Shown: piece by piece, positions 1-64,000 of the stretch | Layout of the letters: each line of letters begins with the position of its first letter | Position numbering within the stretch: position 1 is the stretch's first letter | Made by a program: the position numbers and the translations under genes | IMG/VR virus record: IMGVR_UViG_3300020042_013351 | Location: 16,890 to 80,889 of that record | Reading direction: 5' to 3' (one strand) | Source of the DNA: a virus | Taxonomy: Duplodnaviria > Caudoviricetes | DNA: 64,000 bases | The notes under the pieces: generated by a model | What the model saw: the letters and a program-made list of their open reading frames with translations, nothing else | Databases searched by the model: none | Told to the model about the DNA's origin: nothing

Positions 1-624
1 GTATTATCTGCTGCTAATGCACCACTCATGGGCAACTTCAAATCAATTTATCCAAGTTGGTCTGGAGGAGTCTTGGCAGTTGAAGACAATGGACGCACAT
101 GGGGATGGGGTTGGAGAAAAAACATTGGGTTGCCAGGCACTGGCACTTTTGCAACTTCTGCCAGCATTGTACCTTCTTTGTCAAATTACAATGTTAAAAA
201 AATCATCAATGCAACAGCAAATAAAAATGCATCCAATCCTGCATGTGTTGCAATTACTACAAATGGAATGGTATTTGCAACTGGCAGCAATAAATATGGC
301 ATCAATGGTCAAGGTACTATCACACCAAAAGGTGCAGGAGCAGATACATGGCTGCAAGTTAAATTGCCTGCAGGTGTATCTGCAATTGATGTCAATTACA
401 GTGCATTTCTATTTTCAACTACAGATGATGGGGATGATGATTTATACGTTTCAAATGTCCCCAGTATGTTTTTATTGACAACTGACTCACCTGAAAAGAC
501 CCTGTATGATATATATGCTTTTGGAACCAATGAAGGTTTTACATTGGGATTAAATCAAATGACAAATTCAGGCATTGGCAGAAACGTTGTATCTTTACCC
601 ATCAAAGTATCAATTAATTTGTAA
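1..624 (+). CDS. RCC1/BLIP-II-like repeat protein, 5'-truncated (possible tail fibre or adhesin C-terminus)
   Basis: Frame is open from base 1. Repeats AVEDNGRTWGWG, AITTNGMVFATGSNKYG and IYAFGTNEG resemble RCC1 blades. Confidence 0.55.
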   Translation, partial: VLSAANAPLMGNFKSIYPSWSGGVLAVEDNGRTWGWGWRKNIGLPGTGTFATSASIVPSLSNYNVKKIINATANKNASNPACVAITTNGMVFATGSNKYGINGQGTITPKGAGADTWLQVKLPAGVSAIDVNYSAFLFSTTDDGDDDLYVSNVPSMFLLTTDSPEKTLYDIYAFGTNEGFTLGLNQMTNSGIGRNVVSLPIKVSINL

Positions 625-879
625 TTGTACAGCAGCGTTCTCAATGGCAATTTCACATTTGAGATCATACAACATGGAATGATACCGCTCTTTGATGTAT
701 TTGCCAAATGCAATGGGATTCACCCAGTCTATTTCATCTGGATCCACTTGCATGTCAGCCATCTTCTGATCTACAACTGAAATTGCTTCTGCCAAACACA
801 TCCAACGTGCTTTCTCCTCCATGGACATGTTGATGCTTTGACTGGCAATGGTTTGCTTAGTTTGTTTTTTGTTTTTCAT
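610..879 (-). CDS. hypothetical protein (89 aa)
   Basis: ORF overlaps and is co-oriented with its neighbours; plausible composition. Confidence 0.6.
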   Translation of the reverse strand: MKNKKQTKQTIASQSINMSMEEKARWMCLAEAISVVDQKMADMQVDPDEIDWVNPIAFGKYIKERYHSMLYDLKCEIAIENAAVQLQIN

Positions 880-1279
880 AGCCTGATGTTATATACCCTG
901 ACATTATAGCCAAGATTTCAGGTTCTGTCAACTGTTTCCCATGACTTGCAGCAAAGAATTGCCACACTGTTTGCAGAAGTTTGAGCAAAAGTGCAGCCTT
1001 CTCACTGAACATTGGGTCATTTTCTTTGCATTTGATGCTTTCAACAATTGCAGCATGCAAATTTTCAATGGTTTGAGATTTGCCATACAGTCTTCCAATG
1101 TTGAAGTGTGTTTCAACATTGTTGAGCCTGGCCCATTGCATCAAATCACGCAAACCAGCATCAACTTGAGGCACCACTGCCGGCAGTGGTTGTGTAATGG
1201 AACTTGCAACAGTTGTTGCAGCATTGTACAAATGACTTTGCATAACATCATGCAGCTGATTTTGTGTAAGATTATTCAT
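857..1279 (-). CDS. hypothetical protein
   Basis: ORF track 857-1348; start moved to the ATG at 1279, which overlaps the upstream stop. Confidence 0.55.
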   Translation of the reverse strand: MNNLTQNQLHDVMQSHLYNAATTVASSITQPLPAVVPQVDAGLRDLMQWARLNNVETHFNIGRLYGKSQTIENLHAAIVESIKCKENDPMFSEKAALLLKLLQTVWQFFAASHGKQLTEPEILAIMSGYITSGYEKQKTN

Positions 1280-1715
1280 TTGCATTGTGTTCAGTGACTT
1301 TTTGCTGCATTTTTTGCAACACATCATTGTGAGATGTATCCAAATCAAGTATCTGAGTTGGCAAAATGGTACTCACAGAGACTTTGCAATTGATCAACTT
1401 GTCACACATAGCACAGTTGTAGTAATTTTGTCTGTTGAAGAACAATGGCACTGTTTGCTCAATGTTGCGTTCACATGGGCATGCTAGCTTCATGGTCTGC
1501 TTGTTGATCTCAGTTATTCTATCATTTGCAATCTGCTCAAATTCCTTTTGGCTCCTGTATTGCAAAAACGTATTAAAAATTCCACCAAGCACAAAGTGTA
1601 AAACAAGGGACAATCCAAAGCCTCCAGGGAAGCCCAATGGAGAATTCAACGTACACAAGCCAACAAACGCGCTTATCAATACAGTAACCACAATGGGCAC
1701 CAACATAGTTTTCAT
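1272..1715 (-). CDS. hypothetical membrane protein with Cys-rich (Zn-ribbon-like) C-terminus
   Basis: Two N-terminal hydrophobic segments; CPC...CAMC motif. Confidence 0.6.
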   Translation of the reverse strand: MKTMLVPIVVTVLISAFVGLCTLNSPLGFPGGFGLSLVLHFVLGGIFNTFLQYRSQKEFEQIANDRITEINKQTMKLACPCERNIEQTVPLFFNRQNYYNCAMCDKLINCKVSVSTILPTQILDLDTSHNDVLQKMQQKVTEHNANE

Positions 1716-1741
1716 GCTGGTAGTTATTCAGGTCATGCAAT

Positions 1742-2134
1742 TTATCCAGATATAGTAATTTTATCCAACAATTTTCTCAGGCTGATGGAATCACTAGTAG
1801 TATTGGAGTCACTGGGACCAGCAATGATGTCCAGAATTTTGTTGATTTGATGCAACATGATTTTGACTGTTCTCTTTTGAGACTCTTTGAGAGCAGGATT
1901 GCTGAGTGACGTTCTGAGACTGCTCTTGGCTTCTGCTGCATTGATGTATGTATTGCCAATGAATTCGTGCAAATTTTGCAATTCAAATACAGTTACAGGA
2001 TTGCTGGCAGGTGTATCCATTTTGCTGCCATCAAAATCTCTGTATTCCAAAGGTTTCAATGAACCATCACGAACACCAGCCATTTTTGTTTGACCAGATA
2101 CCTGGCGTTTGTAATCTTTTATTGACTGATCCAT
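1742..2134 (-). CDS. hypothetical protein, probably late
   Basis: 130-aa ORF; TAAATA box 7 nt upstream on the minus strand. Confidence 0.6.
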   Translation of the reverse strand: MDQSIKDYKRQVSGQTKMAGVRDGSLKPLEYRDFDGSKMDTPASNPVTVFELQNLHEFIGNTYINAAEAKSSLRTSLSNPALKESQKRTVKIMLHQINKILDIIAGPSDSNTTSDSISLRKLLDKITISG

Positions 2135-2174
2135 GTTCTTTTATTTATTCTACCGCATAAATATAAATAAGCAT

Positions 2175-2621
2175 ATGTCAAATAGAATCTTCGCAAAAAT
2201 GTTCAGAGTTGTCTTGGAACAAGATCAACAGCAAACAGGTGAACCAGCTGATGCACCAGAACAAATGACTGATGCACAAGCTGCTCAATCACAACTTGGT
2301 GGTGGTACACAAGTGTCTGAACTTGGTGCTGATATGAATCAACAAGCTGTAGAGATGTCTGCCAAACAGCAGCAAGCAATGAATACAAGGCTGGAACAAT
2401 GGATGGATCAAGTGGGTGAGATGGTACAATATCTCAACAGCACCAATGGTGAATCTATTCAAAACGTTTTATCCAAAGCCATTCCTGATACACTGTTTGA
2501 TAAAATCAAAAAAGGTGAAAGCAAGCGCATTGCTCGTGTTGCAGAAGAACTTGCAGGCCTGCAACAGTCATTTGCAGGTTACAGAGCCACCAGCAACAAT
2601 CCTTCTTACAAGTACGTATAA
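2175..2621 (+). CDS. hypothetical late protein (Q/A-rich), possible internal head protein
   Basis: TAAATA (2164-2169)-N5-ATG; N-terminus MSNRIFAKMFRVVLE. Confidence 0.65.
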   Translation: MSNRIFAKMFRVVLEQDQQQTGEPADAPEQMTDAQAAQSQLGGGTQVSELGADMNQQAVEMSAKQQQAMNTRLEQWMDQVGEMVQYLNSTNGESIQNVLSKAIPDTLFDKIKKGESKRIARVAEELAGLQQSFAGYRATSNNPSYKYV

Positions 2622-3641
2622 CTAGTTGATGGTCTTGAGCATAATTTCTGCTTGAAGACCTTTGACACAGTGTTGTTTGATAAAATTGTGTGAGATGCTG
2701 TTGATGCTGTATTTGAGCGCAACATCATTGAAGTCTTTGCAGGTGGTGCCAATGTTTTTAGGCCAGATGTATACAGTCTCACCTGCATCAATGAGTTTCT
2801 GAGTTTTGAGTCTGCTGGCATTGTCCAGCCATTGAGAATCAAGTACCCAATTGAAATTGTAAAATCCACTGATGCTGTTGATTTGCATCTGTTGTCGAGA
2901 TGAGTACATTTGCATGCTTTTTTCTTGAATGCCTGCTACAGCAATGCCATTTTTAACAAAACAGCAGTCAATGGGGCCTTCAAATACAAACACATCATTG
3001 CATGCATTGTCTATGTTGTTGAAGTTAAAAATTGCACGGTCACCATGTATCTTGCTCATGTATTTGGGACGCTCATCATTTGCATCAACACTGCGAGATT
3101 GATAATATATTATTTTTCCAGATGCATCAAAAAAGGGTAAGATGAGCCGACCTTTGTGAGTCTCATCTTTGAGACATGCATACAATGCAGTTGATTTGTT
3201 GACTGCATTCATGAGACCACGAGATAATGCATAATTATAAACTTGTTGCACAGTCTTGTCATGTTTATAATATTCAACTTGATTGAGCTGCATCAAATTG
3301 ATGCACTCTCCTGGCAAAGATGGCACCTGCACCTTTTCTTGTTGCTTGGGAATGCTGTTGATGTCAAAAGTATCAAATGACTCGCTGTCATTTTGAATTT
3401 CTTGCTTGGTCATGCCAGACACTTGCAACAACCATTTGAGAGGCTTGCTGCTCCAACCGCAGTTGTGACAAAAAATGCTTTCTTTGTCAGGAATATAATA
3501 CAGTCTCTTTTTGCGCAGCCAACTCTTGCCTTCTCTACAAATGGGACAGGAGCCCTGATAGGTTTTGGTCAACCTATTATACTTGGGGGCTCCTGCGTAT
3601 TGATAAAACTTAGTAACTATGTAATGTTGAGGCAATTGCAC
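2622..3641 (-). CDS. DNA primase (T4 gp61-like)
   Basis: Zn finger CPIC...CHNC; TOPRIM VFEGPIDC; LDSQW and KDFND motifs. Confidence 0.92.
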   Translation of the reverse strand: MQLPQHYIVTKFYQYAGAPKYNRLTKTYQGSCPICREGKSWLRKKRLYYIPDKESIFCHNCGWSSKPLKWLLQVSGMTKQEIQNDSESFDTFDINSIPKQQEKVQVPSLPGECINLMQLNQVEYYKHDKTVQQVYNYALSRGLMNAVNKSTALYACLKDETHKGRLILPFFDASGKIIYYQSRSVDANDERPKYMSKIHGDRAIFNFNNIDNACNDVFVFEGPIDCCFVKNGIAVAGIQEKSMQMYSSRQQMQINSISGFYNFNWVLDSQWLDNASRLKTQKLIDAGETVYIWPKNIGTTCKDFNDVALKYSINSISHNFIKQHCVKGLQAEIMLKTIN

Positions 3642-3654
3642 TCATCAACATATA

Positions 3655-3837
3655 TTACTTTTTGGGTTGTTCAACTTGTTTAATTTCAACTAAACCTCTG
3701 TGAAAGAAAGCACCACTGGCAGGATCAAACCATTGAGCTTCTACATGGATTTGTTGACCAACTAGTTTTTCTACAATTTTAGGTGTAGACATTTGGCCTG
3801 TTGGAGAAACCATTTTAACTGGGCGTACGTAATTCAT
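3655..3837 (-). CDS. small hypothetical protein
   Basis: 60-aa ORF with TAAATA-N5-ATG on the minus strand. Confidence 0.6.
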   Translation of the reverse strand: MNYVRPVKMVSPTGQMSTPKIVEKLVGQQIHVEAQWFDPASGAFFHRGLVEIKQVEQPKK

Positions 3838-3841
3838 ATTG

Positions 3842-4726
3842 TTATTTATTCAAACCTAGTAACTTAATGAGATTGGTCATGTTTTGTTGACCAAAAAAAG
3901 TTTTTCTCCAACTTGCAGCATTATCAACAATGTTATTCAAATGCAGCTGCTTGCAAGCATCAATGAATGCATCAAAGCTAGGAACATGATTGAGTTGTTG
4001 CAGCTGTTGTTGCATGCGCACCAATTCATTGGGTTGATAGTTGTATGACTCATGCAAGTTCATCATTTTATCATTGTGTTGATATTGCAACACTTGCTCT
4101 TGACTCAAAATCTGCAACATATCCGCAATGCCTGTAGCAATCTTTTTGGCTTTGCTGGGTGTTGTTACTTTGGCAATGTTGTCAGATGCATCTCCAATCA
4201 AACACTTGAACATCAAAAATGATTCACGAGCTATGCCTGCAAACTCTTCAAAGTTGTTGGGTGTTATGACCACCTTTTTGGTGAGGCTGTACATATGCAC
4301 ATCATTGCTGACCAATTGCAGCAAATCTCTGTCAGATGATACAATGATTTTTTTGCCAGGCAGCTCACGAGTCAAAAAAGCAATGACGTCATCAGCCTCC
4401 AGACAGAATGGGTAGATATTGTAAACACCCAAATGATCAACCAACATTTCAATTTCTTGAGACTTTTCATAAACTGCAGCACCAATGGTTTTATCTCTAT
4501 TTACTTTGTATGTTTCAGATGCAATTTGTTTGCGAAAGCTTTTTTGTGTATGGTCCAACGTAGCATCCCATGCGCAATATACTGCTGCAGGTTTAAACAT
4601 ATCAATGTAACTTTTGAGAGAACGCAAAAACAATAACACCTGCATGTTGCTGCCCTGTTCGTAACTCTTTTGAGACATATGAAAAGAGCGGTGAATGATG
4701 TTGCTGGCGTCAATTAGAAGATTCAT
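3842..4726 (-). CDS. rnh: 5'-3' exonuclease / RNase H (T4 rnh-like, FEN/PIN fold)
   Basis: LLIDASN, YKVNR, LEADDVIA, SSDRDLLQL, GDASDNI motifs; start moved to MNLLID. Confidence 0.9.
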   Translation of the reverse strand: MNLLIDASNIIHRSFHMSQKSYEQGSNMQVLLFLRSLKSYIDMFKPAAVYCAWDATLDHTQKSFRKQIASETYKVNRDKTIGAAVYEKSQEIEMLVDHLGVYNIYPFCLEADDVIAFLTRELPGKKIIVSSDRDLLQLVSNDVHMYSLTKKVVITPNNFEEFAGIARESFLMFKCLIGDASDNIAKVTTPSKAKKIATGIADMLQILSQEQVLQYQHNDKMMNLHESYNYQPNELVRMQQQLQQLNHVPSFDAFIDACKQLHLNNIVDNAASWRKTFFGQQNMTNLIKLLGLNK

Positions 4727-5003
4727 TTTTTTGGTATTGTTGTTCAACTGTAGTAGAGACATCTGTAGGCAGACTCTTTACATGTTCCAATATACCATTC
4801 TTTAAACCAAAATCAAACTTTTCCTTGGGAATATTTCTGTTGGCCATGCTGGGTATGCTCAAAAAACAATGATGCGTCATGGAGCTGCACACATAAATCA
4901 AAATTTCTCCTACAAAACTACCACAAGTTACAGCATATGATGCTGTGTGATGTGGATGCACTAATGGCTGTTTGTGGAAAAGTGATGTAATGAATTTAAA
5001 CAT
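4710..5003 (-). CDS. hypothetical protein
   Basis: 97-aa ORF in operon context. Confidence 0.55.
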   Translation of the reverse strand: MFKFITSLFHKQPLVHPHHTASYAVTCGSFVGEILIYVCSSMTHHCFLSIPSMANRNIPKEKFDFGLKNGILEHVKSLPTDVSTTVEQQYQKNESSN

Positions 5004-5006
5004 GCA

Positions 5007-5345
5007 TCAATCATTGTTAAAAAAAGTAGAGTTGCTGCTCATCATAAATTTTTGCATTGCAAAAGACAATGCATCTGCTTCTTGACCATTGTGGGCATTT
5101 ATGATCTTTATAGGTGTACCATGAAAGTCATACCCAATGATTATAAATGCTTGCAGAAACTCTTGCAACGTTGCTGCAGCAGCTGCTGCACAGTCTTCTT
5201 TGTAAAATTTTCTAGAGTTGGTCTTGATGTAATTGAGCAAAGCATCTTTTATAACATTTGATGCTTCTTTGTCAATTTTTGGTTTTGATGTCTTGTTCTT
5301 CTTGGGATTGTCAGAACTCAATGCATCAGATATGCTGCTATTCAT
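5007..5345 (-). CDS. hypothetical protein
   Basis: 112-aa ORF overlapping its neighbour by 4 nt. Confidence 0.6.
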   Translation of the reverse strand: MNSSISDALSSDNPKKNKTSKPKIDKEASNVIKDALLNYIKTNSRKFYKEDCAAAAAATLQEFLQAFIIIGYDFHGTPIKIINAHNGQEADALSFAMQKFMMSSNSTFFNND

Positions 5346-5662
5346 TTTACCACAGAAGGAGCAACTCCTCGAGACAGCAGTGTTGTAATGATTACTTCAA
5401 TGCTGGAGGTCTTGATGGAGAAGTTCTTTGGAAAGTTTTTGCCGCCATCATTGATTTCAAATAAAATCTCGTTGAGGGTGTCTTTGTTTTCATAGCATGT
5501 TACATACACACTGGATGCACCAGGTTCAAGGAGAATTGTCCAACGACGAGGATCACTCTCAGCATAAGCTGAAAAAATACGATAAGTAATGTAACCATTG
5601 TCTTTGAGCCTTTTGATAAAGTATCCTGCAGTGCTGATTTTGTTGCGTACGTTTTTATTCAT
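5342..5662 (-). CDS. hypothetical protein
   Basis: 106-aa ORF overlapping its neighbour by 4 nt. Confidence 0.6.
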   Translation of the reverse strand: MNKNVRNKISTAGYFIKRLKDNGYITYRIFSAYAESDPRRWTILLEPGASSVYVTCYENKDTLNEILFEINDGGKNFPKNFSIKTSSIEVIITTLLSRGVAPSVVK

Positions 5663-6369
5663 GATGTAAATGCAGATGTAATATACTTTAATTTATAGTT
5701 GTCATTGAAAATATCAATGCATACAACACCATGTTGTTCATTGACACGCACTGTTATACTACTATTATTGTTATAACTCAAACTTCTGATAAAATCAAGG
5801 TTGATAGGAATAGCATCAAATGATTTTGAATACTCTCCAAGAATCAGTTCAATGCTATCAATGTTGTGTCTTGACTTGTCTGTTAATTCACCGTGCAGCA
5901 GTGTTCCATCACAGCTCAGATAAAGTTTATTAGAGTCATTTGCAAATGAGCTAGCTTTGCAGAGATCTGTGAGAGTTTGGCACCCCATGGTGAATGAAAT
6001 ATCATATTCAAAAGACTGAATTTTTTTAATGTTGATGAGAGGTTGTGAGAGGATTCCATTGTCGAGCAAATGATATTTAAATCGAACCATGGGAGATTTG
6101 TATTCCAAATTGTTGTTATTTACCTTGAAAGTAAATTCATTGTTGACATGATCCAATGCTCTGGTAAGTTTTGATAGACTAGGCATATTGATGAAGCCAG
6201 AATACTCTGACTTGCAAGACATACTGCCATACAAAAAGCAAGTATTGTCTGGAGTACCAATGAGACACGACAAAGCATCTGCTGTTGTTAACAAAATAGC
6301 TGAATCATTAATTTTGTTAACAGCTTTGAGGAATTGCACAAAGCTCTCTGGCAGTATAAGTTGGCTCAT
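5659..6369 (-). CDS. sliding clamp (T4 gp45-like)
   Basis: 236 aa, beta-rich with clamp-like pattern (KINDSAIL, FKYHLLD, LKYITSA); replication-module context. Confidence 0.75.
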   Translation of the reverse strand: MSQLILPESFVQFLKAVNKINDSAILLTTADALSCLIGTPDNTCFLYGSMSCKSEYSGFINMPSLSKLTRALDHVNNEFTFKVNNNNLEYKSPMVRFKYHLLDNGILSQPLINIKKIQSFEYDISFTMGCQTLTDLCKASSFANDSNKLYLSCDGTLLHGELTDKSRHNIDSIELILGEYSKSFDAIPINLDFIRSLSYNNNSSITVRVNEQHGVVCIDIFNDNYKLKYITSAFTS

Positions 6370-6381
6370 GATACTAATATA

Positions 6382-6963
6382 TCACTGATTGTCTTTATTC
6401 CACTCTTTAACTGCATTTTTAGCTGATGCATGTTCTTGTGTGGTGCATGCATTGCAGTTGCTGCATTTAACTTCAAATGCATTGGTTGCAAGTGAGATTG
6501 TTGCTTTGGATCCACATAAAATACAATCACTGATTTTCTTCTTGGGTGCTGGTTGAGTCTTTTTGTTATCCAGCATAATCTTTTTAATGTCATACAAGAT
6601 GTTGTAAATATCTTGCAATACATTTTTTTCAGCTTGTTTAAAGTTGAATTCAAGCTGAGAATCATCTTGCAATGCAGCTGCAGGAGCTGCATGTTGAATA
6701 GGCTGTACTTGCACTGCTTGCGGCTGTGTAAAAACAGGACTCTGAACTGGTGGTAATTCCAGTTCAGAGTCATTGTTTGGTTGTACAGCAAAAGGAGTTG
6801 TAGCCAATGTTTCGAATTGACGTTTGAGGGAGTCACTGCGCCCTGCAAATTTAGCATTGCTACCAGCTGCAGCAATGTGTGTGTCAATTTCTTTCAATTG
6901 CCCGTATGTGTGTCCCAAGAGACCCAAAAGAGCGCGGTGCTGTTCAATTTGCTGTGATTCCAT
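6382..6963 (-). CDS. hypothetical protein with C-terminal Zn ribbon (Lar-family-like)
   Basis: CILCGSKA...VKCSNCNA...AVKEWNK resembles the Lar restriction-alleviation domain. Confidence 0.55.
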   Translation of the reverse strand: MESQQIEQHRALLGLLGHTYGQLKEIDTHIAAAGSNAKFAGRSDSLKRQFETLATTPFAVQPNNDSELELPPVQSPVFTQPQAVQVQPIQHAAPAAALQDDSQLEFNFKQAEKNVLQDIYNILYDIKKIMLDNKKTQPAPKKKISDCILCGSKATISLATNAFEVKCSNCNACTTQEHASAKNAVKEWNKDNQ

Positions 6964-6966
6964 GTT

Positions 6967-7812
6967 TTAAATGCCTTCTAAAAGAGCCCGCATCTTGGCA
7001 TCATCATCATCGTCAAATGCTGGCGGTGAGTCAGAGCTTTCTGCAGGTGGTTGCACGTAGTTATGAACAGATGCAGAAGATGCAAATGATTCTGTTGCTG
7101 GAGCAGCACTTTTACTAGCAAAATAATGTTCATCAAGCATTATTTTGAGTTCCTCATAAGATTTAACAGTCAACACACTTTTGAGTTCAGTTGTATTCTC
7201 ATAGATTTTATCAATCTGATCTGCACTCAACTTGAGATCAACAGATGATGTAAAGCGGCTGGCAGTATAGTTTGCATAACCACCTTGGTCATCAACTTTG
7301 ATTTTCAAGTTGACACCATTTGGTGACAAGTCAAATACTTTGATGCCAAATTCATCAGCATCTTCACCGTTGATGGCACTGTCAATGATGTTGTGCAACT
7401 GCTTGCCAAATCTCAACAGCTTGACTTTGCCATTGTTGTCAGGATTAGTTGGATCATTGATAACATACACATTGGCCAGCCACTTTTCAGCACGCTTGAC
7501 GTTTTTGATTTTTTCTTTGTCAGCATCAGAACCTGCACGGTATGCACGAATGCGTTCTTCTGCAATAGGATCACGTTCGCCCCATGATGTTGGTGATACA
7601 GCTTGAACATAGCCACCAGTACTGAAGCTGTTCCAGCCAAAATTGTAGTAATGAAGCAGAGTATTTTCTGGATCTGCGACGTTGGGCAAAAGTCTTACAA
7701 GATATGTTTTATCTTTTTCAAGAGTCAAAATGTCTCTGGTTGCGCTTTTGGTATTCTTTTGCTTGTTGAGTGCATCTTTGATGCTTTCAAACATGGATGA
7801 GTTGAATTTCAT
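6967..7812 (-). CDS. single-stranded DNA-binding protein (T4 gp32-like)
   Basis: VRLLP, ANVYVINDPTNPDNNGKV, FGKQL, GYANYTASRF motifs; acidic C-terminal tail. Confidence 0.9.
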   Translation of the reverse strand: MKFNSSMFESIKDALNKQKNTKSATRDILTLEKDKTYLVRLLPNVADPENTLLHYYNFGWNSFSTGGYVQAVSPTSWGERDPIAEERIRAYRAGSDADKEKIKNVKRAEKWLANVYVINDPTNPDNNGKVKLLRFGKQLHNIIDSAINGEDADEFGIKVFDLSPNGVNLKIKVDDQGGYANYTASRFTSSVDLKLSADQIDKIYENTTELKSVLTVKSYEELKIMLDEHYFASKSAAPATESFASSASVHNYVQPPAESSDSPPAFDDDDDAKMRALLEGI

Positions 7813-7831
7813 ATTGTTATTGTAGTTTAGT

Positions 7832-8488
7832 TTATGTTGTTTGTTTTGCTAGGCTTGTTGTTGTTATTTTTTGATATGCTTGTCTTGCATTGTCCTTACA
7901 TTTGTTGGATGTAATGAATTTGGACATGTATGTGCTTAGTTTTTTGCTAAGATTATTGCCGATGATTTCATCTAGGTGTTGTGCACTGCCATTGAGTTGT
8001 TTGTCTGCATCTGGAAATGCAAGCAGTGCATATATATTTATGCTAAATTGTTGTAAATGCAATACAAACCATGCAATGTCTGCAGGTGTTTTAGCATGCA
8101 TATAGTGTTGAAAATCAATGTTGTTCATCTTGCAAAATTTGTAAATGAAAATCATTGATTCTTTGATTTTATCCAAATTCCATTGACTGTCTGCACTCAT
8201 CATTTGCTCATAGTTGTACAATGAAAACAACTTGATGGCTCGCATGCTCTTGTAAAATGGCAATTTGATGTGACCACTTTCTTGCATCTTGAATGGTGCA
8301 TCAAAAAAGTCTTTAATGTTGATATTGGGAAATTTTTGCAACAACATTGCTATTTGTTTGCATGCTACAACGTTTTCACTGTCCAAGTCATCAAACTGTT
8401 TGCGTGGTGAGAATGGTTTGTTGTTGTGTGTCCTGCTAGCGTAAAGATATTGATTGTATATCTTCTTTTCAAATTCACTCAATTGCAT
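7832..8488 (-). CDS. probable helicase loader (gp59-like)
   Basis: 218 aa (T4 gp59 is about 217 aa) and directly upstream of gp32 as in T4; sequence similarity not evident by eye. Confidence 0.4.
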   Translation of the reverse strand: MQLSEFEKKIYNQYLYASRTHNNKPFSPRKQFDDLDSENVVACKQIAMLLQKFPNINIKDFFDAPFKMQESGHIKLPFYKSMRAIKLFSLYNYEQMMSADSQWNLDKIKESMIFIYKFCKMNNIDFQHYMHAKTPADIAWFVLHLQQFSINIYALLAFPDADKQLNGSAQHLDEIIGNNLSKKLSTYMSKFITSNKCKDNARQAYQKITTTSLAKQTT

Positions 8489-8666
8489 CTTTTAACTCAA
8501 CTGTAATGTCATTTGCCCACTTTACAACTCTTTTCAAGCTAAACTTTGAAAAATGATAATCACTGTCCTGTGTTCTCATGAATTTACCATATCCACGCAA
8601 TTCTTCTGCGATTGTATTTGCAGTACGAATGAGATGCTGCAACTCATAGGGAGTAAACTGTTTCAT
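8475..8666 (-). CDS. small hypothetical protein
   Basis: 63-aa ORF overlapping both neighbours. Confidence 0.5.
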   Translation of the reverse strand: MKQFTPYELQHLIRTANTIAEELRGYGKFMRTQDSDYHFSKFSLKRVVKWANDITVELKDAIE

Positions 8667-8929
8667 TTCAATCCATATTTAATGGAGTTGAGGTATTTTG
8701 AAATGTATTTGCTTTTGCAAAGATTGGGCTCGTAGTCAACAAAGATTTTAAAGATTTGATAATCAGTTTCAAGATCCAGCATGGTCTTAAAAATGTCTCT
8801 GTATTTTTTGTTTTTTAGCAGCAGCAAAAAGATGTTGGGAAGGTTGAGTTTCTTGCCATGCAAGATTGTTAAAAAGCTGCAAAATGCTAGCAAGTAATAC
8901 TCTGTTTCTTGTTGTTCAAATAAATTCAT
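8663..8929 (-). CDS. hypothetical protein
   Basis: 88-aa ORF with ATGA-type overlaps. Confidence 0.55.
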   Translation of the reverse strand: MNLFEQQETEYYLLAFCSFLTILHGKKLNLPNIFLLLLKNKKYRDIFKTMLDLETDYQIFKIFVDYEPNLCKSKYISKYLNSIKYGLK

Positions 8930-9804
8930 ACTAGTTGCAATGTCTGTGTAAAATTTATAAATGTTTGTGTCAATTTGCCACCAGCAGCTTGTGCATGACC
9001 GCCACCTTCACATAATTTTTGGGCCAGCAAAGATACATCAGCTGTACATGTTTTGCTGCAACGAAACGAAACAGTCTCTCGATCCACATTGACCATCATC
9101 AAAATATCAGCATCAGTAACAGCAAACACGTGCTGTGATACTTCTGAATGACATGTGGTACAGAACGTTGCAATGCATTTGTGTTGATTGATTTTGCCTT
9201 GATACATCTTCAAATCATTGATGATGTTTTTGACTCTGCTGGCATGAATTGCCAAAGCAGCTTGATGTCGTGAAGAAAATCCAGTGAAACCTTTTTGAAA
9301 ATCTTTGCTGAATTCAATGACCCTGTTGCCCTGCAGTGTCCAAAAAATGTTGTTGAGATCCTGTGATTGTTTGAGACTGTTGGTACCGCTGTCAAAATCA
9401 CTGGTCAATGCAATGAGCATTTTCTGTTGAGCATTTAGAAAGTCTTGTTTGATTTTGAATGTTTCATGAATTAACTGAGCAGTGGATTTACAATCTTTGA
9501 CAATGGCTTTGCAGTGCTTGTAATTGGCAGCTTGCGTGAAGTGAGTTTTGTGGTGATCAAAAATTATAACATTGGCACTGTCAACCAAATCCGCAATGTC
9601 TGTGGTATCCAAGTCCAAAATGTAAATCTTTTCATAATCAGATGCTTTGTTGGTTTGAAGCCACGCAAGATAACATTCACGCAGTTTAGCACCAGTGCAT
9701 ACACGTGGAATCAAGTTGATGCCTGGCTTATACCAACTCAACACCAAAAACGATGCTGCACCATCCAGATCTGCATCTGTCCATACTATAGTTTCCTTAG
9801 ACAT
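8926..9804 (-). CDS. DHH/DHHA1 family phosphoesterase
   Basis: DADLDG, ILDL, FDHHKT and C-terminal GGGHAQAAG motifs. Confidence 0.88.
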   Translation of the reverse strand: MSKETIVWTDADLDGAASFLVLSWYKPGINLIPRVCTGAKLRECYLAWLQTNKASDYEKIYILDLDTTDIADLVDSANVIIFDHHKTHFTQAANYKHCKAIVKDCKSTAQLIHETFKIKQDFLNAQQKMLIALTSDFDSGTNSLKQSQDLNNIFWTLQGNRVIEFSKDFQKGFTGFSSRHQAALAIHASRVKNIINDLKMYQGKINQHKCIATFCTTCHSEVSQHVFAVTDADILMMVNVDRETVSFRCSKTCTADVSLLAQKLCEGGGHAQAAGGKLTQTFINFTQTLQLV

Positions 9805-10025
9805 TGTTGTTAATTTATGAGTTTATATATAAAACTCAACTATTGCATTGCTTTTGCAATTAAAGTAGCACAACGGTACAAACTTGCTTCCAATTGCATG
9901 ATGGTTCTTTCATTGGTTGATTTAATAGGTAACTTATTCATATAATCTACATAAAAGAATGCATTCTGTGCAGACACATTCAAAAGTGATAAATTGCTTG
10001 CTGTCATTTGATTGTGTGTATTTAA

Positions 10026-11348
10026 TCAATGTGCTAACATGCGTAATGAATTTGCTGCATCCTCAGAATCCTGAGTCATGCTGTTGAGCTGTTCATCTTC
10101 ACTCAATGTCAAAGTAGAATAATCAATCCTAAATGCATTGCTGCCAGAGTTGATGCCAAAACGATTTTTAAGCAATGATGTACGCATGATGCCCAGCTCT
10201 TTGTCACCATCTCCTTGCCACAAGCTTCCTACAAAGTCAGATGTAGCTCCTAATGCATAACTTTCGCTGACTGTTGTCAGGTCAGGTTCATTGACATTGG
10301 TGCCACTTCGGTTGGTTTGTGTAACAGTGACCAATGGACAGTTGAATGCATAAGTCATTGCTCGAGTTTCTTCTGCAATGTATTTGATGCGTTCATAACT
10401 GTTGTTGCCTTTGGTGGTGGTCAACAGATTCAAGTAATCCAACACAATCAAATCAATCTTGATGTTGCGTTTTTGCAATTTGCGCAAATACACTTCAATG
10501 GCTCTGGGAGTCATGGTACTGGGCGGAAACTCTTTGATAAACACCTTGCAGTTGCTGTTGAATTCTTTGAGGTTATCCATTTGTGCGCGCACAATGTCAA
10601 TGTCTCTGGCAAGTGAATTGATACCCACCTTGGTTAAGTTGGCAGTCAGTCGTTTGGCATACATGGTCTCAGACATTTCAAGAGAAATGACTACTACATT
10701 CTTTCCTTGCAGCGCCACATTGCATGCAATGTTGCCTAGAATGATGCTTTTGCCAATGTTGGTCTGTCCTGCAAATACATACATGGCACGGCCATTTCTT
10801 TGCAGCCCTCCTCCTAGCTTTTCATCCAACCACTTGAAGCCAGTGGGTATGGTTGGCTCTGGATTCATCAACTCTTGCTCAACTTTGCTGAAGTCTTTGA
10901 GCAAATCCAATCCTAAATCTGGAATCAAACTCACATTGCATGATTTTTCAAACTTGTCCAGAATCAAGCTGGTATCAATGTTGCCTGCTCCAACATCCTG
11001 GGCTACAGCCATCATTGCTTCATAGATGCCTCGTTCTTTCAAAAACCGTTCTGTATTTTCATACAATTCTTCTCTGTTGAGAGCTTTGTCTATGCTGGAA
11101 ATGCTGTTGACTGCATTTTTAAACTTCTGTTTGTCAGAGTCTGTTGACAAATAACTTTTGATTTCAGTAGTTGTAGGAATGCTTTTGCGTTTTTCATAAA
11201 AGCTGCATACAATCTCAAATACAAGTCTCAAGTTTGCATCTGAGAAGTATGAGGGCTTGACATAATCAATGACACTTGCCAAGTACTCATCATCTGTAAT
11301 GCTTTTGAAAGCAATTACCTTCTCCATCCAATCTAAGTCCAATTTCAT
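10026..11348 (-). CDS. replicative DNA helicase (T4 gp41, DnaB-like)
   Basis: Walker A AGQTNIGKS; SLEMSE, LDYLNL, QTNRSG, LKNRFG; start moved to MKLDLDW. Confidence 0.93.
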   Translation of the reverse strand: MKLDLDWMEKVIAFKSITDDEYLASVIDYVKPSYFSDANLRLVFEIVCSFYEKRKSIPTTTEIKSYLSTDSDKQKFKNAVNSISSIDKALNREELYENTERFLKERGIYEAMMAVAQDVGAGNIDTSLILDKFEKSCNVSLIPDLGLDLLKDFSKVEQELMNPEPTIPTGFKWLDEKLGGGLQRNGRAMYVFAGQTNIGKSIILGNIACNVALQGKNVVVISLEMSETMYAKRLTANLTKVGINSLARDIDIVRAQMDNLKEFNSNCKVFIKEFPPSTMTPRAIEVYLRKLQKRNIKIDLIVLDYLNLLTTTKGNNSYERIKYIAEETRAMTYAFNCPLVTVTQTNRSGTNVNEPDLTTVSESYALGATSDFVGSLWQGDGDKELGIMRTSLLKNRFGINSGSNAFRIDYSTLTLSEDEQLNSMTQDSEDAANSLRMLAH

Positions 11349-11358
11349 ATGTATATTA

Positions 11359-12039
11359 TTATTGCTGAAAGTACAATTGCAAAAACTTTTTATTGCTTGC
11401 AGACCACTTGTCATCATCCAAGCTCAATAAACCAGGTGATTGATGAAATACATTGATGGGATACACTCCAACTCTCATGCCACATTTGTTAGCATCAATG
11501 CAAGATGCAATGTCATAATGATGAAAGTCAAAATTTTCATTCCACTGCCAATTCTTTTGCATTGCTGCTGCAACATTGACTGCTACAAACAAGCCATCCA
11601 CAATTGCTACTCTTGCAGGTGTTGTTCCAAACCCTGTCATAAATTTAAAACCATCATGCGACAAATGTCCTGCATATCCTCTTTGATGTTCTCTTTTGCT
11701 CATGATGTGCCACAATGCAGGGTGCTGAATGGTAGGATTGAGTCCTCCTGCAAGGCCAACAATGTCATAATTCAAGTTGTTCATAGCATCATCCAGCTTG
11801 CTGTCCAACAAAGCATCATCCAATGCAACATCATCATGAACGTATACAATGCGCTTATAACTTTTTGCATAGTCTTTGAATGCTGCATTGTACATTTTGC
11901 TGAGACCCACTTGATTGTCACAATACCATTGAGTATCAAAGTCTGCTAATGTTTGTATTTTGCACAAGCTTTGATGCAGCAATGTGTCTTGAGAATGCTT
12001 TTTTGTAGTGCAGCTTACTATCAATGTTGTCGTTTGCAT
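11359..12039 (-). CDS. glycosyltransferase, GT-A fold
   Basis: GLSKMYN, YVHDDV (DxD), DGLFVAV, FHHYDI, HQSPG. Confidence 0.75.
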   Translation of the reverse strand: MQTTTLIVSCTTKKHSQDTLLHQSLCKIQTLADFDTQWYCDNQVGLSKMYNAAFKDYAKSYKRIVYVHDDVALDDALLDSKLDDAMNNLNYDIVGLAGGLNPTIQHPALWHIMSKREHQRGYAGHLSHDGFKFMTGFGTTPARVAIVDGLFVAVNVAAAMQKNWQWNENFDFHHYDIASCIDANKCGMRVGVYPINVFHQSPGLLSLDDDKWSASNKKFLQLYFQQ

Positions 12040-12049
12040 AAATAAAATT

Positions 12050-12403
12050 ATGATTATTTCTGATGTTGTGACTCGTTTGTTGTATTTGTTGATGCAAGTA
12101 CGTATTTTTCATTGGCAAACCACATCTTTTGCACAGCATGAAGCTTTTGGTAAATTTTACGATTCAGTGAATGCATTGTTGGATGAATTTGTAGAAGCAT
12201 TTCAAGGACGATATGAGCGAATCATGTACAATGACTCCATTGTATTAAAAAACATGGATGAAGTTGATGTAAATGTAACATTGGACAGAGTTGTTGACAT
12301 TTTGGTCAATGAGATGGATTTAGATGATACTGATTTGCTCAACATACGTGATGAAATCTTGGGTGCAGTCAACAAACTCAAGTATCTTCTGACTCTGCAA
12401 TGA
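12050..12403 (+). CDS. ferritin-like four-helix protein (DUF5856-like)
   Basis: HWQTTSFAQHEAFGKFYD...DEFVEAFQG...NIRDEILGAVNKLKYLLTL; TAAATA-N5-ATG fixes the start at 12050. Confidence 0.7.
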   Translation: MIISDVVTRLLYLLMQVRIFHWQTTSFAQHEAFGKFYDSVNALLDEFVEAFQGRYERIMYNDSIVLKNMDEVDVNVTLDRVVDILVNEMDLDDTDLLNIRDEILGAVNKLKYLLTLQ

Positions 12404-13073
12404 ACAAAAATGGGGAATCTGCTGTAAACTTTTCAATGGGTACAATGTTTTTCTCTGCAACATCTATTTTGTAAATGCATCCTTCCCCAAGTTCGCACCA
12501 CTCTTTGTTTTTGCAAGGCACAGAACAGAAACAACCAGTGCTCATGTTGGCAAAGATGGTGCTGCCTTGACGACCTAAAAATACTTGTTTAGATTTTTTG
12601 TGAACAATCCACAGTCCAAAGGTTCCTTTGAGTTCACTCAATGTATTTTTGATGCATGATACAACGGTTTGCTGATCTTGCTGTTCATACATATGCAACA
12701 ATGCTGGAATTACTGCAGTATCAACATTGCTCTGCACTTGTAAATTGTACTTTTCAATGAGCTGCTCTGCATTGGTAAGAACACCATTGTGTGCAACAAT
12801 CCAATTGTCATATACAAATGGATGTGCATCAGAGTCTTTCCATTTTCTGATGCTGCTGGTGGGCGCCTGGCAATGCCCCAAATGCAATTTGTTGATGTTT
12901 ACATCTTTGATGTCATCAACCTTGGGATGTTTATCAAATCTTTGTATATGAAAAGGCGTATTTTTGTCTCTGGTCAAAAAGCAATGACCATACGCAAATT
13001 TGCCACGTTGTTGAGATGCTTCGTACAAGACATCATACATACTTTTGCTAAAGGCACCCAGAATTCCACACAT
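12378..13073 (-). CDS. class II (Ntn) glutamine amidotransferase, stand-alone
   Basis: N-terminal MCGILG; HCQAPT, AHPF, VAHNGVLTN, VDTAVI motifs. Confidence 0.85.
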   Translation of the reverse strand: MCGILGAFSKSMYDVLYEASQQRGKFAYGHCFLTRDKNTPFHIQRFDKHPKVDDIKDVNINKLHLGHCQAPTSSIRKWKDSDAHPFVYDNWIVAHNGVLTNAEQLIEKYNLQVQSNVDTAVIPALLHMYEQQDQQTVVSCIKNTLSELKGTFGLWIVHKKSKQVFLGRQGSTIFANMSTGCFCSVPCKNKEWCELGEGCIYKIDVAEKNIVPIEKFTADSPFLFIAESEDT

Positions 13074-13128
13074 TGTAATTCAATATAATGCATGCATTAA
13101 AAAAATCAACATTTTACTAAATATACAC

Positions 13129-14019
13129 ATGAGTATTCTTAAACGTCCAGGATGGAACAATGTTATCAATGAAATGGCTGATGCCAAAGCATTTGGCTTG
13201 ACTGCCAAGCAAAAGAAAGTGGAACAAGGCACAGCATACAGAGTAGTTCGCATGCTGTTGGCTGATTTTCTCAAGACCAATGGATTGATTCCCAAAGAAG
13301 TACGCACTGTTACTGCTGCTGAAGTCAACAACATCATTGCAGAATTGGGTGATGATGCAGTGACACAAGATGTATTGGGTGCATGGGAACAATATGCTGA
13401 TCAACAACTGGGCAGCAATGCAACTGCAGAAGTACAGCAGGAGGTTGATGCAGTAGCACAAGAGATTGAAGATGCTGCACAAGGACAACTGGCAACAGGT
13501 GCACGTGAAGCTGGAGGACACACCAGCAGATTCATTCAAGACATGCAAGACAAGATTAAAAGTGTAGAAGAGTTTCTTGCTGTTACACAATTTCCTAAAG
13601 GTTTCAGACACATGGAACCCAGCGGCATGGGCATGGATACTGACCACCAATATGTCAACCAAACAGGTGGTGGCAAAGCAATTCGTGTGCTCTCCAAGGC
13701 TCCATTGCGCTCCAAAGCTGATTTGAGATCATCTCAAGTTGTATTTCAAGATGGTTCTGAAGAATACAACATCTCATTTGATCAGAATGGCAAATCCAAG
13801 TCACAATCTGTACTGTATACAGGTGAAAATGAAGAAAGCGGCAAAGAATGTGGTTGTCCAGCAGATGAAGATTGTGAACACATGCAAACTCGCTACTCAT
13901 CAGATGTTTATGTGCCTGAAAGTCGCAAGTTGTCTCTTAAAAAGCAGACTGTATTAGCTGAACAAGCCAGAGTACAACGCTATCAGCATTTGCTGCGCAT
14001 GGAGCAACGTTACATGTAA
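13129..14019 (+). CDS. hypothetical late protein
   Basis: TAAATA-N5-ATG at 13129; long ORF. Confidence 0.65.
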   Translation: MSILKRPGWNNVINEMADAKAFGLTAKQKKVEQGTAYRVVRMLLADFLKTNGLIPKEVRTVTAAEVNNIIAELGDDAVTQDVLGAWEQYADQQLGSNATAEVQQEVDAVAQEIEDAAQGQLATGAREAGGHTSRFIQDMQDKIKSVEEFLAVTQFPKGFRHMEPSGMGMDTDHQYVNQTGGGKAIRVLSKAPLRSKADLRSSQVVFQDGSEEYNISFDQNGKSKSQSVLYTGENEESGKECGCPADEDCEHMQTRYSSDVYVPESRKLSLKKQTVLAEQARVQRYQHLLRMEQRYM

Positions 14020-14125
14020 TGCATCACATCATGCTACTCTATTGATAATAGTCAAACTTTGATCAAAATCACAGAGCAACAATGAATGAAATGAATAAAG
14101 AACAAGATCTTTTGAATTTGTATAA

Positions 14126-14299
14126 ATGACACTCACATTAAGTCAGAAATATAGATATGTACGAGAAATTGAGCATAATGCCCAGAGTTTGCATAGTTTA
14201 CTTGTAAGCATTAAATCTGGTTCTGTAACATATTCAATGCGTCATACATTGTTTCTACTGCAAGAAATTCAGCAATATATGAAGTATTTTTTCAAATGA
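14126..14299 (+). CDS. small hypothetical protein (57 aa, below ORF-track cutoff), paralogue of 14296-14481
   Basis: My translation: MTLTLSQKYRYVREIEHNAQSLH...YSMRHTLFLLQEIQQYMKYFFK; ATGA overlap with the next ORF. Confidence 0.6.
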   Translation: MTLTLSQKYRYVREIEHNAQSLHSLLVSIKSGSVTYSMRHTLFLLQEIQQYMKYFFK

Positions 14300-14481
14300 G
14301 ACTTTCTGTATTTCAAAAAAGTAGATATGCATATGAACTTGACCATCATGCCACGCGCATGCACGTTGAACTTTCATACAGCAACAGCAAGGACAGTGAT
14401 GGTACGCTGCCTTATCAGATGAGGTTTTTGCTATCTGAGTTGAGTTACATTCAACGATTCATAGGCTATTTCATCAAATGA
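14296..14481 (+). CDS. small hypothetical protein (61 aa)
   Basis: ORF track; aligns by eye to 14126-14299. Confidence 0.6.
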   Translation: MRLSVFQKSRYAYELDHHATRMHVELSYSNSKDSDGTLPYQMRFLLSELSYIQRFIGYFIK

Positions 14482-14548
14482 AAATTACACCCAGACAAAG
14501 AGAAATAAGAGCAAAAAATCTTGCATGGAGTGTAAAAAGATTGTCCTA

Positions 14549-15301
14549 TCACTGGACGTCGGTGATGTCCTTGCATTGGTGCTGCTGATACAATGCATCA
14601 ATTTGCTTCTGCTGTTTATATTTGATGGGATCTTTGTAGCCTGCTTTGAGGAAACCCTGAATGCGCAAACTGCTGCTGGGAGTTGTTGCGTCTGCAAGCT
14701 CTTCGCCTGAGTAACAAGTGTATGTCTTAGCAAATGGTACATGCAGTGATACTCCCATTCTCACAATGTCTGCCTTGTCGCAATTGATCAATGGAGCCAC
14801 AACACTGATTGCATTTTCTCTGTTGAGAGAACAAAGGCCATTGAGTGATGGCAAGAATTCTTTTGAAGCATCCCAATAACCAGCCAGTGAATCAACTGCA
14901 GTTGCACCATGCCACACTTGCTCTGCACCTACAGCTTCAGCATGCGACAATGCAATGCTCAAAAACATCAAATTGCGAAATGGTACATAACTCTTGGGCT
15001 GAGCTTCTCCTGCAATTTTTCTGATGTCAGGAGTTTCAATGTCATCATTGGTGAGAGATGAAGTTGGTGCAAGGTGGCGAATGAATGATGCATCTACATT
15101 TTTCAAAAACACTGGCTTGTTGCTTTTGTATTTTGCATCTGCATACAACCACCCTGCACACTGCAACTCTCTGCTGTGCCTCTGTCCATAATCAAAAGTG
15201 ATGCAATGCACTTCATCTATTTCTGCGTCGTTGACTGCTTTATACAGCAACACTGCGCTATCAACGCCACCAGACAGAGGAACAACAATTTTCATATTCA
15301 A
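14549..15301 (-). CDS. queC: 7-cyano-7-deazaguanine synthase
   Basis: LSGGVDS, FDYGQRH, YVPFRNLMFLS, TYTCY motifs. Confidence 0.93.
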   Translation of the reverse strand: MNMKIVVPLSGGVDSAVLLYKAVNDAEIDEVHCITFDYGQRHSRELQCAGWLYADAKYKSNKPVFLKNVDASFIRHLAPTSSLTNDDIETPDIRKIAGEAQPKSYVPFRNLMFLSIALSHAEAVGAEQVWHGATAVDSLAGYWDASKEFLPSLNGLCSLNRENAISVVAPLINCDKADIVRMGVSLHVPFAKTYTCYSGEELADATTPSSSLRIQGFLKAGYKDPIKYKQQKQIDALYQQHQCKDITDVQ

Positions 15302-15549
15302 ATACTACACTCATCCAACAATTGTTCCAGCTTATTTTTGCTCTGAATGCCAGAAACTCTGGTGACCTCTTTGTTGTCTTTGAAGAATATGATGGTAGGC
15401 ACTGCAGTAACCTTGAAAGGTATTTCATTGTTGGCATCCAAAAACTCATTTTCAATTTCTGGATGTTCACTGAAAAATTTCTCAATGATTGGCTTGAACA
15501 TTTTGCATGGACCACATGTACTTGTACTTACATAGTAAATTTTAATCAT
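15298..15549 (-). CDS. thioredoxin
   Basis: CGPC active site, VPTIIFFKD; start moved to MIKIYY. Confidence 0.88.
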   Translation of the reverse strand: MIKIYYVSTSTCGPCKMFKPIIEKFFSEHPEIENEFLDANNEIPFKVTAVPTIIFFKDNKEVTRVSGIQSKNKLEQLLDECSI

Positions 15550-16651
15550 TGTGTTCAATCTCCACTCCTTCTTCTGGAACATCTTCTTCAACTTTGTTGC
15601 CATAAGCCCATTCAATTTTCATTTTTTCTTCCAACTTGGGCAAAATGGTCTCTTCCCACAATTTGGTATCTTTGCGCCAATTTTTAGCATACCCCAATTT
15701 GGTACCATCAGCCAATGCATATGTTGCGCCATTTTGAATGATGATGCCCATGCCAACTGCCATGTCCAGCAATCCATAGTAACGATCCAATCCAGTTGAG
15801 AAACTCAAATACATTTCACATTCCAAATATTGTTTGATGAATCTGTTTTTTCTGGTGAGTGCTCTGATGATGATGCCACCATAATTGCGCTGACCAACTG
15901 CCAACTCATTGTTGTCAACTGTCTTGCCTCCATCATCTTTCAAAGGCTTGCGAGCCAACTGAACTGTGACAGATGGCAAATACACAACAGACTTGCCACC
16001 AGGCATATTTTTTTCAATGCTGGGATACATGGCTGTAGGATCATCATACACATGATTGGTGATGACAAATGTTGTACGTGTAACAGCACCCAAATTAGTG
16101 CATGTCTGCAGCAGTGATTTGATGGCACGGGCTTTGGTTCCCATGTCACTGCTGGTACTCTCTTTGTCCATGCGAGCCAGCTCCAGTTCAGATTGCAAAT
16201 TGCCCAATGAGTCAATGGCTACAATGAACTTGCCTTCCAAGCCTTTTTCTTTGATGCTGGTCAAAAACTTGTACACAGCATTGCGAGTCTGTTCAATGCT
16301 GATGCATGGCACATATTTTACTTTGCTGATGTCCAATCCCAATCTTGTAGCACCAGTTGGATCAATGGCTGACTCTGTGTCAAAAATGACAGGATACAAT
16401 CCCATTTTTTGAGCATTGGCCAAAATCTTCTGCACAAACAAACTTTTGCCAGTCATAGACTCTCCTGCAATCATGGTCACTCGCCCTTTGGGAATACCAC
16501 CATTGCGTGAACCTGATATGATGCTGTTGAGTACATATGATCCAGTATCAATCCACTCGCTTACAGTACTCAATGTATTGTTGCTGAGATAAGTTGCATA
16601 AGGATTAACTTCGTTGATGCTGTCAAGTGCAGCTGTAATGTCTTTGTCCAT
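15542..16651 (-). CDS. uvsX: RecA-like recombinase UvsX
   Basis: IDTGSYVLN, AGESMTGKS, FDTESA, IDSLGNL, TNHVY, PGGKS motifs. Confidence 0.93.
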   Translation of the reverse strand: MDKDITAALDSINEVNPYATYLSNNTLSTVSEWIDTGSYVLNSIISGSRNGGIPKGRVTMIAGESMTGKSLFVQKILANAQKMGLYPVIFDTESAIDPTGATRLGLDISKVKYVPCISIEQTRNAVYKFLTSIKEKGLEGKFIVAIDSLGNLQSELELARMDKESTSSDMGTKARAIKSLLQTCTNLGAVTRTTFVITNHVYDDPTAMYPSIEKNMPGGKSVVYLPSVTVQLARKPLKDDGGKTVDNNELAVGQRNYGGIIIRALTRKNRFIKQYLECEMYLSFSTGLDRYYGLLDMAVGMGIIIQNGATYALADGTKLGYAKNWRKDTKLWEETILPKLEEKMKIEWAYGNKVEEDVPEEGVEIEHND

Positions 16652-16737
16652 GTAACTATTTACAGCAAATTTGTTAAAAATCTACATAAAAAAAGATCAC
16701 ATTTATGTGATCTTTCTTCTTGAATCTCAATGATTTA

Positions 16738-17088
16738 CTACTCATCAAAAAGTTTAATAACTTCTGGTGTGCCAGGAGTAATAATTGGACTTGGATTGAA
16801 GATTCTGGTGTATTGGCTGATGAGCTTTTCATCCAATTCAATGCTGGTTGCAAAGGCATTGCTGGCCTTGGCAAAGCTCCAAACTGTGCCTTGCTTCTTG
16901 CTCTCTGCAGACAACAATTCATTGAAAATCATAGGAAACAATTGCACATTGAGTTGTCCGTTTTGTGTAGGTTGAATAAACAGTGTTGCAGGATTTATGA
17001 GCTGAAAGTCATTAACTGTTTCACCTGCCAGTTCTCCCAAGATGATGCTTCCTGATGCGTCTTTAATTGCTGTAATAGTTGGTTTCAT
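16738..17088 (-). CDS. hypothetical protein (beta-rich)
   Basis: 116-aa ORF between gp43 and uvsX with a promoter-like upstream region. Confidence 0.6.
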   Translation of the reverse strand: MKPTITAIKDASGSIILGELAGETVNDFQLINPATLFIQPTQNGQLNVQLFPMIFNELLSAESKKQGTVWSFAKASNAFATSIELDEKLISQYTRIFNPSPIITPGTPEVIKLFDE

Positions 17089-17118
17089 ATGTATAAGTTA
17101 TACTATGTTTTATAAAGT

Positions 17119-19668
17119 TCAAGCAAATAAATCCAACAAATCACTTTTTACTTGTTCATTGGGTTTATGCGCTGACCACTTGACAGCTGCATAAAATCTC
17201 TCTACAACACTCAACACAATTTTTTCAAACATTTTCTCATAGTCAGGTTCAAATGCTTCAACAAACTCTTGAGGGTAATAATATTTGAATGCAATGCTTT
17301 GCATGTTGTATTTGTTGGGATGCTTGATGTACATCCATCTTACTTTGTCTCCACTCTGCAACACTTCATATTTGTTTTCAATGTTGAGCTTTTTGATGAG
17401 TGTATTGTAACCATGCGCCGATTTGACATGCACTGGTGTACCTTTGGGCATGCTCATGTCTCTGCTCTTGCTGGCAAATTTATCATAATCACTCATGCCA
17501 CTGGTGTATGCCAACTCCTCTGGCTTGAGACTTTTGAATACATCATAAGCTTCATTGACAACATCATTGGTTGTTTTGCGGTTTTGAGACACCATCATGG
17601 TCTCAATGATCTTCTTGACATATGGTTTGATGGCCTTGGGCATTGTTGTTCTCACAACATCAACGCCTACATATTTCCATTTGTCACACTCAATGCCTTC
17701 ATCATCCACCACATGCGCAACATATCGCTTTTTTTCCAAGAACAATCCCTTGTCAATGATGGCTTCACGTTTGAATTCAATGCGGGGATCATGACTGTTG
17801 AGTGCATCTTTCATCCATGCTTTGATTTTATCATTCAAGTAGTCATTGAACTGCTCAATGATTGCATGAGCACCAGCTGTTACTTTGCCATGCTCCATGA
17901 GATTGATGTTGCGTGCTCTTAATAATGGAGCAACAGAGAAATATGCTGAGTCTGTATCACCTGCTACAGCAATGTCTTCAAAATCATTGTGACCAATGAT
18001 GCTTTGAGCAAAGTCTCTACCATAAGTTCGTGCTGCTTTGATGACTGACTGGCCAGTCAATGTAATACTAGCAGCAATGTCATCATCACCAATGGGAGCA
18101 TTTTTATTGCCCATGTATCCATATACACTGTTGATGAAAATCTTGATGCACAATTGCTTGGCATTGAGCTGCACAATTTTATCTTTGGTGTCACCATCAG
18201 ACTTGCCTCCTTTCTTAAGCAGCTGCATCTCTTTGCGAATCTTGACACGCTCTTGATAATAATGGTCAACAATCTCTGGCAAAATACCTTTGTGCTTTTG
18301 CGTAAACAGTACTTTGGCTTTAGAGATTGCTATTTGCTCATCTTTGACAAACTGACCAAACTTGGCATGACTCAGCTTGAATGTTGATCCACTGCAATGC
18401 TGCACAGTAACATTGTCATCATCTTTGTCAATGATTTTACCAATTTTAGTCTCTGGTGACATGTTGAGACTGATCATGATGTTGGGATACAGAGAGTTGG
18501 CATCAAATGATACAACATCCTTTTGAAACCCTTCCAATGGCTCTGCAACAAATGCACCTGGGTTCTTCTCATCACTGCCTTGGCGGATGAATGTTGGCAG
18601 AAACTGCTGACGCAATCGAGCTTTGATGGCTGCAGTTCCAGTGATGGTGGACAATGTACTCATGGCATTTTCCATGGTGGTCAATCCCATGTATGACAGC
18701 ATGCGCAGCAGTTCAACAAATTGCAATTTTGCATCCATTTTGACCAGCAGATTAACATCTTGAATATTGTAATCCACAAACAGCTGCCAATTTTCTTTGG
18801 ATAAGCTGGCAAGGTTGGTATTGCCGTAATCAATTTTCTTCTCACCCAGTTCCAATTCTGCAATGAAATTGAGTTTGTAACTCTCACGATTGACAAAGCT
18901 GAATCGTTTGTAAATGTCAATGTAATCTACACAAGAAATGCCATCAATGTACCATCTGATTTCTTCTTTGCCAAACATACCACTGCGCAATGTTCTGCAA
19001 TGCACTCTTTGAACAGGTGACAGTTGCTTGATGTATTCTTCACCCAGCGTGTTGGTGATGCGATTGATGATGTATGGAATATCAAAGCCTGATGAATTCC
19101 ATCCAGTCAATAAATCTGGAGCATTGCTTTCAAAATAGGCAATGAATTCCATCAGCAAATGCTTTTCACTTCTGCAATACTTGTATACAACATCAGCATT
19201 GCTGTTTTTATAAGGTGCAGTGCCCCATGAATAAAACTTTTGATCAATGCTGTCATGAACAGTAATGACATTGATGGGATGCTGCGCTAATTCAGCTTTG
19301 GGAAACACATCTGGACTGTATACCTCAATGTCCAAAAACATGGTGCGGATAGGATGATGTTGAAACTCTTCTGTTTCATTGTATTTGCCATATGCATCAA
19401 CTAAAAACTGCTGCACTGGTGCAAGATTCTCAAATACTCGACGAGTACCACACTCTTTGAGGAACTTGTAACGCTCATACTGCGTCTTGAAAGTCTTTTT
19501 GCGCAACTTGGTATTGAAGATGCTGACGTCACTGCCAGTACGATCTTCCAACATGATGTATGGATTGTATGAACTAGTGAAGCTGACTCTGTTGCCTTGT
19601 TTATCCCAGGAGAAAATCTTGATGCATTCTTCTTGCGGTATGTATACTGCGTTTCTATAGCCAATCAT
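17119..19668 (-). CDS. family B DNA polymerase (T4 gp43-like)
   Basis: Exonuclease motifs LDIE, GWNSSGFD, YNIQD; polymerase motifs SFDANSLYP, KIFINSVYG, GDTDS. Confidence 0.97.
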   Translation of the reverse strand: MIGYRNAVYIPQEECIKIFSWDKQGNRVSFTSSYNPYIMLEDRTGSDVSIFNTKLRKKTFKTQYERYKFLKECGTRRVFENLAPVQQFLVDAYGKYNETEEFQHHPIRTMFLDIEVYSPDVFPKAELAQHPINVITVHDSIDQKFYSWGTAPYKNSNADVVYKYCRSEKHLLMEFIAYFESNAPDLLTGWNSSGFDIPYIINRITNTLGEEYIKQLSPVQRVHCRTLRSGMFGKEEIRWYIDGISCVDYIDIYKRFSFVNRESYKLNFIAELELGEKKIDYGNTNLASLSKENWQLFVDYNIQDVNLLVKMDAKLQFVELLRMLSYMGLTTMENAMSTLSTITGTAAIKARLRQQFLPTFIRQGSDEKNPGAFVAEPLEGFQKDVVSFDANSLYPNIMISLNMSPETKIGKIIDKDDDNVTVQHCSGSTFKLSHAKFGQFVKDEQIAISKAKVLFTQKHKGILPEIVDHYYQERVKIRKEMQLLKKGGKSDGDTKDKIVQLNAKQLCIKIFINSVYGYMGNKNAPIGDDDIAASITLTGQSVIKAARTYGRDFAQSIIGHNDFEDIAVAGDTDSAYFSVAPLLRARNINLMEHGKVTAGAHAIIEQFNDYLNDKIKAWMKDALNSHDPRIEFKREAIIDKGLFLEKKRYVAHVVDDEGIECDKWKYVGVDVVRTTMPKAIKPYVKKIIETMMVSQNRKTTNDVVNEAYDVFKSLKPEELAYTSGMSDYDKFASKSRDMSMPKGTPVHVKSAHGYNTLIKKLNIENKYEVLQSGDKVRWMYIKHPNKYNMQSIAFKYYYPQEFVEAFEPDYEKMFEKIVLSVVERFYAAVKWSAHKPNEQVKSDLLDLFA

Positions 19669-19710
19669 GCATATACAATAGCTTGTTCTTGCATGTTTTC
19701 AACATCAATT

Positions 19711-20925
19711 TTAGATACTGTTGTTGTATCTGTTGAGATTGGTGCGCATGTTGCTGCCATATGGAGTAGCAAACAGTTCTGAATAACATTCAATGTTGTT
19801 GTTGCGTTCCAAGAATCTACTCTCCGCAATTTTGCGATATTTGTATTGTTTTTCACTGTATGCATTGGTGCGGCGCAATGTATCTTCAATGCAGTGCAAC
19901 ATCTCCTCTCCTGAGTTGAATTTAATGGGAGCATCTTTGTAAGTACACAAATCTTGGCATGCAACTGGCAAACCATATGCGCATGCTTCAATGTATTTGA
20001 TGTCGCTTTTGCATTTGTTGAAGTTGTTGTCTTGCAATGGTGCAACCATCATTTGAACCCCCAACTCTGACAGCTTTTTAGGATAATCGTACAGTGTCTG
20101 CCAGTTGTGAAACTCCATGTCACCTTTTTGAATGTATGGAATCAACTGCATAGGAGCTGCACCCATGAACACCCACTGATATTTGTGCCTGGAATCAATG
20201 ATGGCTTTGATCACATGCTCAAAATCATCTTTGAACCCTGTCTTATTTTCAACATCAAAATGTGCACCAGATCCAGCATACAATACACGAGGTTTCTTTT
20301 TGTTTTTTTGCAGCAACTGTGTATTGCGTTGTGGATTGAAAAATTGACCGCACCACCACTCTGGCGGAAAGTTGGGAATGACTGTAACTTCTTTTTTGCC
20401 CAATTTGCCGCGGAAATAATCACGCATGAAGTCATTGGTAACAGTCACTTCATCACACAGGTTCATAATCTCTGTGACCACTCTGCGAGTTTCATCATTG
20501 TCAAATGCAAATTTGAATTTGTTGTAATCTGGAATATCTTCTTTGAAGACTACATCATCAATTTCGTAGATGAGTCTGAAGTTGAATTGTTTTTGCAGAT
20601 GTTTGAGATAATGAACAAATTCCAACTGTTGCACAGTTGCTTGTCTCTGCACTCGCACAGCTTGCAGTCCACTGTACATGCCATCTTGAGTAGTCATGAT
20701 GGTGCTGGTGTGAACCAAAGCCTTGCCTTGTGCATTCAAGTAGTGTTCTGGCCAAATCATGCGCCAGAAGCCACATCCAGACAAGTCAGCTGCATATTGC
20801 AAAATTCTTGGCAGTGATGCTTCTGGTGGCTCTTGTACAACAGGTGCAGTTGGCTGAATTAAAAACTTGGGTGTCTGAAATGGAGTTTTGCTAAACGGTG
20901 TTGCTGCAAAAGGCTGTGGAAACAT
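19711..20925 (-). CDS. glycosyltransferase, GT-B-like
   Basis: GCGFWRMIWP, YEIDD, APLQDNNFNKCKSDIKYIEA; start moved to MFPQPF (TAAATG-N5-ATG). Confidence 0.8.
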   Translation of the reverse strand: MFPQPFAATPFSKTPFQTPKFLIQPTAPVVQEPPEASLPRILQYAADLSGCGFWRMIWPEHYLNAQGKALVHTSTIMTTQDGMYSGLQAVRVQRQATVQQLEFVHYLKHLQKQFNFRLIYEIDDVVFKEDIPDYNKFKFAFDNDETRRVVTEIMNLCDEVTVTNDFMRDYFRGKLGKKEVTVIPNFPPEWWCGQFFNPQRNTQLLQKNKKKPRVLYAGSGAHFDVENKTGFKDDFEHVIKAIIDSRHKYQWVFMGAAPMQLIPYIQKGDMEFHNWQTLYDYPKKLSELGVQMMVAPLQDNNFNKCKSDIKYIEACAYGLPVACQDLCTYKDAPIKFNSGEEMLHCIEDTLRRTNAYSEKQYKYRKIAESRFLERNNNIECYSELFATPYGSNMRTNLNRYNNSI

Positions 20926-20945
20926 ACATGCATTTATTGAATACA

Positions 20946-22748
20946 TTATATTTGGCAACTGACTCTGCGCGTAATGCCATTGTGTTTTTCCAAATAAATG
21001 ATCTCGCCCGTTGCAGCTTTGATACTCTCTTTGCGATGTGAGATCACCAGTGCACATTCATTGTTCTTCTCCACACGCTCTTTGATGATGTCAATGACCA
21101 TGTCTACGCCGCGTGTATCCAAGCTGCTGTCAAACAACTCATCATAAATGGTCAAGTTGTATACTACATCACCTTGCATGCGGCGAATGTCAATGAACGA
21201 AAACAAACATGCAAGGTCAATGCTTTTGCGTTCTGCACCAGAGAAGTTGAAGTAAGAACAAATTTTACCTTTGTCATTGACAATTTCCTCTTCAAAGTAT
21301 TCATTGAATTTGCATACACAGTTGGCATCCATCTTGTCAAGATAAGCTGCAAGTTTACTGTTGAGCAATTGCAGGATTTTTTTGACAATGAAAGATTTAA
21401 CACCTTCTTCACATGCAATGTACTTGACAACATCCAGCATGTTGATGAGACTGCGTTGTTTGTTGATGCTTTGCTCAACATTGTCAATGCGCATTTTCAT
21501 ATCTTGAATCAAGTCATCAAATTCAGTATCATCATTGCTGAGTTGCTCAATGTCATTGGTCAATTGTGTGCACCAAGTCTGCAGTTGATTGACGCGGTCT
21601 TGCAATCCTTCTTTTTCTTTGGCAGCAACATTGTACTTGTTGATCTTGTCTTTGTAAGCATCCACCATTTTTTTAATTTCCTTGTGACGATGCTTTTGTT
21701 GTTCAAGTTTTTGTTGAGCTTGAGCAATGTTGGTTTTGCACTCATCAATTTGCTGCTGCAAATTTTGTTTTTCTTGTGCAATGTGTTGTACATCATGCTG
21801 TGTAATGGGACGCAAGCACTTGTTACACATTGTGCCATTGACATCAATGTCTCTGAGACGCAATGTCAGGTTGTTGCAGCTCATTTGTGTAACAGCTACA
21901 TGTTGCAAATGCTGATCAACACTGTTTTGGCACTTTTCAGCGCCATCATTGAGCTGTTCAATGGCACTCTTGAGTTTCTCAACATCAATGTCAATGATGT
22001 CATTCATGCTTTGCATCAACCTTTGCATTTCTGTCTGGTTGTCTGTCTGGCGCTGTTTGTAAACCTGTTGTTTGTCTTTGCGTGTCTTGAGAACATTGGT
22101 TTTTTGTTGTCCATAGTTGGCAGCATTGCTCTTATAACCTTCATATGCTGCCAACTCTATGTCATAAGTCTTTTTATTTTCATTGTACTCTTCTCTGACA
22201 TGACCCAGCATCTTAGTAAACACTTCCAAGTTGAAAATGCCTTCAATGAACTTGCGCTTTTCAACTTTGTTTTGCGCCATGAAAGGTACAGTATCATTGA
22301 GTGTCATGATGACACAATTTTTAAAGATGCTGGGCGTTGCATTGATGAGGTTGCATATTTCAATGGTGGTATTTGCAATGCTGTCACGGGTTATGTCTAC
22401 ACCATCCTCCAGCAAAATGCATTTGCTGGGATTCAAACATCTGGTGATGATGTATTCTTTGGTGCCCTGTTCAGATGCAATGGAAAATTCCAACTCAACT
22501 GCACATGTTGCATTGGTAATGTTGTTGATGATGAGATCTTTTTTGAGTTCTCTCAAGCTGGTACCAAAGATTGAAAAATAGATTGCATCAGCAATGGTGG
22601 ATTTACCAATGGCATTTTGTCTGTCTGGCTTGTCTTTGTTGTTACCAGTGATGATGTGCAGTCCTTTTTTAAACTCAACTTCCACTGTCTCATGACCAAT
22701 GGACAAAAAGTTTTGAATTGCAACGCGGCGAAAATTGACATATTTCAT
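20946..22748 (-). CDS. recombination endonuclease subunit gp46 (Rad50/SbcC-like)
   Basis: NFLSIG, NAIGKST, CNKC Zn hook, FSGAE signature, DELFDSSLD. Confidence 0.93.
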   Translation of the reverse strand: MKYVNFRRVAIQNFLSIGHETVEVEFKKGLHIITGNNKDKPDRQNAIGKSTIADAIYFSIFGTSLRELKKDLIINNITNATCAVELEFSIASEQGTKEYIITRCLNPSKCILLEDGVDITRDSIANTTIEICNLINATPSIFKNCVIMTLNDTVPFMAQNKVEKRKFIEGIFNLEVFTKMLGHVREEYNENKKTYDIELAAYEGYKSNAANYGQQKTNVLKTRKDKQQVYKQRQTDNQTEMQRLMQSMNDIIDIDVEKLKSAIEQLNDGAEKCQNSVDQHLQHVAVTQMSCNNLTLRLRDIDVNGTMCNKCLRPITQHDVQHIAQEKQNLQQQIDECKTNIAQAQQKLEQQKHRHKEIKKMVDAYKDKINKYNVAAKEKEGLQDRVNQLQTWCTQLTNDIEQLSNDDTEFDDLIQDMKMRIDNVEQSINKQRSLINMLDVVKYIACEEGVKSFIVKKILQLLNSKLAAYLDKMDANCVCKFNEYFEEEIVNDKGKICSYFNFSGAERKSIDLACLFSFIDIRRMQGDVVYNLTIYDELFDSSLDTRGVDMVIDIIKERVEKNNECALVISHRKESIKAATGEIIYLEKHNGITRRVSCQI

Positions 22749-23782
22749 CTGTATTTTCTGTAAAGTTGCAAGCAGTATTGCTCAATTTCTTGTTTATTTT
22801 CAATCTCCAGCATGGTTATGAAGTCGTGAATGGCTTGTTCAACATCAATTCCTGACAAATCTTTGCGATCATCCACATTGAGTTGTGATGCAGCACTGTT
22901 ATAATCTACACTCAACTGCAAAGGTTTGAGTGAACCTAGTTTGGTTACCAAGTAATCTGCATCTTCTGTGCTTACAACTCTGTCAATGATGAATCTGATG
23001 ATGTTGTTGTTGCACAATTTGCGTAACAACAATGCATCAACTTGATTGTTGATGAGATTTGATAATTGCAGCTTGTAAATTAGTGGTGACTGTGTATTTT
23101 TATGAAATTCAAACTCATTGAATGAACTGTCATAAATGTAAAATCCCTTGACATTGCCACAGTCATTCAAGTCTGTTTGAAAAGGGTTGCCAACATACTT
23201 GATGGTTCCTGTTTCAAACACTCTGTCATCTCTAAAGTGAAAATGCCCACTCACAATCATGGGTGATTTTTGCAGCAATTCTTTGATGTTGAATCCATGC
23301 TCACAAACTCTGAAAGAGTTCATCTTGAATGTTTGAATTTCAAAATGACCAAATATTAAATCACATTGAGGTATATCATTGACATCAAAGCCCCATGGTA
23401 CCATGCATGCATGTTTGTTGCCAATGTAAATGCTTTGCACTTTGTCAAACACACAAATGTTTTGCCAACCACTGAACATGGCAAGTGAATGCACATCAGC
23501 TTTTTCTTTGTAATAACAATCATGATTGCCTGGAATCATGAACAGTCTGAATGGCCTGAATTTGTCCAAGATCTGGCAAGCTATGTGCATGCTGTTGACT
23601 GCCACTGCATCACGATCATGAAAGAAATCACCACAAAAAATTACATCTTGTATTTTGTGGTGATGCAATTGTTGAACAAACCAATCAGCCCAGTCCAATG
23701 CAACTTTGTGCCACATGCTGCTGTTGCAGTGTACACCAATGTGCAAGTCGCTGAAAATGGCTACTTTGTTACTCAGATTCAT
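22745..23782 (-). CDS. recombination endonuclease subunit gp47 (Mre11/SbcD-like)
   Basis: FSDLHIG, GDFFH, PGNHD, FGHFE, SGHFH motifs. Confidence 0.92.
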   Translation of the reverse strand: MNLSNKVAIFSDLHIGVHCNSSMWHKVALDWADWFVQQLHHHKIQDVIFCGDFFHDRDAVAVNSMHIACQILDKFRPFRLFMIPGNHDCYYKEKADVHSLAMFSGWQNICVFDKVQSIYIGNKHACMVPWGFDVNDIPQCDLIFGHFEIQTFKMNSFRVCEHGFNIKELLQKSPMIVSGHFHFRDDRVFETGTIKYVGNPFQTDLNDCGNVKGFYIYDSSFNEFEFHKNTQSPLIYKLQLSNLINNQVDALLLRKLCNNNIIRFIIDRVVSTEDADYLVTKLGSLKPLQLSVDYNSAASQLNVDDRKDLSGIDVEQAIHDFITMLEIENKQEIEQYCLQLYRKYR

Positions 23783-24245
23783 CGTAGTATCTGTCAGAAG
23801 CATCATCACTTGTAGTTGGCTTGCTGTAAATAAACCCATTGCCTTCTGCACTGCTGGTCAGCATTTGCTTGTAATGACTTTCTCTGTAATCTTCCAGAGT
23901 TTGATGATGCTTTTTCTCTCGCTTGATTCTGTTGATGAATGCATGAAAAGCAATGGTAGTAAAATAACTGAAAGGATTACTCTCTGATGTTATGTTGTAT
24001 TTTTTATGCTTGAGAGCAGCATACATCTTCACAAGAGCATCTCCTATCATCTCATCCTTGTATGTATAGTTGATGAAGCTGGGAGAGTAACTAAGACCTT
24101 TGGCAATCTTGTTGAGATATTCTCCTAGTGTTGAGGAGCAGTTGCTGGATCCATAAAATTCTTCAATTTCCTTCTTGAAGTTTGCTGGGTCTACATAAAA
24201 TTCTTCTTTGCTGAACTTGGTTGTAGGTCTTTTAGTTTTAGACAT
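23769..24245 (-). CDS. late-transcription sigma factor (T4 gp55-like)
   Basis: FINYTYKDEMIGDA and NPFSYFTTIAFHAFINRIKREKK match gp55. Confidence 0.9.
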   Translation of the reverse strand: MSKTKRPTTKFSKEEFYVDPANFKKEIEEFYGSSNCSSTLGEYLNKIAKGLSYSPSFINYTYKDEMIGDALVKMYAALKHKKYNITSESNPFSYFTTIAFHAFINRIKREKKHHQTLEDYRESHYKQMLTSSAEGNGFIYSKPTTSDDASDRYYDESE

Positions 24246-24267
24246 ACAACATTATAATGTCGTAACA

Positions 24268-25719
24268 TCAGTTCTCAACTAACTTTGTTTGGGTGCAACT
24301 GATTTTTTCTGTTTCGTAGATCTTAGAACGTTGCTGGTGGTGACGAATACCATATTTAAGATTGTCTGCAATGTCTATAATGGTCAGCATTTGCTTGTTT
24401 TGTGATTTTCTGAGTCCACGCCCAATGCTTTGAACCACACGAATAAAGCTTTTGCCTCCTGCTGCAAAAATAATCATGTGAAGATTCTTGATGTTGATGC
24501 CTGTTGAGAAGATGCTGCTCATGGCTATACACACAACGTTGTTGCATGCTTCTAACAGCTGTTTGCCAGCATTGCGTTGTTCCAATGAAGTATCACCATT
24601 GATGTATATGACTTGTTTTTGAGTGCATTGCTGCAATGCATTGTATAAGCATTCACCATGCTGCAAGTGATTGATGAGTATCAAAATGTTGTTGTCATAA
24701 TTTTTGCAAATTTGCGTTATGACTCTGTTTCTAAACTCATTGTTGTATATGAAATCCAACTCTTTTCTGTAGTTTTCAGTCATGTGGGCATCACTATCAT
24801 CATCTCGTGCAGCGTATTGTGGCAGAGCTTTGTATGTTATGTTGATTGCACTGACTTTTACATTGGTTAAAACTTGCTGTTCACGCAATTCAGCACTGGA
24901 TTTAGTCATCAACACCTTGCCTATCTTGCCCAACACACACCACAAATCCAATGCATCAACTGGCAAAGTTCCTGTGAATCCAAATTTGTTTTTGGTGTGT
25001 ATTTTGTCAATGATTTTGGTTATTGAATTGTTTTTCTTGATGGTGTGCACTTCATCTATGATCAATGCACCTGCATCTTTCAACCATTCAAAATTTTCAA
25101 ACCTTGATAACACAATGTCATGATTGGCAATGATGATTTGAGCTGATGCATCCAAGTTGGGCGTTGTTCCAGTCCACAAGCACATGCGAGCTGTTACACC
25201 ATAGCTTATGAAATCATTGTAGGTTTGATCTGCTAAACCAGGATCAGGAACCAAAATCAAAACATTGCTTTTGCATTGCAACAAACTGCATGCAAGTGAT
25301 GCAGTTATGAGTGTTTTGCCTGCTCCTGTTCCTAGCACACATATGCCTCTGCCATTGTTGATGCAATGTTGCACAGCAGCGTGCTGGTAATCTCTCAATG
25401 ACAAGTTGAGTTGTTCAAATACATTGGTTTGTATTTTGCTGCCGTACAGATTATCAAACAATGGTGTGCTGTTGACACTGGATGCAAGTTGCTCTGCAGC
25501 TACAAAATTGCGTATTTCATCTGCCATGCCAGGTTCAAACAGTCCTGTGGGTGTGATGGCATACAAACGCGAAGGCATGTGCCGCGCTTTGAGTTTATTT
25601 TTGATGAACTTCTTGGCTTTGTTTTCAATGCTGAAATGATGACGAATGTACTCAAACAAATTGCTGTCTGAGCACTTCAACACTGCTTTAGTTTTATCAG
25701 CATCAAATGTTACATTCAT
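24268..25719 (-). CDS. uvsW: SF2 DNA helicase UvsW
   Basis: LRDYQ, GTGAGKT, DEVH, GFTGT, STGINI, QSIGRGLR. Confidence 0.92.
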   Translation of the reverse strand: MNVTFDADKTKAVLKCSDSNLFEYIRHHFSIENKAKKFIKNKLKARHMPSRLYAITPTGLFEPGMADEIRNFVAAEQLASSVNSTPLFDNLYGSKIQTNVFEQLNLSLRDYQHAAVQHCINNGRGICVLGTGAGKTLITASLACSLLQCKSNVLILVPDPGLADQTYNDFISYGVTARMCLWTGTTPNLDASAQIIIANHDIVLSRFENFEWLKDAGALIIDEVHTIKKNNSITKIIDKIHTKNKFGFTGTLPVDALDLWCVLGKIGKVLMTKSSAELREQQVLTNVKVSAINITYKALPQYAARDDDSDAHMTENYRKELDFIYNNEFRNRVITQICKNYDNNILILINHLQHGECLYNALQQCTQKQVIYINGDTSLEQRNAGKQLLEACNNVVCIAMSSIFSTGINIKNLHMIIFAAGGKSFIRVVQSIGRGLRKSQNKQMLTIIDIADNLKYGIRHHQQRSKIYETEKISCTQTKLVEN

Positions 25720-26111
25720 GATTGTTCAAGCTGCATCAACTGAATCACGTTTTTAATGTCATATGTTGCTGAGAAGAAATTCCTTTGCACACTCTCTAAA
25801 AATTCAATGAGTAGTTCTTGCTCTTGAATTTGCTCATTGATAATTTTCATATCTTCTGTGTTGCCTACAGCTCCTAACAAATTATTCTTACTGAATCTGA
25901 TGGGTGATTCTGTTTCAACTTCCTTGGCAACATTCTTGTAAATATTATCTTTTTTGGTCTTGAGCTCTCTCAACTTGAGTTTATGTTCAATGCATCGTGC
26001 AGTCCAAAAATGACGCCTGTTGGGCAGCTGTTTTGCTACCTGCGAGATGTTGATTTCATTGATGTCCAAATCTTGTTTGATTTGCTCTACATACTTGTGC
26101 AGTGTTTGCAT
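25716..26111 (-). CDS. uvsY: recombination mediator UvsY
   Basis: 131 aa, helical, C-terminal YDIKNVIQLMQL; adjacent to uvsW. Confidence 0.75.
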   Translation of the reverse strand: MQTLHKYVEQIKQDLDINEINISQVAKQLPNRRHFWTARCIEHKLKLRELKTKKDNIYKNVAKEVETESPIRFSKNNLLGAVGNTEDMKIINEQIQEQELLIEFLESVQRNFFSATYDIKNVIQLMQLEQS

Positions 26112-26143
26112 AAATAACTATATACTATAATTTGTATAATTCC

Positions 26144-26374
26144 ATGATATTTAATCAAATATTCCGCAATACAATTGAAGAAAGCATGACTGCTGGTGGT
26201 GCTGACAGTGCTTTTGGACCTGGTGCCAACAGTACTGCATCTCAATTTTCCAAAGATAGTTATGCGCCTGGTGATGCAAGAAATGTTACTGGCAATGTTA
26301 AGATCAAAGTACAACGCCGCAACTTTCCAGAGACCACTTTGAAGAAAAATAAAAAAATCAGCAAACCTGGTTGA
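26144..26374 (+). CDS. small hypothetical protein
   Basis: MIFNQIFRNTIEE...YAPGDAR; basic C-terminus. Confidence 0.55.
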   Translation: MIFNQIFRNTIEESMTAGGADSAFGPGANSTASQFSKDSYAPGDARNVTGNVKIKVQRRNFPETTLKKNKKISKPG

Positions 26375-26456
26375 TTTATATAAAAGGTGGTATTATATTC
26401 TCATGGGTGTGAGAGTTAATGTGTGGACTAATTATAGTTAATTGATATATAATTAG

Positions 26457-26879
26457 ATGAGTGAACTCGGCCATTGGCAATACAATTCAGAAGTACCTGA
26501 TAGTTTTTATGGCTTTGTATATGAGATTACTAACCTTACCAACAACAAAGTATACATTGGCAAAAAGCAGAGTGTATTCAGACGCAAAAAAGCATTGCGC
26601 AAAGGCAAAAAGAAACGTGAAATAGTGATCAAGGAGTCTGATTGGAAAACATATACAGGCAGCAACAATGAGTTGAATAAAGACATTGCAGAGCTTGGCA
26701 AAGATAAATTTTGTTTCAACATTCTACGCTTTTGTGACAGCAAGTGGCAGCTGGCTTACTATGAAATTGAAGAACAAATCAAGCGTAATGTGTTGCTCAA
26801 TGAAAATTTTTACAATGGCATCATCAACTGCAGATTAGGCAGACCCAAAACAAAGACAGTTGATAAAGCAACACCATAG
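26457..26879 (+). CDS. GIY-YIG family endonuclease (Seg-like)
   Basis: GFVYEITNLTNNKVYIGKK, YTGS, FYNG motifs. Confidence 0.88.
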   Translation: MSELGHWQYNSEVPDSFYGFVYEITNLTNNKVYIGKKQSVFRRKKALRKGKKKREIVIKESDWKTYTGSNNELNKDIAELGKDKFCFNILRFCDSKWQLAYYEIEEQIKRNVLLNENFYNGIINCRLGRPKTKTVDKATP

Positions 26880-27417
26880 TACATATACATGCATGGTGTA
26901 TAATTACCCAATTTACAATGTTTCCATTTGCAACTTCAATGAGCTGTTTGAATTTGCAAAACAGCAGTTGCATGCACAGTGCATCAAGTATAAGTTAACC
27001 AAATGTGACAATGATTACAAGAAGATGCTGATGCATTGCATTGTAAAAGCATGTTGTGATGTAGTTGCTCAACACAAAGATACCAAATTAGTATTTTTTG
27101 TGCAGCCATCAACATTGCAATGCAATGATACACTCAACAACATCAAAGTATGTGCATGGATTGCAGGTATTCTCAAGACAATTCAGCGTTATTTGCCGCT
27201 CAAATGGTATGAATCTAGTCATGACTTAGATTACTTCAATGGCCTCATCAATCAAAACAAAGGCATCTCTTTTTTGCATCAAATCAGCAACAAACAAACC
27301 AAAACAAGCTACACATTCAGCAGAGCTCAGCAGTTTGCCAAAAGATACAACTTGAATTTTCTGAGCCGTGTATGTTTTAATGATTTGAAAATGCAGTACG
27401 CTTTATTAAATACATAA
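26860..27417 (+). CDS. hypothetical protein
   Basis: 185-aa ORF overlapping the GIY-YIG gene. Confidence 0.55.
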   Translation: MIKQHHSTYTCMVYNYPIYNVSICNFNELFEFAKQQLHAQCIKYKLTKCDNDYKKMLMHCIVKACCDVVAQHKDTKLVFFVQPSTLQCNDTLNNIKVCAWIAGILKTIQRYLPLKWYESSHDLDYFNGLINQNKGISFLHQISNKQTKTSYTFSRAQQFAKRYNLNFLSRVCFNDLKMQYALLNT

Positions 27418-27418
27418 C

Positions 27419-27865
27419 ATGAAAAGTAAGTTTGACTTGATTCTCAAAAATGCGCGCCTCAGATATTTGGTGCATGAACAAAATGAGCAAGAAGCAGCAG
27501 CCATTGCAGCACAATTGGGTGGTCAAGCAGCTCCAGCTGATGCACAATCTGCACTGCCTGATGCAGCCATGCCAGAGGAACCACAGGAACCAGAAGAGGC
27601 ACAGCAGATGAAAGACACAGACAAAGCTCTTTACAAGGATGCTGTTAATCATTTAGTTGAAGCTGTACATGATTTGATTATGAAGATCAAAGGAGATGAA
27701 GTGTCTATTGCAACTGTTCGATCACAATACATTGAAATCAATGACAGTGACTTCAGAGCCATCACAGGCACTGATGAAAACAACATTGCAGTCATTGTAC
27801 AAAACATAGACCAACTTGCCAACAAGATGCAATCTCCTTTTCAGCGTGATGCTATAAACTTATAA
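27419..27865 (+). CDS. hypothetical late protein
   Basis: TAAATA-N6-ATG; A/P/E/Q-rich N-terminal half. Confidence 0.65.
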   Translation: MKSKFDLILKNARLRYLVHEQNEQEAAAIAAQLGGQAAPADAQSALPDAAMPEEPQEPEEAQQMKDTDKALYKDAVNHLVEAVHDLIMKIKGDEVSIATVRSQYIEINDSDFRAITGTDENNIAVIVQNIDQLANKMQSPFQRDAINL

Positions 27866-29154
27866 TGAATAAATTCATTCCATTGTCTGATGTCTATTCT
27901 AATTTGAATGGTATATATCATGCAAAGCCTGTGTTGCCAAAACCATTTAAATCTTTGCAGGAGACATACAAACCAAGTGTACCTGTTGTGAACAAAAGAT
28001 TGTTTGTAATCTATGAAGATGTAGACATTGCTGCACATGATACTGCAAACAATGATTATGGAGAATATACAGTAGAAAAAGAGTGGTGGGACAATGTTAT
28101 TACACATTATCTTGCCATGCAAAAGAAAAATCCCAACATTGGCAGTGACATCAAAAAGCTGTTTGATTTGTGTGTAAATAAAAAAGTTATCAAAACTGCA
28201 GAGACTGACAAATATGTAAGTCAGTTGGATTACTTGACATCCATCATGAATTATATCTATGATGTTTCAGATAATGCAGGTGAAATTTTACAGAAAATGA
28301 AAAGCGAAAGTATTTCAAGTGCATTCATTTCCTTTCTAAATTCTAATGTCAACAAAAAAGCCAACTTATTTGACTGGCTTGACAATGTATACAATGCTGA
28401 TTTTGCCAAAGCTAAAGCACAAGTTATGACCAACATCTGGCAGTTGTTGCGCCCAGTAATTCCAGGTCAAACACGTGGCTATGCTGGGCCTGCAGAAGTA
28501 CCCATTATATTGTTTTGTGGTGGTAAAAAAGCTGCAGTAGGTGATATTGATATCAATGGCAAGCAGTTGGAACTCAAGACTAATCGTGGACGCATTGGTA
28601 CTTATTCTCCGTGGATTCAAAATAGAAAAGTAGTAGAAACATTCATCAATGGTTTTCAAGGTGAGCAGCCCAGCCAACCCATGAAAAAAACCAGCAATGA
28701 ACAACAGGTGCGCAACCAGATGAATGAGATTGAAGATACAGTTGTTGATTTAATTGATAATGAAGCTCTGAGAGCAGTGAGCGTACAAAGCAGTTTTGCT
28801 GATGTACCCAGCGACATTGTTGCATCTGCAAAACTGTGCAAAGAGCAAAATATAATTACAAACAAACAACAAGCAGGTGCTTTCATAGGCATTTGTCAAC
28901 TCATTGAATATGCTGCTAATCAAAAGTTTGATTGGTTGGGCATCATAAAATCCAATGCAGATGGTTTAACAAAACCAAAAATGGGAACAATGTTCATTGT
29001 TTCAAGCGCAGAGCTGGTGAGTGCAACAGATGGTTTGTATGCGCCAGATAAGATTTACAAAATCATGCAAATATTGGCTTCCAGCAACATGGGATTCGAA
29101 AAAAATTATGACAATGCTGGTTACGGCATTTCATTTAGATCACAAAAAGATTAA
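27865..29154 (+). CDS. hypothetical protein with PD-(D/E)XK-like nuclease motif
   Basis: GPAEV...GDIDINGKQLELKT. Confidence 0.55.
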   Translation: MNKFIPLSDVYSNLNGIYHAKPVLPKPFKSLQETYKPSVPVVNKRLFVIYEDVDIAAHDTANNDYGEYTVEKEWWDNVITHYLAMQKKNPNIGSDIKKLFDLCVNKKVIKTAETDKYVSQLDYLTSIMNYIYDVSDNAGEILQKMKSESISSAFISFLNSNVNKKANLFDWLDNVYNADFAKAKAQVMTNIWQLLRPVIPGQTRGYAGPAEVPIILFCGGKKAAVGDIDINGKQLELKTNRGRIGTYSPWIQNRKVVETFINGFQGEQPSQPMKKTSNEQQVRNQMNEIEDTVVDLIDNEALRAVSVQSSFADVPSDIVASAKLCKEQNIITNKQQAGAFIGICQLIEYAANQKFDWLGIIKSNADGLTKPKMGTMFIVSSAELVSATDGLYAPDKIYKIMQILASSNMGFEKNYDNAGYGISFRSQKD

Positions 29155-29837
29155 GATTGATTTGCTGAATAAAGCTTCTCAATGATGCCATCAAAATCAT
29201 TGTTCATGGGTATGCCATAGTAGTTGAAGAACGCTTGCTTGGCTTGAGTAAAGTTGTTAGCAGTTTGCAATCTTTGTCTGAACGCTGATGCTTTGTATGG
29301 TGCACCAGTGTCAGGATCCATTACATCAGCCATGACACGCACATATCCTCTGCCTTGACTTGCAGGCACTGCTGCATCACTCAAAGATTTATAAGGCTGC
29401 AAGAATGTGGGACCTGGAGTTTTGATCTTCATATTGAGACCTGTGCTTTTGTCAATGTTTTTGAATTCAAATTTTGGTTTATCAGGTGGTATGGGGTGTT
29501 GATCTTTGTATCCAACTGATATAATAAGAATGCTATCTGACGAACCCAGGTGAGCATAACTCTCGCCAGCATAAGGTGCTTTGACATTGATGATTTTATC
29601 AGCAGGGACACCCATGAGCTGAGTCATTACTTGTTGTTTTTCAACAAAACTGAGAGGACTCTTGGGCAGTTTGACTGAGTCAGATGTTGCAATATATACA
29701 CTGCCTTCACCATATTCTTCTGCAAGCTTGTCATATACAGCTCTATGATGCTTCAGCATGGGCTGAAATCTACCAGGATAAACAACTACATATTGTGGAT
29801 GTGTTTGTTCTAAAAAGAATTGTTCAAAGTTAATCAT
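29151..29837 (-). CDS. cytidylyltransferase-like nucleotidyltransferase (HIGH superfamily)
   Basis: VVYPGRFQPMLKHH, PLSFVEK, YKASAFR (KMSKS-like). Confidence 0.8.
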   Translation of the reverse strand: MINFEQFFLEQTHPQYVVVYPGRFQPMLKHHRAVYDKLAEEYGEGSVYIATSDSVKLPKSPLSFVEKQQVMTQLMGVPADKIINVKAPYAGESYAHLGSSDSILIISVGYKDQHPIPPDKPKFEFKNIDKSTGLNMKIKTPGPTFLQPYKSLSDAAVPASQGRGYVRVMADVMDPDTGAPYKASAFRQRLQTANNFTQAKQAFFNYYGIPMNNDFDGIIEKLYSANQS

Positions 29838-31105
29838 ACGTCAAAACCTATTTCTGCAAGAGATGGAATGCTGCCGCGGCGGTATCGCCGCATGCCTAAA
29901 ATTTGGTTGGCAGGTGCAAAAGCGCCTGTTATTTTGAAGAGTTTGCCTGGTGCATCTGGTGATGAGAAAACAACACCTTCCAGTGCTGATGCTACATTGC
30001 TGATGGCTTGTAACCTCTTCATATTGGATTGCAAGATTTGCATGCGCTGTTCACTGTGTGCATCTTGAGCTTGCTCCACTGCTGCAATGGTTTTTTTCAA
30101 CTCTTTATGCAAGCGCTTGATCTCAGTGCTTTGATCTTTGACAAAGAAGGATGATACACCTTGCAACACTTTGAAGCTCAATTCAAACACCAAGTCCTTG
30201 ATGGGATCAACAGCTTGTGATTGCTTTTTGAGCTTGGAGTCTAATGTACAAAAGTCAGAAACAATGCCAGCATACTCTTTGTACTTTTTCTTGAGGGACA
30301 CTGCAGTGTCTTCAGATTTTTCAGATACACACAATGCTATGTCAATGGAAGCAGCCATGGATACAACATCTTTGAGTTTTTGTTTGATTGTTGCATACAC
30401 AAAGTCTCCAATGGTGCTAGTATTGATGTCAATGCTGTATTTGGTGCAAAGTTGAGCAATGCCTTGCTCAAATTCACCGTACCCTTGCTCATCATAGTTG
30501 ATGAGTTGTGTAATTTTTGGACCAGCCCACTCCCACACTTTCTCATTTTGCTTTTCAGTCTTGTTGTCCATCAACTTGACCAGTTGATCAAAATTAGCTT
30601 GCAGCAGCAATGGCTCTTGACCTTTGGTAAATCTTGTCATACTGTGCATCACAATGTAGTTGCCAGAATATTGAATAACATTTGGATTTGAAGAATGCAT
30701 GATTTCAGCATTGACCCATGTATCACCATCATCACCAAACAATTTGCTTCTGATGTTGTCATCCAATGATTGCAATGCAGAGTTGATGACTGTGCCACCA
30801 TCTGCAAATGCAAATTCAACTGCTCCACGCCCTGCAAATTTTTGACGCAGTTGCATTAAATTCATGCCACCACTTTTTATATCTCCTGTGTTGCGTGCAA
30901 ACATGGTTTGACCTTGTTGTTCATTCCATGTAAAGAAAATATTTTGCCCATCCACCTTTTCAATGGCATTGATTTCACCTTGCATGAGGCCCTTGAACAT
31001 GTGCAGCATTGTTGAAAACGGCAAACTCATGTCTTCATACACAAACTGCATGTGACCAGCTGCACCACCTTCATTTAATATAAAAAATTTACCAAATGAT
31101 ATCAT
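29834..31105 (-). CDS. ligase-like nucleotidyltransferase-fold protein (DUF6267-like)
   Basis: EGGAAGHM; motif I EKVDG; NAEI; motif IV EGVVF; LFKITG. Confidence 0.6.
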   Translation of the reverse strand: MISFGKFFILNEGGAAGHMQFVYEDMSLPFSTMLHMFKGLMQGEINAIEKVDGQNIFFTWNEQQGQTMFARNTGDIKSGGMNLMQLRQKFAGRGAVEFAFADGGTVINSALQSLDDNIRSKLFGDDGDTWVNAEIMHSSNPNVIQYSGNYIVMHSMTRFTKGQEPLLLQANFDQLVKLMDNKTEKQNEKVWEWAGPKITQLINYDEQGYGEFEQGIAQLCTKYSIDINTSTIGDFVYATIKQKLKDVVSMAASIDIALCVSEKSEDTAVSLKKKYKEYAGIVSDFCTLDSKLKKQSQAVDPIKDLVFELSFKVLQGVSSFFVKDQSTEIKRLHKELKKTIAAVEQAQDAHSEQRMQILQSNMKRLQAISNVASALEGVVFSSPDAPGKLFKITGAFAPANQILGMRRYRRGSIPSLAEIGFDV

Positions 31106-31110
31106 TCATG

Positions 31111-31122
31111 TATTTATAAATA
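31111..31122. promoter_or_regulatory. palindromic bidirectional late promoter TATTTATAAATA
   Basis: Perfect 12-bp palindrome with the T4 late consensus TATAAATA on both strands, each copy 5 nt from a start codon (31105 minus, 31128 plus). Confidence 0.75.
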
Positions 31123-31127
31123 ATGTT

Positions 31128-31529
31128 GTGAATGACTTTGACAAACTCTATCAAAAAGCTGTAGTTATTGGGGTAAACTTGCCCATTGAGATACAAAACA
31201 TTGGAACAATCAAGGCAAAAGCTGATACAGGCAACGATGGTCACTGCGTATTGCACGGTGTAAATGTTGATTTGCAGCAAGGCACAGTATCATTTGAAAC
31301 TGTTGATGGCAAGCAAGTGCAATTTGCATGCAATGAAACCATTGATATCAACATTGGCAGCGGCAACATTGAAAAGAGACCAGTCATCAACTTGAACATA
31401 AAAATAAACGGAACACCCTATTCAAGTGTTCCGTTTTCTGTTGCTGACAGAAGCAGCAATGATGTTCCTGTTTTGCTGGGCAAGGACTTTCTTGCTCAAC
31501 ATCACTGCTTGGTGGATCCAAGCAAGTGA
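31128..31529 (+). CDS. retropepsin-like protease (RimK-associated/RimB family)
   Basis: IKAKADTGN catalytic motif; EKRPVI; VLLGKDFL; GTG start. Confidence 0.8.
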   Translation: MNDFDKLYQKAVVIGVNLPIEIQNIGTIKAKADTGNDGHCVLHGVNVDLQQGTVSFETVDGKQVQFACNETIDINIGSGNIEKRPVINLNIKINGTPYSSVPFSVADRSSNDVPVLLGKDFLAQHHCLVDPSK

Positions 31530-31532
31530 AGC

Positions 31533-32177
31533 TTAATATCGAGTCTGTGCAAATTCAATGAACTTGTAAAACTCTGCTCTGCTGGCACCACCACTGTCAT
31601 CATGAAATGCGCCACTCACACGAGCTGTGCGCATGGTTGAGTCATGCTTGATGCCTCGATTGCTGCAACATGTATGATTGGCTTCAATCATGACTGCAAC
31701 ACCCTTGTTCTTTTCACATACCATGTCAACATAATCAAATATTTGTGAAGTCAGTGCTTCTTGAACCTGTGGGCGACGAGCAAACCAGTCCACAATGCGG
31801 TTGAGCTTGCTCAGTCCAATTACTTTGCCATCTTTGGCTGGAAGATATGCAACATGAGCGCGACCCGTGAACTGCAAATGATGATGAGAACACATGGAGA
31901 CCACCTTGATGTTGTTTTGACACACCATGCCATCATAACCATCAATGTTATCAAAAGATGTAATGTCAGGTGGCGGTGAATAACAACCTGCAATGAGATC
32001 ATTCACCCATGCTTTGGCTACACGTCTGGGAGTATCAGCACTGTTGGGATCATTCTTGAAGTCAAACTTCAATGCTTTCATAAATTCAGCATAATGCACA
32101 GCTGCTTGTTCAATCATATTCTGGCGCTCTTGTTCAGATTGCGGCAGGTTACCGTTGGCGTATTTGAGTAATTCCAT
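31533..32177 (-). CDS. folE: GTP cyclohydrolase I
   Basis: DTPRRVAK, SMCSHHHLQF, GLSKLNR, RRPQVQE, HTCCSNRG. Confidence 0.95.
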   Translation of the reverse strand: MELLKYANGNLPQSEQERQNMIEQAAVHYAEFMKALKFDFKNDPNSADTPRRVAKAWVNDLIAGCYSPPPDITSFDNIDGYDGMVCQNNIKVVSMCSHHHLQFTGRAHVAYLPAKDGKVIGLSKLNRIVDWFARRPQVQEALTSQIFDYVDMVCEKNKGVAVMIEANHTCCSNRGIKHDSTMRTARVSGAFHDDSGGASRAEFYKFIEFAQTRY

Positions 32178-32223
32178 AGTTACAATGTAATGTATTATGT
32201 GCATGTTTCAACTAAATATATGT

Positions 32224-33234
32224 ATGAAAAAATTTGAACAGGCTCTGTTTGCAGCTGAACAACAAAACAAACTAAAGAGAGTCAGATTAAAATTGGATCC
32301 AAAAATCCGTGAAGCGCAGGACTACTCTCAATATGAAGGCTATGAAGGTTATGTTTTGAGTGAAACAGACACACACATAGAATTGCAAATTAAAGATCAA
32401 CGCATCATGTTTCCTAAAGTGGTGTTGGAGAACAAGTTGAGAGATTTCATCAGAGGTGCTGCACCAAAATCATATGAATCAGGAAAGAAAATGTATGACA
32501 AAATCAAAGATGCAAAAAACTATTATACAGATCCTAATGTTTCAGGTGCAGAAAAAATTGGAAGGGTAACAGGTGATGCAGTGGGTGGATTAACAAATGC
32601 AGCACTCAAAGCAGCTAATCCTATGACATATTTGCGTGGCATTGAGCGTGTAGCAACTGCACCAACCAGATTGTTGGGCAAGGCAATTGGCATTGATAAT
32701 AATAAACAAAGTGAAGGTGGTGGTACGCGTACAGATTTTGGTGAACAAAACATGTTTGTTTATATGAATGGGCCATATGCTCAAAACATTGGCAGCATGA
32801 TGCAAACTGCAGCAGACAATTACAATGCAGGACACACAATAAATTTACCAGCAGCAAATAACATGATATATTATACTGTTGAAAATAAGAAAACCTCCAA
32901 CACAGACGAAAATTATGTTATTATAGAAGCTAAAATAAACAGAATGCCCATTGGTCGCATGCCTGCATTTACAACTACAATGCGCACAAGTATCAGAGCA
33001 TTAAAAAATCCACCTCTCTCAGGTACATCTGCAATAGATTCAGCTTTTTTTGATGCATGCAAGGGTGTTGCAGATGAACTCAAAATAAATGTTAATAATA
33101 CTCCAACAGATGCAAAAAATGAAATATCTGTGACATTGTTGTACATTCCATCATTGACTGAATATGAAATCAAAGGTTATCTTACCAATAAATTTCAAAA
33201 CGGTAATTTTGTTGTATCTGAAAAATATACTTGA
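32224..33234 (+). CDS. hypothetical late protein
   Basis: TAAATA-N5-ATG at 32224; N-terminus MKKFEQALFAAE. Confidence 0.65.
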   Translation: MKKFEQALFAAEQQNKLKRVRLKLDPKIREAQDYSQYEGYEGYVLSETDTHIELQIKDQRIMFPKVVLENKLRDFIRGAAPKSYESGKKMYDKIKDAKNYYTDPNVSGAEKIGRVTGDAVGGLTNAALKAANPMTYLRGIERVATAPTRLLGKAIGIDNNKQSEGGGTRTDFGEQNMFVYMNGPYAQNIGSMMQTAADNYNAGHTINLPAANNMIYYTVENKKTSNTDENYVIIEAKINRMPIGRMPAFTTTMRTSIRALKNPPLSGTSAIDSAFFDACKGVADELKINVNNTPTDAKNEISVTLLYIPSLTEYEIKGYLTNKFQNGNFVVSEKYT

Positions 33235-33264
33235 TTTATGCAATGTTGACTTCACAATGTAGTG

Positions 33265-33891
33265 ATGAAAACAAATTATATTTCTACCAAAGTCATTGAA
33301 TTAGGTTCTTGTGCATTCCGTCAATGGCGTGCCAGTCATTCACACTGCCGTCACATGCATGGTTATCAACTGAAAGCTAAATTTTGGTTTGGTTGTTCAG
33401 AATTGGATGAAAAAAACTGGTCAGTAGATTTTGGAAGTCTCAAAGAGCTCAAAGCCAAATTACAAGACACCTTTGATCATACATTGTGCGTCGCTGCAGA
33501 TGATCCATGCTTGTACATCTTTCAACAATTGCAGCAACTTGATGCTGTTGCACTGCGTGTATTTGATACAGGTGTTGGCATTGAGCGTGCAGCAGAATTC
33601 TGCTTCAATGCAGCAGCAGAATTTCTCCTGGAAAAATACGGAGATCGTTGCTGGGTTGAACAGGTAGAAGTATTTGAACATCAAGACAATTCTGTTGTAT
33701 ACAAGCCAGCAGCTGTTCAAATGCCACTTGTAGTTGTGTCAGATGCATCTGCGCCTGTAGTAGAACAAGCAGCACCACCACTGGGTCTTGCACCAGTTGC
33801 AGCACCACAACGAGTTCCAATGCCAGCACCAGTGGGTAATACTGTTACAAGCGGCAAAGGCAATTGGTTTGCAGGTACAACTTGGGGCTAA
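33265..33891 (+). CDS. queD: 6-carboxy-5,6,7,8-tetrahydropterin synthase
   Basis: HCRHMHGY, VDFGSLK, FDHTL, IERAAE, VEVFEH; A/P-rich C-terminal extension. Confidence 0.9.
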   Translation: MKTNYISTKVIELGSCAFRQWRASHSHCRHMHGYQLKAKFWFGCSELDEKNWSVDFGSLKELKAKLQDTFDHTLCVAADDPCLYIFQQLQQLDAVALRVFDTGVGIERAAEFCFNAAAEFLLEKYGDRCWVEQVEVFEHQDNSVVYKPAAVQMPLVVVSDASAPVVEQAAPPLGLAPVAAPQRVPMPAPVGNTVTSGKGNWFAGTTWG

Positions 33892-34637
33892 CATTTCAGT
33901 TTGCGTACAATGAATTTGAGAATTTGTGAACGCACAATCTCATTTTCACCAAACTTGCAGACATGAATGTTATTCTCCTGGCTTTCCTCATCGTCAAAAC
34001 AACGCACGATGTCTGGAAAGCCAGATTTGTTTCCAATGTCGCTCTGTTGAGTATCACCAATGACCACATATCGTGAGTTGTGACCAAATCTGGTCAAGAT
34101 GGTAACAATTTCACTTTTGGTAAGATTTTGAGATTCATCAATGATGACCAAAGAGTCATGAAATGTTAATCCTCTGACAAAATTGACAGGGATACACTTG
34201 ATGAGACCATCTTCTATCAAGGATGCAGCAACAGTTGGTACTACCAACTCATGCAATTTATCCAGCATGGGTAAACTCCATGGCTTGAATTTTTCATCCA
34301 CTTCACCTGGCAATGCACCAATGCTTTTGGTAGCAGATTCAACAATGCTGCGAATGTAGATAATTTGTTTGACCTGTTTGGCTTGCAACAATGTAAGACC
34401 TGCTAAAACAGCAATGTATGTCTTGGCTGTACCAGCACTGCCATCAACAAATACCATTTTTGTCTTGTTGTATATACACAAATCTAAAAATGTTTGATGC
34501 ACTTGATTGAGCGTATATTTGTTGCGTATACCCAGACCACCTTTGGCATTTGTTGATGCACTCTCTGAGGGATGTAGAACTTCATCCAGGTCGTCCAACT
34601 CTTCTAAACTGCGTCGAAGCCGGCGTTTTTTGCTCAT
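33888..34637 (-). CDS. phoH: PhoH family protein
   Basis: GSAGTAKT, PGEVDEK, RGLTF, IDESQN, GDTQQSD. Confidence 0.92.
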   Translation of the reverse strand: MSKKRRLRRSLEELDDLDEVLHPSESASTNAKGGLGIRNKYTLNQVHQTFLDLCIYNKTKMVFVDGSAGTAKTYIAVLAGLTLLQAKQVKQIIYIRSIVESATKSIGALPGEVDEKFKPWSLPMLDKLHELVVPTVAASLIEDGLIKCIPVNFVRGLTFHDSLVIIDESQNLTKSEIVTILTRFGHNSRYVVIGDTQQSDIGNKSGFPDIVRCFDDEESQENNIHVCKFGENEIVRSQILKFIVRKLKC

Positions 34638-34712
34638 ATGTCAAGTTTATTTAGTCATATGTTTGCGTTTTAATAGTTGAAACATCAGTGTATTGCGTTA
34701 TAATAGTGTATT

Positions 34713-35486
34713 ATGAATAATCTTGATTTTGACCCTGCACAAGAAACTATCTTTTTATCTGATGATCGCTTATTTTATACGATTGAGGGAGAAGGTGAAT
34801 ACATTGGTCAACCATCTGTTTTCATGAGAATGTCCATGTGCAATCTCACTTGCAAGGGCTTTGCTTCAGAAAGTTCACCTCATGGTTGTGACTCATATGT
34901 TTCATGGTCTGTAAAGAACAAGATGACATTTGAAAGCATATGGAATGAGTTCTTTGTTAAACAGAAGTTTGCAGATAAACTAAACAGTGGTGCTATTCTC
35001 AAATATACTGGTGGAGAGCCTATGATTCAACAAAAGCAATTGATCAAGTTTACTGAGTATCTGGTGCAGCAACTGGGCATGCATCCCAAAATTGACTTTG
35101 AAACCAATGCAACATTGATGCCAGATGAAGCATGGGTAAAAGATTTCAATGCCAGTTTTACTACATCACCTAAACTGACAACCAATGGAGATGCAGAGAG
35201 TAAAACATATGTTGCAGAGGTGCTGCGCTGGCATGCTCGACATTACAGCGGTTTTAAGTTTGTCATCAACAGTGACAAAGACATTGAAGAAGTTTGGCGC
35301 AAGTATGTGGAAGATGACAAAGGCATCAATGTGGATACCAACAGAATTTGGTTTATGCCTTGTTGTGGATCACGTCAAGAGCACATTGAGCGAGCCCCTG
35401 CAATTGCTGAATATGCTAAAGCAATGAACGTCAATTTTAGTCCGCGGCTGCATTTGCTGGTTTGGGACAAGGCATTGCGTGTCTAA
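34713..35486 (+). CDS. queE: 7-carboxy-7-deazaguanine synthase (radical SAM)
   Basis: FYTIEGEG, CNLTC...GCDS, TGGEP, ETN, SPKL, KFV, SPRLHLLVW. Confidence 0.92.
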   Translation: MNNLDFDPAQETIFLSDDRLFYTIEGEGEYIGQPSVFMRMSMCNLTCKGFASESSPHGCDSYVSWSVKNKMTFESIWNEFFVKQKFADKLNSGAILKYTGGEPMIQQKQLIKFTEYLVQQLGMHPKIDFETNATLMPDEAWVKDFNASFTTSPKLTTNGDAESKTYVAEVLRWHARHYSGFKFVINSDKDIEEVWRKYVEDDKGINVDTNRIWFMPCCGSRQEHIERAPAIAEYAKAMNVNFSPRLHLLVWDKALRV

Positions 35487-35497
35487 TAAATAACAAC

Positions 35498-35962
35498 ATG
35501 AAAGATACCAATGCAGTGAGCAAAGCAATTGTTGTTCACAAAGATAAAATTTTGTTGTTGAAGCCAGTGAACAAAAGCAAATGGCACTTGCCTGGTGGTC
35601 ATTTGGTCAAAGGTGAAAGTTTTCAACAAGGCATGATGAGAGAAGTGTATGAAGAAACTGGTATTCACGTCAATCATTATGTGTGCATCAACACTCAACA
35701 CAATTTCAAGTTGTTTTTGTGCAAAGCCCCCAGAGGCAATGTCAAATTAAGCAATGAACATGAAAAACATGCTTGGCTGTCTCCACAACAATCCATCAAA
35801 ACATTGGACATGACCAAAGAGACTGTGAGAGACATTCAATTGGTCATCATGTGCATCAAAAAGTTTGGAGCATTTTTTACACAAAACAATGTAAATAAAA
35901 CATCAGATGAGTTGCAACAAGAGCATGAGCAAGTAAATACACCATATGGCAAAAAATCCTAA
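35498..35962 (+). CDS. NUDIX hydrolase
   Basis: Nudix box PGGHLVKGESFQQGMMREVYEETG; TAAATA-N5-ATG. Confidence 0.9.
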   Translation: MKDTNAVSKAIVVHKDKILLLKPVNKSKWHLPGGHLVKGESFQQGMMREVYEETGIHVNHYVCINTQHNFKLFLCKAPRGNVKLSNEHEKHAWLSPQQSIKTLDMTKETVRDIQLVIMCIKKFGAFFTQNNVNKTSDELQQEHEQVNTPYGKKS

Positions 35963-36197
35963 TACAGAAACCGAAACCGAAACTGAAACTGAAGCAGCTG
36001 ATCCTCGCATTGTAGAGATCACAGTCTTTGTATCGCGCGGTGATAAGAAAGAATCAGTTGGTGCACGATTCAACCTTGAACACCTCATCAGCATTGGCAA
36101 AACTTCTGGATTGGAAGCTGCTAATAATGAACTCAACAAACTTACTGGCAAGATTTACGCTGCAGCCAACGAAAAAGTTAAAGAAATCCTCAAATGA
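35946..36197 (+). CDS. small hypothetical protein with TE dipeptide repeat
   Basis: 83 aa; TETETETETE encoded by a GAAAC(C/T) hexamer run. Confidence 0.6.
   Translation: MAKNPNTETETETETEAADPRIVEITVFVSRGDKKESVGARFNLEHLISIGKTSGLEAANNELNKLTGKIYAAANEKVKEILK
35967..35993 (+). repeat. in-frame hexanucleotide microsatellite (GAAACY)n
   Basis: gaaaccgaaaccgaaactgaaactgaa. Confidence 0.8.
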
Positions 36198-36916
36198 GAT
36201 TAGCAGTATCTGGCACAGCTGGCCAGGGCAAGACAACCTTCATCAAGGATTTTCTTGCTGTCTGGCCCATGTATACAACTCCATGCAAGAGCTACAGGGA
36301 TGTATTGGTTGAAAATAATTTGCAACACAGCAGCAAAACAACTCAACACACTCAGCAATGCATCATGGATTTCATGGTCACTCAGTTGAGTGAAACTGAT
36401 AAAGATGACAACATCATCATGGATCGCTGTCCACTGGATAATTTAGTTTATTCCATGTGGATGAACAGCAAGGACAACAAAGATGTGACAGATGCTTTCA
36501 TTACAGACAGCATCAAAAAGATGCAACAAAGCATGAAACACATTGACATCATCTTCTGGATTCCATATTCTGAATCCATTGATGTTGCACCAGATGGTTT
36601 GCGTGATACAGACATTGAATACATCAAAGAAGTAGATGCATTGTTCAAGGAGATCTATACGCAGAACCTTTACAATGTAGATTTCTCCTTGTTCCACAAG
36701 GGAGACAGACCTCCCATCATCTCAATTTCTGGAACAAGGGAAAACCGCATCATGCAAGCTGCAGATTATGTTGATTTGCAGGGAACTGTGGTGGAACCAG
36801 ATGAGCAATTCATGAGCCAGCTAACAACACCAGAAGGTGCAAATCAGTTGGAACAACTCATCAAGCAGCAAAAATCAGCACTGATGGATGAGACCGGCAA
36901 TATTTTTGTTGGTTAA
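36194..36916 (+). CDS. P-loop nucleotide kinase-like protein (AAA_28 / dNMP kinase-like)
   Basis: GTAGQGKTT Walker A; DRCPLDN motif. Confidence 0.75.
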   Translation: MRLAVSGTAGQGKTTFIKDFLAVWPMYTTPCKSYRDVLVENNLQHSSKTTQHTQQCIMDFMVTQLSETDKDDNIIMDRCPLDNLVYSMWMNSKDNKDVTDAFITDSIKKMQQSMKHIDIIFWIPYSESIDVAPDGLRDTDIEYIKEVDALFKEIYTQNLYNVDFSLFHKGDRPPIISISGTRENRIMQAADYVDLQGTVVEPDEQFMSQLTTPEGANQLEQLIKQQKSALMDETGNIFVG

Positions 36917-37830
36917 TTGAGTATGGTTACTGTGTAGCGGCTGCCAACTGTTGGTGAAATACTTCCTGCAGTTGCATTAGCATTTAATATCACTGCTGAT
37001 GATAAGTTAGTCTGTATTACAACATCAATATCCGCAAATTGTAGTTCATTTGCATTCAATGTATATGTTGCCGGAAAACTGAATGTTGAAACAGCTCCAC
37101 CATTTATAGAAGCACCTGAGGTTGCTCCATACAATGTATCAGAATCAGCAAATCTACTGTGTATAATTTTTCCAGTTAATCTTGTAATAGTATTTGAACT
37201 ACTTATTGAGAATGTTACTGCACCAGCTAAGTTTTTAAAATAAATCAAACTGCACTGCAGTCTATAAAAAGAACTGTTAGCTAGTAATGTACCTGCATCA
37301 TTAAATATAGATGTTAGTCCACTGCCAGATGAGAGCGTTGAGTTTGTATTAACATAATGAACAGGCTGTGAGCCTGTTACAGCTATAATAGTTGATCTGA
37401 GACTACTGACCGCAGATGATAATGAAATAATATTACTAACATTGGTTACAGCAGATAAACTTAGTGTGTTAACATTAGCTGACAATGCAGTTACTGTTGC
37501 ATTGAGAGAAACAATGCTACTAGAAAGAGCATTGCTGTATGCAAAGCTGGAACTTGACAATGCAGTAATGGAACTGTACAGAGAAGCAGAAACGGTTTTA
37601 ACAGTTGCATTGGTTGCATCGATAGCAGCAGACAAAGTGATGGCACTTGTAACACTGGCACTCAATGTTGCAGCAAATGTAACATGATCTTCATCAATGA
37701 TGAAATCTCTGTACAAAATAGTAGCTGTGCCTTCAACTGTTTCAATGGGAATCAAATCTGAATTGGAGAGAATATCCAACCTGGGCAAGTCTTTGATGTT
37801 GATGGGAATGAGATTGTTGTTGGTTGCCAT
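36913..37830 (-). CDS. probable virion fibre/structural protein, Ser/Thr/Ala-rich
   Basis: N-terminal NIKDLP...SDLIPIE typical of phage fibres; coiled S/T/A segment; beta-rich C-terminus. Confidence 0.5.
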   Translation of the reverse strand: MATNNNLIPINIKDLPRLDILSNSDLIPIETVEGTATILYRDFIIDEDHVTFAATLSASVTSAITLSAAIDATNATVKTVSASLYSSITALSSSSFAYSNALSSSIVSLNATVTALSANVNTLSLSAVTNVSNIISLSSAVSSLRSTIIAVTGSQPVHYVNTNSTLSSGSGLTSIFNDAGTLLANSSFYRLQCSLIYFKNLAGAVTFSISSSNTITRLTGKIIHSRFADSDTLYGATSGASINGGAVSTFSFPATYTLNANELQFADIDVVIQTNLSSAVILNANATAGSISPTVGSRYTVTILN

Positions 37831-37862
37831 TTCAAATTATTTATGTAAATGTTGATGTAACA

Positions 37863-38651
37863 ATGAAAATAGGTGTAGGAATTATTACATGCAACAGACC
37901 AGATTTTTTCAAACAATGTTTCAATTCATTGCCAGAAAACGTTGATGAAATTGTTGTGGTCAATGATGGTAGTCCATTACCATTTGATTTAAGTAGAGGC
38001 ATAGAGATTCAAAACGAAGTTAACTTAGGTGTAGGAAGATCTAAAAATAAAGCATTGCAGTATTTGTTAGATCAACAATGTGATTATATCTTCCTCATTG
38101 AAGATGATATGCGCATCAAGAGTCTGGATATCTTTGATGCTTATATCAAAGCAAGCAAGGAAACAGGCATTCAGCACTTCTTGTTTGCTTATCACGGCCC
38201 TGCAAACAAAAATGGCATTTCTGGTGGCAAGCCATACCCGAGAAAGATAATTGAATATCCATCTAGCCTTAAGATTTCACTCAATCAACATTGTGTTGGT
38301 GCTTTTTGTATGTATACTAAAGAATCTTTACACAGTGTTGGATTATTTGACTCTGAATTCAATAATGCATATGAACATGTTCATCATTCTTATTTGATGT
38401 GCAAGAATGGTTTTTGTACAGAGTATTGGTGGTGGCCAGACTTAGCAGACAGCATGAACTATATTGAAGAACAAGCTTGTTCTGAACAAAATAGTTCTAT
38501 CAGACCTCGTAACGATTGGCAAGATAATATCAAAAAAGGCTTTGAGAGATTCATAGCTTTAGAGCAAGTTTCACCAATACAAATTCCAGATAGTACACTT
38601 CAGAGTGTACTCACTAAACTTAAAAAAATTAAACCATATGTCAAAAATTAG
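37863..38651 (+). CDS. glycosyltransferase family 2
   Basis: IITCNRP, VVNDGS, LIEDD. Confidence 0.88.
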   Translation: MKIGVGIITCNRPDFFKQCFNSLPENVDEIVVVNDGSPLPFDLSRGIEIQNEVNLGVGRSKNKALQYLLDQQCDYIFLIEDDMRIKSLDIFDAYIKASKETGIQHFLFAYHGPANKNGISGGKPYPRKIIEYPSSLKISLNQHCVGAFCMYTKESLHSVGLFDSEFNNAYEHVHHSYLMCKNGFCTEYWWWPDLADSMNYIEEQACSEQNSSIRPRNDWQDNIKKGFERFIALEQVSPIQIPDSTLQSVLTKLKKIKPYVKN

Positions 38652-39396
38652 CTTATTAGTTCCAAGTAGAGAACGTCTCAATTTAAAGCTTACATTGTTA
38701 AGCTCCATCATTACAACTGTATCTGATATCAACAATGTAGAATTAATATTTGGCGTTGATGAAGATGATCCAACACGAGACATTGTATATAAGATTGCTG
38801 CTGCAATGCCTTTTGTAAAAATTGTAGATATTCAAAACAATAAAAAGTTTATTGGCATCAACAAAATCTGGAACATATTGGCAGCACAAGCACAAGGTGA
38901 TATTCTAGGTTACATTGGAGATGATATGATTTTCAAAACGCTAGACTGGGACAAGGAAATTATAACTGAGCTTACTGATAAACTTCCAGTTGATCAAATT
39001 AAATTAGTTCATTGCTATGATGGATACAGAACAACAGATGAAATTTGTGTTAATGCTTTTGTGCACAAAAAATATGTAGATATAATTGGATATTTGTGTA
39101 GAGAAGAATTTCTCATCAACTGGTCAGATCAGTGGATGTATCAAACTTTCAAAGCATTTGATAGAGTAACTTACAGACCAGATATTCACATCCAGCATAA
39201 TCATTGGATATTTGGTCATCGTAAAAAAGATGCAGTTGCAGATAGAATGCTTTCTGACAATAAAGATAGAATAAGTGATCAGCTATGGTTTGATTTAGTA
39301 GAGCAGAGAATTATAGATGTTCAAAAGATTGCTACTCATACTGGTTTGATTCCAAATTGGAATGTTGTAGATACACAAAAGAATGTAAAATTATGA
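38638..39396 (+). CDS. glycosyltransferase, GT-A
   Basis: LLVPSRER, GVDEDD, IGDDM, WSDQW. Confidence 0.82.
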   Translation: MSKISLLVPSRERLNLKLTLLSSIITTVSDINNVELIFGVDEDDPTRDIVYKIAAAMPFVKIVDIQNNKKFIGINKIWNILAAQAQGDILGYIGDDMIFKTLDWDKEIITELTDKLPVDQIKLVHCYDGYRTTDEICVNAFVHKKYVDIIGYLCREEFLINWSDQWMYQTFKAFDRVTYRPDIHIQHNHWIFGHRKKDAVADRMLSDNKDRISDQLWFDLVEQRIIDVQKIATHTGLIPNWNVVDTQKNVKL

Positions 39397-40253
39397 TCAT
39401 ACAAATAACGCGCACTAAAAACGAATGTTTTTTACTCAAAGAGATGTTGCCCCTGTGGGCAAGGTATGCAGACGCTTTTATATTTTATAATGACGGTTCT
39501 ACAGATGATACACAAGAGTTTCTAACACAAGTCAAAGATCAGTACAATATACTAGAAATATTGAACGGAGAGGCGCAGGAGGACTATATTAAAAAACTCA
39601 AGATAGAAACATCTGAAAGGCAGCCTCTATATGATGCAGCGTTTAAATACAGTAATAAAATTATTTGTTGTGATTCAGATGAATATTTAGATGGCACTAT
39701 TACAAAGCAAGAGCTGGAGAGTATACTTGATAAAAACCAAGATACAACATTTTATTTACAGTGGGTACAATATACAGATACAAATTCGGTGCGTGTAGAT
39801 GGACCGTGGGTCAACAATTTCAAAGTGCGCATCGGATGTTATACAACTCGTGGTGATTTTGGTGTAGCACAAATGCATTCCTTGCATTTACCAACTGCTG
39901 CTAAACAAGCAGCTATAGACAAAGACAAATTGTTTATTGCACACCTGCAATGGCTTGATAAGCGATGGGTGGGTGTTAAGCAATATTTTTGGAAAATTAA
40001 TGACTATGTAAATAAAACTATACATGATGCACAAGTTATTGAAGCATCTGCATATGATGCTTCAGTTAATAATTTTAATTGGAAATATGCACATTTTGAT
40101 GTTAATCTTAAAGTTAATCCTAAAATTTACAGCAATCAATCTATAAAAGAAAATTATAAACTTGAATACATTAAAAAGTATACCCAACAACTCAATATTC
40201 CTAATTTAGGTGATTGGGGAATGGGCATTTATGATTATGCAATAAAATGTTGA
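39393..40253 (+). CDS. glycosyltransferase family 2-like
   Basis: RTKNE, NDGSTDDT, CDSDEY. Confidence 0.82.
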   Translation: MIIQITRTKNECFLLKEMLPLWARYADAFIFYNDGSTDDTQEFLTQVKDQYNILEILNGEAQEDYIKKLKIETSERQPLYDAAFKYSNKIICCDSDEYLDGTITKQELESILDKNQDTTFYLQWVQYTDTNSVRVDGPWVNNFKVRIGCYTTRGDFGVAQMHSLHLPTAAKQAAIDKDKLFIAHLQWLDKRWVGVKQYFWKINDYVNKTIHDAQVIEASAYDASVNNFNWKYAHFDVNLKVNPKIYSNQSIKENYKLEYIKKYTQQLNIPNLGDWGMGIYDYAIKC

Positions 40254-40282
40254 TTTTACAAAAATATAATATATAATACTAG

Positions 40283-41581
40283 ATGGAAAATATATTGAAT
40301 CAGGTAGAGCAATTTATCAATAACAAGCAAAAAACATGGGAGCCTGGTAGAGATTGGGTGCAGTATGCGGGTCCATTCTTTACACATGAAGAGTATATTG
40401 CTGCAGTCAAAAGCTTGCTTGATGGTTGGCTTGTACTAGGTAAGTGTGGATTAGAATTTGAGAGTAAATTCCCTAAATTATTGAATAGACAATTTGGAAT
40501 ACTAACTAACAGTGGCAGTAGCTCTAATTTAATTATGATGTCTGCATTAACATCTAAACGATTATATAATTTACCAAAAGGTACAAAAGTAATAACACCC
40601 ATTGCAGGATTTCCTACAACTGTTAATCCCATTTTTCAAGTTGGCTTTGAACCGGTTTTTGTTGACATTGACATTGATACATTAAATTTAAATCTCGAGC
40701 AGGTAGAAGAAGCTGCTAAAAACGGCGCTAAAGTTATTACCTTTGCACATGTATTAGGAAATCCACCTAATATGTATTTGCTAATGAATATAATTAGAGA
40801 TTATGATCTCATTTTGCTTGAAGATTGCTGTGATGCACTTGGGTCTACATATAATGGTGAACCCCTAGGTAATTTTGGAGAACTCTCAAGCTTTTCATTT
40901 TATCCTGCACATCACATTACCATGGGTGAAGGTGGTTTTGTATCTTGCAAGACGCATCAACAAGAAGTAGTCGCAAGAAGCTTTAGAGAGTGGGGCAGGG
41001 GATGTTATTGTACAGGATTAAAAGCTAATCTCCTCAAAAATGGTTCATGTGGCAATAGATTTTCAAATTGGCTGCCTTCATTGCCAGATGAAATTTTTGA
41101 TCACAAATATGTGTATGATGAAATTGGCTACAACCTCAAACCCATTGAAGTACAAGCAGCTATAGGTTTAGAGCAGATCAAAAAATTACCAGACATTACT
41201 GCTAGACGCAAACATAATCATAAACGACTGTGTGAAATATTCTCTAAATATGAAGAGTATTTTATCATACCAAAAGCTACAGAAAAAAGTGATCCAAGTT
41301 GGTTTGCCTTTGCATCGACTATCAAGGATGGCGCACCGTTCAAGCGAGTTGATATTGTTAATTGCCTGGAGAGCAGTAAGATACAGACCAGACCATATTT
41401 TGCAGGCAACATCATGCTGCAACCTGCTTATGAAGGACTAATGCCTCCTAAAGATGTCATTAGCAAATTTCCTAATGCAAGAAAGGTGACTACAGATACT
41501 TTCTTTTTGGGTACAAGCCCAGTGATTACAGATATTCAAATAGACTACATACAAAGTGTAGTTGACAATTTTTTTAACTAG
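40283..41581 (+). CDS. rfbH: PLP-dependent NDP-4-keto-6-deoxyglucose 3-dehydrase (RfbH/DdhC; DegT family)
   Basis: SFYPAHHITMGEGG (His in place of the aminotransferase Lys), EDCCDALG, WGRGCYC FeS motif, FDHKY. Confidence 0.88.
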   Translation: MENILNQVEQFINNKQKTWEPGRDWVQYAGPFFTHEEYIAAVKSLLDGWLVLGKCGLEFESKFPKLLNRQFGILTNSGSSSNLIMMSALTSKRLYNLPKGTKVITPIAGFPTTVNPIFQVGFEPVFVDIDIDTLNLNLEQVEEAAKNGAKVITFAHVLGNPPNMYLLMNIIRDYDLILLEDCCDALGSTYNGEPLGNFGELSSFSFYPAHHITMGEGGFVSCKTHQQEVVARSFREWGRGCYCTGLKANLLKNGSCGNRFSNWLPSLPDEIFDHKYVYDEIGYNLKPIEVQAAIGLEQIKKLPDITARRKHNHKRLCEIFSKYEEYFIIPKATEKSDPSWFAFASTIKDGAPFKRVDIVNCLESSKIQTRPYFAGNIMLQPAYEGLMPPKDVISKFPNARKVTTDTFFLGTSPVITDIQIDYIQSVVDNFFN

Positions 41582-41594
41582 CATAAATTATATC

Positions 41595-42218
41595 ATGCTA
41601 GATCAACTTGCTCAAAAATACGGAACAGATAAATCTTCTTTAGGGCATAATTACATACCACACTATGAGCAGGTATTATCTCCTCTGAAAGAACAATCAA
41701 TTAATCTTTTAGAAATAGGTGTAAGACAAGGATGGTCACATCAAATGTGGTCAGATTATTTTGCTAATGGATCTATTTATGGGATTGATAATTGCCTCGA
41801 GTCTGAATTTAATGCAGACCATGCTCACTTGCTGCAAAGAGGTATCAAAATATTTTATGGAAATCAAGAAGATGATGACTTTCTACAAAAACAAGTAAAG
41901 ACAATATCATACGATATTATCATTGATGATGGAGGACATAAAATGAGAGAACAGCAGCTCTCTTTGCTTCATTTGATAGGATCTGTAAAATCAGGTGGAC
42001 TTTATTTTATTGAAGATCTTCATACATGTAGTATACATCATTGCTATGAAGGAGGTCAGTATCCGCAAGATTCAACAATTATACTATTGAATAATTTAAA
42101 AACCTGTACTGCAGTACCAACAAGTTTTCTGTCTCAAGCTAATTTAGAGTATATACAATCTAAAATTCTTAATGTCAATTTTTTGAAAGATAATTTAGCT
42201 TTAATTGTAGTAAAATAG
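41595..42218 (+). CDS. class I SAM-dependent methyltransferase
   Basis: KYGTDK, LLEIGV, IIDDGGH, YFIEDL. Confidence 0.85.
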   Translation: MLDQLAQKYGTDKSSLGHNYIPHYEQVLSPLKEQSINLLEIGVRQGWSHQMWSDYFANGSIYGIDNCLESEFNADHAHLLQRGIKIFYGNQEDDDFLQKQVKTISYDIIIDDGGHKMREQQLSLLHLIGSVKSGGLYFIEDLHTCSIHHCYEGGQYPQDSTIILLNNLKTCTAVPTSFLSQANLEYIQSKILNVNFLKDNLALIVVK

Positions 42219-42276
42219 TATGTTTGTTATACACTGTAAAAAAATTTTATGGTCATTATATTGATCTCAAACGACT

Positions 42277-42918
42277 ATGAATAACTGCTTTCTTCATATA
42301 TGTACCATTGGAAATTCATATCAAAAAATTGTAGATGAGATTTTCTACAATTTAGAAACAAGTAATATAACCAAGGATCTTGCAGCTATTTATGTCAATG
42401 TTGCAGGTGATGGTGAACTAATATTGCCACGTTGGAATAAAATAATACTAAATAAAAACCGATCCAAATTGGAAGATTTTGAATTCTCTACCTTGACACA
42501 GTTGAAAACTTTTGCTGTCAATAGTATCGGAAATATATTGTACATTCACACAAAAGGTGTATCTACACCTGATAATGTTTGTATAGATGAATGGAGAAAA
42601 TACATGTTGTATTTTAACGTTATACAATACAACAAAGCATTAGAATTATTAGATACATGTGATGCAGTAGGGGTAGATCTTGTAGATTCCCCAGTGATGC
42701 ATTTTTCTGGTAACATATGGTGGTCCAAATCAACACACATAAGCAGTCTACCCAGCTTTGAGGAGATGCCCATTGTTTTGAGTGAACGACACAAAGCAGA
42801 ATTTTGGATATGCAGCAAACCAACTGGTGCATATAAATCATTACACAATAGCAACATCAATGTGTATGCAAGACATTTAACAAGATACCCAACAAACATG
42901 TATGAAATTAACAATTAA
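42277..42918 (+). CDS. glycosyltransferase-like protein
   Basis: LYIHTKG, HFSGNIWWS, AEFWI pattern seen in glycan loci. Confidence 0.6.
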   Translation: MNNCFLHICTIGNSYQKIVDEIFYNLETSNITKDLAAIYVNVAGDGELILPRWNKIILNKNRSKLEDFEFSTLTQLKTFAVNSIGNILYIHTKGVSTPDNVCIDEWRKYMLYFNVIQYNKALELLDTCDAVGVDLVDSPVMHFSGNIWWSKSTHISSLPSFEEMPIVLSERHKAEFWICSKPTGAYKSLHNSNINVYARHLTRYPTNMYEINN

Positions 42919-43843
42919 CTACTTACCGCACAGTCGTCCTCATTATGCTCTTTGCTTTGTAAAGGAAATTTTGAGAATTAAAAAACCTCTCCTGCAAAAT
43001 ATAGAGATCAATTTCCTAACATCAGGAGACAATGCAATCTGGAAAGAGTGCAACTTAAAACTTAAAGAACAGAACGTAGAACACAATTTTTTTGTAGTTC
43101 CACATGGAGACTACATGGAGAAATTAAACATAGGCTTGCAGCATACTGATAATTACTTTTTTAAGCTGGATGAAGACATCTTTATTCCGCATTTAGTGTG
43201 GGAATTTATTCTGCAAAATTTATCCATCCTGGATGATTCTAAAAATGCTTTTTTAGCTCCAATGCTATCTACAGGCATACCAACTGTTGATTTGTTTATA
43301 GATAGCTTTTGTGATGAAAATGAAAAAAGCAAATTGTATAAAATTTTCTCCGAAACAAGCTTACCTAGCATATGGGGAGCAGATTATTCTGAATTGGAAA
43401 ATCACACCATCAAATCAAATGGTTGGCAATCAGAAAATTTTTACAACAGTGTCAGTAAAATAAATCATTATTACAAAGGTGTACATCCGGTACGGTTTTC
43501 TGCAGCAGCTCAAACACTATTGCTGGATATTTGTTTGAATAAATTTGACAAGCTTTGCGATCCAGATAACATGTCTTGTATAATAAACAACAAGCCATAT
43601 TTCTGCAACAGTGCGTTTGTAACAACAAAATCATTCTACAGTGACGTCATCAACAGCAAAGAATTGTTTAGAGATCCGTTTGATGAAGTGCCTTTGAACC
43701 TCTACATTGAACAAAATAATTTAAATAAAGTCTTTATAAAAAATGGATTTGCAGTTCACCCTTCTTATAATACTTTGAACGTATTTGGAGTTGATCATAC
43801 ATCAATTTCTGATCAATTTTTTAATCATGTATACTTCCAATAA
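42902..43843 (+). CDS. glycosyltransferase-like protein, GT-A
   Basis: FKLDEDIF DxD motif; island context. Confidence 0.65.
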   Translation: MKLTINYLPHSRPHYALCFVKEILRIKKPLLQNIEINFLTSGDNAIWKECNLKLKEQNVEHNFFVVPHGDYMEKLNIGLQHTDNYFFKLDEDIFIPHLVWEFILQNLSILDDSKNAFLAPMLSTGIPTVDLFIDSFCDENEKSKLYKIFSETSLPSIWGADYSELENHTIKSNGWQSENFYNSVSKINHYYKGVHPVRFSAAAQTLLLDICLNKFDKLCDPDNMSCIINNKPYFCNSAFVTTKSFYSDVINSKELFRDPFDEVPLNLYIEQNNLNKVFIKNGFAVHPSYNTLNVFGVDHTSISDQFFNHVYFQ

Positions 43844-44558
43844 ACAATGGACATTTGGTATTGTTACCAGACATGTCGAAATATTAAATAATTGCATTGC
43901 ATCCAATGCAGGTTGCTTTTTGAATGAAATCATTGAGAGCATAAAATTGCTAAATATTCCACAAGATTCATATGAAATTATTATCATAGGAGATAATAAT
44001 ACAAAAGCTGATCTAACAATTGAAGATAATTTGCGCATAATATTCTTTGATGAATCTGTAAAGGAAGGGTGGATAACAAAAAAGAAAAATATCCTTGTAG
44101 AGCAGTCCAAGTTTGAAAATATTGTATTGTTGCACGATTATGTCAAATTCAATGAAGACTGGTATCAAGGCTTTGAAACGTTTGATTTTGACTGGGATGT
44201 CTGCATGGTAAAAATCTTGAATAAAGATAATATAAGATGGAGAGATTGGCTCATGTGGCCACATTGCCCTTCTTATGAACATGGATATATGATAGAACAC
44301 AATGATGTTGTGTTGGCACCAAATAGACTGTCTTATCTAGACACCAGATATACTAATAACGGAATGTACATAAGTGGAACAGTAATAATTGGAAAGCGAG
44401 AATTTCTAATTAATAATAAATTAAATGAGGAGTTGTGTTGGGGTCAAGGAGAAGATTGTGAATGGTCTTCACGTTGCAGATCTTTTTGGATTTATAAAAT
44501 GAATTGCAATTCAACAATTCATTTATTGAAAATGGGACAACATTCAAGTTTATTTTGA
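43827..44558 (+). CDS. glycosyltransferase family 2-like
   Basis: ITKKKN, LLHDY, WGQGEDCEWS. Confidence 0.78.
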   Translation: MYTSNKQWTFGIVTRHVEILNNCIASNAGCFLNEIIESIKLLNIPQDSYEIIIIGDNNTKADLTIEDNLRIIFFDESVKEGWITKKKNILVEQSKFENIVLLHDYVKFNEDWYQGFETFDFDWDVCMVKILNKDNIRWRDWLMWPHCPSYEHGYMIEHNDVVLAPNRLSYLDTRYTNNGMYISGTVIIGKREFLINNKLNEELCWGQGEDCEWSSRCRSFWIYKMNCNSTIHLLKMGQHSSLF

Positions 44559-44559
44559 T

Positions 44560-45915
44560 ATGCACAAATTAATAATTTTTGACTTGGATGGCGTTTTGAT
44601 TGAAGCCAAAGAACTGCATTTCAATACATTGAATCAAGCGCTTTTTGCAGTAGATTCAAAGTACGTTATTAGCCTAGAGGAACACTTGTTGCACTATGAT
44701 GGATTAAAAACTTATCAGAAGTTGGATCTATTAACAAATAACAAAGGACTGCCTAAAGATTCACATAAAGATATTTGGAATTCAAAACAGAAACTCACAC
44801 AAGCTTCTTTAAACAATATTAGCAAATCTGACAAGTTGATAAACATATTTCAACACCTAGCAGATTGTGGATACAAAATAGCGTGCTGCTCCAATTCTAT
44901 CAGAAAGACAGTTTTGTTGGTGTTGTCTAAATTAGAAATAATAAACTTTTTTGATTTAATTTTATCCAACGAAGATGTAAAACACAGCAAACCATATCCC
45001 GAGATTTACTGGAAAGCTATGTCTGAATTTGGTGCCTTGCCAGAAGAAACCTTAATAGTTGAAGACTCACCAGTAGGCTTAATGGGAGCAGAGCGGGCTG
45101 GTGGACATATTTTAAGAATAGATTCTCCATCTGATTTAACACTTGATCGTTTGATTAACAAAATAAATACGCATAAAAATATGAAAACATTAAAATGGAA
45201 GGGTGAAACGTTGAACGTATTGATACCCATGGCAGGTGCAGGAAGCAGGTTTGAGTCTGCTGGTTATACTTTTCCAAAGCCTCTTATTGATGTCAATGGA
45301 AAGCCGATGATTCAAACTGTTGTAGAAAATTTAAACGTAGAAGCAAATTTTATATTTGTAGTAAGAAAAGAGCATCGCATAAAATATAATCTAGATATTT
45401 TGCTCAATTTAATTACACCAAATTGTAAAATTGTGGAAGTAAGTGACCTAACTGAAGGAGCAGCGTGTACGACTCTCTTAGCTAAAGATTTTATTGACAA
45501 TGATCAACCATTGCTCATGGCTAATTCAGACCAATATGTTGATTGGTCTAGTACTGACTTCATATACAAAATGATTGATCGAAAGTTGGATGCTGGCATT
45601 TTAACATTTAAATCAACACATCCCAAATGGTCCTTTGTCAAATTAAATGAACAAAATTATGTTACAGAAGTAGCAGAAAAGAAACCTATTTCAGACATTG
45701 CAACCGTTGGCATTTATTACTGGGCAAAAGGTTCCGATTATGTAAAGTATGCAGAACAAATGATTGAAAAAGATATCAGAGTAAACAATGAATTTTATGT
45801 TTGCCCTGTATTTAACGAAGCCATATTAGACAACAAAAAAATAGGTACGTTTGATATCAAAAGCATGTGGGGGCTTGGTACTCCAGAAGACCTCAATGTA
45901 TTTTTAAATAAATGA
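44560..45915 (+). CDS. HAD phosphatase / sugar-phosphate nucleotidyltransferase fusion
   Basis: N-terminal FDLDGVL, KPYPE, VEDS; C-terminal PMAGAGSRF, PKPLI, ANSDQ, GLGTPEDL. Confidence 0.88.
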   Translation: MHKLIIFDLDGVLIEAKELHFNTLNQALFAVDSKYVISLEEHLLHYDGLKTYQKLDLLTNNKGLPKDSHKDIWNSKQKLTQASLNNISKSDKLINIFQHLADCGYKIACCSNSIRKTVLLVLSKLEIINFFDLILSNEDVKHSKPYPEIYWKAMSEFGALPEETLIVEDSPVGLMGAERAGGHILRIDSPSDLTLDRLINKINTHKNMKTLKWKGETLNVLIPMAGAGSRFESAGYTFPKPLIDVNGKPMIQTVVENLNVEANFIFVVRKEHRIKYNLDILLNLITPNCKIVEVSDLTEGAACTTLLAKDFIDNDQPLLMANSDQYVDWSSTDFIYKMIDRKLDAGILTFKSTHPKWSFVKLNEQNYVTEVAEKKPISDIATVGIYYWAKGSDYVKYAEQMIEKDIRVNNEFYVCPVFNEAILDNKKIGTFDIKSMWGLGTPEDLNVFLNK

Positions 45916-46337
45916 TATTAATTTCCCATAGAGGCAACACTGAAGGATCAAATAGTTTACTTGAAAATAAACCAGAATATATCAACGAAGCACTAGCTTT
46001 TGGGTTTGATGTAGAAGTTGATGTCAGGTATACTGATGGTTCTCTGTACTTGGGCCATGATGAGTCACAATATTTGACAAATTTAGAGTTTTTAGATAAT
46101 CCTAGATTGTGGCTGCATGCAAAAAATGGTGAAAGTCTTCATTTTTTACTCAATCACACAAAATACTCAAATGTATTCTGGCATCAAACAGATGATTTTA
46201 CCTTGACAAATAAAGGATTTATTTGGACTTATCCTAATAAACCACTCTTTAAAAATAGTGTATGTGTTGCTTTAAAAAAAGACACTATTATGTATGATTG
46301 CTATGGCATTTGCAGCGATTATGTTAAATTATATTAG
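45912..46337 (+). CDS. PLC/GDPD-like phosphodiesterase
   Basis: ISHRGN, EN, VEVDV, LGHD, HAKN, GICSD. Confidence 0.75.
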   Translation: MILISHRGNTEGSNSLLENKPEYINEALAFGFDVEVDVRYTDGSLYLGHDESQYLTNLEFLDNPRLWLHAKNGESLHFLLNHTKYSNVFWHQTDDFTLTNKGFIWTYPNKPLFKNSVCVALKKDTIMYDCYGICSDYVKLY

Positions 46338-46346
46338 TAAGTTTTT

Positions 46347-47294
46347 ATGAAAAAAATAGTATACATTACAGGTTGTTTGGGGTTCATTGGCTCTTACGTG
46401 ACAAGAGCATGTCTACAAAAAGGCTGGTATATAAAAGGTGTGGATAAAATTACATATGCAGCCAATAAAAATTTGCTTAAAGAATTTACATCAAATTCCA
46501 ATTTTTCTTTTGTTCACACCGACATTAATGATCTTAAATTTTTATATGAATGTGACTATGTAATTAACACTGCTGCAGAGACACATGTTGGTAACTCTAT
46601 TGTTGATAGTAGAGATTTTGTCCATTCAAACATTAACGGTGTTCATAATATACTCGAGTTAATTAAAAATTATAGGCAAGAGACTAACAATAAACCTACT
46701 TTACTACATTTTAGTACAGACGAAGTATATGGCGATATTGCGGATGGTGAGCATCTCGAGACCGACATTCTTAAACCGAGTAATCCATATTCTGCAACTA
46801 AAGCAGCAGCGGATATGCTCATTCACGCGTGGAATAGAACTCACAATATTCCATATATTATTCTCCGACCCACAAATAATTATGGAATCGGTCAATATGT
46901 AGAAAAATTGATTCCAAAAGCGTGTAAATATCTAAATCTTGGCAAAAAAATGCCACTACATAACAATGGTGCACCTATTCGCAATTGGCTACATGCAAAA
47001 GATACTGCTGCAGCTGTAGTGAAAATTATTGATAGCGGCGTTCGAAACGAAGTTTACAATATTTGTGGTGGCTTTGAACAGTCAAATTATGAAACTTTCA
47101 AACAGGTAGTAAACTTGTTTGAATTCAACAATGTTGATGAACACATTGACTTTACATACAACAGGACAGGTCAGGATGTTAGATATGCTCTCAATGATAA
47201 TAAATTAAGAAAAATAGGGTGGCATCCGAATTGTGTATTCGCTCAAGAATTGCCAGCTATCATAAAATACTATCAACAAAATTTTATTTGGTAG
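46347..47294 (+). CDS. rfbB: NDP-glucose 4,6-dehydratase (RfbB-like)
   Basis: TGCLGFIG, DKITYA, AAETHV, STDEVYG, YSATK, NNYG, RNWLHAKD. Confidence 0.88.
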   Translation: MKKIVYITGCLGFIGSYVTRACLQKGWYIKGVDKITYAANKNLLKEFTSNSNFSFVHTDINDLKFLYECDYVINTAAETHVGNSIVDSRDFVHSNINGVHNILELIKNYRQETNNKPTLLHFSTDEVYGDIADGEHLETDILKPSNPYSATKAAADMLIHAWNRTHNIPYIILRPTNNYGIGQYVEKLIPKACKYLNLGKKMPLHNNGAPIRNWLHAKDTAAAVVKIIDSGVRNEVYNICGGFEQSNYETFKQVVNLFEFNNVDEHIDFTYNRTGQDVRYALNDNKLRKIGWHPNCVFAQELPAIIKYYQQNFIW

Positions 47295-47313
47295 CAATAT
47301 AAAAAATAACAAT

Positions 47314-47454
47314 ATGAAAATGCAAAATAATGAAGAAAAACTCATTGTGTTCGACGATATGGACTTGCAAGATGTTCAAATAGCAGTAAATCATTTTAGT
47401 AAATTGTTTGAAGCTAGAATTAAAAAGTGGTTTCACCTGGAATATACATTATAG
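47314..47454 (+). CDS. possible small ORF (46 aa)
   Basis: My translation MKMQNNEEKLIVFDDMD...; fills the gap in the island. Confidence 0.3.
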   Translation: MKMQNNEEKLIVFDDMDLQDVQIAVNHFSKLFEARIKKWFHLEYTL

Positions 47455-47460
47455 TTTAAT

Positions 47461-48075
47461 ATGCTTAAATCTTTGATACTTGATATTGCATATAGATTTG
47501 AATTGGGGCACTTAGGAAGCTACTTTTCGAGTGTTGATATAATTGATAGTATTTACTCAAAGATGAGTAATGAAGATATCTTCATCCTTTCATGCGGTCA
47601 TGCAGCTTTAGCGTTATATGCATGCAATCAAAAATATTATAACATTGATGCTGAAGAAATGTTTATAAAACATGGTGGACATCCACACAGAGATGAGGAA
47701 AATAAGATTTATTGCTCTACAGGTAGTCTGGGTCTCGGTATTACTATTGCAGTTGGTAGAGCTATTGCTAACAAAAATAGGACAGTATATACTCTAATTA
47801 GTGACGGTGAGTGCGCGGAAGGTAGTGTGTGGGAAGCACTTAAAACAATTAAAGAACAAAACATTGATAACATTGAAGTTCATGTTAATGTAAACGGATA
47901 TGCAGCGTATATGGATGTAGATAGAGAATATCTTGTGCAACGGCTAACATCCTTTTTACCTGAAATTAAAATACACTACACGTCTGTTGAAACATTTCCG
48001 TTTCTAAAGGGTTTGAATGCACACTACCATATTATGAGTCAAGAAAATTACAATCAAGCTAAGCAGTTATTATGA
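47461..48075 (+). CDS. transketolase-like N-terminal (TPP-binding) subunit
   Basis: GHLGS, SCGHA, HPHR, STGSLGLG, SDGECAEGSVWEA...N. Confidence 0.88.
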   Translation: MLKSLILDIAYRFELGHLGSYFSSVDIIDSIYSKMSNEDIFILSCGHAALALYACNQKYYNIDAEEMFIKHGGHPHRDEENKIYCSTGSLGLGITIAVGRAIANKNRTVYTLISDGECAEGSVWEALKTIKEQNIDNIEVHVNVNGYAAYMDVDREYLVQRLTSFLPEIKIHYTSVETFPFLKGLNAHYHIMSQENYNQAKQLL

Positions 48076-48545
48076 GACGTGAATTTGCAAAAATGTTGTA
48101 TAATCAGATGTTGTTAGATCACAATATCTATCTCGTAACAGCAGACCTGGGATACGGATTATGGGACGAAATTAAAAACAGCATTCCCAACAGATTTTTA
48201 AATGTGGGATCTTCTGAAATGGCTGCAATGGGCATATGCATTGGACTTGCGATGGAAGGCAAAAAGCCATTCCTATACTCCATTACGCCGTTTGCTATTT
48301 TTAGACCATTTGAAATGATAAGAAACTATATAAACCATGAGTCAATTCCAGTAACTATTGTAGGCGGCGGTAGAGACAGAGACTATGGATATCTTGGATT
48401 TTCACACTGGGGTGAGGATGATACAATTTTAAAGTTTTTTGAGAATATAGGCTTTTATAAGCCAACTGATTTAAATCAGTTGCAAGAGGATTTTGAAAGT
48501 ATAATTAACTCTAAAAAACCTGCATACATAAATCTTAAAAAATGA
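48072..48545 (+). CDS. transketolase-like pyrimidine-binding subunit (short)
   Basis: VTADLG, NVGSSE, GLAMEG, SHWGEDD. Confidence 0.85.
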   Translation: MRREFAKMLYNQMLLDHNIYLVTADLGYGLWDEIKNSIPNRFLNVGSSEMAAMGICIGLAMEGKKPFLYSITPFAIFRPFEMIRNYINHESIPVTIVGGGRDRDYGYLGFSHWGEDDTILKFFENIGFYKPTDLNQLQEDFESIINSKKPAYINLKK

Positions 48546-49339
48546 AAATTCTTGTTACAGGAAGCAGAGGTTATATAGGAAGTGCTGTAAGCAAGTTGTT
48601 AAACAGTGGAAATGATGTTGTGTGCCACACACGTGAGATGTTTGACTTAAATGATACACAAGCAGTAAAAGATCATCTCACACAAAACCAATATGATGTT
48701 GTAATACACTCAGCAATTAAAGGTGGTAGCAGATTGAAGAAAGATGACACTAATGTATTGTATGAAAATTTAAAATGTTTTTATAATTTGTACGACTGCA
48801 AAGATTCATACAAAAGATTCATAACGTTTGGTTCAGGTGCAGAATTTACTGCCAAAAATACACAGTATGGTTTGAGCAAAAGATGCATAAATGACATTAT
48901 AAAATGGGATGATAAATTTATAAATTTAAGAATATTTGCTGTTTTTGATGAAAATGAACTGGATACTCGCTTTATTAAAAGCGCACTCTCAAACTATATC
49001 AATAAAAAAAGTATTGTAGTTCATCAAGACAAATATATGGACTTTTATGCAATGCAAGACTTAGTCAAGTTAGTTGAACATGTATGCAATGCAAGCAGCA
49101 TTCAAACAACCAACAGAGTCATTGATTGTTGTTACAACGAAAAATTCAAATTAACTGATGTAGCTAACTTCATAAATTCACTTGGTAATTATAAATGTGA
49201 TATTGTTGTTCACAATGCAATTGCAGGAGAAGATTACATTGGCTTTGCAAATACAATGCCAGCTGTTGAGCAGATTGGCTTGCATAAGAGTATTGAATAT
49301 ACGTACAAAAAAATGTTGTACAGTGCAAATAACCAATAA
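48542..49339 (+). CDS. NAD-dependent epimerase/reductase (extended SDR)
   Basis: TGSRGYIG, GSGAE, YGLSK. Confidence 0.85.
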   Translation: MKILVTGSRGYIGSAVSKLLNSGNDVVCHTREMFDLNDTQAVKDHLTQNQYDVVIHSAIKGGSRLKKDDTNVLYENLKCFYNLYDCKDSYKRFITFGSGAEFTAKNTQYGLSKRCINDIIKWDDKFINLRIFAVFDENELDTRFIKSALSNYINKKSIVVHQDKYMDFYAMQDLVKLVEHVCNASSIQTTNRVIDCCYNEKFKLTDVANFINSLGNYKCDIVVHNAIAGEDYIGFANTMPAVEQIGLHKSIEYTYKKMLYSANNQ

Positions 49340-49379
49340 ATGTTGGTTGAAAAATCTCAAACATAGATCATAATAATGT

Positions 49380-49982
49380 ATGAACTATAATTTACTAATA
49401 CGGGATGATATTGAATGTTACACAGGTGATCTAATTCACTCAAGATTCGCGTACAAGCTGTTGCGCAACAAAGTTTTACCTCATGGCAACATTGTAGCAT
49501 TCCGAGCACCTATGCTTGTAGAAGCAGATGGTATGATTGACTTGGAAGATGTTTTGAGCAATGATTTCATTTACAGCAAAGATGCAATCAACTTCTGTTG
49601 GGAGATTCCTAACTTAGAAGCATTTGGTGCAGTAGCATTTCAACGATTGCTCAACACGCAGATTGCCAACATTCTGTACAACATCATCAAAAAGCCCATT
49701 GAAGTCAATGGCGATGACTTGATGGTTGTGGATGAGTTTGAAGGCAGTGATGGACAGTTGCACAGCAAAGGCAAATGCTCTGTCAGTATCACGTATGTCA
49801 AGAATGGAGCTGCATTGGGTCATACAGGCATCAACATTGATGCAGGCAACAAAGCTCCTGGATTTGCATACTCAACTCATTTGACACATGTGCAAAGCCA
49901 AGAGTTCATGCACAAAGTCATTGATGTATTCACGCAATTAGTGGACAGCATTTTTGTAGCTACGACCAAGGTCATTGCATGA
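49380..49982 (+). CDS. DUF366-like protein (biotin/lipoate ligase-like fold)
   Basis: MIDLED, FQRL, GDDL, GKCSVSI, HTGINI resemble DUF366; TTGAAA-N16-CATAAT-N5-ATG. Confidence 0.7.
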   Translation: MNYNLLIRDDIECYTGDLIHSRFAYKLLRNKVLPHGNIVAFRAPMLVEADGMIDLEDVLSNDFIYSKDAINFCWEIPNLEAFGAVAFQRLLNTQIANILYNIIKKPIEVNGDDLMVVDEFEGSDGQLHSKGKCSVSITYVKNGAALGHTGINIDAGNKAPGFAYSTHLTHVQSQEFMHKVIDVFTQLVDSIFVATTKVIA

Positions 49983-50365
49983 ACATATTTGACATCATAG
50001 GTTCCATCCTGGTCAACAAAAAGAAGATTGAACTCAACCTTGACAACGAGGGAGAGTTCAATCTGTATATGACCAACAGATGGCTCAGCATGTATTCAGC
50101 TCCTGTTGCTAAACTCATCAATGATACCATCAACAAATGGTGGACCGTATTTGACAGCAAGCAAGACCAATACGATTTCTTGTATCATTTGATGCCCCGC
50201 TGCAAATTCAAACGCATTCAATACATCAAAAAGACCAAGAAAGAAAAACCAGATGCAGAGTCCAAAGAAGATTACTCTGCATTGGCTGCACAAAGCATGT
50301 GCATCAGCATCAGAGAAATTAAAATGTATCAGCAACAAGTTGAACAACTGCAGCTAAAAAATTAA
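49979..50365 (+). CDS. clamp loader small subunit (T4 gp62-like)
   Basis: FNLYMTNRWLS, QYDFL, basic KRIQYIKK pattern. Confidence 0.65.
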   Translation: MNIFDIIGSILVNKKKIELNLDNEGEFNLYMTNRWLSMYSAPVAKLINDTINKWWTVFDSKQDQYDFLYHLMPRCKFKRIQYIKKTKKEKPDAESKEDYSALAAQSMCISIREIKMYQQQVEQLQLKN

Positions 50366-50417
50366 ATGCAGTACTATTGATCAGTTGCATCAGCAAACTG
50401 TTGTTGTAAATAGTTGC

Positions 50418-50828
50418 ATGCCCGCAGACATTGACCAACTAGAAACCTCCCGCAGCCTCATTGACTTACAAGCTCACAGCCAAGGAGATTTTGGCAATGA
50501 GTTGCAAGATTACAGCCTCAGATTCATCATTGATGATGTGATGCTGGTGGAATATGTTGATGTATCTGCTGATGGCAAAGAAATTTTACGCAATGGCATT
50601 TTTGTACCAGTCAATGCTGTAACCAAAGCATGGCGCAAAGCCAAAGTTGTTTTGGCAGGACCTGGTGTCAAGTATGCCAAAGTTGGTGATGTTGTTGTTT
50701 TTCCCAATGACAAAGGCATTCCAGTTTCCAACATTGCAGTGCATGGATATGGCAAAGTCAGGAATGGCATTTTCTTGAATGAGCAACGCATCTTTGGCAT
50801 TTGTGAACCCTTGACCAATGAACAGTGA
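50418..50828 (+). CDS. GroES-like co-chaperonin
   Basis: AKVVLAGPGVKYAKVGDVVVF; TAAATA-N5-ATG at 50418. Confidence 0.7.
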   Translation: MPADIDQLETSRSLIDLQAHSQGDFGNELQDYSLRFIIDDVMLVEYVDVSADGKEILRNGIFVPVNAVTKAWRKAKVVLAGPGVKYAKVGDVVVFPNDKGIPVSNIAVHGYGKVRNGIFLNEQRIFGICEPLTNEQ

Positions 50829-51189
50829 TGAATTGCAACGCATTCTTCTTGCCAATGTTGCAGAGGTAAAATTTACCAGAAGAAGGCCCAAACCAGGCTT
50901 TCCTGCAACACGACGCATGTTGTGTACCAACAATGCAGAATTGTTGCGCGGTGCCAATGGCAAGATTGTGCTGCATTATGAATCAGCACGACAGTTGCCC
51001 AAGTTCAATCCCAAAGAAAAGAATTTAGTCATCACTTGGGATATTTTCATGCAGGATTACAGATGCATCAATGCTGATTCTGCAACCATCATCAGAACAA
51101 TTGCAGCCAATGATGAGTTTTGGAATTACTTCAATGAACATTTGTTGGCCATGTCACCAACACAAAAATTAGCTTTCATCAACTCATGA
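50818..51189 (+). CDS. SH3-like beta-barrel protein (WYL_2/DUF2693-like)
   Basis: VKFTRR...RRMLCT...WDIFMQDYR. Confidence 0.6.
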   Translation: MNSDELQRILLANVAEVKFTRRRPKPGFPATRRMLCTNNAELLRGANGKIVLHYESARQLPKFNPKEKNLVITWDIFMQDYRCINADSATIIRTIAANDEFWNYFNEHLLAMSPTQKLAFINS

Positions 51190-51539
51190 TAATCATTGAA
51201 CATGTAGATAAACTTTTGAGCAGCATGCTGCAATACAACTTGTCATTTGAACTGGAAGGCAAGCAAATTCGCAAAGGTAAACTCATTTTGTATGCCATAA
51301 AAGATTTTCATTTGCATTTGATGCTGCAAATTGATAAAGATGAAATGAAGCAATTCATTGTACCATTTCCATTCAACATTTACAGAACAGCAGATGGCAT
51401 AAATTTGGATTATACATTGGATACACTGGCCAACAACAACAGTGACTTGTTGCTGAAGCTCAAAACTTTGACACGCAAAAAGAATACCAGATTTTTTAAT
51501 GCAGTAATCAATTGCAAAATAATCAGACCCAAGCTATAG
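51186..51539 (+). CDS. hypothetical protein
   Basis: 117-aa ORF with ATGA overlap. Confidence 0.6.
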   Translation: MIIIEHVDKLLSSMLQYNLSFELEGKQIRKGKLILYAIKDFHLHLMLQIDKDEMKQFIVPFPFNIYRTADGINLDYTLDTLANNNSDLLLKLKTLTRKKNTRFFNAVINCKIIRPKL

Positions 51540-51545
51540 TGTGTA

Positions 51546-53159
51546 ATGATATCATTCGTTGAGCATTTTCCTGAAAATTACACACCTACACCAGAACAAC
51601 ACCAGGTTCTGGATCAACTGACACAAGCATTTGAAAAGCACAAGTTTGTAATCTGCTGTGCTCCAACTGGCAGTGGCAAAAGTTTCATCAGCAAAGCCAT
51701 TGCCAATGCCAGCATCAAACCAACACCAGAGTTTGTACGACTCATTGAATCATATGATGCATTCAAGAGTGAAGCAGGCTGTTACACTTATGAAGATGAA
51801 TGTTTGGCAGAGCCAGTGTTTGGTGCTGCAGCATTGACCATCACCAAGCAGCTGCAAGATCAATATCAGCAATTGTTTCAAGATACCAAAGTCATCAAAG
51901 GCAAGAGCAACTATGTGTGTGCTGTTGACAGCAATTTTTCAGTTGATGTAGCGCCATGCACGTACATGCCCAAGCTCAAACAAGACTGCTGGCGCAACAA
52001 TGTATGTCCTTATTATACAGCTCGCAATCAAGCACTCACCAACAAATTTGCTGCTTTCAACTACAGCATGTTCATGGCATTGCCGCATCACGTCAAGCGC
52101 AAACAATATTTGATTTGTGATGAAGCAGCTGAGTTGGAGGATGAATTGGTCAAACATTTCTCAGTTGAAGTCAATGCCAAGACCTTGAAATTCTTGCTGC
52201 CTAAATTCAATAACTTTGTGGATGTTGACAATGCAATCAAGGTCAAGCAATACTTGAGTGAGATGTCAACATTGCTGCATGAGTTGTGTGAAGAACTCAA
52301 AAGCAAAGTTGCAAAAAAGGCAACAGCCATGGACATCTCCAAGTTGCAACAAGCTCGCAACATCAAAGAGCAAATCAATACAGCCATTGAAAATTGGGGC
52401 AAAGCAGAATACATCTGTGAAAAAACCAAAACAGGCATCATTGTGCAACCACTCAAAGTAGACAATTTGAGCAGTGCATTGTTTTGCAATGCTGACAAGG
52501 TGCTGCTCATGTCAGCTACCATCATTGATCCTGCAAATTATGCTAAATCATTGGGCATTACAGACTATGAATACATTGAACTGCCCAGCGCATTTGATGC
52601 AAACAAGGCGCCCATTTATTGCATGAGCAAGTACAAGATGAACAGAGACAACTGGCTCAAGCTCATGCCAACGTTCAAACAGATCATTGATCAGATTTGT
52701 GAACAACACAAGGACCACAAGGGCATTATTCATACACACAACATGGACATCACCAACTACATGAGAGAAAATCTCAAAGGCAACAGGTTTTTGTTTCGTG
52801 AGGATGGAGTAGACAATCAAACCATTTTGGAAATGCATCTGCAGAGTCCATACAACACAGTATTGGTAAGTCCCAGCATGACTCATGGTGTTGATTTGAA
52901 AGATGATTTGGCAAGGTTTCAGATCATAGTCAAAGCACCATTTTTGCCTCTCAACAGCAAACGCATCATGAAGCTGTTCAAAGCTGATGCACAATGGTAT
53001 GCTAACAAAATGCTGACCACAGTCATTCAAGCATCTGGCAGAGGGGTCAGAACCCAAGATGATCATTGCTCAACATACATTTTAGATGGCTGCATTGTGA
53101 GCAGCATCTTGGATAATGCTGATAAAATGCCAAAATATTTCCTCAAGAGATTTCAATGA
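51546..53159 (+). CDS. DinG/XPD-family SF2 helicase with FeS cluster
   Basis: APTGSGKS, four-Cys cluster region, DEAAE, MSATI, QASGRGVR. Confidence 0.88.
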   Translation: MISFVEHFPENYTPTPEQHQVLDQLTQAFEKHKFVICCAPTGSGKSFISKAIANASIKPTPEFVRLIESYDAFKSEAGCYTYEDECLAEPVFGAAALTITKQLQDQYQQLFQDTKVIKGKSNYVCAVDSNFSVDVAPCTYMPKLKQDCWRNNVCPYYTARNQALTNKFAAFNYSMFMALPHHVKRKQYLICDEAAELEDELVKHFSVEVNAKTLKFLLPKFNNFVDVDNAIKVKQYLSEMSTLLHELCEELKSKVAKKATAMDISKLQQARNIKEQINTAIENWGKAEYICEKTKTGIIVQPLKVDNLSSALFCNADKVLLMSATIIDPANYAKSLGITDYEYIELPSAFDANKAPIYCMSKYKMNRDNWLKLMPTFKQIIDQICEQHKDHKGIIHTHNMDITNYMRENLKGNRFLFREDGVDNQTILEMHLQSPYNTVLVSPSMTHGVDLKDDLARFQIIVKAPFLPLNSKRIMKLFKADAQWYANKMLTTVIQASGRGVRTQDDHCSTYILDGCIVSSILDNADKMPKYFLKRFQ

Positions 53160-53764
53160 AAACAACACACATACCATATCACCAACTTGTTGATGCAACA
53201 GCATTTGAGCAAGCCATTCAAGGTGCTGTCAATGCTGTCAAGTCAGCTGTTGAACAATACAACATCAACAGTGATGCAGTGGATCAGCAGCTGCTCAAAC
53301 AACGTTCTCAAGAGTATACCAGCAAAGAATATTTGATGCAGCAAATTGAAAATCAAAATGATGTTAATGTTGCTGAAAAGCGCAACTTGTACAACTTCAA
53401 GCAAATGCGTGTCAATGAAGCACTTGTTCCATTTGTACAGCAAATGTATCCAGACTTGTGCATCAAGTCCAGTGGTTTTTTTGTGTATCCAGCTAATCAT
53501 GGTTTCATGTCATGGCACACCAATTCTGATGCACCTGGCAAAAGAATTTATATAGCATATGCAGAACAAGATGCTAAATCTTTTTTCAGATACTATGATG
53601 CTGACAACAGTCAAATGATTACATCTTGGGATACTCAAGGCATCAATGTTAGAGAATTTCATGTAGACAGTCAAGACCTTTTGTGGCATTGTGTGTATGC
53701 AGAGTGCAACAGATACAGTTTTGGTTTCAGAGCAATGACTCATGAACAAATGATTTATGCGTGA
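53156..53764 (+). CDS. 2OG-Fe(II) oxygenase / cupin-like protein
   Basis: GFMSWHTNSD, WHCV, RYSFGF. Confidence 0.65.
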   Translation: MKTTHIPYHQLVDATAFEQAIQGAVNAVKSAVEQYNINSDAVDQQLLKQRSQEYTSKEYLMQQIENQNDVNVAEKRNLYNFKQMRVNEALVPFVQQMYPDLCIKSSGFFVYPANHGFMSWHTNSDAPGKRIYIAYAEQDAKSFFRYYDADNSQMITSWDTQGINVREFHVDSQDLLWHCVYAECNRYSFGFRAMTHEQMIYA

Positions 53765-53793
53765 TTTTTTGTTGCATTGAACTAAATAATTTT

Positions 53794-54015
53794 ATGAACG
53801 ATCCACAATACTACCTCAAGCCACAAGGCAAAGACTCTTATAAACTATGCTGTGGTGGCAACAACTGCCCACAAGTAACCAGATTAGACAGTGATACTGT
53901 AGAAATTCAAGATGATGATGGCAACAAGGTAACCATCAAAAATGGTCAAGCCAAGCTCATTGCTGATGCAGTCAAATCATTGGAGGACAACAAAAATGAG
54001 CTACTACTTGGTTAG
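53794..54015 (+). CDS. small hypothetical protein
   Basis: TAAATA-N5-ATG at 53794; CCGGNNCP motif. Confidence 0.6.
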   Translation: MNDPQYYLKPQGKDSYKLCCGGNNCPQVTRLDSDTVEIQDDDGNKVTIKNGQAKLIADAVKSLEDNKNELLLG

Positions 54016-54304
54016 TTGCATTGGCTTGACATTTTTGCTCAAGTATGCGAAAATTCTCAAGCATTGCAGAGACCATTGGACAAACAAAGATGAATTTTTC
54101 AAAGATTTGTTTGGATGTTCTTTGTGTTTGGGCTTTTGGGCAGGAATGATGCACATTCCATTTATATCTTTGTGCGATGGCGCTGACTTGAAACTTTTGT
54201 TGTTGCCAACCATCAGCGCTGCAACATCATGGTTTGCAGACAGTGCATTGCAAATGATTCAAGCTTTGGAATTATACTTGATGAAGCAAGTGCGCAAAGA
54301 TTAA
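53996..54304 (+). CDS. membrane protein (DUF1360-like)
   Basis: LFGCSLCLGFWAG with hydrophobic helices. Confidence 0.6.
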   Translation: MSYYLVSCIGLTFLLKYAKILKHCRDHWTNKDEFFKDLFGCSLCLGFWAGMMHIPFISLCDGADLKLLLLPTISAATSWFADSALQMIQALELYLMKQVRKD

Positions 54305-54639
54305 TGCATTGACTTGATGTCACTCAACAAAGATTCAAGCTGACCAATGGCATATGTCATATCAGGTTGACTTTGTCTGATGTTCTCAATGCGTTGTTCA
54401 ATGAGATGCTCAATGCCATCAATGATCTTGCGAACACTCATGGGCTTCTCTTCTGATTCAGAAGGAGTATAAGCTCTGTTGGTCTCACTGCTGCCGCTGG
54501 TGAGACCCAATCCAAGATTGGCTGTATGAATGTTGTCAGCGACACGTCTGCCTCCTGCATTTTGTTGTTGTGTTGAAATGCCGTAATAAGAGCCTTCTTG
54601 AATGCGTTGAACTAAGACGTTGAAATTCATATAATGCAT
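54301..54639 (-). CDS. hypothetical protein
   Basis: 112-aa ORF; TAAATA upstream; start at 54639 or 54630. Confidence 0.55.
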   Translation of the reverse strand: MHYMNFNVLVQRIQEGSYYGISTQQQNAGGRRVADNIHTANLGLGLTSGSSETNRAYTPSESEEKPMSVRKIIDGIEHLIEQRIENIRQSQPDMTYAIGQLESLLSDIKSMH

Positions 54640-54653
54640 GTATATTTATAGCT

Positions 54654-55112
54654 ATGAACAAGCATTATGCATCTTGGCAAGAAATTCATGATAGTTGCTG
54701 CAACATACACATGCAACTCAAAAATGAAAACAAACAGTATGACTACATCATTGGCGTTTTGAGAGGTGGAGCAGTTCCTGCTACCATTTTGTCTCATTTG
54801 TTCAATTGCAAATTGCATGTCATTGGCATCAAGACATATGATGACACTGAACAAACTGACCGTGCAGAATTTTATGCCATTGATCCTGCATTTTATGCCA
54901 ACTGCTTTTACAAACGACTGCTCATTGTGGATGACATTTGTGATTCTGGCAACAGCTTGAAACTGCTGCAACAGTTCTTTCATGAGAAAACACACAAGCC
55001 AGTGGACACTGCTACCATTTACTGGAAACCCACCAGTCATGTCAAGCCACATTACTACGTGCATGAAGCTCATGAATGGATTCACTTTCCATGGGAAGTG
55101 AAAAAAGATTGA
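54654..55112 (+). CDS. purine phosphoribosyltransferase (Gpt/Hpt-like)
   Basis: GVLRGGAVP, LIVDDICDSGNSL, WIHFPWE. Confidence 0.88.
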   Translation: MNKHYASWQEIHDSCCNIHMQLKNENKQYDYIIGVLRGGAVPATILSHLFNCKLHVIGIKTYDDTEQTDRAEFYAIDPAFYANCFYKRLLIVDDICDSGNSLKLLQQFFHEKTHKPVDTATIYWKPTSHVKPHYYVHEAHEWIHFPWEVKKD

Positions 55113-55163
55113 AAAAATAGTAGAAACCAGTTGAAATGACCATAAATAGACTATACATTCGCT

Positions 55164-55313
55164 ATGAGCAACAAATTACACAAAACAAACCAACGACTTC
55201 CGCAAAGAAGTTATTGGAGCGTCTTGTGCGATTCAAGAAGCTCTAGCGGGATGAATCTTATTCAACCTGCTAAAGAAGAAACTGCAGGAAAGTTTGAAAC
55301 TGTAGTTGCCTAA
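55164..55313 (+). CDS. possible leader peptide (49 aa) ahead of the tRNA array
   Basis: My translation MSNKLHKTNQRLPQRSYWSVLCDSRSSSGMNLIQPAKEETAGKFETVVA; overlaps predicted hairpins. Confidence 0.35.
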   Translation: MSNKLHKTNQRLPQRSYWSVLCDSRSSSGMNLIQPAKEETAGKFETVVA

Positions 55314-55573
55314 GTTAGGACACACAGTATAGTATTCAAACAAACAAACAAAGAATAAGGTTCACGACGAGGGATGACCATAACAGCCCAAGGGTTCGCA
55401 GAATGCGACGTAAAGCTAAAAGCTGACAGTATAGTAAAGTATTGGTTTGTAACATTGTTGGTTTAGCAATGTGAGGCTTCCAAGTAAAAGCTGAGTTTAA
55501 ACCATTTTAAGCACATGGGTTTGTAGCACAATTGTGAAGTTGCCCGGGTAGCCCCAAAAACTATCTATTTTAA

Positions 55574-55649
55574 CCCTGTGAAGCAAATCTGGAGATTGCG
55601 CTCGCCTGAAGAGTGAGACGGCAAGGTTCGATTCCTTGCGCAGGGACCA
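55574..55649 (+). tRNA. tRNA-Phe(GAA)
   Basis: Cloverleaf, loop CTGAAGA, 3' CCA. Confidence 0.88.
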
Positions 55650-55654
55650 TTTAT

Positions 55655-55745
55655 GTGTCAGCGGCGAAGTTGGAGTTGTGTCGCGGAGGGCTGTAACCCC
55701 TTTACATAAGAACCATAGTCCGTTCGAATCGGACCTGGCACACCA
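55655..55745 (+). tRNA. tRNA-Tyr(GTA)
   Basis: Loop CTGTAAC, long variable arm, enlarged D-loop, CCA. Confidence 0.88.
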
Positions 55746-55749
55746 TTTC

Positions 55750-55898
55750 GAGTTGGAGATGACGCGCTGTGTTGTCTTTAAAACGCTAACCAACAAGAAC
55801 AAACTAGTTATGCCGCTAGTACTGAAAAGGGCAGCACCTGTTACCTCATGGTAATGGTATGGCTTCTTATTCCGTGAGCCTGATAATCACGGAATAGT
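55750..55898 (+). ncRNA. unidentified structured RNA
   Basis: Three hairpins including a perfect 10-bp stem at 55868-55877/55887-55896; no ORF. Confidence 0.4.
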
Positions 55899-55902
55899 TT
55901 AT

Positions 55903-55994
55903 GGAAGAATGGCTGAGTCTGGCTGAAGGCGGCGCACTTGAAATGCGTTGAGGCCTAAAAACCTCCGTGAGTTCGAATCTCACTTCTTCCTCCA
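55903..55994 (+). tRNA. tRNA-Ser(TGA)
   Basis: Loop CTTGAAA, long variable arm, CCA. Confidence 0.9.
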
Positions 55995-55995
55995 T

Positions 55996-56069
55996 GCGTT
56001 ATGGATGTGATGGCTGCATATGACCTTGCCAAGGTTATCGAATGGGTTCGAATCCCATATAACGCTCCA
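55996..56069 (+). tRNA. tRNA-Gly(GCC)
   Basis: Loop TTGCCAA, CCA. Confidence 0.88.
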
Positions 56070-56077
56070 ATTTTTAT

Positions 56078-56161
56078 GCTGGATTACCCAAGTGGCCAAA
56101 GGGGATGGTTTTGTAAACCATTGCGATAGCTTCGTGAGTTCGAATCTCACATCCAGCTCCA
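56078..56161 (+). tRNA. tRNA-Thr(TGT) with extended variable region
   Basis: Stem ATGGT/ACCAT, loop TTTGTAA, 12-nt variable region, CCA. Confidence 0.8.
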
Positions 56162-56171
56162 ATTTCAAAAA

Positions 56172-56295
56172 GCCGTTTGGAGAAGCTCTAGCGAAGCCTA
56201 TTATGTATATTACGTACGATGTATGCATGATGAATATAGTAAAAACGATTGCAACGTTGATATTATACCAGGTGCAAATCCTGGATCCGGCACGA
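56172..56295 (+). ncRNA. tRNA-like element with long internal insertion
   Basis: T-arm CCAGG-TGCAAAT-CCTGG; partial acceptor GCCG/CGGC; no anticodon arm or CCA. Confidence 0.45.
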
Positions 56296-56304
56296 TTTTC
56301 AAAA

Positions 56305-56379
56305 GCGGTGTAAATGTTAATGGCTGCACACCTGACTTCCAATCAGAAGGAGAGGGTTCGATTCCCTCACACCGCACCA
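56305..56379 (+). tRNA. tRNA-Gly(TCC)
   Basis: Loop CTTCCAA, CCA. Confidence 0.9.
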
Positions 56380-56396
56380 ATTTCAACAGGATATAG
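56379..56396 (+). repeat. 18-bp direct repeat, copy 1 (AATTTCAACAGGATATAG)
   Basis: Identical to 56882-56899; the two copies flank the HNH gene. Confidence 0.85.
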
Positions 56397-56428
56397 CGCA
56401 AATCATACCGACCCGACTAAATATATGT

Positions 56429-56899
56429 ATGACTATTAAGTGTACATGCTGTAAAAAAGATATAGTAAGATGGAAGTATGAAATTGACAAGATCAAAGAT
56501 ATAAATGCTTATTGTTGTAAGCAATGCAAATCTGAACAATCTAAAGAAGTAAGGGTATGTCCTGTATGCAATGAAAGCTTTTCTGTATACAAGAAAGAGA
56601 AAAAAATAACATGCTCTTATTCTTGCGCAAATAAACATTTTAGAATGGGGGAAAATCACGGAAATTGGAAGCAAGATGCTTATAGAAGCACTTGCTTTCT
56701 TTATCATAAAAAGCAATGCATAATTTGCAATGAAAGTAATATTGTTGAAGTACACCATTATAATGAGAATCATGATGATAATTCACCTGAAAATTTAGTA
56801 CCATTATGCCCTACTCATCACACATATATGCATAGTAGGTTTAAGACAACAATTTCTTCAATTGTAGATGAATATGTTAATAATTTCAACAGGATATAG
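56429..56899 (+). mobile_element. free-standing HNH homing endonuclease gene
   Basis: CIICNESNIVEVHH...N...NLVPLCPTHH; N-terminal Zn fingers; flanked by the direct repeat. Confidence 0.85.
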
Positions 56900-56966
56900 T
56901 TGTAGCCTGGTAGCACACTAGATTTGGGATCTAGAAGCGCGAGTTCAAATCTCGCTATCCTGACCA
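56890..56966 (+). tRNA. tRNA-Pro(TGG)
   Basis: Acceptor CAGGATA/TATCCTG, loop TTTGGGA, CCA; overlaps the HNH stop codon. Confidence 0.88.
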
Positions 56967-57058
56967 ATTTATAAGATCGGCCCGGAGCATACCCGATAAA
57001 AAGGACACTTAGAAAGAAACCTTCGCATAGCGAAAACTTACCAAAGACCGGCCCATAT

Positions 57059-57150
57059 GGAGAGTTAACTAGCCGAGGCGCTAGAGATGTTTGCTAAACA
57101 TCATGCACTTCCCTAAGAGGTGTGCGGGGCAGGACCGCAGCTCTCCTCCA
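57059..57150 (+). tRNA. tRNA-Ser(GCT)
   Basis: Loop TTGCTAA, long variable arm, non-canonical T-loop, CCA. Confidence 0.82.
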
Positions 57151-57155
57151 TTTTT

Positions 57156-57232
57156 GTAGAGCAGCAATGCTAGTGTGCGGCCGAAAGACTGATGGTGGGG
57201 CGTTTCGGGTAAAACCTCGCGACCATCCTACA
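57156..57232 (+). ncRNA. unidentified small structured RNA
   Basis: Closing stem GTAG/CTAC, GNRA hairpin AGCA-GCAA-TGCT, stem GATGGT/ACCATC. Confidence 0.4.
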
Positions 57233-57246
57233 ATTCAATTTTTATT

Positions 57247-57323
57247 CGGGTGGTGTCTGGACAAGTAAACGAACTCGGTTTGGATCCGAGTATATGTGGG
57301 AGCGTTACCCACTCACCCGACCA
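57247..57323 (+). tRNA. tRNA-Pro(TGG), second copy
   Basis: Loop TTTGGAT, atypical T-loop AGCGTTA, CCA. Confidence 0.8.
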
Positions 57324-57332
57324 ATTTCAAAT

Positions 57333-57404
57333 GCCCCTGTAGCTGAGCAGCTTTAGCAATGGACCGATAAACCATAGACGTTGGTGCAAATCCAACTAGG
57401 GGTG
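57333..57404 (+). tRNA. tRNA-Ile(GAT), atypical or pseudo
   Basis: Loop CCGATAA (C33), mismatch in the anticodon stem, no encoded CCA. Confidence 0.6.
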
Positions 57405-57415
57405 CAAATTTCAAA

Positions 57416-57489
57416 CCTTCTGTAGCTGAGTGGTTTAGCTCTGTCTTGATAAGGCAGCGACGCAGGTTCAATTCCTGCCAGAAGGACCA
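57416..57489 (+). tRNA. tRNA-Ile(GAT)
   Basis: Loop TTGATAA, CCA. Confidence 0.88.
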
Positions 57490-57491
57490 AT

Positions 57492-57595
57492 TTGAGCAGT
57501 TGAGCTTTGTGCTCTGAAAAGAACCTAAGTGAACGCAAAGCTGTAGAAATATAGTGTAGCGGGTGAATCACAAAAACTATTCGTAGTCTGTTCAA
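57492..57595 (+). ncRNA. unidentified structured RNA
   Basis: Closing stem TTGAGCAG/CTGTTCAA; inner stem AGCTTTG/CAAAGCT. Confidence 0.4.
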
Positions 57596-57603
57596 CAATT
57601 TTT

Positions 57604-57679
57604 ATCCGGTAATGTTCCAAGGCTGGCGACTTAGACTCCAAATCTGAGTGGGTGGGTTCGATTCCCACACCGGGTGCCA
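57604..57679 (+). tRNA. tRNA-Trp(CCA)
   Basis: Loop CTCCAAA, CCA. Confidence 0.88.
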
Positions 57680-57687
57680 TTTTTAAT

Positions 57688-57762
57688 GCCTCGTTAGTGT
57701 AATGGAAAGCACGTTTCGCTACGGACGAAAAAGTAGGAGTTCGAATCTTCTATGAGGTACCA
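57688..57762 (+). tRNA. tRNA-Arg(ACG)
   Basis: Loop CTACGGA, CCA. Confidence 0.9.
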
Positions 57763-57768
57763 TTAAAT

Positions 57769-57845
57769 GCCCGTATAGCACAACTGGTAGATGCATATGA
57801 TTTAGGATCATAATGTTGGGGGTTCGAATCCCTCTACGGGTACCA
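57769..57845 (+). tRNA. tRNA-Leu(TAG), short variable loop
   Basis: Loop TTTAGGA, 5-nt variable region, CCA. Confidence 0.85.
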
Positions 57846-57854
57846 ATTTCAAAA

Positions 57855-57929
57855 TACCCTTTAGTGTAATGGTTAACACACCTGACTTTGACTCAGGTAG
57901 TCCTAGTTCGAATCTAGGAAGGGTAGCCA
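57855..57929 (+). tRNA. tRNA-Gln(TTG)
   Basis: Loop CTTTGAC, CCA. Confidence 0.9.
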
Positions 57930-57938
57930 ATTTTAAAA

Positions 57939-58012
57939 GCCTCTATAATTCAATGGTAGAATGATCGTTTCATACGCGATATACGCTGGCTCGAATTCAG
58001 CTAGAGGCACCA
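57939..58012 (+). tRNA. tRNA-Met/Ile2(CAT)
   Basis: Loop TTCATAC, CCA; elongator-type. Confidence 0.82.
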
Positions 58013-58021
58013 ATTTCAAAA

Positions 58022-58098
58022 CATCCTAAAGCCACAGTAGACCGGCACCGGACTTTTAATCCGGTATGGTGAGGTTGCAACTACCTCTGGGATGACCA
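58022..58098 (+). tRNA. tRNA-Lys(TTT)
   Basis: Loop CTTTTAA, atypical D- and T-loops, CCA. Confidence 0.82.
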
Positions 58099-58145
58099 AT
58101 TTCAAAAGGAAATAAGTTATAATAAAAGAGTAATTAATTTCAAAC

Positions 58146-58223
58146 GTCCCTGTAGTGAACGGTAGGTTATCACACAACTCTTTCAAGGTTGTATACCCGG
58201 TTCGACCCCGGGTGGGGATGCCA
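58146..58223 (+). tRNA. tRNA-Glu(TTC)
   Basis: Loop CTTTCAA, CCA. Confidence 0.85.
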
Positions 58224-58232
58224 ATTTCAAAT

Positions 58233-58307
58233 AGAGCTATGGTATAGTGGTTATTACGTCGGTCTGTCGAATCGAAGACACGGGTTCAATTCCCGTTAGC
58301 TCTGCCA
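58233..58307 (+). tRNA. tRNA-Asp(GTC)
   Basis: Loop CTGTCGA, CCA. Confidence 0.9.
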
Positions 58308-58316
58308 ATTTCAAAT

Positions 58317-58390
58317 TGCAGGTAAGTGGTCTAGTGACCATTCTGGGCTCATAACCCGGAGAGCGCGGTGCGATTCCCGACCTGCATCCA
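58317..58390 (+). tRNA. tRNA-fMet-like (CAT)
   Basis: GGG/CCC anticodon stem, loop CTCATAA, CCA; imperfect T-arm. Confidence 0.75.
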
Positions 58391-58399
58391 ATTTCAAAA

Positions 58400-58426
58400 T
58401 CCCCAGTAGCTCAGTGGTAGTAGCGA
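58400..58426 (+). pseudogene. truncated 5' tRNA fragment (Asn-like)
   Basis: TCCCCAGTAGCTCAGTGGTAGTAGCG is an acceptor 5' strand plus D-arm, then breaks off before the endonuclease gene. Confidence 0.6.
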
Positions 58427-58477
58427 GCTACATGAAAAATATGTAAGAAAAGAAGGATCGATCTTATAAATAATAGT

Positions 58478-59206
58478 ATGGATCGATCCTTATGCAAAAC
58501 ATGTAAACAGCCTATTGCTAGTGAATGGAGATCTGATAGATCAACAATAAAAAATAACCCTTTAATTTATTGTTCACGAAAGTGCAGTAACAGTAGAGGT
58601 AAAAGGTCAGAAGAAGTTAAAAATAAAATAGCCAACACGCTCAAACAAAAACCTAGAACAGCAAAGCCAGTTCAGAATTCTTGTATTGTGTGTGGTGACG
58701 TTTTTGAAACATCTTCTTCAAAGAGAAGAAAAACGTGCAATAAAACTTGTAAAAACTACTGGCATTCACTCAAGCGTCAAGAATACATAAAAGAGCATGG
58801 TTCATTTTCAACATTAAGAGAGATATTTACATACAAATCAACTACGATTGATGTGGATTCAAATCTTGAAAAGGCAGGTATTGTATATCTAACAGATATA
58901 CTTGGAGCAAAAAGAATTGAAAGATTTTACAGCATTTTAAACTTCTGGGAAGGAGATGCACATAGAACTTTTAATCCTGATTTTATATGTAGATTAAAGA
59001 ATGGAAGAACAGCATTAGCAGAAGTAAAGCAAAAATGGATTCAGAGCTCTGATCATGATTATAATAGAACAATACCACTAAAAAAGAAAGTGCTTGAAGA
59101 ATATTGCAGTGTGTGTGATTATGACATGTTGTGGCTTGACTTTGATAATGCTCCAGAAATGAAACAAATTTATAAAAAGATTTTAGTTGAACGAAACGAT
59201 AAATAG
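58478..59206 (+). mobile_element. free-standing endonuclease with Zn fingers and TnsA-like PD-(D/E)XK domain
   Basis: CKTC, YCSRKCSN, CIVC; HRTFNPDFI...ALAEVK; TATAAATA-N5-ATG. Confidence 0.7.
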
Positions 59207-59231
59207 AGTATATTATCGTGTAATAATAAAA

Positions 59232-59306
59232 TCCCAGGTGGCAGACTAGTAATGCATCCGGCTGTTAACCGGAACCATGAAGGAGCGTAACCTTCTCTGG
59301 GAGCCA
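59232..59306 (+). tRNA. tRNA-Asn(GTT)
   Basis: Loop CTGTTAA, G73, atypical T-loop AGCGTAA, CCA. Confidence 0.82.
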
Positions 59307-59315
59307 ATTTAATAG

Positions 59316-59343
59316 TTGATTCAGATAGGAAAGATATTATAAT
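59316..59343 (+). promoter_or_regulatory. sigma70-like promoter TTGATT-N16-TATAAT with GGAAA box
   Basis: Lies 5 nt upstream of ATG 59349. Confidence 0.6.
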
Positions 59344-59348
59344 AAAGT

Positions 59349-59546
59349 ATGACAAAAACATATGATCAACTTAAAGAACTAACTGAAGCTTTTGCAATTG
59401 ATGATGAGAAATTTATCAACGGTAAATCATCTGCAAGTACAAACGCACGAAAGCGTCTACAAGAGATTATCGTACTAGCTAAAGCTCGTCGTAATGAAAT
59501 TACAGCAGAGAAGAATGCTCGTAAAGAAACAAAGGTTTCAGAGTAG
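59349..59546 (+). CDS. histone H1-like (Hc1-family) small basic protein
   Basis: KFINGKSSASTNARKRLQEI...ARRNEI resembles the Hc1 family. Confidence 0.7.
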   Translation: MTKTYDQLKELTEAFAIDDEKFINGKSSASTNARKRLQEIIVLAKARRNEITAEKNARKETKVSE

Positions 59547-59553
59547 GTAAATT

Positions 59554-59628
59554 GCCCGAATAGCTCAACGATAGAGCGCCCGCCTTACACGCGGATTGTT
59601 GTAGGTTTGAATCCTACTTCGGGTACCA
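59554..59628 (+). tRNA. tRNA-Val(TAC)
   Basis: Loop CTTACAC, CCA. Confidence 0.9.
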
Positions 59629-59634
59629 ATTTAT

Positions 59635-59709
59635 GGGGCGTTAGTGATAATGGTAGCACATGATCCTTGCACGGTTGAAGAAAGGGTTCGAATCCCTTAC
59701 GCTCCACCA
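59635..59709 (+). tRNA. tRNA-Ala(TGC)
   Basis: G3:U70, loop CTTGCAC, CCA; weak anticodon stem. Confidence 0.85.
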
Positions 59710-59714
59710 ATTTT

Positions 59715-60052
59715 GATAGTAAGGAAAGACGCAGATTGCGTGTAATGAGAAAATAATGAGAGGGGCCGAGTAAGACCTGAAATGCATTGCAATGCAAAGT
59801 ATGATAATACTGGACGGAAGCATTATGAAGTGTATATTACAAACGGAGAATGGGCAGAGAGGGGTCTGTAGATAGACCAGATACTCTTCGATACCTCACC
59901 GGCTATCGATATTCAGAAATATTCAACTAACCGCAACTTTAGAGGTCGCTCTTGCAAGCCATGTACCTCTAACGGCTCTGGGATGGGTGCGCTTGCACAA
60001 GCTCATTGAATGGTTTCTGAGGCACTCGTTGAATTAGCTACTCAATAGAGTG
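59715..60052 (+). ncRNA. about 340-nt unidentified structured RNA (one or two domains)
   Basis: Long-range stems 59715-59720/59902-59907 and 59913-59926/60006-60020 plus many hairpins; no ORF. Confidence 0.5.
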
Positions 60053-60079
60053 TCAACAATTTTCCAAATAAATAAACGT

Positions 60080-60541
60080 ATGAAAAAAGATTTAAAAATG
60101 ATTGCTGAAGCTTATCAAAAAGTTATTATTGAACAAATAACAGATGATTGGTTCCAACAAGGAGCTTTCCAAGCTTATAAAAAACCAGCAAATGAACCAT
60201 ATGAAGTAGCAGAAGCAGATGGTACACTGCAAACTTTAGAAGGTCCTCAACAATACAAAGCTGGTTTTTATATTATTACAGGTCCAAAGGGAGAAAAATA
60301 TTCAATACCACCTGAAAAATTTAGTGAATTAAAAGATGATAATGGTGATGGTACCGCTTCACCTAAAAAGATTATCAAACAAGTAAAATTAGCTGATTCA
60401 GATGGTGTTGTAAAGACTTCATGGGGAGCTGATTTACAATACAGTAAAGGTAACGATTATATCGTAAAACATGGTCCTGGTGATTATGGAGTGGTAAAGA
60501 AAGATATCTTTCAGCAAACATACGCACCATCAGACAAGTAA
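60080..60541 (+). CDS. PGDYG-like protein with internal domain duplication
   Basis: TLEGPQQYKAGFYIITGPKGEKY and YIVKHGPGDYGVVKKDIFQQTY; TAAATA-N5-ATG at 60080. Confidence 0.7.
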   Translation: MKKDLKMIAEAYQKVIIEQITDDWFQQGAFQAYKKPANEPYEVAEADGTLQTLEGPQQYKAGFYIITGPKGEKYSIPPEKFSELKDDNGDGTASPKKIIKQVKLADSDGVVKTSWGADLQYSKGNDYIVKHGPGDYGVVKKDIFQQTYAPSDK

Positions 60542-60546
60542 CAAAT

Positions 60547-60621
60547 GGCCATTGAGTCAGCTGGCGTGGACAGGAGTCTGCAAAACTCTGTAGGTGAGTT
60601 CGATTCTCACAATGGCCTCCA
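60547..60621 (+). tRNA. tRNA-Cys(GCA)
   Basis: Loop CTGCAAA, U73, CCA. Confidence 0.9.
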
Positions 60622-60642
60622 GCTTTTTTAATAAATAAACAT

Positions 60643-61086
60643 ATGAATAAAGATTCACAATTGTTGGGAGAAGCGTATAATGAAGTAAAGATTAATGAAG
60701 CTTTTAGTAGTTTTGTGATCTCACCGGAAGCATCAAATGTAATGTTACAGCTAGCTGGTGGTAATAAAATTTTAGCTGTAATTTATCTTTTATTAGCGTA
60801 TGTTGGTATACCTGGATTATTAATGGCATATGCATCATATGGTATGCAGGATATTAAAAATTTTGCTAGCAAAATTTGGGCTGGTATTAGAGGTCGATTA
60901 TCTCTAAACCCAGAAGATGTAATACAAGCAGCTAGTAAACTTAAACAAACTTTAAATGGACCTGAAAAAGGAAAAATTACCAGTCTAGTTAATAAAATGA
61001 AACATTATATTGATAATGGTAAAATAGCAGAAGCTCAACAAATAGCTGATGAATTAAAATTATTTTTTACAAAAACAGAAGAATAA
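60643..61086 (+). CDS. hypothetical membrane-associated late protein
   Basis: TAAATA-N5-ATG; hydrophobic segment ILAVIYLLLAYVGIPGLLMAY. Confidence 0.65.
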   Translation: MNKDSQLLGEAYNEVKINEAFSSFVISPEASNVMLQLAGGNKILAVIYLLLAYVGIPGLLMAYASYGMQDIKNFASKIWAGIRGRLSLNPEDVIQAASKLKQTLNGPEKGKITSLVNKMKHYIDNGKIAEAQQIADELKLFFTKTEE

Positions 61087-61123
61087 TAAAATATTTAAAT
61101 TTTAGTACGTGTATCCAGCGCTT

Positions 61124-61188
61124 GGTCCGTCGCTGGTTAATTCTAACTACCTGATCTTCTAACGTTGGTGTGAGTTAACGGACCACCA
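61124..61188 (+). ncRNA. 65-nt mini tRNA-like RNA ending in ACCA
   Basis: Perfect 7-bp acceptor GGTCCGT/ACGGACC plus ACCA; only two internal hairpins. Confidence 0.5.
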
Positions 61189-61244
61189 TTTTTCAGTTGA
61201 TTATAGGAAAGTCGTTATAATAATAGAGTAAATAATTTAATAAA

Positions 61245-61320
61245 GCACCGGTAGCTCAGTGGATAGAGCAAAAGATTTCTAATCTTTAGGTCGCAGGTTC
61301 GATCCCTGCCTGGTGCACCA
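61245..61320 (+). tRNA. tRNA-Arg(TCT)
   Basis: Loop TTTCTAA, CCA. Confidence 0.92.
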
Positions 61321-61329
61321 CTTTCAAAA

Positions 61330-61404
61330 TCTCTTCGTATCATAAAAGTAATGTCATCGCCTGTGAAGCGATCTAAGATGGAGCATTACCATCCAAGAGA
61401 ACCA
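61330..61404 (+). tRNA. tRNA-His(GTG), atypical
   Basis: Loop CTGTGAA; lacks G-1:C73; T-loop AGCATTA; CCA. Confidence 0.72.
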
Positions 61405-61412
61405 TTTTCAAT

Positions 61413-61489
61413 GCCCTGGTAGCACAATTGGTAGATGCATCGGATTTAAGCTCCGTGTGTTGTCGGTTCGAATCCGACTCAGGGTACCA
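61413..61489 (+). tRNA. tRNA-Leu(TAA), short variable loop
   Basis: Loop TTTAAGC, 5-nt variable region, CCA. Confidence 0.85.
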
Positions 61490-61702
61490 TTTTATCTGGC
61501 AGTTGCAATGAGGTAAAGACCTAACGCAATGCCAAAAATTCCAGAAATTATAAGTAAAAAGTCCATAAGGGCTGCGTTTCAAACTAAGGCAAAAACTTTG
61601 CAATAGCGATGAAGATTGCAGCAATACAAAAAAGTCCTAAAAACATTTGGAATATTTCGAGGAAGTTCATATTATTATTTATATCTAATAAAAGATCGTT
61701 TT

Positions 61703-61903
61703 ATGAAACCAACATACGAGTATTGCAATTTTTGCAAAAGGACAACACAACACCTCAGCGGGTATTGCAGCTGCTATGAACCTGCACCATCTGCAGCTGC
61801 AAGTAAGGAGCTTAAAGTAGAGTATTATGATACACCTGCTGAAGTTATAACAAGCATAAAAGATCTCCAATCAATCTACAGCAAAATTAAAAACAATGTT
61901 TGA
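61703..61903 (+). CDS. small Zn-finger-like hypothetical protein
   Basis: YCNFCKRTTQH...YCSC; start moved to MKPTYEY. Confidence 0.5.
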   Translation: MKPTYEYCNFCKRTTQHLSGYCSCYEPAPSAAASKELKVEYYDTPAEVITSIKDLQSIYSKIKNNV

Positions 61904-62333
61904 TCCATTTTTTTGTGACCACATCAACGGGTTTGATTTGTATTCTGAAAATCCAGAAGATGATCCACTGTACAGCAATTGTGGTTCTACAGCATCAAAT
62001 CCTAGATACTATAATGGAGTTAAAACAACTTATGATGTATATGGAGTAGAGCTTCAAAAGACAAAAAAAGCTACTTTGTATCAATTGGTTGTTAAAAAGA
62101 AGAAAGACGGATTCAGTTACAAATACGAATATGCACTGGGTCCAGAAAAATGGCTTCCTGACAGCGAGATAAACAGCTATCACATCAGTGAGTTTGATGC
62201 AACTGATGTTGACTTTGCAGATGAGTTTGCTGTAACTGGTATTCCAGATTTATGCAAAATCAGCATTCCAGGCTGGCTCAAAAACAAAGATGAAACTCTT
62301 AGAACAGTTTTTGCAATCAAAAAACAAAGATGA
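61896..62333 (+). CDS. hypothetical protein
   Basis: 145-aa ORF; ends inside a tandem duplication. Confidence 0.55.
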   Translation: MFDPFFCDHINGFDLYSENPEDDPLYSNCGSTASNPRYYNGVKTTYDVYGVELQKTKKATLYQLVVKKKKDGFSYKYEYALGPEKWLPDSEINSYHISEFDATDVDFADEFAVTGIPDLCKISIPGWLKNKDETLRTVFAIKKQR

Positions 62334-62360
62334 AACTCTCAAAACAGTTTTTTCAATTAA
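62281..62360 (+). repeat. 40-bp imperfect tandem duplication
   Basis: aaaacaaagatgaaactcttagaacagtttttgcaatcaa / aaaacaaagatgaaactctcaaaacagttttttcaattaa. Confidence 0.85.
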
Positions 62361-62402
62361 ACAATAGTGGAACTCTAAAGAATATACATTATATTATAAT
62401 GT

Positions 62403-63071
62403 ATGAATAATTTTAAATTATTAATCAAATTTCCAACTAGATCTAGACCAGATAAGTTTTTTAAAGTGTTAAATTTATACTACAATTTACTTACAACTAA
62501 TAACTTCGAGTTTATTATTTCTTGTGATGAAGATGATATTACAATGAATAATGAGTTTGTTAAACAACAATTAAGTTCATATAATAATCTTACTGTTTAT
62601 TTTAGTAATAACAAAAGTAAAATACAAGCAGTAAACAATGATCTTCAAGGTAAGGAATTTGATATTTTGCTTTTAGCATCTGATGATATGGTACCTGAAG
62701 TTCAAGGTTATGATGCTATTATAAAACAACTAATGTACCAACAATACAAAGATCTTGATGGGGTATTATGGTTTGATGATGGTTTTCAAGGCAATAATCT
62801 AAACACCTTAGTTGTTATTGGTAAAAAGTATTATGATAGATTTAACTATATTTACAATCCTGAATATAAATCTTTATTTTGTGATTTAGAATTTACCCAA
62901 GTTTCAAAAATACTTAATAAATGCACGTATATCGATAAATGTATTATTAGACATCAACAATACTCTATAGTAAATGAAACACCTGATGAACTATATATAA
63001 AAAATGATAGTTTACAACATGAGGATCATGAAGTATTTTGTAAGCGATCACAACAACAATTTTATTTATGA
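62403..63071 (+). CDS. glycosyltransferase, GT-A
   Basis: KFPTRSRP, SCDEDD, ASDDM, FCDLEF. Confidence 0.82.
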   Translation: MNNFKLLIKFPTRSRPDKFFKVLNLYYNLLTTNNFEFIISCDEDDITMNNEFVKQQLSSYNNLTVYFSNNKSKIQAVNNDLQGKEFDILLLASDDMVPEVQGYDAIIKQLMYQQYKDLDGVLWFDDGFQGNNLNTLVVIGKKYYDRFNYIYNPEYKSLFCDLEFTQVSKILNKCTYIDKCIIRHQQYSIVNETPDELYIKNDSLQHEDHEVFCKRSQQQFYL

Positions 63072-63793
63072 AGTCAATATTAGTTTCATTTGCAACACCA
63101 AAATGGTATCATTCACAAAATCTGTTGTGCGATAGCGCTAAAAAGCGTGGTATAACAGGATATATAAAATATACAGACTCCTCAAGTGATTGGGAATTTA
63201 TTAACAAATATAAAGATATATATACCGAAACAAGAGGTTATGGTTTTTGGCAATGGAAACCGAAAGTTGTTTTAGATGCAATGAATAAGGTTGATGATGG
63301 TGATGTTATAATCTACGTAGATAGTGGTAATATAATTATTAATGATTTAAGTTTTATTATTAATAGATGTATTGAAAAAGAAATCGTATTATTTGATAAC
63401 AGAGATGGTAATCATGCAGGTGTACCCCATCGTAATGATATGTGGACTAAAAGAGATTGTTTTGTCTTAATGAATTGTGATAATAATGTTTATTATGATG
63501 CACCACAGATAGATGCATCATATCAACTTTATAAAAAAACACCCCAAGTGTTAGATTTTCTTAAAGAGTATGATAGTTATTGTTCTAATGAAAATATTAT
63601 TTCTGATTTACCCAATATAACCCAATCAAACTTACCACAATTTAAAGATCATAGACACGATCAATCTATTCTTTCATTAATGGCTGTAAAATATAATATT
63701 GAACTATTACCCGAACCATCTGAATGGGGTAACCATTTAACTAATAGACCGTACCCGCAGTTATTTTCACATCATAGAAACACAATAAAGTAA
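63068..63793 (+). CDS. glycosyltransferase-like protein
   Basis: GYGFWQWKP, YVDSG, HRHDQSILS. Confidence 0.72.
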   Translation: MKSILVSFATPKWYHSQNLLCDSAKKRGITGYIKYTDSSSDWEFINKYKDIYTETRGYGFWQWKPKVVLDAMNKVDDGDVIIYVDSGNIIINDLSFIINRCIEKEIVLFDNRDGNHAGVPHRNDMWTKRDCFVLMNCDNNVYYDAPQIDASYQLYKKTPQVLDFLKEYDSYCSNENIISDLPNITQSNLPQFKDHRHDQSILSLMAVKYNIELLPEPSEWGNHLTNRPYPQLFSHHRNTIK

Positions 63794-63867
63794 AAAATTA
63801 TCAGGTGGAACTCTAAAGGAAATACATTATAATAGTAGTAAGTAACAAAACAATTACTACAAAATAT

Positions 63868-64000
63868 ATGACAAATACATTAGAACAAGTAAAAGACAAA
63901 GTAAAGCAACATACAATCGTACCTTTTAATACTCAGCATATTACATGCGATCATAATCGACTTATTATCGCTGATAAGTATTCAACGACTAATACTAGGC
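63868..64000 (+). CDS. hypothetical protein, 3'-truncated
   Basis: MTNTLEQVKDKVKQH... open to the window end; promoter motif upstream. Confidence 0.4.
   Translation, partial: MTNTLEQVKDKVKQHTIVPFNTQHITCDHNRLIIADKYSTTNTR

Follow-up and report, generated by a model that had tools for sequence, protein, structure and literature searches.

The closest named counterparts of the two-gene locus described here are found in T4-like cyanophages, where a protein of the uncharacterised family DUF6267 (PF19782) is encoded together with a 'cytidylyltransferase' (e.g. genes 141 and 140 of S-SZBM1). The 'cytidylyltransferase' S-SZBM1_140 has been detected in purified virions (PMC9146016), and a protein of this kind has also turned up in the virions of S-CREM2 (PMC10665884); these cyanophage detections consist of 2-3 peptides, and the authors note possible carry-over (PMC10665884). 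Two enzyme groups are related by fold, namely the ATP-dependent RNA ligases (T4 Rnl1 and Rnl2, trypanosome REL1, the ligase domain of fungal Trl1 and the Naegleria and archaeal Rnl) and the NadM/archaeal-type NMNAT and PPAT adenylyltransferases. A precedent for delivery is given by T4 Alt and IPI-III, which are targeted to the capsid, processed by gp21 and ejected. The cleavage motif of gp21 is L/I-X-E, and the N-terminal propeptides that are removed from proteins packaged in the T4 head measure 7-65 residues (PMC9026906).

The window analysed in this study is a 64,000-nucleotide stretch of an IMG/VR virus record (Table 1). It encodes a ligase-like protein (LIG), a HIGH-fold partner (CT) and, divergently, a retropepsin-like protease; the three genes were found at the positions and on the strands that the initial annotation of this DNA had described. 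In all 79 of the 79 DUF6267 loci, a ligase-like gene of ~400 aa is followed directly by a CT-subfamily gene, which is also the order in the window. DUF6267 and LIG share seven collinear motifs (HLxHLxE near the N-terminus, KxDG at residue 50 in both, PNxIxY, IVxH, EGxV, a Lys and FxxAN), and the proteins that a language model places closest to LIG carry DUF6267 (atlas feature score 0.96-0.97). Unlike LIG, DUF6267 proteins begin MAKNTH and have neither an LxE propeptide nor a GG start. The DUF6267 HMM (cut-off 27 bits), which scored 434.7 bits on S-SZBM1 gene 141 as positive control, had no match in the record of the window or in five LIG-bearing records, and profile-profile alignment of DUF6267 and LIG (hhalign) gave a probability of 0.3%. 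DUF6267 may be a sister family of LIG.

Table 1. Features of the LIG-CT locus and its surroundings, in window coordinates.
Feature	Position	Strand	Basis
gp55-like late sigma factor	23769-24245	minus	phrog_234, E 3.7e-26
CT, HIGH-fold adenylyltransferase-like, NMNAT/PPAT class, 228 aa	29151-29837	minus	phrog_395, profiles, AF2/VIA
CT codons 1-10 (MINFEQFFLE), CTS-like N-terminus, x-L-E end	29808-29837	minus	[LIVM]xE peak in family
ATGA stop/start overlap, LIG to CT translational coupling	29834-29837	minus	read directly in sequence
LIG, RNA-ligase-fold covalent nucleotidyltransferase (modelled fold), 423 aa	29834-31105	minus	AlphaFold model, fold matches, invariant motifs
Lys50 codon, predicted nucleotidyl-accepting lysine, motif I (EKVDG)	30956-30958	minus	invariant 56/56; position counted on translation
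LIG codons 1-12 (MISFGKFFILNE), putative capsid-targeting propeptide, L-x-E end before GGxxGH	31070-31105	minus	low pLDDT, family signature
Palindrome TATTTATAAATA, two overlapping T4-type late-promoter boxes	31111-31122	.	sequence
Retropepsin-like (RimB/PF05618-type) aspartic protease, 133 aa, GTG start	31128-31529	plus	PF05618
PhoH-like ATPase, recurrent neighbour of LIG-CT genes	33888-34637	minus	neighbour clustering

By its modelled fold, LIG is a member of the ligase superfamily. Structure prediction, which the initial annotation had proposed as a check, gave LIG an RNA-ligase fold and CT a fold of the NMNAT/PPAT class. The AlphaFold (AF2) model of LIG (pLDDT 90.9) has a nucleotidyltransferase core (residues ~15-195 and ~375-405) with a helical insertion (~206-365) between its two parts, and it matches five RNA ligase families at Z 9.3-8.6, with REL1, Trl1, Rnl2 and Rnl1 the best (VIA), although Z-scores of ~9 are moderate. 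The top 11 matches of a wide search were all RNA ligases or their close kin (Z 9.3-7.5 over ~190-225 residues; VIA), and below them came DNA ligases (Z ~6) and capping enzymes (Z ~5). The best PDB matches in Foldseek were RNA ligases as well, and a viral structure library returned LIG's own family members first and annotated viral RNA ligases next. The KxDG, EGxV and Lys motifs that had been noted earlier as those of the ligase superfamily are real: KxDG (motif I of the covalent nucleotidyltransferases) is present in 56 of 56 sequences, and E49-K50-V-D52-G53, E376-G377-V-V379 and K391 are invariant among these 56 homologues. E134, Y146 and H154 are also conserved in this set; residues were assigned to motifs III, IIIa, IV and V by position and not by residue-level superposition.

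LIG thus shares with RNA ligases the nucleotidyltransferase fold, the motif I lysine, motifs IV and V in the right places and, with many of them, a helical accessory module, LIG being without an OB domain. However, the helical module of LIG (160 residues) is inserted before motif IV and not appended, the N-terminal GGxxGH element is invariant, and the fused domain is a HIGH adenylyltransferase in place of kinase/phosphatase healing domains. LIG of the window also differs in having no detectable sequence-profile link to RNA ligases. It matched no curated ligase among the Pfam, PHROG, NCBIfam and PDB sequence models, sequence profiles reached no solved ligase, and PF09414 (RNA_ligase) matched weakly in 10 of 56 LIG relatives (E 0.003 or worse).

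The CT model (AF2, pLDDT 91.7) has the Rossmann-like HUP fold of adenylyl/cytidylyltransferases and matches NadM (Z 10.7), PPAT (Z 10.4) and MJ NMNAT (Z 10.1; all VIA). CT also matches phrog_395 (E 2e-8) and the profiles of NadM and archaeal NMNAT (2qjt, E 8.7e-5), and it has in common with these enzymes motifs of the GRFQPxHxGH, SPFxFxEK and SxxxR types. The C-terminal SxxxxR phosphate-binding motif reads S-A-F-R187, with R187 conserved in at least 90% of 52 sequences. The earlier assignment of CT to the HIGH family is therefore upheld by fold and profiles, but the HIGH motif itself is degenerate, reading GRFQPM-LKHH (LKHH at residues 28-31) where the canonical form is HxGH. A canonical (H/T)xGH was not present in window CT or its close relatives, in which L-K-H-H lacks the first His and keeps only the final one, H31; a GxHH variant recurs in 24 CT relatives and ~44 family members are canonical. 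CT further differs from the NadM/NMNAT/PPAT enzymes in an extra segment (~residues 115-160), in having no visible Nudix or Nampt partner and in scoring far below family cut-offs (NMNAT equivalog NF003787, 18.5 bits vs 449). PF01467 had no match to window CT, whereas it does match CT relatives.

LIG and CT form one unit, which is present in the window in split form. The stop codon of LIG and the start codon of CT overlap in the sequence GT-ATGA-TT, as expected from the translational coupling that the initial annotation had claimed. When co-occurrence was followed across related loci, LIG and CT were one polypeptide in 70 of 82 (46 LIG-CT and 24 CT-LIG, so that both domain orders occur) and adjacent genes in 3 more. 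Functionally, the two are far more tightly linked than could be seen from the window alone. Together they make up a two-enzyme module that is conserved in T4-like phages and essentially confined to viruses: the LIG family counts more than 575 IMG/VR loci and 2,358 clusters at 50% identity, and it is nearly absent from cellular genomes (3 matches in 185,579 species genomes, each on a short MAG contig). Among phages in culture, the Microcystis phage Mel-JY01 is a carrier.

The divergent intergenic region between LIG and the protease is only 22 nt long and holds a perfect 12-bp palindrome, TATTTATAAATA, with a TATAAATA box 5 nt ahead of each divergent start codon. This spacing implies leaderless transcripts. 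TAAATA occurs exactly 5 nt upstream of the start of seven genes in the window, and because a gp55-like late sigma factor is encoded there too, the TATAAATA boxes are credible as late promoters. Divergent transcription from a single palindromic late promoter, as first proposed, is consistent with the palindrome, its boxes and this sigma factor. The intergenic region is 100% conserved in the relative L083.

Both enzymes have N-termini that resemble capsid-targeting peptides, MISFGKFFILNE followed by GG in LIG and MINFEQFFLE followed by Q in CT, as had been noticed before; for CT the fit is imperfect. Among 320 LIG-family sequences, 165 begin M-GG, i.e. without a propeptide. Of the remaining 155, 144 (93%) have Glu at P1 and 139 have Leu or Ile at P3, directly before the invariant GGxxGH, and the same (L/I)-x-E before GGxxGH marks internal CT-LIG junctions. 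LIG of the window follows this pattern (...I-L-N-E before GG), and its residues 1-15 were modelled as disordered (pLDDT <50). CT of the window has Phe in place of Leu/Ile at P3 (F-L-E before Q), and this end lies 11 residues before the GxFxP motif; an [LIVM]xE peak 10-12 residues before GxFxP was seen in only 71 of 151 CT family contexts, in Glu-rich linkers. The cyanophage CT homologue starts with MRFRQFIIE followed by A, and S-SZBM1_140 matches the CT model with E 4.6e-19.

Since (L/I)xE before GG equals the gp21 motif, a head-maturation protease is indicated as the cutter and not the retropepsin that the initial annotation had cast as maturase. Of 17 carrier records, 11 encode a prohead protease of the gp21 family (PF03420, Peptidase_S77), among them every one of the 6 with a completeness of at least 77%; in the 81-kb fragment of the window itself (38% complete), no prohead protease and no capsid gene were found. 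LIG resembles T4 Alt and IPI-III in its short N-terminal propeptide ending in L/I-x-E, and both LIG and CT resemble them in late expression and in being enzymes presumably delivered with the DNA. They differ in their unrelated folds and chemistry and in that packaging is a prediction here; many LIG-CT members would, in addition, be cut out of a two-domain polyprotein. It should be noted that half of the family has no such peptide, so that an N-terminal targeting signal cannot be a general requirement for packaging. The processing signature, the gp21-type proteases of carriers and the published virion proteomes with a cyanophage homologue make capsid packaging and ejection well motivated and strengthen the earlier idea of virion delivery. 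LIG and CT are probably packed in the capsid and injected.

These data favour, by a modest degree, a model in which LIG and CT are a late-made, capsid-processed and injected pair of an RNA-ligase-like enzyme and an adenylyltransferase that acts at infection onset. Both would be translated, with translational coupling, from a leaderless late transcript that starts 5 nt after the TATAAATA box. Inside the prohead, a gp21-type head-maturation protease would remove their x-x-Glu propeptides and leave mature LIG with a free Gly-Gly-x-x-Gly-His end, and the two proteins would afterwards be carried in the capsid and reach the cell along with the DNA, in the manner of T4 Alt. LIG is predicted to load a nucleotide (probably AMP) onto Lys50 and to pass it to a 5'-phosphate end so that RNA is sealed or adenylylated, and CT is predicted to transfer the AMP moiety of ATP to a 5'-phosphate or to an NMN-like, phosphorylated small molecule. 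Our best guess for the joint activity is RNA-end sealing or adenylylation together with dinucleotide (NAD-like) synthesis: at the start of infection, RNA ends would most likely be mended or modified and an adenylylated dinucleotide (e.g. NAD+) supplied, against host nuclease or NAD-depleting defences. No end-healing kinase, phosphatase or Nampt was found in the fragment, so a full RNA-repair or NAD-salvage route is not visible in it.

It is unlikely, though worth weighing, that LIG and CT remain in the cytoplasm as ordinary late enzymes and never enter the capsid, the pair being, for example, an RNA ligase and a helper that makes a cofactor late in infection. In this case (L/I)xE would have a structural or catalytic role at the domain boundary and would not be a cleavage site. 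The missing N-terminal extension in half of the LIG family would fit this, as would the lack of visible head genes in the fragment and the possible sister family DUF6267, which begins MAKNTH without LxE and is not listed in the S-SZBM1 virion proteome. However, 165 of 320 members could not do without the motif if the fold required it, and residues 1-15 of LIG are modelled as disordered. The motif has the exact specificity of gp21, recurs at internal CT-LIG junctions and occurs in phages whose genomes encode a gp21-type protease, and in many loci the LIG gene lies beside terminase, portal and protease genes. The trio of the initial annotation, with the retropepsin as dedicated maturase and three genes co-regulated from the palindrome, now appears extremely improbable. 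The protease does match PF05618 (35 bits vs a cut-off of 27), with A-D-T-G at residues 32-35 as the catalytic D-T/S-G and LLGKDFL near the C-terminus, while the NCBIfam RimB/RloA models stayed below threshold. The divergent arrangement from one 12-bp palindrome, kept in L083, speaks for a trio, and RimB-type retropepsins act on glutamate-rich sequences (PMC11957791), the predicted cuts here following Glu. However, no protease homologue was present in any of 80 related LIG loci, its single IMG/VR match is in a near-identical phage (88-91% identity), and LxE before GG is universal across lineages that lack the retropepsin but have gp21-type proteases. Absent co-occurrence largely refutes the protease as a third member of the module; its gene lies next to LIG in divergent orientation, but the association with LIG and CT is not conserved.

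A different target is quite unlikely but would also suit the chemistry: the module could modify the 5' ends of nucleic acids, or proteins, and not repair RNA. CT could use RNA with a 5'-tri- or monophosphate in place of ATP or NMN to make adenylylated or cofactor-type RNA caps, the ends of the injected genome could be adenylylated as a shield, or a host protein could be AMPylated. In the reactions of both domains, a phosphate attacks the alpha-phosphate of a nucleotide. In gp182 of the Flavobacterium phage immuto, a domain of the same CT subfamily has another RNA-type nucleotidyltransferase (Pol-beta-like, GDLDIIV motif) as its fusion partner, which suggests a polymer end as shared substrate. 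Healing enzymes were not seen near LIG and CT, and classical ligase chemistry gives no explanation for a strict need of a free Gly N-terminus. Against modification, the best structural matches of LIG are true sealing ligases, which rank above capping enzymes, and CT is closest to small-molecule adenylyltransferases. A capsid-delivered machine for RNA 5' ends is highly doubtful. LIG would bind and adenylylate 5'-phosphate RNA, and CT would then take this RNA end as its nucleotide substrate and build NAD/cofactor-type caps after transcription, or keep a NAD-dependent ligase supplied with cofactor, so that RNAs are marked or rescued in the first seconds of infection. The active site would include the free Gly-Gly N-terminus, which would arise only through cleavage by the head protease, and the enzyme would thus be switched on inside the capsid.

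With the injected ligase-adenylyltransferase pair as the preferred reading, a very large phage-only family without annotation (~2,360 clusters at 50% identity) can now be assigned a fold, a partner and a likely site of action. New here are the (L/I)-x-E before GGxxGH, the M-GG starts in half of the family, the gp21-type protease in all six sufficiently complete carriers and the CT homologue in published virions. Should the processing signature prove real, injection of a ligase-type enzyme together with an adenylyltransferase would be routine among the T4-like phages of lakes and oceans. These enzymes would form a second ejected class next to the ADP-ribosyltransferases (e.g. Alt), and this would account for the recurrent 'cytidylyltransferase' in cyanophage virion proteomes. 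The strict exposure of an N-terminal Gly-Gly-x-x-Gly-His hints at activation by proteolysis. The LIG family is also a source of new RNA-ligase-like enzymes for biochemistry, and LIG and CT are a possible counter-defence against RNA-cleaving or NAD-depleting immunity.

Some relatives show further arrangements of the module. One is a single protein of 1,288 aa in which an M23 peptidase domain is followed by LIG and which also has a CT motif. The PhoH-like neighbour takes the PIN-PhoH form in 26 related loci (PF02562 and PIN_4).

The RNA-ligase-fold protein (LIG) and the HIGH-fold adenylyltransferase-like protein (CT) of this T4-like phage belong together. An initial protein search found stand-alone forms of LIG of ~420 aa alongside forms of 615-733 aa that carry PF01467, and in Microcystis phage Mel-JY01 one 639-aa protein holds CT at its N-terminus and LIG at its C-terminus. 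The 80 loci fetched from IMG/VR were the best-scoring of more than 575 confirmed and not a random sample; family HMMs identified LIG-CT fusions in 46 of 82 loci, CT-LIG fusions in 24, adjacent LIG and CT genes in 3 and CT elsewhere in the locus in 2, while CT was not found in the remaining 7 loci, 3 of which were at contig ends. The link between the two proteins proposed in the initial annotation therefore takes the form of a single polypeptide in 70 of 82 loci, in both orders. When relatives of 850-1,400 aa were examined with Pfam, CT was the only recognized domain apart from M23 in one protein and DUF4116 in another. At an E cut-off of 0.001 the family forms 2,358 clusters at 50% identity, and a search of 185,579 species genomes gave only 3 cellular matches, all on short MAG contigs. 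A nucleotide search of the region against 50,697 phage records gave no match.

The same annotation had counted the neighboring retropepsin-like protease (RimB/PF05618-type) as a third partner. A phmmer search of 4,490 ORFs, taken from these loci and from the window, found a homologue of the protease in 0 of 80 related loci, and its only match in IMG/VR came from a phage that is 88-91% identical and has the same layout. The trio is therefore a local arrangement.

By sequence, LIG matched neither curated models nor solved structures, and sequence and profile searches against solved structures returned nothing meaningful; PF09414 (RNA_ligase) was matched weakly by 10 of 56 relatives. The AlphaFold model of LIG is confident (pLDDT 90.9, pTM 0.86), with disorder limited to residues 1-15, and when it was compared with 48,161 representative chains every one of the 11 top matches was an RNA ligase or a near relative: REL1 (Z 9.3), Trl1 (9.1-9.0), Rnl2 (8.7), Rnl1 (8.6), Naegleria Rnl (8.6) and archaeal Rnl (7.8-7.5). 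DNA ligases came lower, at about 6, and capping enzymes lower still, at about 5. Foldseek agreed on RNA ligases, and a viral structure library ranked family members first, then a 591-aa 'cytidyltransferase-like' protein of S-PM2, then many annotated viral RNA ligases. The assignment to the ligase superfamily, made originally from motifs, is thus upheld by structure prediction and by an alignment of 56 homologues in which G13, G17, H18, E49, K50, D52, G53, R71, Y146, H154, E376, G377, V379, K391, T393 and G394 are invariant and E134 is kept in at least 90%. In the model, the nucleotidyltransferase core spans residues about 15-195 and 375-405, interrupted ahead of motif IV by a helical module some 160 residues long. 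Compared to known RNA ligases, LIG is a variant with this inserted module and with what appears to be an obligatory processed N-terminus.

The first 90 residues of CT match phage 'cytidyltransferase' PHROGs, its NCBIfam matches lie far under the cut-offs, and its family profile reaches NadM/archaeal NMN adenylyltransferases (2qjt, E 8.7e-5; 1f9a, E 8.9e-4). The CT model (pLDDT 91.7) most resembles NadM (Z 10.7), PPAT (10.4) and M. jannaschii NMNAT (10.1), with NadD enzymes at 9-10 and cytidylyltransferases at about 8.5. This ranking indicates that, as modeled, CT is a HIGH enzyme of the adenylyltransferase class, with NMNAT and PPAT tied, which agrees with its earlier placement among HIGH-family nucleotidyltransferases. 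The HIGH motif takes the form LKHH in the window clade compared to HxGH in relatives. As GxHH is present in 24 relatives, LKHH of the window CT looks more like a tolerated change than a sign of decay, a reading that still carries a caveat.

The main new point of this study is a processing signature in front of GGxxGH, the invariant N-terminal element of the LIG domain. The domain follows the initiator methionine directly (M-G-G) in 165 of 320 family sequences; counting back from GG in the other 155, P1 is Glu in 144 and P3 is Leu or Ile in 139. The signature is the same whether the preceding part is a short peptide, a 90-120-aa extension of no assigned kind or a whole CT domain, and the window LIG reads ...I-L-N-E then G-G. 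These residues fit L/I-X-E, the sequence after which gp21, the T4 prohead protease, cuts. In T4, N-terminal propeptides of 7-65 residues are removed from Alt and other proteins packaged in the head, and a capsid-targeting sequence needs no more than 10 residues (PMC9026906). As the motif is absent from half of the family it cannot be needed for folding; the best explanation for its near-invariance wherever something stands before GG is that the Gly N-terminus has to be exposed. Ahead of CT domains the signal is weaker than for LIG: [LIVM]xE lies 10-12 residues upstream in 71 of 151 contexts, in a region that is Glu-rich, and the window CT carries F-L-E at the matching position.

Of 17 carrier records, 11 encode a gp21-family protease (PF03420), among them each of the six with a completeness of 77% or more; neither a gp21 protease nor a gp23 capsid protein was found in the source record, which at 38% completeness says little. 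The fusion gene of Mel-JY01 sits among the head genes, with terminase and protease downstream of it, and terminase neighbors family genes in 29 loci. The metagenomic representative P0260 (1,288 aa) combines an M23 peptidase (residues 61-154), of a kind that virion-borne lysins often contain, with a LIG domain (623-1032) and a CT motif (from 1050), and looks like a virion polyprotein. The proposal of virion delivery thus gains from (L/I)xE before GG and from the gp21-type proteases of carriers, and loses the divergent protease as maturase. LIG and CT are probably delivered from the capsid.

Protein-atlas neighbors of LIG carry Pfam DUF6267. LIG itself was rejected as a member, as the HMM had no match in the window or in LIG-bearing genomes, and hhalign was negative against both a single sequence and a 59-sequence profile. 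The two nevertheless have seven collinear motifs in common, including KxDG at residue 50 in both, and by this likeness are probably distant sisters. DUF6267 matches gene 141 of the T4-like cyanophage S-SZBM1 (E 1.7e-131), and the adjoining 'cytidylyltransferase' S-SZBM1_140, whose N-terminus is MRFRQFIIE then A, matches the CT model (E 4.6e-19). BLAST from the window CT or from protein P0131 gave no link to cyanophage cytidylyltransferases; the family HMM alone gave one. A CT gene directly follows the DUF6267 gene in 79 of 79 DUF6267 loci. Mass spectrometry detected S-SZBM1_140 (PMC9146016) and the S-CREM2 cytidylyltransferase (PMC10665884) in purified virions on 2-3 peptides, with a caution from the authors that carry-over is possible. 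Gene 139 of S-SZBM1, which encodes a 457-aa low-complexity Ala/Gly/Ser/Lys-rich protein, is also listed in the virion proteome (PMC9146016).

The data support LIG and CT as two nucleotidyl-transfer enzymes acting together. The structural ranking of LIG favors RNA as substrate. So does a recurrent PIN-PhoH neighbor, found beside LIG-CT genes in 26 loci (only PhoH is present in the window), although this argument is weakened by shared synteny. Other recurrent neighbors in one marine lineage are a trypsin-like peptidase (24 loci), an exonuclease and a GT4 glycosyltransferase, counts in which shared synteny and functional linkage are not separated. In gp182 of Flavobacterium phage vB_FspM_immuto_3-5A (907 aa, annotated NMNAT/NadR), the CT-subfamily domain (E 1.7e-23) is fused not to LIG but to a Pol-beta-type nucleotidyltransferase motif (GDLDIIV) at the N-terminus. 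This hints that the two arrangements have a polymer end in common, or else a nucleotide product. No Pnkp-type kinase, other healing kinase/phosphatase or Nampt was found in the 38% complete source record. The most likely role would be to seal or adenylylate RNA ends and to make an adenylylated dinucleotide as infection begins, a proposal that is tentative and well short of an even chance. We consider the overall account of the module somewhat better than even. A literature search for RNA-ligase/cytidylyltransferase or NMNAT fusions, DUF6267 and Mel-JY01 found no relevant description of such a pair, an RNA-ligase-fold enzyme with an NMNAT/PPAT-like partner that is probably carried in the capsid.

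The window comes from an IMG/VR virus record of 80.9 kb. The phage encodes T4-type replication, recombination and late-transcription genes, namely a gp43-like polymerase, gp46/47-like nuclease, UvsX, UvsY, gp41-like helicase and gp55-like late sigma factor. LIG, CT and the protease lie exactly where the initial annotation had placed them. LIG overlaps CT by ATGA, and the 22-nt LIG/protease spacer contains a perfect palindrome, TATTTATAAATA, which gives both genes a T4 late box, TATAAATA, 5 nt ahead of their start codons. The exact octamer is not enriched across the window (6 observed, 3.2 expected). TAAATA stands exactly 5 nt before the start codon of seven window genes, a TATAAT-like box precedes many of the other starts by 6-8 nt, and Shine-Dalgarno sequences appear by eye to be rare at start codons. 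Leaderless late transcripts are the natural reading of the seven TAAATA genes and the rarity of Shine-Dalgarno sequences. With the TATAAT-like boxes added, these features suggest that leaderless mRNAs are widespread in this phage and that its host translates them well.

Positions of the module, its surroundings and features of related loci
Feature	Position	Strand	Length
LIG	29834-31105	minus	423 aa
CT	29151-29837	minus	228 aa
Retropepsin-like protease	31128-31529	plus	133 aa
Protein convergent on CT	27865-29154	plus	429 aa
GTP cyclohydrolase I	31533-32204	minus	
QueD-like synthase	33262-33891	plus	
Likely QueE-type protein	34713-35486	plus	
SegE-type homing endonuclease	26457-26879	plus	
Start-codon example (Shine-Dalgarno sequences rare)	3655-3837	minus	
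Start-codon example	15542-16651	minus	
Start-codon example	56429-56899	plus	
Start-codon example	58478-59206	plus	
Start-codon example	60643-61086	plus	
Neighbor example, related locus	L025:11199-12638		
Neighbor example, related locus	L025:5322-6212		
immuto_3-5A gp182	L087:4566-7289		907 aa
S-SZBM1 genes 139-141	L089:2989-6671		

The protein that converges on CT, the two stop regions overlapping by 4 nt, is without any family match. The module is flanked by GTP cyclohydrolase I, a QueD-like synthase and a likely QueE-type protein, the last called from its translation only, without a family scan; a 7-deazaguanine base is probably made by the phage, and in relatives LIG and CT were not seen linked to genes of this type. 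A GIY-YIG homing endonuclease of the SegE type (PF19835, E 5.5e-32) separates the recombination genes from the late cluster.
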